Made by a program: the position numbers and the translations under genes. DNA of 64,000 nucleotides from Dendrobates tinctorius (lineage: Eukaryota), in NCBI RefSeq assembly GCF_039654945.1, contig NW_027361687.1, positions 73,470,001-73,534,000 of the forward strand, written 5' to 3'. Positions 1 to 64,000 of the stretch are shown here, piece after piece. Numbering within the stretch: the first letter of the stretch is position 1; each line of letters opens with the position of its first letter. The notes below the pieces were generated by a model. It was not told the origin of the DNA, searched no databases, and saw nothing but the letters and a program-made list of their open reading frames with translations.

Positions 1-165
1 ACCTTTGTGCAATGACGTGCAATCCATACTGGGCCTAACACCGTCTGAGCCTGCCTCATGCTGTATAGACATATATTTTGAATGTGTACGCTATCCATAC
101 ATGTTATCCAGGGATACGGTACCCTTTCTAACCTTTGTGCAATCACGTGCAATCCATACTGGGCG
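1..165. repeat. Short direct duplication, 130-bp spacing
   Basis: ACCTTTGTGCAAT(G/C)ACGTGCAATCCATACTGGGC occurs at 1 and at 131. Confidence 0.6.
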
Positions 166-254
166 TGAGAACGGCTGGCGAGCTGTTAAGCAAGCTACAG
201 CACCTGTCCAGACAAGTACAGGGATTCCCTAGCGAGGAGACTTATTTGATTGTT

Positions 255-698
255 TTCTATGTTGGGACAGCAATTTTTGGGGAGCACTATACTCTGGAGA
301 ATGATAGATGGGGCCCACCATACACTGGAACATTCCAAAGGTGGACATCAGACACTGGAGCAGCATTTACAGGGACCATTATACACTAGAGCATTAGAAA
401 TGGGGCCCATTATGTTTGGAGCATTATTTGGGCCCATAAGACAGTGGAGCTTCATCCATGGGGACCAACATATACTGTAGCATTATGTGGAGCTCATCAT
501 ATACTGTTTCAAACATTATATGGGACCAATGATTTTGTATGGAGAAATAGATGGGCCTCGTCATGAGATGTAAAAAGTGAGGTATTTTTCATTGTACTAT
601 ACCGCTATTTCTCTGCCGTATCGGAGCATGATGAGTTGTGGTATGTGTTAAAGGGGCGCTCTTTCGCCCAGGGCACATGAAAACCTGCAGCCAGCCCT
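255..698. mobile_element. Degenerate non-autonomous DNA transposon end (hAT-like MITE) with internal ~30-bp tandem repeats
   Basis: Degenerate units like GGAGCATTATNTGGGGCCCATNATATACT. Ends in GCAGCCAGCCCT, which resembles a CAGGGCCGGC-type hAT TIR. No TSD visible. Confidence 0.35.
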
Positions 699-699
699 C

Positions 700-1010
700 C
701 CCCCCCACAAATTTAGCCAAATAACCCCCATTTTTCAGTGCGTAACTTGTATTATGAAGTTAATTAAGGTTGACAAGCTTAAGTAAGAAGAATTGATGCT
801 TTTGGCATTCAAATGGGCAATGTAGGTGTGTTTCCTGTCCTCCTCTCACTGCCGACTTTTATTCCCCATTGACTTACATTGGGTTTCGTGTTTCGGGACG
901 ACCCCGACTTTTCCCTATAATCGGACGATCTTGCTCGACCCGACTTTTGGAAAAGTCGGGTTTCACGAAACGAAACGCGACCCTAAAAAACCAAAAGTCG
1001 CTCAACTCTA
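700..1010. mobile_element. hAT-type non-autonomous element, one terminus
   Basis: Ends ...AAAAGTCGCTCAACTCTA (rc TAGAGTTGAGCGA), the same TIR class as the TSD-validated element at 59393-60796. Subterminal CCCGACTTTT repeats. Abuts the Helitron helicase codons. Confidence 0.6.
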
Positions 1011-1235
1011 GCTATGACCATTAACAAATCCCAAGGACAGACCCTCAATCGAGTTGGCATTTTTTTGCCCGAACCTGTATTTGCCCATGGACAATTGTAT
1101 GTTGCATTCTCCCGAGTAAAGCAACGCAGCAACGTTAGGGTCAAAGTGGTGGATACACCACTTCAAGGACAATTGCTACCTAATAGCCCAAAAATCTTCA
1201 CTAGAAATGTCGTTTACAAAAATGTCTTACTTTAA
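1011..1235 (+). pseudogene. Helitron RepHel C-terminal fragment (PIF1-family helicase motifs V/VI)
   Basis: AMTINKSQGQTL...VFAHGQLYVAFSRV...TRNVVYKNVL* is the typical C-terminus of Helitron PIF1-like helicases. It is 5'-truncated at the hAT terminus. Confidence 0.9.
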
Positions 1236-1699
1236 ACTATTTAAGTTGGTCCTGGAATTGATAGATATATAGATATATAAATAATAGTTACATTCTAAAT
1301 AGATATAGATAATAGACTTCTAAGACTTCTATACATAGCTTGATATATGTTATATATATAAATATTTTAAGCAGATAGATATATCTTACACTAATTATCT
1401 CTTTCACATATATGTCATAGACATATTTAAATCCATAAAAATATACATAGGTATAGGTATATATAGATTAAAAAAAAAAAGGCAAAATCAAAAAAAATTT
1501 AGGCAAACATACGTAGATTTCAACTACATAGCTAACACATACCTACATAACTTAGGTAATAATAATTAATTTTTTATTTATTAATAGAGTACTATTATTT
1601 CAATAGCACTTTACATACCGTACATCAGTAATACTGTCCTTCTTGAGGCTCACTATGTAAATATCTTATCCACATAAAAACATAGGTGTGATACATCTA

Positions 1700-3577
1700 T
1701 CTACTATAATAAATGCGCTAAGCAGCTTCCGGGTTGTAACAACTTCCGTCCAGTTGTAACTGGTGATGTCACAGCACACCTCTTGCCATGTTAACCCTCA
1801 ACACACCACTCCTCCTCAACACACACTCCTGTCACCTTTCACTATCTCCACTAACGTCCAGTCGCAGGATTTTAGAATACTCAAGATGGCGTGGCCGCAA
1901 GAACATGTCGCCGGCGTGGACAACGTCGGGATTTAGGATGGCGCCGGTGGAAGAAGATGTCGGGGATCGTGGAGCAGCGATGATGATGGTGTGAGTATGA
2001 GAGACGGAGTGAGAGAAAGGGTCGTATGTGGAGTGAAAGAGTGAGTGGAGATGGTGAAAGGTGAGAGGAGTGTGTGTTGAGGCGGTGTGGTGTGTTCAGG
2101 AGGAGTGTGTGTTGAGGGTTCACATGGCAAGAGATGTGTCACTATCCTCCCGATGCGATAGCATCGGGCCTTAATCTACTATAATAAATGCGCTAAGCAG
2201 CTTCCAGGTTGTAACAACTTCCGTCCAGTTGTAACTGGTGACGTCACAGCACACCACTTGCCATGTTAACCCTCAACACACCACTCCTCAACACACACTC
2301 CTCTCACCTTTCACTATCTCCACTAATGTCCACTCGCAGGATTTGAGAATACTCAAGATGGCTTGGCCGCAAGAACATGTCGCCGGCGTGGACAACGTCG
2401 GGATCAAGGATGGCGCCGGTGGAAGAAGATGTCAGGGAACGTGGAGCAGCGATGATGACGGTGTGAGTATGAGAGACAGAGTGAGAGAAAGGGTCGTATG
2501 TGGAGTGAAAGAGTGAGTGGACGTGAGTGGAGATGGTGAAAGGTGAGAGGAGTGTGTGTTGAGGCGGTGTGGTGTGTTCAGGAGGAGTGTGTGTTGAGGG
2601 TTCACATGGCAAGAGGTGTGTCACTATCCTCCCGATGCGATAGCATCGGGCCTTAATCTCCTATAAAAATGCCCTAAGCAGCTTCCGGTTGCAACAACTT
2701 CCGTCCAGTTGTAACCGGTGACGTCACCGCACATCTCTTTCCATGTTAACCCTCAACACACACACTCCTCTCACCTTTAACAATCTCCACTCACGTCCAC
2801 TCACTCTTTCACTCCACATACGACCCTTTCTCTCACTCCGTCTCTCACACTCACGCCGTCATCGCCGCTGATCCACGATCCCCGACATCTTCCGCCGGCG
2901 CCATCCTGGATCCAGACGTCCTCCACGCCGGCGACATGTTCTTGTGGCGACGCCATTTTGGATCGGCGAAATCCCGCGATAGTCAAGATGGCGTCGCCAC
3001 AAGAACATGTCGCCGGCGTGGAGGACATCGGGATCCAAAATGGCGTCGACGCCATTTTGGATCCCGACGGCATCCACGCCGGCGACATGTTCCTGCGGCG
3101 ATGCTATTTTGGATCGGCGAAATCCCGCGATACTCAAGATGGCGTTGCCACAAGAACATGTCGCAGGCGAGGACGACGTCGGGATCCAAAATGGCGTCGG
3201 CGAAAACTCGCGAGATTTCGCCGACGCCATTTTGGATCCCGACGTCATCCACGCCGGCGACATGTTCTTCCGGCGACGCCATCTTGAGTATCGCGGGATT
3301 TCACGATACTCAAGATGGCGTCGCCGCAAGAACATGTCGCCGGCGTGGACAACGTCTGGATCCAGGATGGCGCCGGCGGAAGATGTCGGGGATCGTGGAG
3401 CAGCGGCGATGACGGCGTGAGTATGAGAGACGGAGTGAGAGAAGGGGTCGTATGTGGAGTGAAAGAGTGAGTGGAGATGGTGAAAGGTGAGAGGAGTGTG
3501 TGTGTTGAGGGTTAACATGGCAAGAGGTGTGATGCTATCGCATCCTCCCGATGCGACAGCATCGGGCCATAATCTAG
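1700..3577 (+). mobile_element. Tandem array of three non-autonomous Helitrons (1700-2174, 2175-2656, 2657-3577)
   Basis: Each unit starts TCT(A/C)CTATAA after an A and ends with the hairpin CCCGATGC-GA(T/C)A-GCATCGGG. The last unit ends CTAG (3574-3577) followed by T, giving A|TC...CTAG|T with no TSD. Confidence 0.85.
2730..3531. repeat. Long imperfect palindrome with alternating ~62-bp CpG-rich modules
   Basis: Arms of ~230 bp (2730-2960 vs 3311-3531) are reverse complements. Six copies of the module CAAGATGGCGTCGCC...GAACATGTCGCCGGCGTGGA...GGATCCAAAATGGCG lie in alternating orientation. Confidence 0.9.
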
Positions 3578-3769
3578 TAGTACTATAAGCACAAGAAGTG
3601 CCCGCACAAATAATAACACATAATATATGATAAAATTAAAATTAAATTGTATTATACCATATCACATAGATAATAGATCACCTCACCAGGAATAGAATAG
3701 CAATAATTAAATACTGTAAAAATATTAAAAGGTAGAGTACCCGTATTCACAGCCATTTTGGATAGAAGC

Positions 3770-4440
3770 AGCGGAGGGGGAGTAATTTAATCTAGAAAAA
3801 AAACACTTTTTTGGAGTATTCTATAACACTAAAATGTACCGCAAAGTACATAATACTCAATGGATCACACAATATATTCAATATATATTTTTAAATGGAC
3901 TGTACAGCCCTAATCCCTGTCTCTAGACTGAATTCTGTCACTCTCCCTGTTTCTGTGACTCCCCGTCCCTAGGCTAAATGCAGATTGTATGTGATACAAA
4001 CGATTAGCCCTTACAAGGACTGTTAGTGTGATGGCCCAGCTTCAGCACTAGTATGAACGGTACAGGCCTCTGATTCTTTATACTGTGCGCACACAGGCCT
4101 AGACAATCACTCTCTCCCTCCCTTACAAAGTGTCACAGAGCTGTGCAGTGGGGTCAGTAGTATGCCGAGCCAGGCGGCGCCTGTTCTTTTATAACCCCTG
4201 ATGATGTCACACAGCCAGCCAGTCACAGTAATGCCACAACCAAGATGGCTACAGCATCATCAGTGATGTGCAGGCAATCAGCGCCTTCTTATTGGCTGTG
4301 TAACAGGCGCCAAAAATTCGGGGCGGGAATTTGAGTTTTACATCGAGCAATGCCAAATGCTCGCTGATTAACGAGTACATCCGAGCACCGTGATACTCGA
4401 GTGACAACCAAGTATCACCGAGCATGTTCACTCATCCCTA
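3770..4440. mobile_element. hAT-type non-autonomous remnant, one terminus
   Basis: Ends GTTCACTCATCCCTA (rc TAGGGATGAGTGAAC) with subterminal CGAG/CTCG repeats like those at 22440-22541. The left boundary is approximate. Confidence 0.55.
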
Positions 4441-7311
4441 ATGGTAACCAACAGCCTGTTCCTCACATACTAATGTTCTTCACTGTTGTGGAGTCTCACA
4501 CTATCTGTACAGTTTCTTCAGCATTGGCTTTCTTTCCCCATCGCTATGAGCGGTGATGTCCTCTTACTATTCAGATTCACTATGAAATGGCTGCTGCAAT
4601 TCCTGCATTTTGCTTTTATACTGTCTCTGATAGTTACTCCTGTTTGGCTGCACTTTTTGTCATATTTTTTACATTCTTCATGGCCATCCTTTCTGGACTA
4701 TCCAATTTCTAGGGCATCGTAAATGATGTCATGTACATGGGAGACCAGTTAGAATTCATTAGATGCCACTAGGAGACTGGAGTGGGTAACATGGAGGTAA
4801 AGTGGTGCAGCTAGTTTTGCATACTGAAAGTTGTGGACAATGAGAGCCTTAAACTGCAAATGTACAGACAGTGGTCCATATCCTGGGGAAATTTCAAAAA
4901 AGTATTTGGGGGACGCTGCATAAAGGTATTATAATTGGGGGCACCTCTTTAAAAAATCACATGTGTAAAAAAAAAAAATACAAAAAAAAACTTTAAGGGA
5001 GTTTGGGACTTTCGAGAGAATTATTAAAATTATTTAATTGCTTCACAAAGGGAAATTAAGCAACTTTTTAAACACTTTCTACACTTGTTACACAAGTATA
5101 AGATCACCTGCTCCTGGCTCTGACAGTTGTCTGTGCTCTTCCCCCTCCCTTCTCTCAGTATTAGAAATAATAGCAAGGAGGCAATTGTATACATATCTTC
5201 ATAATATGGAAAGGGGAGAAAGTTTCTACAGTCTCCAGGAGGGTAGAGAAAAGAGTCTATAAAGAAGGAAGCACATGAAATCTAAATATAGGCAGCACTG
5301 GTAGCTCAGGGGTTAGGAGTGTGAACCCCAATGAGAACAATGATGAGATTTCATGTAAAGCAATGTGGAATATGATAAAATAGGTAAAATAAAAAAAAAT
5401 ACAAAACTAAGATGAATAAAGTGCAGGATAAAAGCTGTGCTGATATACAGTCATTACTGAAAGTGTTGGCATCCTAGAAATTGTCCCAGAAAATTATTGC
5501 AATTACACGTTTTGTTATGCACATGTCTATTTCCTTTGTGTATATTGGAACAACACAAAAAAAGAGAAAAAAGGCAAATTTACATAATTTCACACAAATA
5601 CCCACAAATAGTCCTGACAAATTTGTTAGCACTTTTCCAAAATTGTGGGTAAACAAGCTTGCTTCAAGCATGTGGTGCTCGTTCACCTGTGTCAAATAAC
5701 ATGTGTGGGCATATATGAAAATCACACCTGGAACCCGATAAAATGGGGAGAAGTTGACTCAATTTTTGTATTGTGTGTCGGGGTGTGCCACATTAAGCAT
5801 TGAGAACAGAAAGAGGAGAAGAGAACTGTCGGAGGACTTGAGAACCAAAATTGTTGATCAATAGCAAGAATCTTAACCCCTTTCTGCCATGTGACGTACT
5901 ATCCCGTCCATGTGCCCTGGGACTTAATTCCCAGGGATGGGATAGTACGTCACCGCGATCAACGGCGCTCACAGAGTGAGTGCTGCTGATCGCGGCCGGG
6001 TGTCAGCTGATTATCACAGCTGACACCCGGCATTATGTGTCAGGGGCGGTCACGGACCACCCCCGACACGTTAACCTCTTTCACACTGCGATCAAGCATG
6101 ATCGCGGTGTACCGGGGGTTAAAGGGAAGCATCGGCAGGGAGGGGGCTCCCTCCGTGCTTCCCTGAGCCCCCCACAGCAGCGCAATGTGCAGCGCTGCTG
6201 CGGGGGTCTCCTTCCCTGCAGGTCCCCGGATCCAACATGGCGACGGTGACCTTCGGGGGCCTGCAGGGAGCTAGCTTCCTCAGTGCCTGCAAAGCGCAGG
6301 CATGAGGAAGTCTGCTTCAATGCCTGTGACAGATCGCTGATCTGTCACAGCGATCTGTGATGTGACAGATCAGCGATCTGTCACATGACAGTGATGTCCC
6401 CCCTGGGACAATGTAATAAAGTTAAAAATAAAAAGTGTAAAAATAATTTTAAAAAAATCGCTAAATAAATAAAAAAAAAAAAATATTCCCTAATAAATTC
6501 ATTTCTTGGAAATAAAAAAAAGTACACATATTTGGTATCGCCACGTCCGTAACGACCCGCCCTATAAAACTGTCCTATTAGTTAACCCCTTTAGTCAACC
6601 ACTTAAAAAATAAAATTAAAAAACGAAGCAAAAAATAATGATTTATTATCAAACCGCCGAACAAAAAGTGCAATAACGCGCGATCAAAAAGACGCATATA
6701 AATATCCATGGTACCGCTGAAAACATCATCTTGTCCTGCAAAAAACAAGCTGCCACACAGCGTCATCAGCAAAAAAATAAAAAAGTTATAGCTCGCAGAA
6801 TAAAGCGATGCAAAAATAATTATTTTTTATATAAAATTGTTTTCATTGCATAAAAGCGCCAAAACATAAAAAACGACATAAATGAGGTATCGCTGTAACC
6901 GTACTGACCCGAAGAATAAAACCGCTTTATCAATTTTACCGCACGCAGAACGGTGTAAACGCACCCCAAAAAGAAATTCATGAAACGCTGGTTTTTGTTC
7001 ATTCTGCGTCCCAAAAATCGGAATAAAAAGTGATTAAAAATTGTCACTTGCCCGAAAATGATACCAATAAAAACGTCAACTCGTCCCGCAAAAAATAAGA
7101 CCTCACATGACTCGGTGGGTCAAAATACGGAAAAATTATAGCTCTCAATATGTTGTGATGCAAAAACTAATTTTGCAATAAAAAGCGTCTTTTAGCGTGC
7201 GACAGCTGCCAAAAATAAAAACCGCCATAAATAGTAAATCAAACCCCCAGTTATCACCCGCTTAGTTAGGGAAAAGAAATAAAATAAAAATGTATTTCCA
7301 TTCTCCCATTA

Positions 7312-7380
7312 GCGTTAGGGCTAGGGCTAGAGTTAAGGCTGAGATTAGGGTTAGGGGTGTATTGGGGTTAGGGTTGGAGT
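7312..7380 (+). repeat. Degenerate telomere-like hexamer tract (TTAGGG/CTAGGG)
   Basis: GTTAGGGCTAGGGCTAGAGTTAAGGCTGAGATTAGGGTTAGGGG...GTTAGGGTTGGAG. Confidence 0.7.
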
Positions 7381-7387
7381 TATAATT

Positions 7388-8920
7388 GGGGGGTTTCCAC
7401 TGTTTGGGTACATCAGGGGCTCTCCAAATGCAACATGGCGTCTGATCTCAATTCCACCCAATTCTGAGTTGAAAAAGTCAAATGGTGCTCCTTCCCTTCC
7501 AAGCACTTCCATGCACCCAAACAGTGTTTTACCCCCACGTATGGGGTATCAGCATACTCAGGACAAAATGCAAAACAATATTTGGCATCTAATTTCTCCT
7601 GTTACCCTTAGCAAAATAAAAAATTGGGGGCAGAAATATCATTTTTGTGGAAAAAAATATGATTTTTTTTATTTTCACGCCCGGGCGTTATAAACTTTTG
7701 TGAAGCACTTGGGGGTTCAAAGTGCTCACCACACATCTAGATAAGTTCCGTGGGGGGTCTAGTTTCCAAAATGGGGTCACTTGTGGGGAGTTTCAACAGT
7801 TTAGGTACATCAGGGGCTCTCCAAAGGCAACATGACACCCGCAGACCATTCCATCAAAGTCTGCATTCCAAAACGTCACTACTTCCCTCCTGAGCCCCGA
7901 CGTGTGCCGATACAGTAGTTTTCTCCCACATATGGGGTATCAGCGTACTCAGGACAAATTGGACAACAACTTTTGGGGTCCAATTTCTCTTGGTACCCTT
8001 GGGAAAAAAAAATTGGGGACTAAAAGGTCATGTTTGTGGAAAAAATACGATTTTTTTATTTTCACCCCCAGGCATTATAAACTTCTGTGAAGCAGTCGGG
8101 GGTTCAAAGTGCTCACCACACATCTAATTACATTCCTAGGGGAGTCTAGTTTCCAAAAAGGAGTCATTTGTGGGGGGTTTCCACTGTTTTGGTACAACAG
8201 GGGCTTTCCAAACGCGACATGGTGTCCGATCTCAATTTCAGCCAAAAACGTCAAATGGCGCTGCTTCCCTTCCGAGCTCTGCCATGCGCACAAATAGTCG
8301 TCTACACCCACATATGGGGTATCAGCGTACTCAGGACAAATTGCACAATAACATTTAGGGTCCTGTTACCCTTGGAAAAATAAGAATTGAGGGTGAAAAG
8401 ATCATTTTGTGGAAAAAATATGATTTTTTTAATTGTAAGGCTGTACGTTATAAACTTCTGTGAAGCCCTTGTGAGTTCAAAGTTCTCACTACATATGTAG
8501 ATAAGTTCCTTGGGGGGTCTAGTTTCCAAAATGGGGTCACTTGTGGGGAGTTTCCACTGTTTAGGTACATCAGGGGCTCTCCAAACGTGACATGGCGTCC
8601 GATCTGAATTCCAGCCAATTTTGCATTGAAAAAGTCAAACGGCGCTCCTTCCCTTCTGAGCTCTGCCATGCCATACCTGAAATGTGGTTCCCCCCATATA
8701 TCAGGTATCAGCGTACTCAGGACAAATTGCACAATAACTTTTGCAGTCCAATTTCTCCTTTTACCCTTGGTAAAATAAAAAAAATTTTGAAGTTTTTTTT
8801 TTGTGAAAAAAAGTTAAATGTTCATTTTTTTTTTAAATATTCAAAAAACTCCTGTGAAGCACCTGAAGGGTTAATAAACTTCTTGAATGTGGTTTTGAGC
8901 ACCTTAAGGGGTGCAGTTTT
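7388..8920 (+). repeat. Tandem repeat of ~375-400-bp unit, about 4 copies
   Basis: GGGG(G/A)GTTTCCACTGTTT..GTACA..AGGGGCT anchor at about 7390, 7785, 8172 and 8545. TATGGGGTATCAGC..ACTCAGGACAAA recurs in each unit. Confidence 0.85.
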
Positions 8921-10075
8921 TAGAATGGTGTCACTTTTTGGTATTTTCTATCATATAGACCCCTCAAAGTGGCTTCAAATGTGATGTGGTCCGTAAAAAT
9001 AAAATGGTGTTGCAAAAATGAGAAATCGCTGGTCATCTTTTAACCCTTATAACTTCCTAACAAAAAAAAATTTTGGTTCCAACATTGTGCTGATGTAAAG
9101 TAAACATGTGGAAAATGTTACTAATTACGTTTTTTGTGTGCTGTATCTCTGTAATTTAAGGGCATAAAAATTCAAAGTTGGAAAATTGTGAAATTTTCAC
9201 ATTTTTGCCAAATTTCCGTTTTTTTCACAAATAAACGCAAGTTATATGAATGAAATTTTACCACTAACATGAAGTAAAATGTGTTGCGAGAAAAAATGTC
9301 AGAATCACCAGGATCCATGGAAGCGTTTCAGAGTTATTACCTCATAAAGTGGTCAGAATTGTAAAAATTGGCCCGGTCATGAACGTGCAAATATCCCTTG
9401 GGGGTTAACGGGTTAAGGTTACAAGTTCATCTCCAGAGATTTTGATGTTTCCTTGTCCACAGTGTGCAACATAATCAAGACGTTTACAACCCATGGCACT
9501 GTAGATAATCTCCCTAGACATGGACGGTAGAGAAAAATTGATGGAAGTGTCCGATGCAGGATAGTCCGGATGATGGATAAGCAGCCCTGTTCTGCCTTCC
9601 TCCACGTATGATGCTATGTGGATTTCAGCATACGGCTAAACCCTCGTCCAGTTCCCAGTAAACAGATTATTGATTCTTAAGTCTATATTTATTGAGGTGA
9701 TGATATGAACGGTGTGTCAGTACTGGCAAGTCACACAAACAACAGCATGATACAGGGTGCAATTGACATCAGTACCTGAGACATTACAGAAACCAAACAG
9801 TAACAGCATAATACAGAGATGCAGTAATCATAACTATCAGTTCATGCTGCTAGCACTATTTTACTCTATATAGAAATGCATCTATCTGTATGCAGTGCAA
9901 ATAGCATAATGACTAGTGGTAGTGCGTACCAGAGACTGATTTGTGTTTATATCCCCTCCTGGTCCGCCGCCTGGTTCGCTTTCTGCTGATGATAAAAAAT
10001 CACTCCCAGAAGTGTAGTCAACTCCCCATGAATGTTCCTGTGGCATCCCAGTGTTCTTTTGGACCCGCGACACCT

Positions 10076-10960
10076 GACTTTTTTTCTTTTTCCCTGTCAT
10101 CATATACAGGCGCTGTGACGCCTGTTGATCTACTCTGCGCGGGCGCACTGATTCCGTGCTTCCTGTGTTAATACAGGAGCGTCCTACGCCTCATTGTTTC
10201 TGCTATACAGAATGGTCATGCGCAATTCATTCTAATTGTTTATGCGCAATGACGTCTTCATGCCCCACATGACATGGGTTTCCTACTACACCCACTGTGA
10301 TTACAGCAGTCATGTGCGGTACATCTCTTGGTATCCTGGCCCTGGGCTGTGGGTGTGCCACACACCGGTGGGTTATTAAATAATTATTTTCATTGTATTT
10401 AAGGTCGATTGGCCATAATGTGTTTCAGTTCCCCTGACGAAGCCTCACTTGAGGGGGCGATACGCGTGGGGCTACATCTGCGGTCCACTTAGACCCTTGG
10501 GAGCAGTGGGTTCCTGACTCTCTCCTGGTAATATGCTGACACTGGGGTTTTTTTGGAAGGTGTCTTCATTGTTTGAGCTTTCCTACTGGGTTCATATTGT
10601 CCACCGGTTATTAGACTGGTGAGACAGTTTGTATTTTTCCTTGATCTCCCCTTGGGATCATTCTCCCTTTGGGATTATTATTCTATCAAGCCTTCCAGGT
10701 CCTATTGGACTGGTTACATTTATATGTATTGCTTTAGCCTCATGAGCCGCTAGGAGAGGGGTTATTTGGGGGTCTTTTACTGTCTACTCTCATGCATGGG
10801 AGTCATTATTGAATCAATTTTTCTCTGTGGACAGTTCTATGTTTTTAAGTGTGTTTTAATTGTAATTGTGTGCCAATAAAATTGTTTTGATTTATATTTT
10901 CTATATATATTTTTCTGTGGTGTGCATTATTCCAGTAGTGCTTTTTTCTTCTTTAGTTAT
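10076..10960 (+). repeat. 5' pseudo-LTR of the Penelope-like element
   Basis: Colinear with 17263-18090 plus 18866-18926. AATAAA near 10876. Confidence 0.9.
10431..10471 (+). ncRNA. Minimal type-I hammerhead-ribozyme-like motif with variant core
   Basis: CCC-CTGACGA-A-GCCTCACTTGAGGGGGC-GATA-CGCG-TG-GGG: CUGANGA box, stem II, palindromic CGCG in place of stem III, and CCC/GGG stem I. It lies in a PLE pLTR, where such motifs are known. Confidence 0.7.
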
Positions 10961-11224
10961 GGTCTTTGTTGACTACTTGGTTGCACCCCTATATTACACA
11001 TATATTCATTTATATAATGCGGTGCGCCAAAATACTTTTTCTCTTTGCATATGGTTTCTTGGTCCATCTCTTTTGATGGGTTTTCTCTTACGGCTGCACG
11101 CTTCCTATTAAGGAAAAAGTTTTATGTGCTAAATTATGCATGTGCTATTTATTTTATACATATATTCTTTTCTTTTTTTGTGATTCTTTTTTGCCCATCG
11201 GTGTGCTTCACTTAGCAGCTTATC

Positions 11225-11976
11225 ATGGACTGGGATGCCCGGGAGGCTGCTTGGTGGGCCCAATCCTCTAATATTTTTTCCTCTGCTGAGGATACTACAC
11301 CTGGTTCTGATTTTTCTAAATGCTCTTCTGAATTAACTATGGCACATAGGTGTGGTATCAGACTATGGTGAAATATTCGCAGTTTGGAGGAGTACATCAA
11401 GTCCAATATTGTGCCTCGGGGACTTAGGGTTCCCATTTATCCAGCCTGGGAACCTTCTATGAGTTTTTGCAATACAAGGGAACAGGGGCTCTTACGCTGT
11501 TCCAACATTATGATGAATATGCTTTTGGAGCATGATAGGGAATTATTGGCCAGTACTAAACCTAGGATTAAGGAATTGGAGGCCCAATTGACCACGTTTG
11601 ATGATGGCACACAAGTGCAGCCGTTTAAAGTGAAATTGAAGGATACCCTTGATAAATACGATCAGGGCATTATGTTAAAAAAAAATCCAAATTTGCAAGG
11701 GATCGCAAGGATTTTGACTCACAGGAGGCCTTTCAATGGAGGCATAAAGGCAATCAAAGGCAGGTGTCGCGGGTCCAAACAAACACTGGGATGCCACAAG
11801 AACCCTCATGGGGAGTTGACTACACTTCTGGGAGTGATTTTTTATCATCAGCCAAAAGCAAACCAGATGGCGAACCAGGAGGGGACATAAACACAAATCA
11901 GTCTCTGGTACGCACTACCAGGTTCAGGGGCCGCCGACCTCAAATGCAGAAACAAAACAGGAACTTCCGCAAGTGA
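11225..11976 (+). pseudogene. Upstream ORF / N-terminal region of the Penelope-like element (function unknown)
   Basis: MDWDAREAAW...IRLW*NIRSLEEYIKSNIVPRGLRV... with a TGG>TGA stop near 11369 and a frameshift in the A-run near 11680. Contains a coiled-coil-like segment and an R/K/Q-rich tail. Confidence 0.65.
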
Positions 11977-11994
11977 TGCCTCCATCTGGCCCCA

Positions 11995-14347
11995 ATGTTG
12001 GTACTCCGGATATACAGGTATCGTGTGATGTGTTACAAGTCATTAATTTTTCAGATCAACGTATTGACCCCAGTGGAACTTTCAGTTTTGCAGAGAGGTC
12101 TAACTTTTTCACCTGTTCAGGCTTTAGATAAGTTTACTCTAATCAAAGATCTATATTTATTCTGCAGGTGTTTGGTTCTCCGGGTTCTACACAATAGGCC
12201 ACAAATTATGGAGGGTTTTGATCAAACTGACCAGCAGGTGTTCCGTGATCTACTACAGTTATTGCAGGAAAATACTACGGAGCCTGGTAAGACTAACTTT
12301 CCTCATAAAAATAAGTCCACCACAGCTCCGCCCTTTGCTCTTGTACCTGTGATTCGTGTATTTTTTGAACTTGTGAAAAAGGATATTTCATTGCTTCATT
12401 CACGTCCTACGATACCTGATAATCTTAATACTCTTGAGAAACGGGCCATTAATAATCTCAAAGCCAATAAGGCCTTCCTGATTAAGGAAGCAGATAAAGG
12501 GGGCAATGTGGTACTCTGGCCACATGCCCTTTATCTGGAGGAGGCCCATCGCCAGTTGGGCAATACTAGATTCTATAGGAAATTGCCATCTGATCCCACT
12601 GGGGTATTTTCCAGTAAGTTCAGAAGTTTATTGGAGTGGGCTAAGGATCTAGGTATTATTACCAACCAAGACTTCCAATTCCTGTGGGTTGAGCACCCAG
12701 TGACAGCTACATTCTACATGCTGCCAAAGGTCCACAAAAATCTGGACAAGCCCCCTGGCCGACCCATCGTGGCCAGTATTGGCAGTTTGTGTGAGAAGGC
12801 TTGTATATACTATTTTTTACAACCGTTGGTTAGGCATTTTGCTCTCGTTTATACAGGATTCTTTTCACTTTATTATGAACTGTAAGGATGTCACACTGCC
12901 AGCGAGTGCCTTGCTGGTGACCTGTGACGTCGAAGTCCTATACTCTAACATCAGTCATGATGACGGCATTCTAGATGTCCTGTTCTTTCTTGATCAACTG
13001 GGGCATTTAGACAGAATGCATGATTCTTTGGTGGTGGATCTTCTTGAATTTGTCCTCAAGCACAATTATTTTCTATTCTATTGATCCTACTACCTCCAGA
13101 CCTCAGGAGTGGCTATGGGGGCGAGGTGTGCCCCGGCTTTTGCCAATCTATTTCTAGGTTGGTGAGAAGCCACTATGGTCTACCACCCTCTTGAATTGTA
13201 TAATTATAAGGTACGCCACTGGTCATGCTTTTTCGACAACGTCTTTGTTTGGTTGGGCACGGAAGAGGAATGTCGCGCATTTATTGAGCTGTTAAACAAC
13301 AATGTGCTTAACATCTTTCTGACATATTCCATGTCTTCCTCCTCAGTTACTTTTTTGGACTTAGAAGTTTCCATTGATAAAGGTGCCATCTCCACCAAGC
13401 TGTTTCGTAAGCCTACGGCTACCAACAGTCTTCTGGATTTCAGGAGTTTTCATCCATTGCACACGAGGAAGGGGGTCAGTTCCTGAGGACCAGGTGTAAT
13501 TGCACACAGGATGAGGATTTTCGTTCTGAGGCATTGAAGCTCACGGATCGCTTCAGGCAACGGAATTACCTCCGCAGAAGCATCTCTTTGGCGTTTCAGC
13601 GGGCCAATGCCCATACACAGAATGCCCTTTTGGAAGCAAGTAACAAGGTACAAGATAGTAGGCCGCGGTTTATTACGAATTATAACACCCATTTGGCACA
13701 AGTAAGGAATATCCTACAAAGACACTGGGGTATCTTAACCACGGACCTGCAGACATCCAGTATTGTCAGTGATAGGCCACGCCTTACAGCAAGGAGAGCT
13801 CCCAATTTGAGAGATATCTTGACTAGGAGCCATTACTCTAGACAGACCATTAGGTTTAATGGTGGCGTCATCCTTAAAGGGTCATGTGCCTGTGGTGATT
13901 GTAATATTTGTCCCCATATGAGTTCCACCAGGGATTTTTTTACTAATCCGGTTGATGGTACAAGACACAAGCTTAAATCATACATCAACTGTAAAACTGC
14001 CTGTGTGATATACGTTTTAATTTGCCCCTGTCAACGTCTCTATGTTGGCCAGACGTCTCAAGAGTTGCGACGCAGGGTGGAAAAAACATTTTTCAACTAT
14101 TAATCTGGCTTCTAGTGATTTCAGCAAAGGCAAGACCCTGACACTGGTGGTGGACCACTTTTTGGCCCACCATTCTGGCCAAACTAATAACATACAAGTT
14201 AATAGACTGGATAGAGTTTTCAGATCCAATAAAGGTGGCTGTCCTAGGAAGCTTTTGCTTCAAGTCGAATCGAGATGGCTCTTTAACCTTGGTTCTGTTT
14301 CCCCCACAGGTTTGAGCAAGTTACTCTTCACTGGATTCCTGGGTTAG
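11995..14347 (+). pseudogene. Penelope-like reverse transcriptase plus GIY-YIG endonuclease (stops and frameshifts)
   Basis: ADKGGNVV, FYMLPKVHK...PPGRPIV, VTCDVEVLYSNI, GVAMGARCAPAFANLF, FLDLEV..., LFRKPT, CGDCNIC Zn-knuckle, and VIYVLICPCQRLYVGQT...LRRR (GIY-YIG). Confidence 0.92.
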
Positions 14348-14667
14348 GTTGGATCTGGTACATTCGGGTTACCTCATTTGGGACTTGTTATTTATTCCGT
14401 TTTTTGGCTGCTAATTCGTTTTGGACATTCTGATCATTACATTGGAGGAATCTCATTTGGGAGCTCCTGCTCTTTTTGGTATTGATGATGGGACATCATT
14501 GGCAATGCCTTTTTTTACTTTATATTGTCATCAGCTATTGTTCCTGTTCATGGTTCACAGGCCCTCATTGGCTTACATTACACATGTGGGGTCTTGGTTT
14601 TTCGTATGGTTCATTCCATGGTGGGACAGGGGATGTAGATTGTCTCATTGGCTCAAGGGGACACATA

Positions 14668-16301
<1,634 letters not shown>

Positions 16302-17614
16302 TGCATGCATATTTTTCCATTTGGATTCCTTGGGATATTTTGCACAGGTGTTGGTGTTCCATTGTGGGTCACCATGAATGGCTTATTTAGGGCCATTTTA
16401 TGTTATTCATGGGCAGATTTTTAAATGTGCCTTTTTAGGCTTTTGGTGCTAAGTATATTATTTATATTTCTAACTGAATATGTATATTTATACTAGTATT
16501 TTGATGCTTATAGCAACTTGCTAATTATGTTGATAATAATAAAATTTACTTGAAGCATTTATATATTCATATCTGCCTGTGATTCCACAATTTGTGTCTT
16601 CTTTATTCCATGCTTGTTTTATGTTTGCATGTATGGTATGGTTGCCTTCCCTTCCCCCAGGGGTTGTATGTGCATGTATGCTTATGCATAGTGGATAGCT
16701 TTATTTCATATTTGATTAGTGTCTTAAGTGTGATTTTTCTACCACATTTGTGGGTTTACCATCATCTGTGCACTTTATCTCTTTTGATATGTGTTTTCTT
16801 TTTCAAGATGGCACTATTGTGCCCTGTGGTATGTGTTTTTTCATTTGATATATATATTTTTTTCACCGCATTTTGATGGTATGCCTGAGTTTTATTATAA
16901 TTTTTTTTGCAGGCTCACCAACACCGCATGGTTCAACTTGGCACGGTTATAACTTCCATATTACATTATATAAGTTTGGTCACTACGGTGGCCATTTGCT
17001 ATCTAATGCGTTAAACGCCTTGATACAGACGGGGTTAAGTCCCTATAATCTATGCCATGCCAGCTTCTATCCCACCCAGTTGCAACTTTCTGCCTTGGGG
17101 AGATCTGCCTGCGTTCCACCTCATGCAGGTGTATTGAGTCCTGTGGTTCATCACACGCAGGCGCTTTGACGTCCTACATTTTTATATGAATGCTGGCTTG
17201 ATTCCCTCATCTCTTTGTTTTAATTTTGGAGGTCATGCGCAGTTTACTCTGGATATAAAGGGACTTTTTTTTTTTCCCTGTCATCATATACAGGCGCTGT
17301 GACGCCTGGTGATCTACTCTGCGCGGGCGCACTGATTCCGAGCTTCCTGTGTTAATACAGGAGCGTCCTACGCCTCATTGTTTCTGCTATACCTAATGGT
17401 CATGCGCAGTTTATTCTAATTGTTTATGCACAATGACGTCTTCATGCCCCACATGACATGGGTTTCCTGCTATGCCCACTGTGATTACAGCAGTCTTGTG
17501 CGGTACATCTCTTGGTATCCTGGCCCTGGGCTGCGGGCGTGCCACACATCGGTGGGTTATCAAATAATTATTTTCATTGTATTTAAGGTCGATTGGCCAT
17601 AGTGTGTTTCACTT

Positions 17615-17655
17615 CCTCTGACGAAGCCTCACTTGAGGGGGCAATACGCGTGGGG
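17615..17655 (+). ncRNA. Second copy of the hammerhead-like motif (further decayed)
   Basis: CCT-CTGACGA-A-GCCTCACTTGAGGGGGC-AATA-CGCG-TG-GGG. G12>A is consistent with CpG decay. Confidence 0.55.
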
Positions 17656-18090
17656 TTACATCTGCGGTCCACTTAGACCCTTGGGAGCAGTGGGTTCCTG
17701 ACTCTCTCCTGGTAATATGCTGACACTGGGGCTTTTTTGGAAGGTGTCTTCATTGTTTGAGCTTTCCTTCTGGGTTCATATTGTCCACCGGTTATTAGAC
17801 TGGTGAGACAGTTTGTATTTTTCCTTGATCTCCCCTTGGGATCATTCTCCCTTTGGGATTATTATTCTATCAAGCTTTCCAGGTCCTATTGGACAGGTTA
17901 CATTCATATGTTTTGCTTTAGCCTCATGAGCCACTAGGAGAGGGGTTATTTGGGGGTCTTTTACTGTCTAATCTCATGCATGGGAGTCATTATTGAATCA
18001 ATTTTTCTCTGGGGACACAGTTCTATGTTTTTAAGTGTGTTTTAATTGTAATTGTGTGCCAATAAAATTGTTTTGATTTATATTTTCTAT

Positions 18091-18865
18091 TGTGGTGTAA
18101 TGACCCCTGTGTCCGCTAGGGGGCGCTGTGTGGATGTCCCAAGAGAGAGGATGAGTGGCAGAATATGGAAAGACCGTTATGTATCTCAAGGTGAGTGGCC
18201 TTGAGATGGAGACTGATACATGTGTTGAGCAGCAGGGATACTGCTGCGGTGCTGTGTTATTGTGTCAGAGAGAAGTCTCCAGGTAACTAGGGAGACGGGT
18301 GGACCTAGTTACCTACAAACCCACCCAGGGGGTGTGTTTAGTACACTATAGTAAAATATTGTGAGTGTGTCAAGGCCTGTGATGAGGTCATAGCCATGTG
18401 ACCCTGTGGGTGTGGCTATGGACCATATATGGTGGCCAGGGTAGGTCACAGGGGGTGAATGCAGGGACCTGGTTGGTCCAGAGCGGAAGGTCCCGCGAGG
18501 AGAGTTGTCTCCTGGCTCACAGCATGTGAGGTGGCTGTGAGCAATGGCGATGTGTGTCTGAGAGTTCCCTGGAGGGAACGAACGTGCGAGATGGTGAAGC
18601 CGCATGAGGAACCCTGACGTGGGTGAGATAACTCTGAGGCTAAAGAGCCTGTGAAATGGACATTTGCATAACCTGTGTGAGTACAGGATAACCAGAGTGA
18701 AGCTCTGTAATGGACGCTAAGCTGATGTCTATTGCTGCTGTGGGTTTATGATGGAGGAATAAACCGCATGGACTATGTTATGGTTTTATGAAAACACGGT
18801 GCCGGATGTGTTTTATTCGCTGCGTAGCGAGTGATCCCCTAACTGAATGACAGCGCTACCTCACA
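18091..18865 (+). mobile_element. Solo LTR (Gypsy-like), 775 bp
   Basis: TGTG...CACA termini. Absent from the 5' pLTR copy, with 4 extra bases at the junction (CTAT/ATAT). AATAAA near 18758. Confidence 0.85.
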
Positions 18866-18929
18866 ATATATATATTTTTCTGTGGTGTGCATTATTCCAG
18901 TAGTGCTTTTTTTCTTCTTTAGTTATCAC

Positions 18930-19388
18930 TCAAAAAGCCCGAGAAAGATGTCTGCATATATTCTTCTACCCAGGAAGCTAAAGGGTCGGTTCTAAGCAGA
19001 ACATACTATTTCTTAAAAGAAAAATACTCATGTATACAGAAACAGAAAAAATGGGTAACCGATGACCTCTATTTGCTATGAACAAATAGTTAAAAGAGGA
19101 TATGTATTGTGGAGAACAAGGATATCTATTCTGGGAATTTGACAACTAGGCTGAAATGTGTTTACATATGGAAGGAGAATTATCCTTTCCCGTACCCAGA
19201 TTCTAGACCCATTTTTAATTCCCATTTGTAAAATATTTTGTATATTTTTATAAACACTGCCTATCTTTCCAGATTAAATATACATTTTAATAGTTCTGTT
19301 CCTTTTGTTCTGTAAACCGCACCCCGAAGCCATACGCTACCTGTACAGGTGTTCAATCGGTCTGTATAAACTATTGGTGGTGGCAGCC
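18930..19388 (+). mobile_element. LTR remnant with possible primer-binding site
   Basis: 19097-19210 is homologous to 23128-23240, which lies in the LTR after the polypurine tract. TGGTGGCAGC near 19378 is PBS-like. Confidence 0.5.
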
Positions 19389-19579
19389 AGTAGTTACTTT
19401 TGTTATTGTAGAGCTGGCAGTGACCATACTAGAGTATATACATATTCCATGCGTTGGAATCTGAGGTGTGTATACCATTCTCTCACTGTTTCCCAAAAAC
19501 TGGCCTAGTAGTGATAACAGTTGGCCAATTGTGTAATTGTCCCGAAGATAGGGGGCACCAGAGGGCTATTTGCGACAAA

Positions 19580-21394
19580 AATGGTAACAGTAGGCTGGGT
19601 CTGCACGACTCCCCGGCTGTGATCTTTGACAATTGGTGGGATATTACAGAGCATCAGTGACTGGATTGAGGAATCATTTCTTTCAATGAAAACTTGCACT
19701 GTTCTTGTATATGTCTGACATCCATGTCCACTCCTGAGGTCTTATGTGTGCAGTCAAACCTGAAAAACGACGGCCTTGTTGATGCTGGTATTCAACAACT
19801 GCCTGCTTCTGCTCACAAATCCATTCTAACATATGCAGTGTAGCGTTCCAAAGCATGGGGACATCACACACCAGTCAGTGAGCCAGAATCTGCAATCGCT
19901 GCTGAAGCACAGCAAGGGCGGCTGAAGCTGGAGCTGACTTTCTAAAATGTGAACACAGGCGGCGTACTTTAACGAGCAGATACGGCAGCTCCGGATAGCT
20001 TTTTAGAAAACATTGAACAACGATGTTCAGCACATGGGCCGTGGTTAGGTGTACTTACCCAGTAACTGCATTGTTGAGGGCACGGGTAATGTTGTGGGAC
20101 ACATGCTTGTGTAATGCCGGGACGACACAGCGGGAGAAATAGTGGCGGCTGGGGACAGAGTACCTTGGGATGGCCGCTGCCATCAGGTTGCAGAAAGCTT
20201 TCATCTCCACGAGCCTAAAAGGCAACATTTCGAGCGCAAGCAGATGTGAAATATGAGAATTGAGTACTGTGGCCTGTGGGGCGTTGGCTGCATATTTCCG
20301 CTTATCTTCCAATGACTGGGGTATGGACAACTGAAGGCTGCGCTGCAACAAGGATGTGGACGTGCTTGATGATGGTGCTATTTGACTGTGGACAACAGCA
20401 GGTGTAGGGCAGGAGGCATCTTCTCATGCTCCGTGAACAGGGGATTGGCTTGCATGCACAACAGTGGAAGAAGCAGTGGTGTAAACCGCAGACACTGTTC
20501 CTGGAACCTGGGGTTGGGCCCACAAAGTCGGGTGCTTTGCTGCCATGTGCCTGATCATGCTGGTGGTGGTAAGGCTGGTAGTTTTGCTAACCCTGCTGAT
20601 GCTGGCGTGACAGGTGTTGCAAATCGCCTGTTTGGGGTTATCAGCAGAGTCTTTAAAAAATAACCTGACTCGGGAAGACCTAACAATTGGACTGGCAGCT
20701 TCCGTCAGGTTGGTGTTAACGGGGAATGGTTGCATGCCTTGTGTCTGCAGCCGCCACACTGCTTCTTCCTGCCTGAAGTAGTGCGACCCCTACCTCCCCA
20801 TGTGTGCTGCTATCCTCGCTCTGCATGTCCTCCTGCCAGGTTGGGTCTGTTACTACATCATCCACCACCTCATCTTCCACTTCCCCACCCTGGTCGTCCC
20901 CCTGACTTTCTGGCAATTGTGTCTCATCAACGTCCACCTCTTGTGACCGTGGCTGCTCAAAGATTTGTGCATCGCTACATGGAATATCATCTTGCCCGGA
21001 TTCAGTGGACAGGGCGAGAGGCACGAATCTCCAAATGTCCGAGTCTGGGATCAGTTGTCTCAGGGCACTCAGCATGATGGGAGGAAGTAGGATCAGGGTC
21101 AGGAATATGCAGTCCAGATTCACGGCTACTGTGACTTGACCGTGTTGAAGACAAGGTGCTGATGGTGGTGGATAAGTATCTGGAAGTATTATCCGCTATC
21201 CAACCAACAACCTTTTCACACAGCTCGGGCTTCAATAGTGCTGTCTTGCCGCGGTCCCCTAGGACTTCGGACAATAAGGTCCAGCGAGAAGATGTGGGTG
21301 CTTTTGGTGGGCCAATTTCAGCTTTCCCACGGCCTCGGCCTGCACTATCACCATCACGTCCACTTCCCCGTCACTTGCCACGTGCCTTGCCCAT
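19580..21394 (-). pseudogene. hAT (Ac/ZBED-like) transposase with BED zinc finger, disrupted
   Basis: RG-rich start MGKARG..., BED finger FF...AICNTC...TTSMIRHMAAKHP, LPFRLVE...PRYSVPSRHYFS, AHVLNIVVQ, CDVPMLWNATLHML (TRWNST-like). Confidence 0.85.
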
Positions 21395-21577
21395 TGTAAA
21401 TGGACTAGAATGTTATACATGTTCACTACAAAAGGGTGATTTGGGAGGCAACTTGTATGTGATATGTGTGCTTGAAAACCACACTTTTACCTATCTGGAC
21501 TTTAGGAAAAATGCTTTTTGCCTTATCAGATTTAATAAGTACGTCGCGAACAGACTGCAAAAAAAACCCAATGTTTT

Positions 21578-21935
21578 GGCCTAAACTGGGCAAACTTTGA
21601 GCACGCACAGATATTAGCTGGCATGGAGATACCACACCTAAAAATGTGTGGCCTATATTTTTTTGCTAACTACTGCTGTATATAAGTACAGTGACACCCA
21701 GGCCAAAAAAAGGAAAACCGGCCTAAACTGGCCAAACTTTGAGCATACACAGATATAAGCTGGCACGGCCATACCACTATGGCAAATGTGTTTTTTTTTT
21801 TGCTAAATAGTGCTGTATATAAGTACAGTTTCACCCAGGACAAAAAAAGAAAAATGCTGTAAACTGGCCAAACTTTGAGCACACACAGATATGAGGCGGC
21901 ACGGAGATACCACACCAAAAAATGTGTGGCCTGTA
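21578..21935. repeat. Tandem repeat of ~140-bp unit, about 2.5 copies, in the hAT leader
   Basis: TAAACTGG(G/C)CAAACTTTGAGCA..CACAGATAT at about 21582, 21725 and 21860. Confidence 0.8.
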
Positions 21936-22619
21936 TTCCAACTACACCTGGGGCTAGCTATATACGGACAATATATCCTACAGGTAGCAGCAGCAGCACC
22001 AGAACACAGGAAGGAAATGGACCCTCTTGATTTATGCAATGATCTATACACACATACAGTGCCTGCAGGCCTTGCACTAATGTGTATAGTGCAATATACA
22101 CTACCCTGCCTAACTAACACTGGAACCTATATACTCCAGAATTATTCCTTAGAAGGACTGTTGGTTTAGCTGGATTTGAGTAGTTTAGGATGGTAGACCC
22201 CACACTAATAAATCCACAATTCTGACCCTATCTTGGCAGCAGCTCTCCCTACATTATCTCAATCCGGAGCTGAATGCGCAGAGCAGGGCGGCGTCTGGTC
22301 TCTTATTCCCCTGATGATGCTGCACGGTCAGCCAATCACTGCACAAACACAACAAAGATGGCTGCGGCATTTCATTGCCTGGCAGACAATCCCTGCATTG
22401 TGATTGGTTCTGTAAAGTCCGCCAAAAAAGCTGGGTGGAGACCCGAGTTCCCGCCGAGTAATACTGGAAATGCTCGGTGCCCAACGAGTACCCCGAGTAC
22501 CTTGGTACTCGGGCGAATAACAAGTAGTTCGCTCATCACTAGTCATGACCACATAGTAACTGAATAATACCACATACAAGGAACAAATTGTAAACACAGA
22601 GGCAGAAGAGCATCTGGTA

Positions 22620-22891
22620 ATGTTCCTCAGCTCTTACCCTGGGAAGTGGCATATGCAACTGTGGAGGACGAGTGTCTCGCTATAGTGTTGGCCCTGCGGA
22701 AGCTGCAGCTCTACCTATACTGGTGCAACTTCACCTTAGTGACTGATCACAACTCTCTCAGCTGGCTGCATCGGATGGCTCGTGACAACGGTAAACTACT
22801 GTGGTGGAGCTTGGCTCTACAACAGTATGATTTTACCATTCAGCACAAAAAGGTAGCGATCATGGCAATGCTGACGAGTTGTCCCACCTGA
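22620..22891 (+). pseudogene. Ty3/Gypsy RNase H fragment (pol C-terminus)
   Basis: YATVEDECLAIVLALRKLQLYL...FTLVTDH.SLSWL...WSLALQQYDFTIQHK, then a frameshift and HGNADELS. Confidence 0.88.
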
Positions 22892-22950
22892 GGGATTCTG
22901 AGGAGGTAGGCTTGGGAGAAGATCTGTAAATTAGTCTCCGATGCAACCTC

Positions 22951-23330
22951 AAAAGGAGGAGGTGTGATGGATAAATTAAAATCTCCAGGAGAAAGAGCCT
23001 ATGCTTCACTGAATACATGTTTAACATAGGGAAAGAAAGGAAATTATGTGTAGTAGCTAGGAGGTGATGAAACTCATTAAAACCCCCTTTTAAGCTGGGA
23101 CTGCCTGCGGTGACCAAATGGTTAAAACAGGATATCTATTGTGGAGAACGGGATACCTGTTCTGGGAAAACAACTACTAGGCTGAAATGTGTTTACACAT
23201 GGGAGAGAGACTATCTTTTCCCGGGCCCAGATTCTAGACATGCCATCTCTGATGGTCAGATATGAATATTGAGGAGTGTATCGATTCGATAGACAGCTCA
23301 ATTGAATTGATATTGATGGGATATACATTT
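22951..23330 (+). mobile_element. Polypurine tract plus truncated 3' LTR
   Basis: AAAAGGAGGAGG (22951-22962) is immediately followed by TGTGATGG. Confidence 0.65.
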
Positions 23331-23334
23331 TCAA

Positions 23335-23515
23335 CTTCAGGACTATGTTGCAATAAAATGTAAGTTAATTATGTAAAAATCATACAATGTGTTTATCAGT
23401 ATTTTATTTTAAGATTCTGCCTCTCACAGTTGAAGTGTATTTACGATAAGAATTGAACGTAGGTGTGAAAACTTGCAAAATCGGTAGTTTATCAAATGCT
23501 TATTTTTCCCCACTG
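23335..23515. mobile_element. Orphan Tc1 right-TIR remnant
   Basis: Ends AAATGCTTATTTTTCCCCACTG|TA and resembles the TIR class of the element at 54199-55805. Confidence 0.65.
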
Positions 23516-23687
23516 TATATATTTTTTCCACAGTAGTTAAAAGCCATTATGTTATTTTCTACAGTGCCATTTGAGGGCACTTTGATTGGAAATATCTGGG
23601 TAGTGCCTTGCCAAAGCCTTCTTCCATTACATAGTTGCGCAACTACAAAGTTCAGCAAGCCTTTCAATAGAGGTACACTATACTGTA

Positions 23688-25236
23688 CAGTGGGTATGGA
23701 AAGTATTCAGACCACTTTAAATTTTTCACTCTTTGTTTCATTACAGGCATTTGGTAAATTCAAAAAAGTTCATTTTTTTTCTTATTTACACTCTGCACCC
23801 CATCTTGACTGAAAAAACAGTAATGTGGACATTTTTGTAAATTTATTAAAAAAGAAAAACTGAAATATCACATGGTCATAAGTATTCAGACCCTTTGCAC
23901 AGTACTGAGTAGAAGCACCCTTTTGTGCTAGTACAGCCATATGAGTCTTCTTGGGAATGTTGCAACAAGTTTTTCACACCTGGATTTGGGGATCCTCTGC
24001 CATTTTTCTTGCAGATCCTTTCCAGCTCCGTCATGTTGGATGGTGAACGTTTGTGGACAGCCATTTTCAGGTCTCTCCAAAGATGCTCAATTGGATTTAG
24101 GTCAGGGCTCTGGCTGGGCCAGTCAAGAATGGTGACAAAGTTGTTCTTAAGTCACTCCTTTGTTATTTTAGCTGAGTGCTTAGGGTCATTGTATTGTTGA
24201 AAGGTGAACCTTCGGCCATGTCTGAGGTCCAGAGCACTCTGGAAGAGGTTTTTCATGCAGGATATCTCTGTACTTGGCAGGACATCTCTGTACGTGGCCA
24301 CATTCATGTTTCCTTCAATTGCAACCAGTCGTCCTGTCCCTGCAGCTGAAAAGCACCTCCATAGCATGATGGTGCTACCACCATGCTTTACTATTGGGAT
24401 TGTATTGGGCAGGTGATGAGCAGTGCCTGGTTTTCTCCACACATACCACTTAGAATTATCACCAAAAAGTTCTATCTTCATCTCATCAGACCAGAGAATC
24501 TTTTTTTTTCATAGTCTGGGAATCCTTCATGTGTTTTTGTAACAGGGAGCAGGGAGATTGTCGTGGCTGATCATGGTTGCTCTGTCACCCTCTTGTCTCC
24601 TGCCACATACACACAATGTCCCCTTTGTAGCATACCATTCTTTCCACTTTCAGATCCATCAGGGTCCCGTCTGATCTGCTGAGGATTTCCTTCTGACAGT
24701 TTTCAAACAGAGACAGAGTCCAGTCCAACTTAAAATAAACGATTTTACCAGGTTCCAACCTCAGTACATCCTGCTCAGTCACAGAAGCAAATTAGAGTTC
24801 ATCGCAGAATACATCCTTTTCTTTCTTTTTGCTTTCCCTCACTTCTTTCGGAATGCCCCAGGGTCGTACAGACTTGTCCGGTACCGCAGGGTTCCGTTTC
24901 ACCCCAGACATAAGGGCATCTGCCCACGTAGTTAGCTGCCACATATTGGAGCTGCCCTGCATTCCTTTACTGCTGTGACCTTTGGCCCACAGGCCCTGGA
25001 TGACTGGGTTACTTGCTTAATGTTACATTGCCAACTGCCCTATCCGGACTCCCAGGCCCTACTGGCTAAAATGGGTGAAAACTCACTCACTTACCCACAG
25101 TTAGCCCCTCCTATGTTAACAATTTCCTAACCTACTCTATATGTGCTAATGTGTCCCCATCTAGTGGGTTAACTTCATCACTGCACTTTCCCTGCATGCA
25201 ATCACATGTACGTTGTATTACACATAACCACACATT

Positions 25237-25273
<37 letters not shown>

Positions 25274-26130
25274 ATCAGACATATTACCAGCTGCTTAAGG
25301 GGGTGGGGCATAAACCCCTGTACCCCTTACATCTTTTAACAAACTCTATGCGGGCTTTCATATGTCTGGCACTGAGGTGAGGCTTCCGTCGAACCACTCT
25401 GCCATAAAGGCCCGACTGAGGGCTGCAATGATAGTTGACTTTGTGGAACTTTCTCCCATCTCACTACTGCATCTGTGGAGCTCAGCCACAGTGATCTTGG
25501 GGTTCTTCTTTTCCTCTCTCACCAAAGGCTCTTCTCTCACGATTGCTCAGTTTAGCTGGATGGCCAAGTCTAGGAAGACTTCTGGTGGTCCCAAACTTCT
25601 TCTTCCATTTAAGGATTATGGAGGTCACTGTGCTCTTAGGAAACTTGAGTACTGCAGAAATTCTTTTGTAACCTTGGCCAGATATGTGCCTTGCCTCAGT
25701 TCTGTCTCTGAGCTCCTTGGCCAGTTCCTTTGACCTCATGATTCTCATTTGGTCTGACATGCACTGTGAGCTGTGAGGTCTTATATAGACAGATGTGTGC
25801 CTTTGCAAATCAAGTCCTATCAGTTTAATTAAACACAGCTGGACTCCTATGATGGAGTAGAACTATCTCAAGGAGGATCACAAGGAAAGTATGTGACTTA
25901 AATATGAGTGTCTAGGCAAACAGTCTGAAAACTTTTGACCATGTGAAATTTCAGTTTTTCTTTTTTAATAAATTAGCAAAAATTTCTACATTTCTGTTTT
26001 CTTCAGGCAAGATGGGATGCAGAGTGTACATTACTGAGAAAAAAATAAACTTTTTTGAATTTTCCAAATGGCTGGAATTAAACAAAAAGTGAACAATTTA
26101 AAGGGGTATGGATACTTTCTGTACCCACTG
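23688..26130 (-). mobile_element. Tc1-like element with disrupted transposase, split by a solo LTR
   Basis: TA|CAGTGGGTATGGAAAGTATTCAGACC ... TACTTTCTGTACCCACTG|TA. Minus-strand MRSKELAKELRDR...GQGYKRIS, WSDEMKIELFG, KHGGS.IMLW, FQQYNDPKH, PDLNPIE. Confidence 0.9.
24538..25331. mobile_element. Solo LTR, ~794 bp
   Basis: TGTAA...TTACA termini inside a T-run of the Tc1 ORF, with an imperfect TSD. Contains (TA)n at ~25240-25271. Confidence 0.8.
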
Positions 26131-27224
26131 TATATGCTAGGCTTATGTCCCTCTGTACTTTGCTACATCACAGTGTCTTGGAAATAGGAAGACACTCATA
26201 CTCATTGACGGAAACATGAGTTGAAGAGTGGAGGACAGATATTTGTGAACAAGGCTGATGGAATCATATGGGCTTGTTTGAGAAATAAGATAAGAAGACC
26301 AAAACTGAACCCCAAGTGATAACAAGATTCAAGAGATGTGTCTATTTAGGACATTTTATAGCATCTCATTTGCATTTGTCTCGAGAACTGAGCCTGGTCG
26401 TGCACTTTTAGGAATGTAGCATGCAGTTTTCTCCATTAATTTACTTGGGAACTCCAAAAATTGGTGCACTCAGCAATTTTTGGAGCTCCTATACATGAAT
26501 ATAGAGACCGATTTGATGTGATGGATCTAAGCTTTGCTTTTTATACTTCTACAGTTGTGTCTGGAGAGGTAATAGTTAATTTTTTCCTGTCATCCCACAG
26601 CTGTCCTGGGCTTTTTCAGCTCTTAAAATTTCAATTGAAGGGATTCATTGGAGCAAACTGTAATTCAATTATCACATAACTTTATCATTATCACTTAACT
26701 TCAGTAGGCAAGCTTTGAGTTGTAGAGTGAAGGTGACCTCAGAACGTGAGGAGACGCCTGATTCTACAGGCTTAGAAGGCTTCCTAAAATTTCATGTAGA
26801 CTATATATAGTCACCGTCTGAGCCCTTGGTCAAGATGGGCAATTCTTGAGCAAAATGGGCAGGTGGTGCTGATGCAGCAGCAGGATACATGCTTTATGAT
26901 TAATTTATGTTGAAGAAGTGATGAGCTGTTGAGCAGATGCTGAACTGTTGTAGCTGAGCTAGAGCAGTGAGGACACATGTTGCAGGGCTGGAACAGCGAA
27001 GACTGATATAACAAAGCTGGGACAGTATTGATTGATGTAGCAAAACTGGAACATGTCATGCTCGCCATGTCTGTTATGTCTGCCATGTCTGTTTTACCTC
27101 ATGACCCTGGAGCGGTGTGCACGCGCATCTCATGTCTGCTATCCTGCTTGTTCCCTAGAGCAGTGTGCACTCTCACCTCATGTCTGCTGAGCTGCAAGAT
27201 GCCTGCGTTTCTGCTTTGCCTTCT

Positions 27225-27540
27225 GTGATCTTCGCGTCATGTCTAGAATCCCTGATCATGTGTCTTTCCTAGGATCCTGCACTGTCTGGTTCTGCAATCA
27301 TCTCGTCATGTCTGAAACCTTGATCATGTGACGTTTCCTAAGATCCTGCACTGTCTGGTTCTGTGATCATCTCGTCATGTCTGAAACTCTGATCATGTGA
27401 CTTTTCCTATTATCCTGCACTGTCTGGTTCTGCAATCATCTCGTCATGTCTGAAACCTTGATCATGTGACGATTCCTAGGATCCTGCACTGTCTGGTTCT
27501 GTGATCATCTCGTCATGTCTGAAACCCTGATCATGTGACT
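27225..27540. repeat. 69-bp minisatellite, about 4.5 copies
   Basis: ATCCTGCACTGTCTGGTTCTG at 27274, 27343, 27412 and 27481. Confidence 0.9.
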
Positions 27541-28680
27541 GCGCTCTGTGATCCTGGAGCATCTGAACTAGGAAGTTCTCCCCTGGTCCTGACCCGGAAG
27601 AGGAGGTGCTGTGCCCTATATTAGACCGCCCCTTCCTATGCTCAGGGCCTGAGTATTGTGTCCCTGCATGGCTGCTTGGTCTGTGGAGCACTCCCTCTAT
27701 TCTGTGCCCTTGCACTTGCTCTGTCGTGCGTCTCTGCACACGCTCTGTGCTCGTACTCCGTCTCTTGTCCCGTGCCTTGTCTTTTGTTTGTCCGTTGTGC
27801 CATGTTCGTCCTTGTCCTGCTTAGACTTGTAGTCCTTCTGTTATTCTCTGCCTTGCCTGTTTCTGCCATGTCTTGCCTTCGCTATGCTCTGCCTTGTGTT
27901 TTCTCCTCGGTTCTCTGTCTCTGCCTGTTATTCCCGCTCTCTCTGCTATGGTGCTCTGTAGTGCTCCCTGGCACACGCACCATTCCTCCTCTCTTTCCTT
28001 TTGTGCTCTTTTCCATGTCTAGTCCCAAGGCTCTGCCTTGGCCCGGCTCTGGGCTTCAGCCTACGCTCCGCTGCTAGACTCTTTCCTATTATGCTCTCTT
28101 GCACGTTTCTAGGCTAGTCCCAAGGTTCTCCCTTGGCCCGGCTCTGGGCTTCGGCCTACGCTCCGCTGCTAGCTCTGTTCTTGCTCTGACCTGATTCCGT
28201 GTTCTGCCTATGCTTCCGTTCCTGGTTCCGTACACTGCCTAAGCTCTGTCTTGTTTCTCGTCTTGTCTTCCCTTGCTCTGTTTCTTCGTGTGCCCTTTGC
28301 ATGCGCCTGGCCTTCCTAGCCTCCTGTTTTTGCCTCAGCCGTGCCCGCCCTAGCCGTGCCCGCCTGCTTGTGCCTCAGCCGTGCTCGTCGGTCAGTGACA
28401 GCTGTGTCGCCTGCCATGCCTCAGCCAGGTTCGCTGAAGTCTTGCCCGGCTGTCAGTGCCGCAGCCCGATCAGCTAGCAAGTGCCCCAGCCGTGCCCTCT
28501 GTGCTCCCTTGCACTTCACGCTGTTTCCACACTGTGCTCTGCGTGCTCTCTAAAGCACGCGCAGGCCCTCGCCTGCCCATGGCATACCTCCCCGTGCTTC
28601 TGTAAAAGTATGCGCAGGCTTTGCCATGTCCCCTGTCATGCCCTCTTGCATGCACAGATCCTAACCCGGTCCTTGAACCC

Positions 28681-29112
28681 TGACCCTGGCATGCCTCTCT
28701 GCACGCGCAGGACTCTGCCTCGCCTGACCCTGGCGTGCCTCTCTGCACGCGCAGGACTCTGCCTCGCCTGACCCTGGCGTGCCTCTCTGCACGCGCAGGA
28801 CTCTGCCTCGCCTGTCCCTGGCATGCCTCTTTGCAAGCGCAGGACTCTGCTTTGTTAACTTGTGCCTTGGCGTGTCTCTACACACGCACTCTGTCTTCTA
28901 CCTTGTGCTTTGGCGTGTCTCACACGCACTGTCTTGTACCTAGTGCTTTGGCGTGTCTCTACACACGCACCCTGTCTCGTTTTGTGAACCCTGGCGTGTC
29001 CCCTACACACGCACCTTGCTTTGCACCTCGCTTTGAACCCTGGCGTGTCCCCTGCACACGCACCTTGTCTTGCACCTAGCCTTGGACCTTGGCGTGTTCC
29101 CTAACACGCACC
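28681..29112. repeat. 44-bp minisatellite (about 4 copies) grading into related degenerate units
   Basis: TG(A/T)CCCTGGC(A/G)TGCCTCT at 28681, 28725, 28769 and 28813, then TGGCGTGTC...CACGCAC units. Confidence 0.85.
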
Positions 29113-29292
29113 ATGCCTGGATATCTGACGTGCCTCCTTGCCTGAACCCTGGTTTGCCTGCCGGATGCCCGGAACCTGCCGATTGCTGCCAGAGATCGTA
29201 AGATGGATGACTGCGGCCTGATGTCCGGAGCTGATGTCTGCAGCCTGATGCCTTGATCATGTCGATTGTTGCGAGCGGTCCGGAGTCCGATG

Positions 29293-30085
29293 TGTTATGA
29301 TTGAGTCACCGTAGGAGGCAAAAATAGAAATGCTAGCTAAGTCCAGAAAACCAGAGAAGTTGGCAGCTATCGGATTGCAGACCTCTGAACCTATCAAAAC
29401 AACTAGCAGTAGCCGTGGGGGGCTCCTACGATGCCCTAGGCCCCTCGATCACAGCCGGAGGACTACATAGCCTAAAGACAGAAAGGGAAATCTAAACTGC
29501 CCCAGAGCAGACCCCAAAGCAAAAGGCAGCCCCCCACATATAATGACGGTGAAGCAAGAAGAACAAAACACAGACAGAAAGATAGACTGAGCAAAGATGG
29601 GGCCCACGCTAGCTTAGATAGGAAAGGACAGGAAGGCTGCTGTCTGCAATCCGTGAAAAACCCTATGAAAATAAGAGCCAACAAACTGACAGTAAAAAGG
29701 CCCTGAAGACGCTAGGCTTCAAAAAAGCTATGTCAGTTCTCAGGAATATTCTGAAGACGGAGCAACAGGCAAAAGGAGATACAGCTCACCCCAGCAGGGA
29801 ATGGCAGAATACAGAAAAGCAAGGAAAACAAAACACTAATGCAAAAAGGCAAAGCAGAAATCTTAGCTTTAGATGAGCAGGAATCAAACTGGTTTCCTAG
29901 AAGTCCACAGAGAAATCACCCGCAGGCCAGAAGGGAGTCGGCAGCCTTATATCCAGTCATTAACTCCACTCAGCCAGTCATCATCATCAGCCCCAGGTGT
30001 TTGACAATCAGGCTCACTACCTTTCTTCACCAGAAGAGGGAGTTCCTCGGGCCTCAGTAGTGAAGGGGAAAATGAACTCACAACA
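29293..30085 (-). mobile_element. Nested solo LTR, 793 bp
   Basis: TGTTATGA...TCACAACA termini flanked by CCGATG on both sides. Composition switches from pyrimidine-rich to purine-rich. Strand is inferred from composition. Confidence 0.85.
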
Positions 30086-33000
30086 CCGATGCCATTTTGC
30101 CTTTACCTGTACCTAGGCGTGCCACCTGGCACGTACCATGCTATGGACCTTGGCGTGCCCACACACGCACTTTGCACGTTTTGCTTGTTTTCACGTTTTT
30201 GCACTGAATGTGATCCTGAAGATCTTAATGAAGATACCTTGCACTTACCTCTTGTCTTGTCTTGTTTCCTGCTTGTCTCTGGTCGTCAGACACTCCCATA
30301 GTCCCCCTGATCCGGCCGTCTGGTCCAAGCAGTGGTGGCTCACCGCCTTGGTCTTGCGCCTGACACTCCATGTATAGGGGGTGGATTCTCACAAGGTCAG
30401 CTCGCCCTCGGTGGGTGGGTACCATGACCCAGGGGGTCCACTCAAAAAATGGGCTCAGCAGGAGCTGAGTCCGTCACAGAACAACAATGTCTGATGTACA
30501 GTAGAAGAGCTGGAACAGCAGATACTAATATAGCAGTATTGTAACAGAAACTACTTTAGCAGTAATGGAATATCGATGCCTGGAAAAGCAGAGATGTGTT
30601 AGCAAAGGTGGTTTAGTAAACAGAGCTAGGACAGCATAATTGTGGTTGGAAGAGTAGTATAGTTGTAAGAAAGAAAACTACCTGAATACTCATGCAGTGA
30701 TCCTCCACCTGAGCCGGTTTAAATGATGCAGGCAAATGAGTTTACAGATGCGCAATGAGTTACAACCTGATGCAAAGAAGAGCTGGGGAGACTGGCAACT
30801 ATAGAAAAGTGATGTAGTGATCACTTCTGGAGCTGGGAGAGGTAAGTAGCAAGGGTTCCCATTTTTGGCTTCAGGAAAAATTTGCTTCTGGAAAAAGGGA
30901 AAACCTCAAGATCCATAGATGAGTTGGCAAATCTCCTGAAAACTACCTTACTTTCTCCCAGATGTCTCTTGGGAACAAGTGTTTGGAAGGTTTCCTGTGT
31001 CTCCTGTTGGAATGCTTCCTAATTAATATCAATTGGCATGGAGAAGTGTGTCCCCAAAAGGGGCCATGGAACCTGAGAATATTTCCACACTTTTTTTCAC
31101 TCTGCCCTTTTATTGTCATTCATGATATTAATTTTTCGTTCTTCCCATTATGTTCCATCACATGAAACATTTCATGCGCCATTGGCCTGGCTGTAGATAC
31201 ATTAGTGCTCATTTATGTCCAGTAAGGCACCATAATTAATCGCATGTACGGAAACGTGCACATTGTGTCTACACACAAGAGGCTATGATCAATTTACATG
31301 ATTTCAACAAACATAGCAATTAATTTCCACTGTTCTTCATTCCCCCTGAGGCTGAAACTAAATGCAGAGTAAGATCACAGGATAAAGCGATGACAAGTCC
31401 GTTCCCTCCGGAAGAAACTCTGTGGAGAGTTCAACCTATTTATTACAACTTTATAATTATAGAGTCCGTAGTGACAACTGAAGTAGTGATTTTATTTTTT
31501 AATCCCGTCCCCATGCTTCACAAGTTTTCATTTGCTTTAATTAAAGGCCTTGATGTTGCCACAGTCCCCGGAGTCATTAGGCAAGCTCAAGCTTCAAGGA
31601 TAACAAGGCCAGAGGTGACAAACTGCCATTTTGCCCCCGTGGAGAAACACAAAGTGAAGCGCTACGAACTGGGGGCAGATGGGATTAACCCTCAGAAGCT
31701 AATTATGACAAACTGAATTTAGTAACTGTATATTGGCGGGTAATGATGAGAAAGCTTCTGTGGCTGCCATCGGGAAGCAGAATTCACTATGCTCTTCTGA
31801 AGTGCTGTCCAAGGGACAACTGAAGTGACAGGATGACAGTGATGTCTTTCCGAAGGTGAGACTTTTGATGGTGACCTGATTAAAGGATCTGATAAAACCC
31901 AGGTGATCGGCACAAGGGGGCACGTGCAGTGCATAACATAAAGTTGTATTATTTCTTTTCAAGCTTAGGAAATTATGGAAATGAATTTGTAAGTTTCCAA
32001 TAGTTTTTGAGATTTAGCCACTTGTAAATTTGTTTTGAGAATGTCTCAAGGAGGTTCTTCACCATGGAAAATTCTTACTTATTAGAAGGGTCCCTTGACA
32101 ATAAGCTGATCACAAAATGATCTCCCTGCTGAATCCTTCAGTGATCTGTAGGAAATCCTTACAGAAAGTGTTCAATTTTTCTGCATCACCCCTACATGAT
32201 ACATAAAACATTACACACTGTCCATTCAAACCATTGGGCAGGTCCTCCAGAATGAAAGATACTTTTGGGAGAAGTTCTCCTCTCTGGCCAAAAGATGTAA
32301 AGGTCTTGAATAAGAGATCACCATTAGAATTTACTGATAGGGTTTATGATAGAATTCCACAAATCGATTTACACCACCCAGGCTACTGGCCACTACAAAG
32401 CCATGAGAAGTGCCTCTTAGCCAGCCCGGCACAGCATAACGTGCATCACAATTAGCGCCCGGCCGATTAATCAAAAGAACAATGGATGGTGTCAAGTAAG
32501 AAGTAGTTCTCGTACCTCTAGTGGTGACAGTTGGCCGATACAGCGGGTCATTTGAATCGTAAACCATATAACTCATCTAGGCTATATTGTATGTAATGGG
32601 TCACTTGAATGATGGAGCTGTACTGTGAAGTAGCTGGACAAGCTAAAGAAAAGGGAGATAGAGTAAAGAAGTTTTCACCCAAACCCTTCCCATTGTTGAG
32701 GTGAATCTTACGCCATGAAAGTACTGCATGAATGTGTGATTTGGAAATAACAGCAGTGGCCACTAAACAGTTGATGGAGCTCTGCTGCTCAGTTCAGTTC
32801 TGTAACAGCTTACATCTAGCCACCAGTGGGAGTGCCACTAACACGATATTGATGACCTATCCCATGGATATGTCAAAAGGAGAAACATTACCCCTTAGAC
32901 CTCAAAGGTGGTGTAAGAATCCTTTAATGTCAATTGACACTGTTGCATGTGTCGTTGAAATTTGCAAGTCCTTATATGTTATGCCTGTTGCATCCCTATT

Positions 33001-33999
33001 GGAGATGTTGGGACTGTTCCGCGTCCCTGTGGGCACTGTTGCACTTCATTAAGAAAGCCCTGCTCACGGTAAGCGGGTAAAGTCTGTTTTTTGCCAAAAG
33101 CTGAAGATTAGTATGTGAAATCGGCTTAGGGGACTGCGAACTAGGTAGAAGATTCTTTTGTTTTTTTGCTGCACCTGTTGTGCCCCTTCTGCTGGAAAAA
33201 AAAGCCGAGACTGTCTGGATGGCCTGGACCATGGGAAATATCTAAAAAATGTGTGTTTTCCTTGCTGATGGGAAAGCCTGCTCCCCTTAATAAATGGGGA
33301 GCTCTACCTCAGAAAGATTGACGGCTTTGAAGAACGGGCCGCATTTGGTGAATATATCGTATTTAATGTATATATTAGTGGACTTAACCCTGAGGACTGT
33401 GGGCCGGGTTTGCATTTTCAGAAAAGTTGGACCACTGTGCGCCATTGTAAATTCTTTAGAATGTTTTACGATACGATACGATACAATACACTTTATTGAT
33501 CCGGGGGAAATTACGGTATTACAGCAGCAATACTAACAGCAGTACATAAAATATTAGGACACAAATCTTGCACAAGTATGCCAACATTACGTAACAAATA
33601 AATGTGGGTAGTTCAGGTATATAAGTCACTGTTAATTGACATTAGTACACCTGCAATCAGTCATTGTTGTCTACCACCCGTAGGAAATTATTATACACCC
33701 CCATAGCAATAGGTACAAACGATTGACTGAATTTCTCCGTCTTACACTTTAGTAGGATTAGACGGCTGCTGAATGTGCTCTTCTGCTTCAAGAACAGCTC
33801 GTATAGTGGGTGTGTATTATCAGCGTCGGACTGGAACGCCTTGGGCCCACCGGAGAAAATCATTCTTGGGGCCCATTATGTAGCTACATAGAAATAAATA
33901 CAAGACCGCCAATTGTGCCGTAAAACACCCTAATATCTGGGTATAGGGTATAATATAAGGTAGTACACCTCTTAATTATGTAGCAGGAGTTGCGGTAGC

Positions 34000-34465
34000 C
34001 TCCCTCATAGAATATAAAGCAGCCCCCTCAAAGTTTAAGGCAGCCCCCTCATAGAATATAATGTAGCCCCCTCATAGAATATAATGCAGCTCCCTCATAG
34101 AATATAATTAAGCCCCATCACAGAATATAATGCAGCCATCTCATAGAATATAGCCCCTTTATAGAATATAATGTAGCCCTCCACAGAATATAATGCTGCC
34201 CCCCTCATAGGGTATAATGCTGCCCTCCTCATAGGGTATAATGCACCCCCTCATAGGGTATAATGCTGCCCTCCTCATAGGGTATAATGCTGCCCTCCTC
34301 ATAGGGTATAACGCACCCCCTCATAGGGTATAATACACCCCTTCATAGGGTATAACACTCTCCCCCTCATAGGGTATAATGCACCCCCTCATAGGGTATA
34401 ATGCACCCCCTCATAGGGTATAATGTTGCCCCCCCACAGGGTATAATGCTGCCACCCCCTCATAT
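34000..34465. repeat. ~22-24-bp minisatellite
   Basis: CCCCCTCATAGAATATAATGCAG units switch to CCCCCTCATAGGGTATAATGC units at ~34205. Confidence 0.9.
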
Positions 34466-34623
34466 ATATAATGCTATAAATATATATATAGATACATATA
34501 GATATAGATACATATAGCTATAGAGATTGATAGAGATAGATAATAGATAGATATAGAGATAGATAGATATATAGAGATAGATGATAGATAGAGATAGATA
34601 TAGAGATAGATAAATAGATAGAT
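34466..34623. repeat. Degenerate (ATAG)n microsatellite, continuing at 40165-40700
   Basis: GATA/TAGA runs on both sides of the nested insertions. Confidence 0.85.
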
Positions 34624-35074
34624 ATATATGAAAAAGGCACAGCAGCACCCTGTGAATGCCAAGACATGATGTCAATGGAAATAACAACTTCCAAACGCTC
34701 TGTCCCTCAGCAAGATGTACTTACAAAAGCGAAGGTTCTTAGCGCATGATTTGGCCAATTCATGTGTGCCCGTCAACCGTGGCAAGGTGACACTTCTCTG
34801 ACGGGTCATGTCTAAAGCCTTCCATATCCTACTGTATATGCCACTTTCTGGTTAAGAAACCTACTATAATGGACAAACATGTCTCTCCTGGGCTGCAAGC
34901 CTCCAATTTGAATGGGCAAGTAGAACTGGTTGAGAACACCTGCAGGTTAATGGGAGGAGTGCAAGTGTTAGAGCAGAGGGAGTCACACCCCCCAAAATAG
35001 CATTTGGAAGTTGTTATTTCCATTGACATCATGTCTTGACATTCACAGGGTGCTGCTGTGCCTTTTTCATATAT
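34624..35074. mobile_element. Foldback element with ~72-bp inverted repeats (MITE or PLE-type inverted insertion)
   Basis: 34624-34695 is the near-exact reverse complement of 35003-35074. Confidence 0.65.
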
Positions 35075-35441
35075 GTTTTGCAGTCACTGCAGCTTGCACC
35101 TATTCACACTTAGGCTACTTTCACACATCAGGTTTTCGGCGTCAGGCGCGTTCCAGCGTCGTGCCGGAGTGCCGGTTCCGGCAAATGTTTAGTAAAACTG
35201 GATGTGACGGATCCGGTTTTCTGCCGGATCCGTCTTGCGCTTGACAGCCAAAACCGGATCCGTCTCATCCGGTTCATCCGGTTTTCGATCCGTTTTTCGA
35301 CGGATTACGCCGGATCCGGTTTTTAAAATCGCCCCTTGTGGCCTTCCGAAAGGGATTGGCTACTGAAAAACTATATATAGCGTGTTCCTACAGACCTTCT
35401 TTGACAGGTTGTAAAGGAGAAAGTGCAGGTTACTGGCGAAG

Positions 35442-36764
35442 ATGGATGTTGTGATTGGAAATATTTTGAAGAATTTGGCGGATTTTACAGCGGAGGCGAA
35501 TCGTTTGAGGGTGATTGTTCTGGAGAAGGAGAGAGCGAGACGTAGACGACGTTTGTGGATCCACCCCATCACAGCCAAGAGAATGACGCGTGGGGTCTAT
35601 TATACACTCTGCATGGACCTTAGACGAAACCCGGATACATTTTTTGGATATGTTCGGATGAAAATGGAGAATTTTGATTCCTTGGTGGAGCGCATTGCAC
35701 ACCTCATAAGAAAATCGGACACCTATTGCCGCTTCTCTGTTTCACCCGCAGAGCGTCTGATGGTGACTTTAAGGTAAGCCACTTTCACTGCAATCTTGTT
35801 GGTGGTAGTTTGTATCTCCAAGTGTTATAGCTGAGTTTTGGTATGTAATGCTGTGATTTTAAACTAATTGATTGTTTTTTAATTCCCCACAGATTTCTTG
35901 CTACTGGAGAATCCCTTTTGTCACTGCATTTCCAGTACAGACTCGGGATTTCCACCATATCTGGAATAGTGAAGTACACATGCCGTGCACTGTGGGACTC
36001 CTTAGCTGAAGAGTTTTTACCAGAGCCCACAACAGAGAGGTGGATTGAAATTTCAGAAAAGTTTCAACAGATATGTCAGTTTCCGAACTGCTTGGGCGCT
36101 GTGGACGGGAAACATATCCGCATTGTAAAGCCAGCCGGATCGGGATCGGAATATTTCAATTACAAGAAATATTTTTCAATTGTCCTCATGGCCATCGCGG
36201 AATACAAATTTATTGCTGTTGATATTGGGGCCTATGGCTCCTCCAATGACTCTCAAGTTTTCAAACTGTCTGCCATGGGGCGTAAACTGTATGGAAACAC
36301 CTTCCAGTTCCCACCCCCTAAACCGCTGCCGCAAACATCTGGTCCACCTATGCCATTTGTCTGTGGATGAAGCCTTCCAGCTGTCAGAACACCTTTTGAA
36401 ACCGTATGGCAGCAGAGGATTGTCAAGAACAAAACGCATTTTTAATTACCGCCTCACAAGAGCAAGAAGAATGGTTGAATGTACCTTTGGTATTCTGACA
36501 GCCAAATGGCGGGTCCTATTGACTGCAATCAACCTCAAGACAGAAACTGTGGACGAGGTGATCAAAGCTTGCGTGGTACTCCACAATTTTGTTATCTGCA
36601 AGGAACCCATTTCCATTGAGGACACCTCTGAAGAAACCACCTTGCAAGATTACCATGACATTACCACTAGAAGTTCTGTGACAGTTTCAGTAATGAGGGA
36701 CAATTTTTCACTATACTTTACGTCACCTCAAGGCAGAGTACACTGGCAGGATGACAGAGTGTGA
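35442..36764 (+). pseudogene. Harbinger DDE transposase; exons 35442-35773 and 35893-36764; frameshift near 36360
   Basis: WIHP, ERLMVTLR|FLATGES across a GT-AG intron, FPNCLGAVDGKHI, NYKKYFS, DEAF, RARRMVECTFG. Confidence 0.92.
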
Positions 36765-37266
36765 AAGATTTGTGCCCTTAACCAAACTTGTATACCTTCT
36801 GTACCAACAGTATATACCTTTGCCAACCAAAGTTGGCTATCTTGTCATGGTCTTACTATTTTTACCTTTAGGCCACAGGTGTGTACCTGGTTGTGTTTTA
36901 TGCAAAGTATTTCACCTTTTAACAAAATTTGTGTACATTGTTAGGAAATCACCAACAATAAACACAACTTTTTAGGTGAAATACTTTGCTTCAAACACAA
37001 CCAGGAACACAACTGTGGCAAAAAGCTAAAATTTACCCACAGTTATATACCTGGTTTTGAATACCTTTTTACCTTTGAAATACCCTGTATTTAACCTTTT
37101 TTTTAAACATATTTCGCCGCAGAAAGAAATGACAGACAACCATTGTAAAACGATAATTTAACTTTTATTTAAAATATTTCTTTTTTTGTAAAATGTTTTT
37201 AAAGTGCAAAAAACTTTTTTAATAAAGGTTTTAAACCCAATGGGCATTTTTATTAAAAAACACACA

Positions 37267-39734
37267 TTACAAATCTGTGTAGTGTGGGGTGGAAATACTG
37301 CTGGAGGGGCTGTGGGACACTTCGACACTGGGAGTGTGGAGAGAGGACTGGGATCGTGGTGGGGAAGGAACAGTTAGAGGTGAAGGTGTGGAAAAAGCTA
37401 CAGAATGGGTGGACATGTGGGAGGCAGAAGAGGTGGTGGGCGGTGGAGTGGAGGGATGGGCAGGGACTGTAGGAGCAGATGATGTTGATGGAAAGTTGTA
37501 TGGGGAAGGAGCTTGGTACGGTGAAGGAGTTTGGTACGGGGCAGGTTGCTGGAAGTGGGGAGATGTCTGGTACTGGGGAGGTTGCTGGTACTGGGGAGGT
37601 TGGTGGTACTGGGTAGGTGGCTGGTATGTAATAGAAGGGGGAGGATGGAAAGTGGCTGGAGGGGGTGCAGGTGGAGGAACTACTGGGGTGGGAGGAGGAG
37701 GTTGGGAGGTAACGTGCTGGAGAGCACCGTGGCATGAATGCATTACATGCATCTGCTGGGTAGAAGAGAGCGTTTCCATGCGCTCCACAACAGACCTGAA
37801 AAAGGTGTGGTTTGGTGAAGATCTTGCTTCTGAATGCATGGTTTGCAGAAGTGTCTTCAGTTCACCTCCAGAATGCTGGAGTTGATCTGCTGAAAGCCTG
37901 CGGAGATTTGCTCTGACAAGACTTTTAGACAGTTCTGGAAAGATGCATTCAGATGCAAGAACTCTGGCGCATAAGTCTTTTCCTGACCCCTCTGCCGCTG
38001 CTGCCCAGTACCCGCAGGTGTACTAGAGGTGGCAGGGGCAGAAGGGTGGGGTAAAGGGAAAGCGATCTCCTCACCAGCAGCTTCATGTAATGTAGGCGGC
38101 CACGATGCTCCTGTGCTGGTGGATGGGACAGATGGGTCGAATGTGTGGGAAGGCTGGGAAGGTGCAGATGTACCGTGGCGGTCGAAGTGTCCCTCGGTGC
38201 CGGTCTCCTCAGGGATCGCCTCAGAAGGGTCCAATCGTGCAGGCTCCCGAGTGCTGCTCACTGTGCTGTGGAATAAAGAGAAAAAAAAACAATTAAAATA
38301 GTGACATGGTATGGCCCTGGCTGAAAAAAAAAAGTTACATCTAAACATTTTTTTGTCACATGTGGTGTGTAATATTTACCTTCTGGTGACCATTGTATCC
38401 CGGAGGAACGACAGGGCTCGTGCGTACTTGTACTTGCTCCTGCGTCCTCCAGATCCACTCGGGGCCCGCATCTCTTTATTGAACTCCTTCTTGAAACGAT
38501 CCCTCACAGACCGCCACCGCTTCACAATTCTCTCCCCTGAAACGAGAAAGGACAAAGTGGTTAGTATACAACATCAGTGTTTCCCAAACTCCAGTCCTCA
38601 TGGTCCCCAGGGGTCATGTTTTCAGGATTTCCAAAGTAAATAGAAATCCTGAACACATGATCCGTGGGGACCACGAGGACTGGAGTTCGGGAAACACTGG
38701 TTTACATCAAGCAACCGGTACTGTATATACTTACGCTCTTTAATCTGGGCCCGAGCTTCGAGGTCCTCCCAGCGGCCCACAAGGAGCGAACAGATTTCCT
38801 CCCAGAGTCGTCGGGTAACGATCAGGTCAGCATGGCGGCGGTCAGCCATATTCCATATCAGCTCCCTTTCTCTGACGAGATCGATGAGGTGGTCCACATC
38901 AATTCCTCCATCCTCATCGTCTGAGTCGGGAGCACGCTGTGAAGGCTGTTAAAGTAAAATAGAAAAATAGCAAAATTAGTCCCCACACTTAAGACATGAA
39001 ATAAAAAGTGTACCAAAATTTAATTTAAATATTATACTTACACGCTGGTGACCGCCGCGTTGCTGTCGCCGACGACCCTGGGAGGCACTGCGAGGACCTC
39101 TTGGCCGAGCACCAGATTGGGAAGACTAGAGAAGAAAAGAAAAAAATTTATGTGTTTGGATGTAGGCATTTGTTTGCTGTGTGTGGTCTGCAGAACATTG
39201 TTTTCTATGTGTTGTGTGTAGTGTGATGTTGTGTTTCTGCGTTTGATGCAAAAAACTTACCAATTGTGAGCCCACTCCAGGTGTCTGTCCACCCCTTCCT
39301 TCTTCTTCTGAGAGCTCCTCTTCAGCTTGTGATTCCTGTTTTGAAATAAAAGGCAATGAATAGACATATATTACAGAGATGATGGATTTTTGAAATAAAA
39401 ACTTACTGTCAAACGCTGACGATGCGAGGGAGGGCTCCCAGAAGAAGATGTGCTGTCCTCTTGCTGGCCAGACTCCATGACTGTGGGTGGTGCTGTTGCT
39501 GCTGCCAGTGCTGCCACTGCTGCTGCTGCATCTCTTGGGCAGCTGTTGAATAAAGAGAAACAAAGGGCCAATGAATATCTTGAATGGGGGATTTGATAAT
39601 TACCGTCTCTCATCTGCTGCTGGACTCCCCTCCCGTTGTTCAGCATGCTGCTCCATTTGGGGTGGTGGTGGTGCTGATGGTGCTGCAGTGGTCTCCTGCC
39701 TTCTCCTTCGCCCGGTTGCTGTCTTGGGTGGCAT
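37267..39734 (-). pseudogene. Harbinger Myb/SANT (MADF-like) partner gene, 7 predicted exons, frameshift near 37860
   Basis: Exons 39734-39604, 39542-39407, 39335-39261, 39125-39042, 38945-38735, 38536-38380 and 38265-37267, all GT-AG and phase-compatible. MADF: LIDLVRERELIWN...LWEEI...VKRWRSVRDRFKKE. The first exons are less certain. Confidence 0.8.
38575..38699. mobile_element. 125-bp hAT-type MITE inside an intron of the Myb gene
   Basis: CAGTGTTTCCCAAACTCCAGTCCTC...GAGGACTGGAGTTCGGGAAACACTG, almost fully palindromic. TSD degenerate. Confidence 0.85.
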
Positions 39735-40164
39735 GTTGGGTGTGGCTGAGGGTCCCACTGTCATGCTTTTATATATGTGTCTTGTGGGCAGAGCTACTGA
39801 GCATGCTCAGACCCAAAAAAACGGATCCGGCGCATTGCGGCGCTCATAGGCTTTCATTGTGTGAAAAAGCCGGACACGCCGGATCCGGCGTATCCGGCTT
39901 TTTCGCCGGAGACAAAAAACGTAACAGTAAAACGTAAACGTTCCAGACGCCGGATTGCGACACATTGCCGGATCCGGCGAAAACCGAATGAAACACATGG
40001 CCATCCGGCCCGATCCGGCGCAAATGCAAGTCAATGGAGGGGAAACCGGATCCGACATTGCATTTCGCCGGATCCGGTTTTTGTCAAAAGTGCCGGATCG
40101 CGCCTGACGGCGAAAACCTGATGTGTGAAAGAGGCCTTAGGAGGTGCTGGTCAGGTTTTTTGTG

Positions 40165-40700
40165 TAGATATAGAGATAGATAGATAGATAGTCTACCTAT
40201 ATCTATCTCTATCTATCTATTTCTATCTAAGGCAGATATAGAGAGATAGATCGATAGATAGATAATAGTTAGACAGCTATAGAAAGATAGAAGGATAGAT
40301 ATAGAGATAGATGGACAGAAGATAGATAATGGATAAATAGATAGAGATAGATATAGATAGCTATAGAAAGATTGATAGATAGATATAGAGATAGATGGAT
40401 AGATAGATAATGGATAAATAGATAGATATAGCGATAGATAGTGATAGAGATATATAGATAGATATAGAGATAGATAAAGAGAGAGATCAAGAGATAGATA
40501 GATAATAGATAGATAATAGATAGAAAGACAGATAGAAATATATAGATAATAGAGAGATAGAGAGATAGATAAATAGAGATAGATAATAGAAAGATAGAGA
40601 TATATAGATATAGAGATAGATATAGAGATAGCTACATATACAGTAGATAGATATAGAGATAGAACGATACATATAGATAGAGGAGATAGATATAGATAGA
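40165..40700. repeat. Degenerate (ATAG)n microsatellite
   Basis: Continuous GATA/TAGA runs. Confidence 0.9.
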
Positions 40701-42075
40701 AAAAAACAAACAAACTACAATACTCACCTCTCCTCCTCGCTCCCACGCTGATTCCAGCGGCGGCTGTGCTTCAGTATGAGGAGCTGCCGTCTGCCAGACA
40801 CACAGCGGATGCGCTATGGTAACGTCATCGCGCATCGGCTGTGAGTCAGAAGCAGAGGGGACTGATCGGAGAGAGACGCGTCATCTGTCGCTCTCTCTTC
40901 CATTACAATTAACGGCGGCCCCAGCCCTCACTTACTGGGCGTGGGAAGCAGTGAATATTCATTTCTCTTTAGCAGCGGGGACAGGGGCTCCTGCCTCCTG
41001 TTACCCGCTGCTCCTACCAGGGCCCTCTGGAGAATCCTCCGGTTCTTTTGTGGGCCAGTCCGACCCTGTGTATTATTGTTCATTATAGCCCTTTACTTCT
41101 TCTGAATCCTATCCTCCACTACCTCCTCAAAAGAGTAAAGATGGAGGCCAACAGCTGCTTGCCTTCTTGATAAGTTTGTTGAGCTTATTAGTGTCAGCTA
41201 CTCGCACACCGCTGCCCCAGCATATGATAGCAAAAAAGATGGCGCTTGCTGCAACGGACTGGTAGAACATTTCCAGCATTTTACTGCACACATTGAACGA
41301 CCTGAGCTTCCACAGAAAGTACAGTCTGCTCATTCCCTTCTTGTGAACCTTCTCTGTGTGACACCTCCAATCAAGTTTGCTGTCAAGGTGAAAACCCAAA
41401 TATTTGTAGGTCTCAACCATCTCCAACTCCTGGGCAGCAATAGTGATCGGTAAGTAATCATCCTTTTTCCTTCTATAACTCACCACCATCTCCTTGGTTT
41501 TCTTTACATTTAGTTCTAGACAGTTAGTCTGGCACCAATCTACAAAGTCAGAAACCACCCTTCTATATTCCCCTTCCCCCCGGCCCCCCACAGTGCCCCC
41601 TACAATACTGAGTCATCTGAGAATTTTTGGAGGTGACAGAGATCTGATTTATACTGAAAGTCCGCTGTATACAATTTGAAGAGGAAGGGTGACAGCACTG
41701 TACCCTGAGGGGCTCCCACCCTGCTCCCTACACTGCCAGATACCACCTCCCCCATCCTTACAAACTGTGGCCTCTCCGTCAGGTAGTCATTTATCTAGTT
41801 CACCATCCCCTGATCCACTGCCATATCAGTCACCTTATGTAGTAAGAGCGGCTGTAAGGTATTGAAAGCACTAGAGAAGTCAAAGAACATGGAGCGCACT
41901 GCAGTTCCATCATTGTCCAAGAATGAATGTACTGTATGTAGCAGAGACACTACAGCATCATCCACCCCTAATCTCTGCTGGTACGCAAACTGTAGGGGGT
42001 CAGAAAAAGCCCTCACCCTCAGGCGCAAGAAGGCGAGTATTATTCTCTCCAAGGACTTCATAGCATGCGATGTTA

Positions 42076-42270
42076 TTAATCTTTATTATTAATCTTTATT
42101 TTTATATAGCGCTAACATATTCCACAGCGCTTTACAGTTTACACATATTATCAACGCTGTTCCCCTTGGGGCTCACAATCTAAATTCCCTAACAGTATGT
42201 CTTTGGAATGTGGGAGGAAACCGGAGTACCCGGAGGAAACCCACGCAAACACGGGGAGAACATACAAACT
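42076..42270 (-). mobile_element. 5'-truncated V-SINE inserted in the Rex1 ORF
   Basis: Minus-strand V-domain GTTTGTATGTTCTCCCCGTGTTTGCGTGGGTTTCCTCCGGGTACTCCGGTTTCCTCCCACA and tail GCGCTATATAAAAATAAAG-(ATTAATA)n. It splits the RPVAL|TSH motif. Confidence 0.88.
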
Positions 42271-42550
42271 TAAGGCCACTGGACGATATTCTTGTAGGGA
42301 AGTTGGAAAAGTGGTCTTAGGAACCGGCAACAGGCAGGTGGTCTTCCACAGTTCTGGTACAGCCTGTGATTGAAGGCTCCAGTAAAACAGGGTCTGGAAG
42401 ACAGTACACAGTTGGTTTGCACACGCTCTGAGGACACGTGGACTGAGGCCATCAGGCCCATCTGCTTTGCCAATAACTAATCTACTAAACTGTTTCCCCA
42501 CATGTATAGTGTAAATATTGAAATCTGTTTGGTCGGGATGACCAAATTTT

Positions 42551-43678
42551 AGGAAAGGAGAAATGTAAGGGATTGAGCAGAATATCCCTTTAATGCCACC
42601 TTCCCTTTAAGGAGTTCTAAAGTAATATATAGAGTAATATATATTGTAAATAATGTACAGATCTCATGATGTTTTGGTACTGCTACAGTATGGTGTATTA
42701 CCCCATGTTCATTGGTACTGCCATTTTATGTGTTACCATGATATATTATATTATATTATATTATATTGTATTGTATTGTATGCCATATATTGATGAATAG
42801 GGTAAGCCAGTGCATCCTTCGCGTTCAATAGTGGAGGGCACTGTTAGTATATAGTTCCATAGAGTGGGTAAGCATAGTTCTGTTGTGGGCCACTAGATGG
42901 TATACTAGGGTATACTAGTGGTTCTTGTTAGGTATAGTTGATAGGTTCACATAATGGTTAACTGTAGGAGGAGCTGCTATGGGTTAAGCAAGTGTAGGTT
43001 ATAGGAATTAGTCAGAAGTCGAGCACGCCCAACAAGTCCACAAGGGCTCTAAGCCCAGAATGCCATAGCAGCTACGCAACATTGTGGAAAAGCAGAAAAG
43101 CACAGGCACAGTCAGACAGGTGCTGGATAAGATCGGAGCACTCGGGGAAATTACAGTTTATGACAGCAGTAAGAATGGAACGGAAGTAGTGGTCCAAGAG
43201 TCGTGCAGGGCGCAGAGTATTCACCATGTGGCAGATCTTAAATAGGGCTGAAGCCTACAAGTCTGAAGCGAAGCGGATGAATGGGATCGCCTATATCTTG
43301 AGGTCCTACAGGAGTGACACTGCAGTACCGCCAAGGGCGCTAATACCCTGGAATGTGTGTGAGGATACAGAAAGTAAGCAAGGGAAAGTGCAGGAGGAGG
43401 AATGCTTTGTGAACTGTAATGTAACTGATGTGTCCGGGACCATTGAAGAAGAAAGTAAAATTGTAGATTTGGCATCAGAACCAGTATCTGTGTCCGTTAT
43501 TTCAACCCTGAGCACTGGAACCAAGTGTGCAGGAGCTGGGTCGCATCGCAGTGGAATCCCTGACCATGGACCAGCACCCCAAACAGGTACGCCGGTAGAA
43601 GCTGATGGTTTTTCTGTGGGAGGAGGTCAGGACACTAGAGCCCCGGTGCTGCGACTACCATCCTGGCCCCCTCTTACA
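42551..43678 (+). mobile_element. Polypurine tract plus 3' LTR (42564-43678) of a Gypsy-like element
   Basis: AGGAAAGGAGAAA then TGTAAG...CTTACA. The 3' end GACTACCATCCTG..TCTTACA resembles the end of the LTR at 43972 on the minus strand. Confidence 0.65.
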
Positions 43679-43971
43679 CCGTCATGCTTCAGTAGAGCCT
43701 ACTGAAGACTCCCTTCTCTTTATATATTCCAAGCAATTTGCTGTTTCAAGTCTCTTCTTGGGACTAAAACCCTCAAATAACCATAAAAAATGTAAAAAAA
43801 AATACCCTCAACTATAAAAATAGAAAACCCTAAAAAATTTAAAGGTATTTGGTTAGTGTTGTGTACATAAAATATCAATATATCAAAATATAAAATGAAT
43901 GAACCCATAACGAAATGCTGAAAGCAAAAAACAATTTTAACATCAGAATTGCTGTTTTACAATTGTTAATG

Positions 43972-45000
43972 TGTAAGATAGTCAGGGTGGTAGTCATGGC
44001 AATGGGCTGGTCTGTTCACACACCCTGGCACCCCACAGATGAAATGTAAAGTCCTTTCTGACCCCAGCACACTTACAGGTTCTGTCAGATTCCCCTCCGC
44101 TGCTGTCATGTCGGCTCTGCATCCATGAGCTCCACAAATTACTTCAGAGACAAGGTCTTTTTCCATCAGCTTAACTTTACTAGACAGCAGCATATTCATT
44201 ACACGGGCAGCACAATTCACACAGAGCCATGTATTTTGCACTTTCCCTGCCTTCTGGGCAGACTCTGTTCCTTTTGTACTCTCTCTCCTTTTCCTCCCAG
44301 CATTCGCTACGTATCTCTAGTCAAACTCTGTTCTGTCCTTGCCTTCCTTTTACCTGCCATCTAGGCAGCCTTTTTGAACAGTTCGTGTCCTATCTGTGCC
44401 TTCCACGTCAACAGCTCCCTGTCAGCCCCTAGTCCGGTTCCAATTGAGAAACGTGCCAGGAATGCTATCTTAGCTGCTCCTGCTCCAGTCTTAGACCCTA
44501 GGTCCATCTTGAGGATGATCCTATTGAGCTGGTGCCTGTATGCACTATTCTCCAGCCTGGGGCCCCTTCCTGCAACAGCAGCTTTATCCCCATGGCCTGC
44601 AACTCTCTGCTCCACTGCTTCTCACATGCCCTGCCCTGGGCAAGGATGCCCGGGCTACTGCCTCTAATCAAGAAGTCCTTCTCCTATATCCCTGTGGCTC
44701 TGCACTGCTCTGTGGCTCCTCCCAGCTACTTAACCCTTATGCTGCCTGTACCTTACTAACAATCCTATCTATTCTATGCTATCCTATCTCTATGATACCC
44801 CCCTCTACTCTAATCCCCTATGGTCCTATACTATCCTTAAGCTTAGGCACAATACATAACAAATGCACCACATTACAGTACATGACAATAACAGTAGGAA
44901 GCCACACATTACATTAATAAACAATGAGGTGCTGCACGCAATTCTGTGAGCAGCTACTAGGGGAGAGGAGGCTCGTGAGGGTCCCCACCACCTCCTTACA
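43972..45000 (-). mobile_element. Solo LTR, 1029 bp
   Basis: TGTAAG...CTTACA termini with exact 4-bp TSD AATG (43968-43971 and 45001-45004). Confidence 0.88.
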
Positions 45001-46188
45001 AATGTTCCCCTAAAAAATTGCAATAAAAAGAGACGAAAATGTCATAATTACCCAAAAATGGAATCAATGAAAAGACAGCCTACCATGCAGAAAACAAGCC
45101 CCTATACAGATCCATCGATGGAAAAATTAAAAGGCCACAGGTCACAGAAGAAAAAGCCCTCATATGGGTAAGTTGGCACAAAAATAACAAAAAGTCATAG
45201 ACAAAGGGGAGGAAAAAATGAAACCCAAAAGTGAAAAATGGCTCTGAAGAAAAGGGGTTCAAAAACAGAAAATCCAGAATCATCTGAAGAATATTCACCA
45301 GATAATGTAGGCGGGGAGGGTGTACCGGATGTATTCCAAGGGCAGGCCTCCCGATGTGCGGTAGCATTTTCTCATACTCTTTTTTTTTTTGGAGAGCTAA
45401 ATTTAATTTGTTGGTTTTGAGATATCCTGGATTCTCACCTCCGCAGATAAACATAAATGTGACCAAAATAACTGCAGGCAACATCATTAAAATTGTCTTC
45501 GTCTTGTTTTCTCTGCAACCAACACAAAATCGGAAAGATTGATACCACACAGGAGCGTCATCCACCCTGGGCGGTGAAAGCTCTGTATACTATTTGATCC
45601 TTTTGACAACTTTAATACTCAAAATACTCAGGCTTTCTTATTGTAAAGGCCTCCGGGACGCCTGTCCATGTATCCTCTCTGCATAATATAGAGATGCTTC
45701 TTTAACCCTTTCATGACTGTGACTGTTTTGGGTCTTGGTGCCCACAGCAAAATCTCACTTTTTGGTATGCAGTTATTTAGAGCTGATTTTTTTTTTATTT
45801 CTTAGTTTACCCCAATTTTTATTTTTATTGCTTTCTTACTATTGATTATTGCAGTTGATATAGTATCATTGTGTCTTTTTTTTTTTTAAAGGAAAAAGCA
45901 AAACATCTCTATATTTTTCCAAATAAATCCACTAGCTCCCTCATACTTGGTAATGAAAAACACATTTTTGTGATGAACTACAGTGCCAAAGTTACGGGCT
46001 TACTTGATGAAGTGGATTTTTTAAGCCATAGGTCATGTTGATCAGCACCGACAAAAGGTGATGATGCAGTAGGTTTGACTAGCAGCATGGCACATGGAAT
46101 AGCAGAGATGTGTAGGCAGTCTGCAACTTTGCTGCTAGAGTGCAGAAGCAGAAAGGAGCAGCAGAGTGAAAGGCGTGAATAGCAGTGA

Positions 46189-46886
46189 GGCTAAGTGCAC
46201 ACGTACCGGAACTCTCGCGGAAATTACCGCGAGAATTCCGGAATTCCATTCCGCGGGAAAATCGCATTTTAAATTCCCGCGGAAAAACTAGCATTTTGCA
46301 AGCGTATTTAGCTTGCAAAATGCTAGCGTTTTCCAAGCGATCTGCAGCATCGCTTGGAGAACTGATTGACAGGTTGTCACACTCATCAAACATAGTGTTT
46401 GACGAGTGTGACCAACTTTTTACTACTGAGGCCGCCTATGCGGCATCAGTAGTAAAAGATAGAATGTAAAAAAAAATAAAAAATGGTGTTATTCTCACCT
46501 TCCGGCGTCCCACGCATCCGTTCCCAGTAATCCTTTGCGAAATATGGTACCCAGAGCCCGGAGGACAGTCTCCTCTCCTCCGGACCGTGGGTACCATCCG
46601 CAATTGTTCTGCTTACTTTCCACATGATGTGCACAGCCACATGCGGGAAGTAAGTGGAACAATGTATTCCTATGGGTGCGGGATCACCGCGATTCCGCAA
46701 ATTAATGAGCATGCTGCGTTTTTTACCGCAAAGCGATTCCGCCGCGGTAAAAACCGCAGCATTAGCACAGCATTGCGGAATCCCATAGGAATGCATGGGA
46801 TGCTTATTTTTCGCGGTTTCGCGGCAAAATCGCGCGGTTAAAACCACCGCAGAAACGCGAAAAAAACGCCACGTGTGAACTCAGCC
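46189..46886. mobile_element. Harbinger/Tourist-type MITE
   Basis: TGA|GGCTAAGTGCACACGT ... ACGTGTGAACTCAGCC|TAA, with CCGCGG-rich subterminal repeats. Confidence 0.85.
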
Positions 46887-47265
46887 TAAGGCCGGAGTCA
46901 CACTGGCGAGGAATACGGGTGCGTGAGAGGCGCAAAAAGCGCGCATTAGACACGGACCAATGATTCTCTATGGGGTCACTCGCACCAGGCGTATATTTCT
47001 CCTCCGTATCCTACGCTCCGTGCCACTCGCAGCATGCTGCGATTGTCAGCGTACTACGCCCGTAGCACGCCAATGCAAGTCAATGGGTGCGCAAAAAATA
47101 CGGATTACACACTGACCACACGTGTGACCTGCGAGCAATACGCAGGTCTTTTGGCTGGTGACAGGAAATGGGCCAATCCATCATCAGTAAGCGTAGACAT
47201 GCAAATGAGCTCAAAAAGCGCTCCAGACATCCAGGAAGTACACCTCCACGGAGTACAGCAACAGC

Positions 47266-49030
47266 ATGGCGTTCACTTACATAAATGTGGAGATGCAAAT
47301 TGTGCTGGTGCAGGAGCGTCCAGAAATATGGGACCCACGCGACGCAAACTATGCGAACCGCACACGAAAGGAGGCGTCATGGAGGCGCATCTGTCGCCAG
47401 ATGTACCATGACTTCGGTGACAGACCACGTGAGGAGCAGCAGAAAATTCGTAAGTGCAACCATAAAAATATAATTAACGTTAGCGCGCGCTATAAAATGA
47501 CTCTACAATCAGCCCCCCCCTTCCTGGGCATGTAATTTTAGCCTCATGAGGCCGTTACATTAGGATGTGACACGTGGATTCACACAGCCATAATTAGGGG
47601 TTAGGCCACAAGCTCCTCATCCTCCTAGCCACAAAAATTATTTTCAGGGGAGCTAATGAGACCCTGGGTATCGGCCCAATTACATATGCCACCATGGGTA
47701 GAACGCACACCCCATAAGGCCCCATGCCTAGACTACTGTTTGAAAATGTGACCTCTCAAATATGTGATTTTGACAATCTTTCCTGTCACATTGCAGTGGA
47801 AGATGTGATGAAACAGTGGAGAAGCATCCGGGACCAATACCGCCGGGAACGCCAGCAGCGGTCCAGGAGTGGGGATGCTGGCCATGTAAAGCGGAAATAT
47901 ATATATTATGACCGGCTGAACTTCCTCGCCCCAATTCTGGCTCTGAGACCGTAAGTACATACCTCACACCACATGACACAAAAACATTACACAAATACTT
48001 TACAGGGACAAAAATATTGATATATTTTTGCCTCTGTTCTATTTCATAACAGAACTCAATCCAACCTTACGGATCGAGGAACGGCCTTAGAGGCAGAGCC
48101 CGTTATTGATCCTGTAGGGGATGAGGTGGCTGGCCCATCTTCTCCCCCTACAAGAAGGATGTCTGAAGAGGAGGCATCACAAGAGCACACAATGGCTGCC
48201 CGACAAAACACACCACCAGGACGGTCTGCAGCTGCAACCTCACCCATCCTGGAAGAGATGGGCAACTTGAGCAGCAGCCCAACTGCCCAGATCAGGCCCT
48301 CCCCACAGGCTGCTCTAGCAACACGGCGAATAAGAAGAAGGCGCCAGGTCGCCATTCAAGAGAGCAGGACCAATGTGGACACTGGGGTGCTGAATTACCT
48401 GTCCAGAGTCACTACAGATGATGGTGAGGAGGCCTATGCACGTAGCCTCACCCTTTATCTCCGTGCCCTTACCCGTGAGGTCAGGCTCCGTATTAGGGGG
48501 TGTATTCAGATCCTGCTTGATGCAAGCACCCCCCCAATACCCCATATGAGGTGTTTGAATTTCTGGACAGGTGGCAGCTCTCACCAAGAAATTTAATGCG
48601 CATGAGACCATCCACACAGATGCTTGCTCAAGCAGGGTCTGAACAGCCCCTAATACGTGGGCCAACACCTCAACCCCTTCCTCCCCCTACCCATCGTTCT
48701 ATTCCGCAGCCCCAAATGTCTTCAGCAAGCCAACCCCACCAATATGGCCACTTGTACCCACCCAGTGTTGGAGGCTGGTCCCAACCTGGTTGGGGATGAT
48801 CTGGCTATCTTGGTGGGTATGAGCCACGGGCCTACCAGAGCCAACAAGAAGCCCCTCACCATCATAATTATTACTCTGGGCAGTATCACCAACAGGCCCA
48901 GGAGGCTGGACAACAACAGCATCATGGGCAACAGTATGGCCCCACACAGGGTGATGTTGGCCACAATGTCCAGCAGCACCCCCAGGCTGTTCCTCCCCGT
49001 TCCCCTTCCCCTACATATGAGGATTTATGA
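47266..49030 (+). pseudogene. Harbinger Myb/SANT (MADF-like) gene; exons 47266-47449, 47797-47950, 48053-49030
   Basis: IVLVQERPEIWD...WRRIC...|VMKQWRSIRDQYRRE...KYIYYDRLNFL. GT-AG and phase-compatible. Frameshift near 48535, TGA at 48797-48799, ends PTYEDL*. Confidence 0.85.
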
Positions 49031-49958
49031 ATCCAAACTTTGGAGATGTCCAGTGACATGTAACTGGTGCTTCTAATCTAGAGAAAAAAACAGGTGTTCT
49101 CCATCACCAACATTTAGAACATAATTTAACACTCACATTTGTAAACAATGTTTCCCAAACATATGAAACAATCCATCATGACAGGCAACGCTACCTCACG
49201 CCTTTCACACAGATATTACATGTGTGTATAAAAGAGAATATTTAAATGCGCTATACTGTTACCTGAAAGGATGAAAATACACTAATCACTTGTTAATGCA
49301 TAGGAAAGGTGTGCTTGCCTTTAGTTAAGTAGTCAACTTTGTTATTAGCATTCTCTAGTAAACCAATTTGAGGCGAACAGCATTCACAATATCACGCTCT
49401 CTCTATGTCTTAACAAGTGAGTTTTGTATTTTTTTCCTTTCCAGTATAGCATGCTTAAATATTGTCTGTTCTACAGACAGGTAATATCTGTGTGAAAGAT
49501 GTGAGGTAGCCTTGCCTGTCATGGTGGAATCTTTCTATGTTTGGAAAACATTATGAGGAAATGTGAGTGTTATCTTATTGACTTTATTTTGGTGATGGAG
49601 CTCACCCTTTGTTGCCTAATCCAGGTTAATGTAGGCATGCAGCAATGTTGTTATTGCATAATGTTTGTTGCAGTTATTTTCTGTTATGTTAATGTTACAT
49701 CAAGTTAACGAAGGCCCAAAGGGTCATTTTGGCCATTGCCAAATTTGTGTGATGGCAAAATTATGTTTGCCTTTAAGCAAAAACCAAAAAACAAAAAGGC
49801 AAAACTAAAAATGTGTCTACTCTAGTTAACGTCTCTGTGTGATTTCTCACTATCCCTCACAACATACTAACAGACACCAACCAATGCAAAGAAACACTCA
49901 TAGAATCATAACAAGGCTTGAGTAATATATATTTAGACACACTTTGAACCAAAAATAA

Positions 49959-51475
49959 TTAGAACATAGACACAGCATTCTCTTGCCAAGAAGTTGCCCC
50001 CTCAGGTGAGATAAAGTAATTAGTGAATATATCACGCACTTTGAGGCCAGAGAGCGGTCTACGTTGAGGGATGATAGGTGGTCTCACCCTGCGCACATTG
50101 TCCGGCCTACGCACAACACCATCAGAGGAGGAGCAATCATGTATCCTGGTGAAGTTATGCAGAACAACACAGGCTTTCACAACTTCATTCACATTTTGCT
50201 CACTCAACTGAATGGCAGACTGGAGTACCCGCCATTTGGCACAAAGAATCCCAAAGGAACACTCCACCAGTCGCCTAGCACGTGATAGGAGCAAGTTCAA
50301 AATTCTGTGCCTGTGGTCAAGGTTGCGCCGGGCATATGGCCTCATGACATTACGTGATAACTGAAAGGCCTAATCTGCCACAAGGACATAAGGGACTGAT
50401 TGTTCGGGGGAGCCTGGTAGCTGGCGTGGTGGTGGTAGTTCAAACTGGTTGGTGCGTAGCCGCCGACCCATTATGGAAGTATTGAAGACTCTAGAGTCTC
50501 CCGTCCTTCCATAGGCCCCAATGTCCACAATTATAAACTTGTATTGAGGGTCTACCAGAGCCAACAATACAACAGAAAAGTATTGCTTATAATTGAAGAA
50601 TTGGGACCCTGAGTTCGGCGGCTTACGCACCCTGATATGTTTGCCATCCAGGGCCCCAATACAATTTGGAAACTGGCAGTCCTCCTCAAAGTCCCTTGAA
50701 ATCCTTAACCAGTCTTCCATCCTGGGCTCGGGTAGGACCACCTGATGGAGTCTTGTCCAGATTTGTGCACATGTAGACCTCACTATGCCTGAATTGGTGG
50801 ACTTTCCAATGAGAAACTCATGGTGGAGGGCGGCATAAGACAGGCCAGTGGACAGGAAGCTGTAGAACAACAGAAATAGTCCAGGTTAGAATGGCTAAAG
50901 TAAAAAAAAATCAGTTACATGCCGACCAAACTTGGTAGGAAATGAGAGAGAACAACACACACATATTTGGTGGCACAATGACTAAGTGATATGCAGTACA
51001 TATTAGATGTAACATTGTTCTGTGTCAGGTGAAACATATTTTGAGTAAGATGAGGGTATTAAACATTGTCCAAGAATGCCAAAAAACATAAATTAACACA
51101 CACATTATGAACATAGAGAATGTGGTTGTGGAGTACATACCGTATTGTGAGTAGAAGTCGCTCCTCTGCAGATATGGCTTGGCGCATCCTAGTGTCCTGA
51201 AATGTGATCCCAGGGCGCACTGTCTCCAAGAGGCGATCAAATGTGGAAATGCTCATTCGACAGTACTGGTAAAATTTTTCCGGATGCTCCCGCAGAGACG
51301 AATAGAGGCGGTGAAAATGCCCTCTTGTGAGTCGTTGCCTCAAAAGTGGATGTACCCACATGCGTCTCCTCCTCCGCGGATCCACTTTCACAGGATATGG
51401 TTGGCCAAAGCGCCGTGACAAAAGCCAGGTAAAGAGAACCTGCTCGGTTGTATTGAATGTCAGACCCTCTGCCAT
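49959..51475 (-). pseudogene. Harbinger DDE transposase; exons 51475-51141 and 50859-49959; single in-frame stop
   Basis: WVHP, EERLLLTIR|FLSTG, FPNCIGALDGKHI, VAD*AF (TAG at 50372-50370), RARRLVECSFG. The spliced length of 1236 nt stays in frame. Confidence 0.93.
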
Positions 51476-51812
51476 GCTGCACAAAGAACACCAACACACC
51501 TCGTGAAAGCAAGGTGAGAAATGTACAGAATGTAGGCAGCCACCTATTTCTGAGTGTCTAAATAGGGTGCAGGCTAATGATTTAAATAGTTTGCAGGCCT
51601 CAAAACCGTTAAATGTCCATTTTGCAAGGCTGCGAGAAAATCTCGCCATACGGATTGCATACGGATTGCATACGGAGACACACATGCGCAAAATACGCAA
51701 CCTCACCTTGCTTACGGATGACCTACGGACCACTATTTTGTGGTCATTAATCCGTATTACGCATGTAAAATACGGAGCGTATTTTGCGCAGGTTAGTGTG
51801 ACTCCAGCCTTA

Positions 51813-52165
51813 GGCTGTGTTCACACACAGCGTTTTTTTAGCGGTTTTTACCATATCGTTTTCACTATAAAACCGCTATAAAACCGCTAAAAATAAGCTG
51901 CACAGTCATTTCTATGCATTTTCCACTTTGTGTGCACATTGATGCGTTTTTTACCGCGAAAAAACCGCATCGCGGTGAAAACCGCAGCATGCACATTAAT
52001 TTTGCATATTTTTCCGCGGTTTAGGCTTCTCCCATGTTTTTAGAAACCGCTGCGGTAAAAAACGCATCAAAAATGCATCAAAACCGCCGCGGAAAAATAG
52101 GTGCGGTTTCTGGGAAGGGATTCAGGTTTTTGTGCAGAAATTTTCTGCAACGTGTGCACATACCC
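51813..52165. mobile_element. Harbinger/Tourist-type MITE
   Basis: TTA|GGCTGTGTTCACAC ... ACGTGTGCACATACCC|TGA. Same family as 53012-53383. Confidence 0.85.
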
Positions 52166-52829
52166 TGACAGTTTTGTAACCCGGTAACTTGATTTAGCAG
52201 AAATGAAAGTGTTAGCAGCTGAGTTCATTACCAGGTACTGTAATTTAGCAGAGTTCAAGGTGTGAACAGCACTAGAAATGTAGGATGGAGCATGCAGTGG
52301 TAGCTGGTTGCTGGATCACAGTCTGGAGCAGCTGAACTGATAAACAGGCACCTGACTTGGGCATAACCAATTGGGATGTGTGACTGAACTCCAGGTAAGA
52401 ACAAGGTAGCAAAACAAATTGTTACCTGAATACTTGGTGGTCAGCAGCCACCAGAACTGTCCTTAAAAGTCCTTGGATGATGAAATCAGAGGTGATCACT
52501 GGGTCACCATAGTGACTTGGCACAGACTAGCACAGAAGAAACCAGCCACACGTGAAAGAAGCAAAACCTGACACTGGAGCCGGGACATATAAATAACTAC
52601 CAGGAACAAAAACTCTAGGAGGAGATGAATACATTTGCTGTAATGTAATGCTGTAATGTTGGCGTTGCATCCCCCACCACTTCAGCACTGCCACTGATAG
52701 AACAATAACAAATGATATCTCATCTGACTGTTACTTGACTGCTGTAGTCCGTCGCTAACACTAGCAGTCCAATGTGTTAGAGTTCTCCAGGTGAAGGTGA
52801 CGGGATCTTTTAGCTGGAGATAATCTGTT

Positions 52830-53510
52830 CATAGAATCATAGAATGGTAGAGTTGGAAGAGACCTCCTGGGCCATCTGGTCCAACCCCCTGCTCAAAGCA
52901 GGATTCGCTAAATCATCCCAGTCAGATGTCTGTCCAGCCTCTGTTTGAAGACTTCTATTGAAGAACTCACCACCTCTCGTGGCAGCCTGTTCCATTCATT
53001 GATCACTCTAAGGCTGTGTGCACATACAGTGTTTTTTTTATCAGTATTTTTAGCAGATTTGCAAATAAAACCGCTATAAAACCACTAAAAATAAGCTTCC
53101 CATTCATTTCTATGCATTTTGCACTTTTTGTGCATACTAATGCGTTTTTTACCGCGAAAAAAACGCTTCACGGTAAAAAACGCAGCATGCTCATTTATTT
53201 TGTGGATTCTTCCACATTTCTGGCTATTTCTAGGCGTCTTGAAAACGCGAGGAAAAAAATGCATAAAAACCGCACATTTTTTTGCGCAAAAACCGCACGG
53301 AAAACGAGCAGAAAAAAAGCGCAGTTTCTGGGAAGGGAGTCAGGTTTTTCAGCAGACATTTTCTGCTACGTGTGCACTTAGCCTAACTGTCAAAAAGTTT
53401 TTTCTAATATCTAATCTGTGTCTCCTCCCATTCAGTTTCATCCCATTGCTTCTAGTCTTTCCTTGTGCAAATGAGAATAAAGATGATCCTTCTACAATGT
53501 GACAGGTAGA
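52830..53510 (-). mobile_element. CR1 LINE 3' end, split by a MITE
   Basis: CATAGAATCATAGAAT is the rc of the CR1 (ATTCTATG)n tail. TCCAACCCCCT, TGTCCAGCCT and CACCACCTC are typical of the CR1 3' region. Confidence 0.85.
53012..53383. mobile_element. Harbinger/Tourist-type MITE
   Basis: TSD TAA (53009-53011 and 53384-53386); GGCTGTGTGCACA ... TGTGCACTTAGCC. Confidence 0.9.
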
Positions 53511-54010
53511 TCTCTACAGGTTCTGGTTCAGAAATTCTGGGAAGAGATTTTGGAGATGTTTCAGAATGTGAAACGCCATACTCCAGCTTTTCTTTCTTAG
53601 ACCATTGCTTAACACGCAAGTCTACTCGAGTGGCAAGGGAAATCATGTCATTGAGGGAGGATGGAAAATTTTCAACCAGTTATTTAATCTTTAATACAGC
53701 TGGAAATACCAGCATAATAAACAGCCAGAAGACAGTTATTGTTGCAGGTTGTCACGGAGAACACTGGGGAAGTCAGGCAGATCCCACCGCTGTTACCAGT
53801 TTTTTAGGGATGACACTGGGGAGATCACGTAGATCACACTGCTACCACCAGTTTGTCAAGGGATGCAACTCTGCTGCCTCCAATTGTCAGGACAATTACA
53901 CAATTGGCTGATGAGTGATGGACGAGGCAACGGCTGCTTCCACTACTAGGCCAGTTATTGGGGAATTCACAGTGAGCATAAGGAATATACACCTGCTATT
54001 CCAACCCATG

Positions 54011-54041
<31 letters not shown>

Positions 54042-54198
54042 CTCCACTATGGTTACTGTCAACTCCACAATAACAAAAACTAACTACTAACTACCACTAC
54101 CAATTGTTTATACAGGCCAATTGTACACCATTAAAGGAGAGTTAGGCATCAAAGGTGCGGTTTACAGAGCAAAAGGAACAGATAAAAAATTTGATATA

Positions 54199-55805
54199 CA
54201 GTGGGGAAAAAAAGTATTTAGTCAGTCAGCAATAGTGCAAGTTCCACCACTTAAAAAGATGAGAGGCGTCTGTAATTTACATCATAGGTAGACCTCAACT
54301 ATGGGAGACAAACTGAGAAAAAAAAATCCAGAAAATCACATTGTCTGTTTTTTTTTCATTTTATTTGCATATTATGGTGGAAAATAAGTATTTGGTCAGA
54401 AACAAGCAATCAAGATTTCTGGCTCTCACAGACCTGTCACTTCTTCTTTAAGAGTCTCCTCTTTCCTCCACTCATTACCTGTAGTAATGGCACCTGTTTA
54501 AACTTGTTATCAGTATAAAAAGACACCTGTGCACACCCTCAAACAGTCTGACTCCAAACTCCACTATGGTGAAGACCAAAGAGCTGTCAAAGGACACCAG
54601 AAACAAAATTGTAGCCCTGCACCAGGCTGGGAAGACTGAATCTGCAATAGCCAACCAGCTTGGAGTGAAGAAATCAACTGTGGGAGCAATAATTAGAAAA
54701 TGGAAGACATACAAGACCACTGATAATCTCCCTCGATCTGGTGCTCCACGCAAAATCCTACCCCGTGGGGTCAGAATGATCACAAGAACGGTGAGCAAAA
54801 ATCCCAGAACCACGCGGGGGGACCTAGTGAATGAACTGCAGAGAGCTGGGACCAATGTAACAAGGCCTACCATAAGTAACACACTACGCCACCATGGACT
54901 CAGATCCTGCAGTGCCAGACGTGTCCCACTGCTTAAGCCTGTACATGTCCGGGCCCGTCTGAAGTTTGCTAGAGAGCATTTGGATGATCCAGAGGAGTTT
55001 TGGGAGAATGTCCTATGGTCTGATGAAACCAAACTGGAACTGTTTGGTAGAAACACAACTTGTCGTGTTTGGAGGAAAAAGAATACTGAGTTGCATCCAT
55101 CAAACACCATACCTACTGTAAAGCATGGTGGTGGAAACATCATGCTTTGGGGCTGTTTCTCTGCAAAGGGGCCAGGACGACTGATCCGGGTACATGAAAG
55201 AATGAATGGGGCCATGTATCGTGAGATTTTGAGTGCAAACCTCCTTCCATCAGCAAGGGCATTGAAGATGAAACGTGGCTGGGTCTTTCAACATGACAAT
55301 GATCCAAAGCACACCGCCAGGGCAACGAAGGAGTGGCTTCGTAAGAAGCATTTCAAGGTCCTGGAGTGGCCTAGCCAGTCTCCAGATCTCAACCCTATAG
55401 AAAACCTTTGGAGGGAGTTGAAAGTCCGTGTTGCCAAGCGAAAAGCCAAAAACATCACTGCTCTAGAGGAGATCTGCATGGAGGAATGGGCCAACATACC
55501 AACAACAGTGTGTAGCAACCTTGTGAAGACTTACAGAAAACGTTTGACCTCTGTCATTGCCAACAAAGGATATATCACAAAGTATTGAGATGAAATTTTG
55601 TTTCTGATCAAATACTTATTTTCCACCATAATATGCAAATAAAATGAAAAAAAAAACAGACAATGTGATTTTCTGGATTTTTTTTTCTCAGTTTGTCTCC
55701 CATAGTTGAGGTCTACCTATGATGTAAATTACAGACGCCTCTCATCTTTTTAAGTGGTGGAACTTGCACTATTGCTGACTGACTAAATACTTTTTTTCCC
55801 CACTG
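54199..55805 (+). mobile_element. Complete Tc1-like element (IR/DR type)
   Basis: TA TSDs and near-identical TIRs of ~205 bp, with outer and inner AAGTATTT(A/G)GTCAG direct repeats. Confidence 0.97.
54566..55588 (+). CDS. Intact Tc1 transposase, 340 aa, DD34E
   Basis: Uninterrupted ORF with paired-like HTH region, [25 protein letters not shown] and [11 protein letters not shown]. 34 residues lie between the second D and the E. Confidence 0.97.
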
Positions 55806-56390
55806 TATTTAACCCTGAAAGATAGGCAGTGTTCATAAAAATATACAAAGATGATACAAAATGGGAACAAAACAATATGGTATATACAATTACATGACAT
55901 TAAAAGGAATAATGAAAGAGAATTACTAAACCTGATGTTGCAGGAATGGCTCTTATTTTTATGGAGGGAAACACGCTGATTGGGAAAATGAAACACTCAC
56001 ACAGCGAACTATATCTTCAATAATTACCAAGACAAAACCCAAAATTCTAATTTTATTAGATCAAGGTTACACCCTCATACCTCCCCTTCTTGAGCTCATG
56101 TGCGGGCTGGTTGTGGGATGTGCTAGGTCAATTAGAATTTTATTTTATGTTATCCCTAACTTTTGGGATATCTTTCCGCCTGAAGGTCCCAGGAGGTAGG
56201 TATTGTCATCATGTTTCTTATCGCAATTTTATCTCTCTATAGAGACGAAACATGGCCTGGATAGCACCATGCATCGGACCACTAACCACTATTAAGTCGG
56301 AGGGATTCTACCGCCCTTACGGTGATGTGAATAAATGAGCTATGTACGTCCCTGCACTGCGACGCTGAAAATAAATATCCCAAAAATATC

Positions 56391-57017
56391 TGTCATGAGG
56401 GTATAACATCTCCCTGGAAGACGTGGAGTTAGAAGGTCACGTCGTGTAAGGTCTTTAGACATGGTGTGATTCATGTTTTATTTTAAATGGATTTCCTTTC
56501 CTTCAGTGCTGAGAGGATTAAGGACTCTTTCCATGCTGGCAGAGACCATACAGCCTGGTTGTTCTCAGCTGCAACTGCTTATCATTTACTCTCTCTATAT
56601 ATAATGATTCATCTTCCTGTGCTGTGTGCTAAAGCTGAGTAGTTGTAGTGGAAGTTGTAGTAGTAGTGATCTGTTGTTTGCTGCTGTAAGTGAGAGTTGT
56701 ATCCTGGTACCTATTTCTGTTTAGTTTATTCCTCCCTGTCCCTATCCTTCTCCCTATTGTTGGTGAATGTTTTTGTATGATAGCGGTTTTCTCTTATTTC
56801 TGTTTTGTCTTTGTGTTATGTTTACCTTACATTTCTGTCCCATGCCTCTTGGGGGTGAAGGAGGGTACGGATCAGGGTTTAACATGAGCATAGTAAGTTT
56901 AGAGACCTGGGCCTCTCTACCTTCAAGAGTACCCCCCGGGACAGGGATAATTAGGTTCCCAGTTCCAGGGACAGTTTGAGGTCCCGCTTCCTTATTAAAG
57001 ACCATCACAACATGACA
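56391..57017 (+). mobile_element. Solo LTR, 627 bp
   Basis: TGTCATG...CATGACA termini with exact 5-bp TSD ATATC. TATA-like TATATATAA near 56596. Confidence 0.88.
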
Positions 57018-59392
57018 ATATCTGATCAATGCAAAGTTTTTTGATCAAAGGAAATTCTTTCATTGGGAGCATACTTCCCAGCCTCTGCGTAAACGAATCT
57101 CAGCCTTGGTGTCTTCCCAGCAAATCTCCCTGCTCAACATAAATGTTTCACTGCAGAATGATCCTACTTCAACGGAGATGGAAGTGTCAGCTCTCTCTCT
57201 CACCTCATAAGTTATAATTATTTTTTCTCTCCTCTAGTTAAAATTAGTTTCTCTCTTTCCCAGCCACAATAAATTCCATATGTTCAATGTGAGGGTGAGA
57301 TGTCCCCTGTCCGGAGATGTCATGGATTTTAGTTAGCTCCCTTTAACTTACATCAAGTTGCAACACAAGTTCAGGAAAAATCATCCGTGTCCCACAGCAA
57401 CAATGTTGTGATTACTGCATCTTTGAGAGCCATAGTCTAGGTATTCTGTTAATTGCTCACCAGGTAAGGTGGATCCTCTAAGCCCATGTCCGGGTGGGAA
57501 CACCGATCCTAGACATTGATGCAGCAGGCAGGTAAGGTATGTGGGAAACAAAGACTAAAAGTACTGGAGGCCACAAGCAGACAGGACACTGGAAAAAAGA
57601 ATGGAGCAGGTGCTAGAAGCACTGGAGGCCGAAGGCAGACAGAATATTGGAGGAGCAGATAATGGTGCACAGTCATTCTTAATACAAAGATACAGGTGTG
57701 TGTCCTGGTGGGCCGTATATGGTCCTAGGCTGATAATCACATGGGATCATGCCGATCAACTTGCAAAACCCGACGTGGAGCACAGCAGAGAGCAGTGGTC
57801 ATAGGAAAAAGTAATGAATCACTGCCGAGCTTGGGCAAATGCGTAACACAGTGTAAATGTTTGGCATGTGGCCAGTGAGGCCTTTGATTGTCTGCAGCAG
57901 TCAGATGACATACATACAGGATGTCATCACTTTGCACCACAGGATGGATGGTTGTATAGAGACAGAGGATGCATCTTAGAAAAAACAGTAAAAAATGAGG
58001 CCATGACTGACATCATTTTTCAGCATTTGGCTCATTTTAAAGGTGATGGAAACCTTTAACATGGAAAAAAAACTTACCGTATTTACGCTTGCAGTTACGT
58101 TTCATTTTAAGATCCCTTGATATATAATTATTACCTTGGGCCAAGTTTTAGATTTTTATGTTGTGGGAGTGTCTCTCCCAGTAATATAGGCTGTATAAGA
58201 TATCTATATGTATCCAGAGAGCTGTTGAATTCATTTACTCCTGTATTAGCACAACTTTTATCCTGCGCTTGCTTCATCTTTATGCGCTTTCCTCCTTTTC
58301 TATACCCTGATTTTTTTTCTGCTCTCCATAAAACTTGAGATGCTTTTTTCCCTGTCTACCACATATTTTTGTATATCTTTCCCTCTTGCTATCTCTAACT
58401 CTGAGAAAAGGCAATGGAATTAAAAAGAACGTCAGGACCAGAAGCACAGTCACTAATAGATCTGTATCAGTTTTGCAAAAGCACTGAACCAGATATAGGA
58501 CTTAAAAGCACTCTGAAGCAATGAAATGATAGAGCATTATTAATGAAGAAAGTTGCTTAATTTGACATTTAGGAAGCAAATCTGTTAAGGTATACATATC
58601 CTTTAAGCATCCAGGATAATACTACAAGTCCTTGATTTCTTGATCTTTAGTCCACCTTTTTAATATTAATGTAGAGATATTGCATATAAAGGACTACAAA
58701 GTGCCATTGTTAGCCCCCTGCATCAGAGGCATGAAACCAGGGTCTTTTTGTCTGATCAAAGCCTCTAACTACAACAATGGAAACAGAAGTAGAGTAATTC
58801 CATCTATAATCAATATTTGCTTAGCTGCAAAGTCAATAGATGCATAAGTATAAGCACCCATTCATTTTATGGTATTGAGCAAAAACCCCAGCTATCTCAC
58901 ACAATGTGTCCACTCATAAAACAAAATTCTGTCCACCCATCAACTATAACTTGGAAGAGGTCAATTCCTGAAAGACCGGAATGTCCTCACAATTCAGATA
59001 GTCCCTTGAGGACTGAACGGCTCGATCTTGACTCCTCGATGATTCAACAGGTCAGCCAACTAGGAAGCTTGGGAAATGCTTTGATGAAATTTCCATGATC
59101 AGTTGGTCCATTAATGGATTTCACAAAATGTTCTCATAAATCTTAAAAAGCATTATTGATCCTTAATGATGTTCAAATGATGCCATGAAGGTGCCCGCAA
59201 AGTGCCTTGGTGGTGCCCTAATGAATAGTTTATGTTATTCCGATTTATTTTACAAACCTAATGGTTTTCTGCTGACAATAAAATTCGAACTTTCAATTCA
59301 TCATTGGAAGAAGCGATAACCTAGGAGTCTTTACTTAATGCTTCAATAACAAGGTATTTCAATAAATTATTAAATGTGGATTACCTCCTGAC

Positions 59393-60796
59393 TAGTGTTG
59401 AGATTCCGATACTGCAAATATCGGGTATCGGCCGATATTAACTGTATCGGAATTCCGATACTGAGTTCCGATACTTTTTGCATATCGAATACCGGAATCG
59501 GAAGTTCCCATAATGCTATGAGCCAGTTTGATTTGATTCAGCCAATGACAATCCTCAGAAGTGTGGGCACATCCTGTTAGGCATGTAGGCATGTTAACTA
59601 ATGGCATGGCTGTGATTGGCTGCGAGCAGACCACCCAGCTTCTCCTCCCCAGACACATGCTGAACAGTGATCTATGGAAAGTGAAACTAGTGAGGGAGGA
59701 GGAAACGACCAGTTCTCATTTCAATGCCAGAACACACACCCCCTGGACGTTTTTCTTAGAAGCTAGAGATGATATCTTGGAAACCGTGCAGACTAGCCAC
59801 AGAAGGTAAATTACTTATTGTCAGCATTCTGCAGCCTAGATATGCACTGAAATTATGTGAAAAGCCCAGACTACCTGTTCTGTTATGTATTTCCGCCAAG
59901 TTGGATTACCCGCCAGGGCTGGTGGGGTACTCGGTACCGGGCCCGTTGGTTTCAATGTGAGATGTGACGGTAGCTGTGACCCGGTCCGTGGCCCTGGGCG
60001 TCCATTGTAAAAGGGAAATGTTGAACGTGTGGATGATGATTAAAGTTTATGAGTGAATGATTCGTGACGCCACCTGTGGTATTCGGCAATGAAGATGTTA
60101 AGCCGACGCTGCAGACAGATCCTCTGGGACAGATGGTGTGGTGCAGCTTTGATGTTGTGTGTTGCGGCCCTCCACAGGTAGGGCTGTAGTCCCAGGGCAG
60201 AGTAGATGGAGAGGTAGTGAAGAGACATAGATGGTGCAGTGCCAGGCATAGAGATGTAGCAGTGCTGAGTGTGTTGGCGCAGGAATAAGCGGAGGACACC
60301 AGGGCATGTAGTTCCAAAGCTTTACTCACAGTCTGTTGTGCATACAGGTGCCCGCATCCGTGCCGTGTCCTCCGGGTCAGGGGCTCAGTCAGCCTCCGAG
60401 CTAGATGAAGCACTCCGTTCCAACACTCCGCCAGCATATGTGCCTTTTCTGAACGTCTCCCTCTATTGCTACACAACCCCTTTAACATAGTCAATATCTT
60501 TGTAACTCCGAACGTCTTAAAAAAAAAAATTAATTCCTGCTATTCCATTTGATTGGGCTAAACCTCTATGCCTTTAATGTCTCCTCCACCTCCCCCAATA
60601 CATTCTCCATTATTCTTAGTTGTTTTCCTTCATGTAGAATTAACCTACACGGAAAATAAGGGTTTATTTTCATTCCGATATTTCTGTCCCATTGACTTGC
60701 ATTGGTTTCCGGTATCGGAATCAGCGATATCCGATGCTTTTTGGGTATCGGTCTGATCCAGTCCGATCCGATATTTCCCGATATCACTCAACACTA
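59393..60796. mobile_element. hAT non-autonomous element, probably with an internal LTR-derived insert (~59890-60475)
   Basis: TIR TAGTGTTGAG, exact 8-bp TSD CTCCTGAC (59385-59392 and 60797-60804), and subterminal CCGATA/TATCGG arrays. Confidence 0.92.
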
Positions 60797-61136
60797 CTCC
60801 TGACTCCATGTTACAGAGATACGTCCGGTGGGGATCTTAGGAAAAAAATTAGAAATCTACTGATTGAACAAAAAACATTCTTCTGTGTCTAGATCAATTT
60901 CTACTTGAGCACCAAGTGTTTAGCTATCTTGTCCAAGTTCATGTTCTAGTGGGTGGCCATTGTTTTTGTTAATGCTGGTGTCTAGTTTATAGGCAATGGA
61001 TGTGTAAGGGTGGTGGACTCTACTATTGCCTTCCTATCCCTGAAGACACCATTTATACTTTGCTTTATATTATAATGTGAATAGTGACATGTGGTTTTAA
61101 ATATATTCTGTAATGTATAGAGTGTGATAAGCATAC

Positions 61137-61590
61137 TGTCATGCCCTCAGCCACGGGTCCGGTCTCTCATGGACAGGGAGACCGGCGCTCATCAAACGGC
61201 ACTATGCATCTCACCCGTTCTGCTCCTGCTCTGGGTCCGGTCACCGCTGTGCATGGAGACCGGCGCCTGTCATGCAGCTCCACTGATACTGCTCACCATG
61301 TCCGTGGCTCCAAACGATCGGCGGCTCCTTTCCCTGCTAGGAATCTGCATCCCCTTTGCAGGTCTCCTGGAAATGCTCTTAGGAGGAGCGCCCTGCTTCC
61401 TGCACATACTTAAAGCAGCAGGGCGCCTGTTTTCTGTTAGGGCTGTCTGTGCTGTGATGCTCTGGGCATAAAAAAGAGAACAGCATATCGGCTGACGAAC
61501 GGTGGATACCGTGTCACTGCAGGCAGCACGCGCACAATCCTTAGACGTCTGTAAGGACGCTGTGCAGCATTGCGCCCACATATATTGCTA
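61137..61590. mobile_element. Probable LTR remnant
   Basis: TGTCATG start and GC-rich internal duplication (GGGTCCGGTC, GGAGACCGGCGC twice). No TSD found. Confidence 0.35.
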
Positions 61591-61674
61591 CTTACCAGCG
61601 GCCACATTTATTTGCTAACTGATGAAGGCCACTTGAGGCTGAAACATTTTTGTTGTTTATTTTGGCTGCCTTAG

Positions 61675-64000
61675 CCCCTTTACCCCCAAGGGTGGTTTGC
61701 ACGTTCATGACCGGGCCAATTTTTACAATTCTGACCTTTATGAGGTAATAACTCTGGAACGTTTCCATGGATCCCGGTGATTCTGACATTGTTTTCTCAT
61801 GACATATTGTACTTCATGTTAGTTGTAAAATTTCATTCAAATAACTTGCGTTTATTTGTGAAAAAACGGAAATTTGGCAAAAATGTGAAAATTTCACAAT
61901 TTTCCAACTTTGAATTTTTATGCCCTTAAATCACAGAGATATGGCATACAAAAAAACGTAATAAGTAACATTTCACATATGTTTACTTTACATCAGCACA
62001 ATTTTGGAACCAAATTTTTTTTGTTAGGAAGTTACAAGGGTTAAAAGTTGAACAACGATTTCTCATTTTTACAACACCATTTTATTTCTACGGACCACAT
62101 CACATTTGAAGTCACTTTGAGGGGTCTATATGATAGAAAATACCCAAAAGTGACACCATTCTAAAAACTGCACCCCTCAAGGTGCTCAACACCACATTCA
62201 AGAAGTTTATTAACCCTTCAGGGGCTTCACTGGAATTCTTTGAATGCTAAAAAAAAAATGAACATTTAACTTTTTTTCACAAAAAAAATTACTTCAGGTC
62301 CAATTTTTTTTATTTTACCAAGGGTAACGGGAGAAATTGGACTGCAAAAGTTATTGTGCAATTTGTCCTGAGTATGCTGATACCTGATATGTGGGGGGAA
62401 CCACTTTTTCTGCGCATGGCAGAGCCCAGAAGGGAAGGAGCGCCGTTTGACTTTTTCAATGCAAAATTGGTTGGAATTCAGATCGGACGCCATGTCACGT
62501 TTGGAGAGCCCCTGATATGCCTAAACAGTGGAAACCCCCATAAGTGACCCCATTTTGGAAACTATACCCCCCAAGGAACTTATCTAGATGTGTGTTGAGC
62601 ACTTTAAACCCCCAAGGGCTCCACAGAAGTTTATAACGTACAGCCATACAATTAAAAAAATCATATTTTTTCCACAAAAATGATCTTTTCACCCTCAATT
62701 TTTATTTTTCCAAGGGTAACAGGACCCCAAAAGTTATTGTGCAATTTGTCCTGAGTACGCTTATACCCCATATGTGGGGGTAAACCACTATTTGGGCGCA
62801 TGGCGAAGCTCGGAGGGAATCAGCGCCATTTGACTTTTATGGCTGGAATTGAGATAGGACGCCATGTCGCGTTTGGAAAGCCCCTGATGTGCCAAAACAG
62901 TGGAAACCCCCCACAAATGACCCCATTTTGGAAACTATACCCCCCAAGGAACTTATCTAGATGTGTATTGATCACTTTGAACCCCCAAGGGCTTCACAGA
63001 AGTTTATAACGCCCGGGCATGAAAATAAAAAAATCATATTTTTTCCACAAACATGATTTTTAGTCCCCAATTTTTTATTTTCCCAAGGGTAACAGGAGAA
63101 ATTGGATGCCAAAAGTTGTTGTACAATTTGTCCTGAGTACACTGATACCCCATATGTGGGAGAAAACTACTGTATGGGCACACGTCAGGGCTCGGAAGGG
63201 AAGTAGTGACGTTTTGGAATGCAGACTTTGATGGAATGGTCTGCGGGTGTCATGTTGCCTTTGGAGAGCCCCTGATGTACCTAAACAGTGGAAACCCCCC
63301 ACAAGTGACCCCATTTTGGAAACTAGACCCCCCAAGGAACTTATCTAGATGTGTGTTGAGCACTTTAAACCCCCAAGGGCTCCACAGAAGTTTATAACGT
63401 ACAGCCATACAATTAAAAAAATCATATTTTTTCCACAAAAATGATCTTTTCACCCTCAATTTTTATTTTTCCAAGGGTAACAGGACCCCAAAAGTTATTG
63501 TGCAATTTGTCCTGAGTACGCTTATACCCCATATGTGGGGGTAAACCACTATTTGGGCGCATGGCGAAGCTCGGAGGGAATCAGCGCCATTTGACTTTTA
63601 TGGCTGGAATTGAGATAGGACGCCATGTCGCGTTTGGAAAGCCCCTGATGTGCCAAAACAGTGGAAACCCCCCACAAATGACCCCATTTTGGAAACTATA
63701 CCCCCCAAGGAACTTATCTAGATGTGTATTGATCACTTTGAACCCCCAAGGGCTTCACAGAAGTTTATAACGCCCGGGCATGAAAATAAAAAAATCATAT
63801 TTTTTCCACAAACATGATTTTTAGTCCCCAATTTTTTATTTTCCCAAGGGTAACAGGAGAAATTGGATGCCAAAAGTTGTTGTACAATTTGTCCTGAGTA
63901 CACTGATACCCCATATGTGGGAGAAAACTACTGTATGGGCACACGTCAGGGCTCGGAAGGGAAGTAGTGACGTTTTGGAATGCAGACTTTGATGGAATGG
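61675..64000 (-). mobile_element. Second copy of the piggyBac-type TTAA element, inverted, running off the window
   Basis: TTAG|CCCCTTTACCCCCAAGGG.... 61675-62520 is the reverse complement of ~8560-9412, and the same satellite follows. Confidence 0.9.
62521..64000 (-). repeat. 761-bp higher-order (dimeric) tandem repeat
   Basis: ORF-track peptides at 62800 and 63561 are identical (offset 761), and the sequence appears identical from ~62566 onward. Confidence 0.92.

What the first reader, a model, noticed from the sequence alone, without database searches (positions are those of the whole stretch)
1700..3577. Head-to-tail non-autonomous Helitrons whose body is a foldback
Seen: three units with Helitron-type termini, each with long internal inverted arms. 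Unit 3 is an ~800-bp palindrome with nested sub-palindromes; units 1 and 2 are shorter versions with one core module. Established: Helitron1 elements have TC...hairpin-CTRR ends, no TIRs, and move through ssDNA. Inference: this ssDNA would fold almost wholly into a branched duplex, and the alternating modules look like repeated fold-back template switching. I do not know of a described Helitron family with this architecture.
Basis: partly seen in the sequence, partly recalled or inferred. Interest (0 to 1): 0.7.

Follow-up and report, generated by a model that had tools for sequence, protein, structure and literature searches.

The report
Head-to-tail trimer of foldback-bodied Helitrons
Three copies of a small non-coding rolling-circle transposon (Helitron) sit head to tail in a frog-type genome, and their bodies are long CpG-rich hairpin-forming palindromes; the structure is real and unusual in detail, but it is built from known kinds of parts and nothing here shows a new mechanism.

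Summary
Window 1700-3577 holds three head-to-tail units: 1700-2174, 2175-2656 and 2657-3577. The array has canonical Helitron ends: A|TC at the 5' end, and an 8-bp hairpin 11 nt before CTAG|T at the 3' end. There are no terminal inverted repeats and no target-site duplication.

Unit 3 contains an 802-bp palindrome (2730-3531). Its core is six alternating ~75-nt modules. As single-stranded DNA it folds at -489 kcal/mol (z -59, 86% paired). Units 1 and 2 are the same element minus one arm. They share one deletion breakpoint and are 60-63% paired.

The array is not a simple rolling-circle concatemer:
- Both internal junctions are 5 nt short of a precise CTAG+TC joint, because the two ends overlap on TCTA.
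- Units 1 and 2 are about 96.5% identical to each other but only 89-93% identical to unit 3.

So the array was built in at least two steps.

The body looks like a promoter. CpG o/e is 1.5 against 0.5 for the window. It holds 10 YY1-type sites, a CGCG element and outward-facing GTGAGT sites, with ETS and CRE motifs in the 5' end. A Rep/Hel C-terminal remnant lies 464 bp upstream.

Tandem Helitron arrays and promoter capture by Helitrons are already published. The scan has already noted this family on other pieces of this genome.

The parts
1008..1235 (+). Remnant of the last ~74 codons and stop codon of a Helitron Rep/Hel (Pif1-type helicase) gene. It is 5'-truncated, and no other Rep/Hel piece is in the window.
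   Evidence: Translation. phmmer gave 5769 hits. The long hits align at their extreme C-termini and carry Helitron_like_N + PIF1 + Pif1_2B. tblastn finds only 999-1232 in the window.
1236..1699 (+). AT-rich tail (GC 0.24) after the Rep/Hel stop codon. It forms the left flank of the array and ends ...CATCTA.
   Evidence: There is no hairpin before 1699 (z +0.24).
1700..2174 (+). Unit 1 (475 bp). Order of parts: 5' end (TCTACTATAATAAA...), arm A, one core module, arm B', arm A', 3' hairpin. It ends ...GGGCCTTAA and is fused to the next TC.
2175..2656 (+). Unit 2 (482 bp). Same build and same one-arm deletion breakpoint as unit 1, and 96.4-96.8% identical to it.
2657..3577 (+). Unit 3 (921 bp). 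Full foldback form, with a complete 3' end CTAG followed by T.
2730..3531 (.). 802-bp palindrome of unit 3: arms A+B+module a on the left against module f+B'+A' on the right.
   Evidence: self reverse-complement alignment. I1 165 nt at 96%, I11 65 nt at 94%; 94.8% over 229 aligned positions.
2885..3383 (.). CpG-rich core. Six ~75-90-nt modules alternate in orientation: a 2885-2969(-), b 2970-3047(+), c 3048-3120(-), d 3121-3210(+), e 3211-3298(-), f 3299-3383(+). This equals three tandem palindromic dimers with period 151/175. Zero-spacer centres lie at 3047/3048 and 3210/3211, and the second is a CGCG-element-like CTCGCGAGA.
   Evidence: alignment and identity matrix. (TRF period 151, 2.0 copies, 90%). 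(I4, I16, D6, D8). (nine AANATGGCG sites inside this stretch out of ten in 1700-3577; CpG o/e 1.54).
2149..2168 (+). 3' hairpin of unit 1 (8-bp stem, 4-nt loop).
2631..2650 (+). 3' hairpin of unit 2.
3547..3566 (+). 3' hairpin of unit 3, 11 nt before the CTAG end. A loop-flipped partial copy lies just upstream (3531-3544) and gives a competing hairpin.
2169..2180 (+). Junction of units 1 and 2: CCTTAA-TCTACT. The 3' end (AATCTAg) and the 5' end (TCTAC) overlap on TCTA. There is no CTAG.
2651..2662 (+). Junction of units 2 and 3: CCTTAA-TCTCCT. Same form as the first junction.

Best explanation
This is a head-to-tail trimer of one family of non-autonomous canonical (Helitron1, Helibat-like) Helitrons.

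Setting. The array sits between an A and a T in AT-rich DNA, 464 bp downstream of the stop codon of a dead, 5'-truncated Rep/Hel gene.

Body. The family's body is a CpG-island-like, promoter-like cassette that has become a long palindrome. It carries YY1-type sites, a CGCG element and outward-facing GTGAGT sites, with ETS and CRE motifs in the 5' end. Unit 3 is the full form: arms A-B, then three tandem palindromic module pairs, then arms B'-A'. Units 1 and 2 are a derivative that lost one arm plus the inner modules in a single deletion. That deletion corresponds to 2803-3292 of unit 3.

History (inferred):
1. A primary dimer formed whose joint is an aberrant end-to-end fusion at the 4 nt (TCTA) that the two ends share. 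The fusion removes the CTAG|TC cleavage site, so the transposase could no longer resolve the joint.
2. One arm was deleted in the upstream unit. This is the usual fate of long palindromes.
3. That short unit was duplicated locally, together with its junction.

Function. The element is selfish DNA. Its ssDNA form would fold into a branched duplex, but nothing shows that this helps or hinders transposition.

Shown: anatomy, termini, junction form, relative ages and motif content. Inferred: the order of events, the promoter-like origin and the mobility of the family.
For: Termini match experimentally defined Helitron ends. The array has A|TC and CTAG|T, with a 20-nt palindrome 11 nt from the end. 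Helraiser has TC/CTAG, a 19-bp palindrome 11 nt from the end, and A/T target (PMC4778049).

There are no TIRs and no TSD.

Both junctions have the same form. Aberrant end junctions made up about half of the Helraiser circles recovered before DpnI digestion, and cleavage occurs precisely at the junction point (PMC5876387).

Identity is 96.4-96.8% between units 1 and 2, and 89-93% between either of them and unit 3. Units 1 and 2 share one breakpoint, GTCCA(G/C)TC|GCAGGATTT.

Palindrome and modules. Folding.

Motif and composition evidence:
- CpG o/e is 1.54 in the core against 0.51 for the window. CpG positions are no more decayed than other positions (7% against 10%).
- AANATGGCG: 10 of the 14 window hits lie here, against 1.5 expected for the whole window.
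- GTGAGT: 10 of 31 window hits lie here, and all point away from the core.

The neighbour is a Rep/Hel tail.

Published precedents: tandem Helitron arrays (PMC5876387; PMC12001565; PMC11934779) and promoter plus splice-donor capture by HelibatN3 (PMC4778049).
Against: No other copy could be examined. Family mobility, empty sites and solo copies therefore rest only on unchecked notes of this scan.

The internal junctions fail the CTAG criterion, so units 1 and 2 are not complete Helitrons on their own.

The TCTA overlap could equally come from microhomology-mediated recombination, or from two successive insertions that each terminated 5 nt early.

No autonomous partner with these ends is shown. 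The Rep/Hel remnant next door has no matching 3' terminus before 1699.

Promoter activity is inferred from motifs alone.
Confidence: 0.75

Rival explanations
1. One 5'-truncated autonomous Helitron runs from 1008 to 3577. On this reading the 'units' are a tandemly repeated 3'-terminal region (a terminal satellite) of that element, and were never separate non-autonomous transposons.
For: The Rep/Hel stop codon lies only 464 bp upstream on the same strand. A distant autonomous relative has an AT-rich stretch of about 600 bp between its stop codon and its hairpin-CTAG end (L001). Minisatellite arrays at both ends of an autonomous Helitron are reported in Xenopus (PMC12001565).
Against: Each unit begins with a TC plus TA-rich 5' end directly after an A. 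Homology among units starts exactly there. The AT-rich flank resumes on the right of the array with the same composition, as expected for an insertion into AT-rich DNA. Notes of this scan describe copies of about 1 kb elsewhere in the genome, but these are unchecked.
Confidence: 0.1
2. The palindrome is a separate mobile element, either a TIR MITE or a foldback-type transposon. It was captured by, or inserted into, a short Helitron, and the Helitron is only its carrier.
For: The arms are long and internal. The Helitron-specific ends are short: 73-75 nt at the 5' end and about 46 nt at the 3' end. Captured DNA is common in Helitrons (PMC4778049).
Against: No direct repeat flanks the palindrome: the left side reads ...CCGCAC and the right side reads GATGCT.... 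The same arm boundaries recur in all three units. No free copy of the arms or the core is present in the 64-kb window.
Confidence: 0.1
3. The array arose by two successive insertions. Each new element terminated 5 nt early, at the pseudo-5'-site A|TCTAG inside its own 3' end, and landed exactly in front of the resident copy's first T. No concatemer or local duplication would then be needed.
For: Both junctions read ...CCTTAA + TC..., which is what early termination plus A|T insertion predicts. Unit 3 differs from units 1 and 2 by 7-11%, so it could be a separate insertion.
Against: It needs two independent insertions at the same nucleotide and the same rare termination error twice. Units 1 and 2 share the deletion and are 96.5% identical, which local duplication explains more simply.
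Confidence: 0.1
4. Assembly artefact: the palindromes are chimeric or fold-back reads assembled into the contig.
For: Long palindromes are a known failure mode of long-read libraries. No reads could be laid on the region.
Against: The arms differ by 4-17% in substitutions and indels, unlike the near-perfect inverted copies a library artefact would give. The structure is nested within intact unique ends. The window has no Ns. The scan noted similar structures on other pieces of this genome.
Confidence: 0.03

Closest known systems
Helibat/Helraiser-type canonical Helitrons and their non-autonomous derivatives (PMC4778049)
   Same: 5'-TC and CTAG-3' ends, insertion between A and T, a palindrome of about 20 nt sitting 11 nt before the 3' end, no TIRs, no TSD, and a non-coding body.
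   Different: The body here is a palindrome of up to 802 bp made of alternating modules. The internal 3' ends in the array lack CTAG.
Tandem Helitron arrays and head-to-tail junctions in plants, bats and Xenopus laevis (PMC5876387; PMC12001565; PMC11934779)
   Same: Two to seven head-to-tail monomers of 121-1,996 nt are reported in X. laevis. This locus has three monomers of 475-921 bp.
   Different: The junctions are not the precise CTAG-TC joint of transposon circles but a 4-nt overlap fusion. The monomers differ in structure and age, so this is not a single rolling-circle product.
HelibatN3, a Helitron subfamily that captured the NUBPL promoter, a short coding piece and a splice donor (PMC4778049)
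   Same: A promoter-like CpG-rich cassette followed by 5' splice-site-like GTGAGT motifs, carried between Helitron ends.
   Different: The cassette here is mirrored, so it points both ways. Its source gene is unknown, and no transcript evidence was available.
Heli2Xen and Helentron/HINE elements with internal minisatellites (PMC12001565; PMC7492417; PMC4067079)
   Same: The internal array has repeats of about 150-175 bp (166 bp in Heli2Xen), occupies much of the non-autonomous element, and varies in copy number.
   Different: Those are Helitron2/Helentron elements with direct tandem repeats. Here the ends are Helitron1-type and the repeat unit is itself a palindrome.
Foldback (FB) transposons and TIR MITEs
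   Same: Long inverted arms built of sub-repeats, and strong hairpin potential.
   Different: The arms do not reach the element's ends. The ends are asymmetric (TC ... hairpin-CTAG), and there is no TSD.

Membership tests
Canonical Helitron (Helitron1), non-autonomous | 5' terminus TC directly after a host A | tested here: met
   A1699|T1700 C1701. The same TC plus TA-rich start is found at 2175 and 2657.
Canonical Helitron (Helitron1), non-autonomous | 3' terminus CTRR directly before a host T | tested here: met
   CTAG 3574-3577 before T3578 at the outer end. It is NOT met at the two internal junctions, which read AATCTAC and AATCTCC.
Canonical Helitron (Helitron1), non-autonomous | Short GC-rich hairpin about 10-12 nt upstream of the 3' end | tested here: met
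   8-bp stem and 4-nt loop, -10 kcal/mol, z -3.6 to -5.1, 11 nt before the end. Three copies in the window against 0 expected.
Canonical Helitron (Helitron1), non-autonomous | No terminal inverted repeats and no target-site duplication | tested here: met
   The ends are TCTACTATAA... and ...CCATAATCTAG. The flanks are ...CATCTA and TAGTAC....
Canonical Helitron (Helitron1), non-autonomous | Dispersed copies with the same ends, and empty sites at paralogous or orthologous loci | not testable with these tools
   No second copy in the window. No hits in the metagenome or viral collections. Only unchecked scan notes speak of other copies.
Canonical Helitron (Helitron1), non-autonomous | An autonomous Rep/Hel partner that shares the termini | tested here: inconclusive
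   A Rep/Hel C-terminal remnant lies at 1008-1235, but no matching terminus links it to the units.
Helitron2 / Helentron | Short asymmetric terminal inverted repeats, insertion between T and T, and (for Helentron) an endonuclease domain after the helicase | tested here: not met
   The ends are TC/CTAG at an A|T site. The neighbouring Rep/Hel ends at the helicase C-terminus, like Helitron1 proteins.
Rolling-circle concatemer (precise tandem Helitron array) | Precise CTAG-TC joints between identical monomers | tested here: not met
   The joints are 5 nt short (a TCTA overlap). The monomers are 475, 482 and 921 bp, with 89-97% identity.
Foldback transposon / TIR MITE | Inverted repeats that reach the element's ends, flanked by a TSD | tested here: not met
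   The arms start 73-75 nt inside the 5' end and stop about 46 nt before the 3' end. No direct repeat flanks the palindrome.

The most novel reading that the evidence does not exclude
This Helitron family has turned a CpG-island promoter cassette (YY1, CGCG element, ETS, CRE and outward splice donors) into a self-complementary body. The body would grow by hairpin-primed or strand-switch synthesis on the rolling-circle ssDNA intermediate. The family would then do two things. It would seed germline-unmethylated bidirectional promoters and exon traps across a frog genome. It would also use its foldback to self-prime second-strand synthesis. Joints that lack CTAG would be a regular product of a transposase that cuts at the pseudo-5' site inside the 3' end.
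Probability: 0.1. Interest if true: 0.7.

Novelty: new variant of a known kind. Interest (0 to 1): 0.35.

Why it matters
If the family census bears it out, this would be a vertebrate Helitron whose cargo is a mirrored CpG-island promoter that resists CpG decay. That would give a natural case for studying three things: how rolling-circle transposons spread regulatory DNA, how long palindromes survive or get trimmed in a vertebrate genome, and how unresolvable end joints lock Helitrons into arrays. As it stands, it is a well-documented example of known phenomena (tandem Helitrons, cargo capture and palindrome decay) at one locus.

Tried and rejected
Searches for other copies:
- blastn of 1000-3700 against the whole window found no other copy.
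- Exact-pattern scans with a core 22-mer and with the 3' hairpin found nothing in metagenome contigs or viral contigs.
- The search of earlier findings by sequence was blank.

Searches for the autonomous partner:
- The look-up of encoding contigs for the 73-aa ORF found nothing on record.
- For P0036, the closest helicase tail, no DNA was available.
- L001 and L002, more distant autonomous relatives, share no DNA with this locus beyond a 24-nt AT-rich match. Their 5' regions lack the motifs seen here.

Tests of what the body might be:
- Rfam gave only sub-threshold miRNA-hairpin matches, which are generic for hairpins.
- Pfam on the four longest ORFs inside the palindromes found nothing, so they are by-products of GC-rich symmetric sequence.

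Tests of the flanks:
- A second 3' end at 3788-3795 (TAATCTAG) has no hairpin before it (z +0.58).
- Alignments of the flanks to the element ends are not significant.

I did not use the big word-index protein search. Its length window would exclude any host protein whose first exon might be the cargo.

Full report
**What is there**

The window has no Ns and reads like an anuran genome. The stretch 1700-3577 is a direct array of three related units:
- u1: 1700-2174 (475 bp)
- u2: 2175-2656 (482 bp)
- u3: 2657-3577 (921 bp)

The units align over a common 5' end, common arms and a common 3' end.

The outer boundaries are canonical for Helitrons. A1699 is followed by TC (1700-1701), and CTAG (3574-3577) is followed by T3578. 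Each unit carries the same 20-nt palindrome, with an 8-bp stem and a 4-nt loop. It is found three times in 64 kb against none expected. It folds at -10 kcal/mol with z -3.6 to -5.1. In u3 it lies 11 nt before the end.

This geometry is the same as the experimentally characterised Helraiser: TC/CTAG ends, a 19-bp palindrome 11 nt from the end, and an A/T target (PMC4778049). There are no terminal inverted repeats and no target-site duplication.

**The foldback bodies**

In u3, 2730-3531 aligns with its own reverse complement. The best sub-arms are 165 nt at 96% and 65 nt at 94%. Identity is 94.8% over 229 aligned positions.

The core (2885-3383) consists of six modules of about 75-90 nt in alternating orientation, labelled a to f. 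This is the same thing as three tandem copies of a palindromic module pair:
- TRF reports period 151, 2.0 copies, 90%.
- The third pair is spaced by 175-176 nt (D1 and D8).
- The 151-nt period equals 175 minus a 24-nt deletion of the palindrome centre that is still present at 3199-3222 (read).

Two centres have zero spacer: 3047/3048 and 3210/3211 (I16 and I4).

As ssDNA, u3 folds at -489.2 kcal/mol against -159 for shuffles (z -59) and is 86% paired, in a branched shape. u1 and u2 keep only the outer arm A/A' (91-93% complementary) around one module and the right-hand arm B'. They fold at -109.5 and -119.3 kcal/mol (z -9.6 and -11.8) and are 63% and 60% paired.

Relative to u3, u1 and u2 lack what corresponds to 2803-3292, which is the left arm B plus modules a to e. 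Both share the same breakpoint, GTCCA(G/C)TC|GCAGGATTT. One deletion event therefore preceded their duplication. Loss of one arm is the expected way for a long palindrome to become stable. That step rests on general knowledge, not on a test made here.

**The array is not a simple concatemer**

Transposon circles join CTAG directly to TC (PMC4778049; PMC5876387). Here both internal joints read ...GGGCCTTAA-TCT(A/C)C.... That is 5 nt short of the precise joint. The 3' end (AATCTAG) and the 5' end (TCTAC) are merged on their shared TCTA, and no CTAG is left.

Identity between units is also uneven:

| Pair | Identity |
|---|---|
| u1 vs u2 | 96.4-96.8% |
| u1 or u2 vs u3 | 89-93% |

The simplest history has three steps:
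1. An aberrant dimer joint formed.
2. One arm was deleted in the upstream unit.
3. The short unit was duplicated locally, together with its joint.

Aberrant joints made up about half of the Helraiser circles recovered before DpnI digestion, and the transposase cuts exactly at the junction point (PMC5876387). A joint without CTAG|TC should therefore be unresolvable and would lock the units together. That last link is my inference. Two alternatives remain open: two successive insertions that each terminated at the pseudo-5' site A|TCTAG, and microhomology-mediated recombination.

**Is 'repeated fold-back template switching' shown?**

Only partly. A tandem duplication of a unit that is itself a palindrome is formally the same product as an adjacent inverted duplication. 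The two zero-spacer centres favour a mechanism that makes symmetric joints.

The module identities do not sort cleanly by orientation:

| Modules | Identity |
|---|---|
| b-e | 93% |
| d-e | 92% |
| b-d | 92% |
| a-f | 88% |
| a-c | 86% |

With modules of about 75 nt, these differences amount to a few bases. Other notes of this scan report 175-bp repeat arrays in solo copies elsewhere in the genome (unchecked). The module array is therefore probably a family trait that predates this locus.

**What the body looks like**

The core has CpG o/e 1.54 and GC 0.60, against 0.51 and 0.44 for the window. Across the eight module copies, CpG positions carry no more deamination-type changes than other positions carry changes of any kind (7% against 10%). 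The cassette has therefore escaped the usual methylation-driven decay, or it is young.

Motif content:
- Ten of the window's 14 AANATGGCG sites lie here, against 1.5 expected for the whole window. That this is a YY1-type core is my own knowledge.
- The palindrome centre at 3210/3211 is CTCGCGAGA, the CGCG element described for bidirectional CpG-island promoters (PMC6192621, abstract).
- The 5' end of each unit carries ETS-like ACTTCCG, and u2 and u3 carry a perfect CRE, TGACGTCA.
- Ten of the window's 31 GTGAGT sites lie in the arms, and all point away from the core.

This is the layout of a promoter, short first exon and splice donor, mirrored. Helitrons are known to capture exactly such pieces: HelibatN3 carries the NUBPL promoter, six codons and a splice donor and works as an exon trap (PMC4778049). 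No transcript or methylation data were available, so promoter function is a hypothesis. The ORFs inside the palindromes have no Pfam match, and Rfam gives only generic sub-threshold hairpin hits.

**Surroundings**

Positions 1008-1235 encode the last 74 residues and the stop codon of a Helitron Rep/Hel. The query found 5769 proteins. The long hits match at their extreme C-termini and carry Helitron_like_N, PIF1 and Pif1_2B domains. Nothing else of the gene is in the window.

A 464-bp AT-rich tail follows, up to the array. A similar AT-rich stretch resumes after the array. I read this as an insertion into the AT-rich tail of a dead autonomous copy. The rival reading, in which the whole of 1008-3577 is one element with a terminal satellite, cannot be excluded without other copies. 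There is no hairpin before 1699.

**Comparison with what is known**

Published precedents:
- Forty-three arrays of two to seven monomers of 121-1,996 nt in Xenopus laevis (PMC12001565).
- Internal minisatellites of 166 bp in Heli2Xen (PMC12001565).
- Promoter capture by HelibatN3.

My searches found no description of a Helitron whose body is a long nested palindrome or a YY1-rich CpG island. The library excludes most subscription journals, Repbase and Dfam, so absence there is weak evidence.

This scan has already met the family on other pieces of the same genome: s1-389201, s1-389209, s1-369605, s1-382954, s1-377151, s1-389195 and s1-377319.

**Limits**

All conclusions about mobility, copy number, module-number distribution, empty sites and read support are untested. 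Those tests need the genome or reads, which these tools did not give me.

**Verdict**

This is a new architectural variant within a known kind. Its interest is moderate for transposon specialists.

Noticed in passing
window 3578-3590 and 3788-3796: The right flank starts TAG-TACTATAA. TACTATAA occurs only 4 times on the + strand of the window, and two of those are the 5' ends of units 1 and 2. TAATCTAG, the last 8 nt of the 3' end, recurs at 3788-3795; it occurs 3 times in the window. That copy has no hairpin before it and is followed by A. These may be relics of older ends or a target preference that resembles the joined ends. General alignments of the flanks to the ends are not significant.
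   Followed up: partly
window 3531-3566: Unit 3 carries a loop-flipped partial copy of its own 3' hairpin core just upstream (3531-3544). This gives a competing 14-nt-stem hairpin, and the MFE fold prefers it to the canonical hairpin.
   Followed up: no
window ~851-1010: A MITE-like block with several CCGACTTTT / AAAAGTCGG inverted repeats, including the perfect hairpin CCCGACTTTTGGAAAAGTCGGG at 939-960. It abuts the point where the Rep/Hel reading frame breaks off at about 1008. It may be the insertion that truncated the gene.
   Followed up: no
window 273-560: A run of degenerate 30-60-nt direct repeats (GGGCCCA...ACACTGGAGC type). Family D10.
   Followed up: no
window 1-177: A 47-nt direct repeat at 87% identity with a spacing of 130 nt (D20).
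   Followed up: no
window ~5889-5955 and 5900-6300: An inverted repeat (GTGACGTACTATCCCGTCC ... GGGATAGTACGTCAC) at the edge of a GC-rich stretch with GC up to 0.67. It looks like the end of another element.
   Followed up: no
L001 9660-10268: An autonomous Helitron from another organism (GCA_030710605.1) shows the expected tail: stop codon, an AT-rich stretch of about 600 bp, a GC hairpin, 12 nt, then CTAG|T. It serves only as a yardstick for the spacing in this window.
   Followed up: partly
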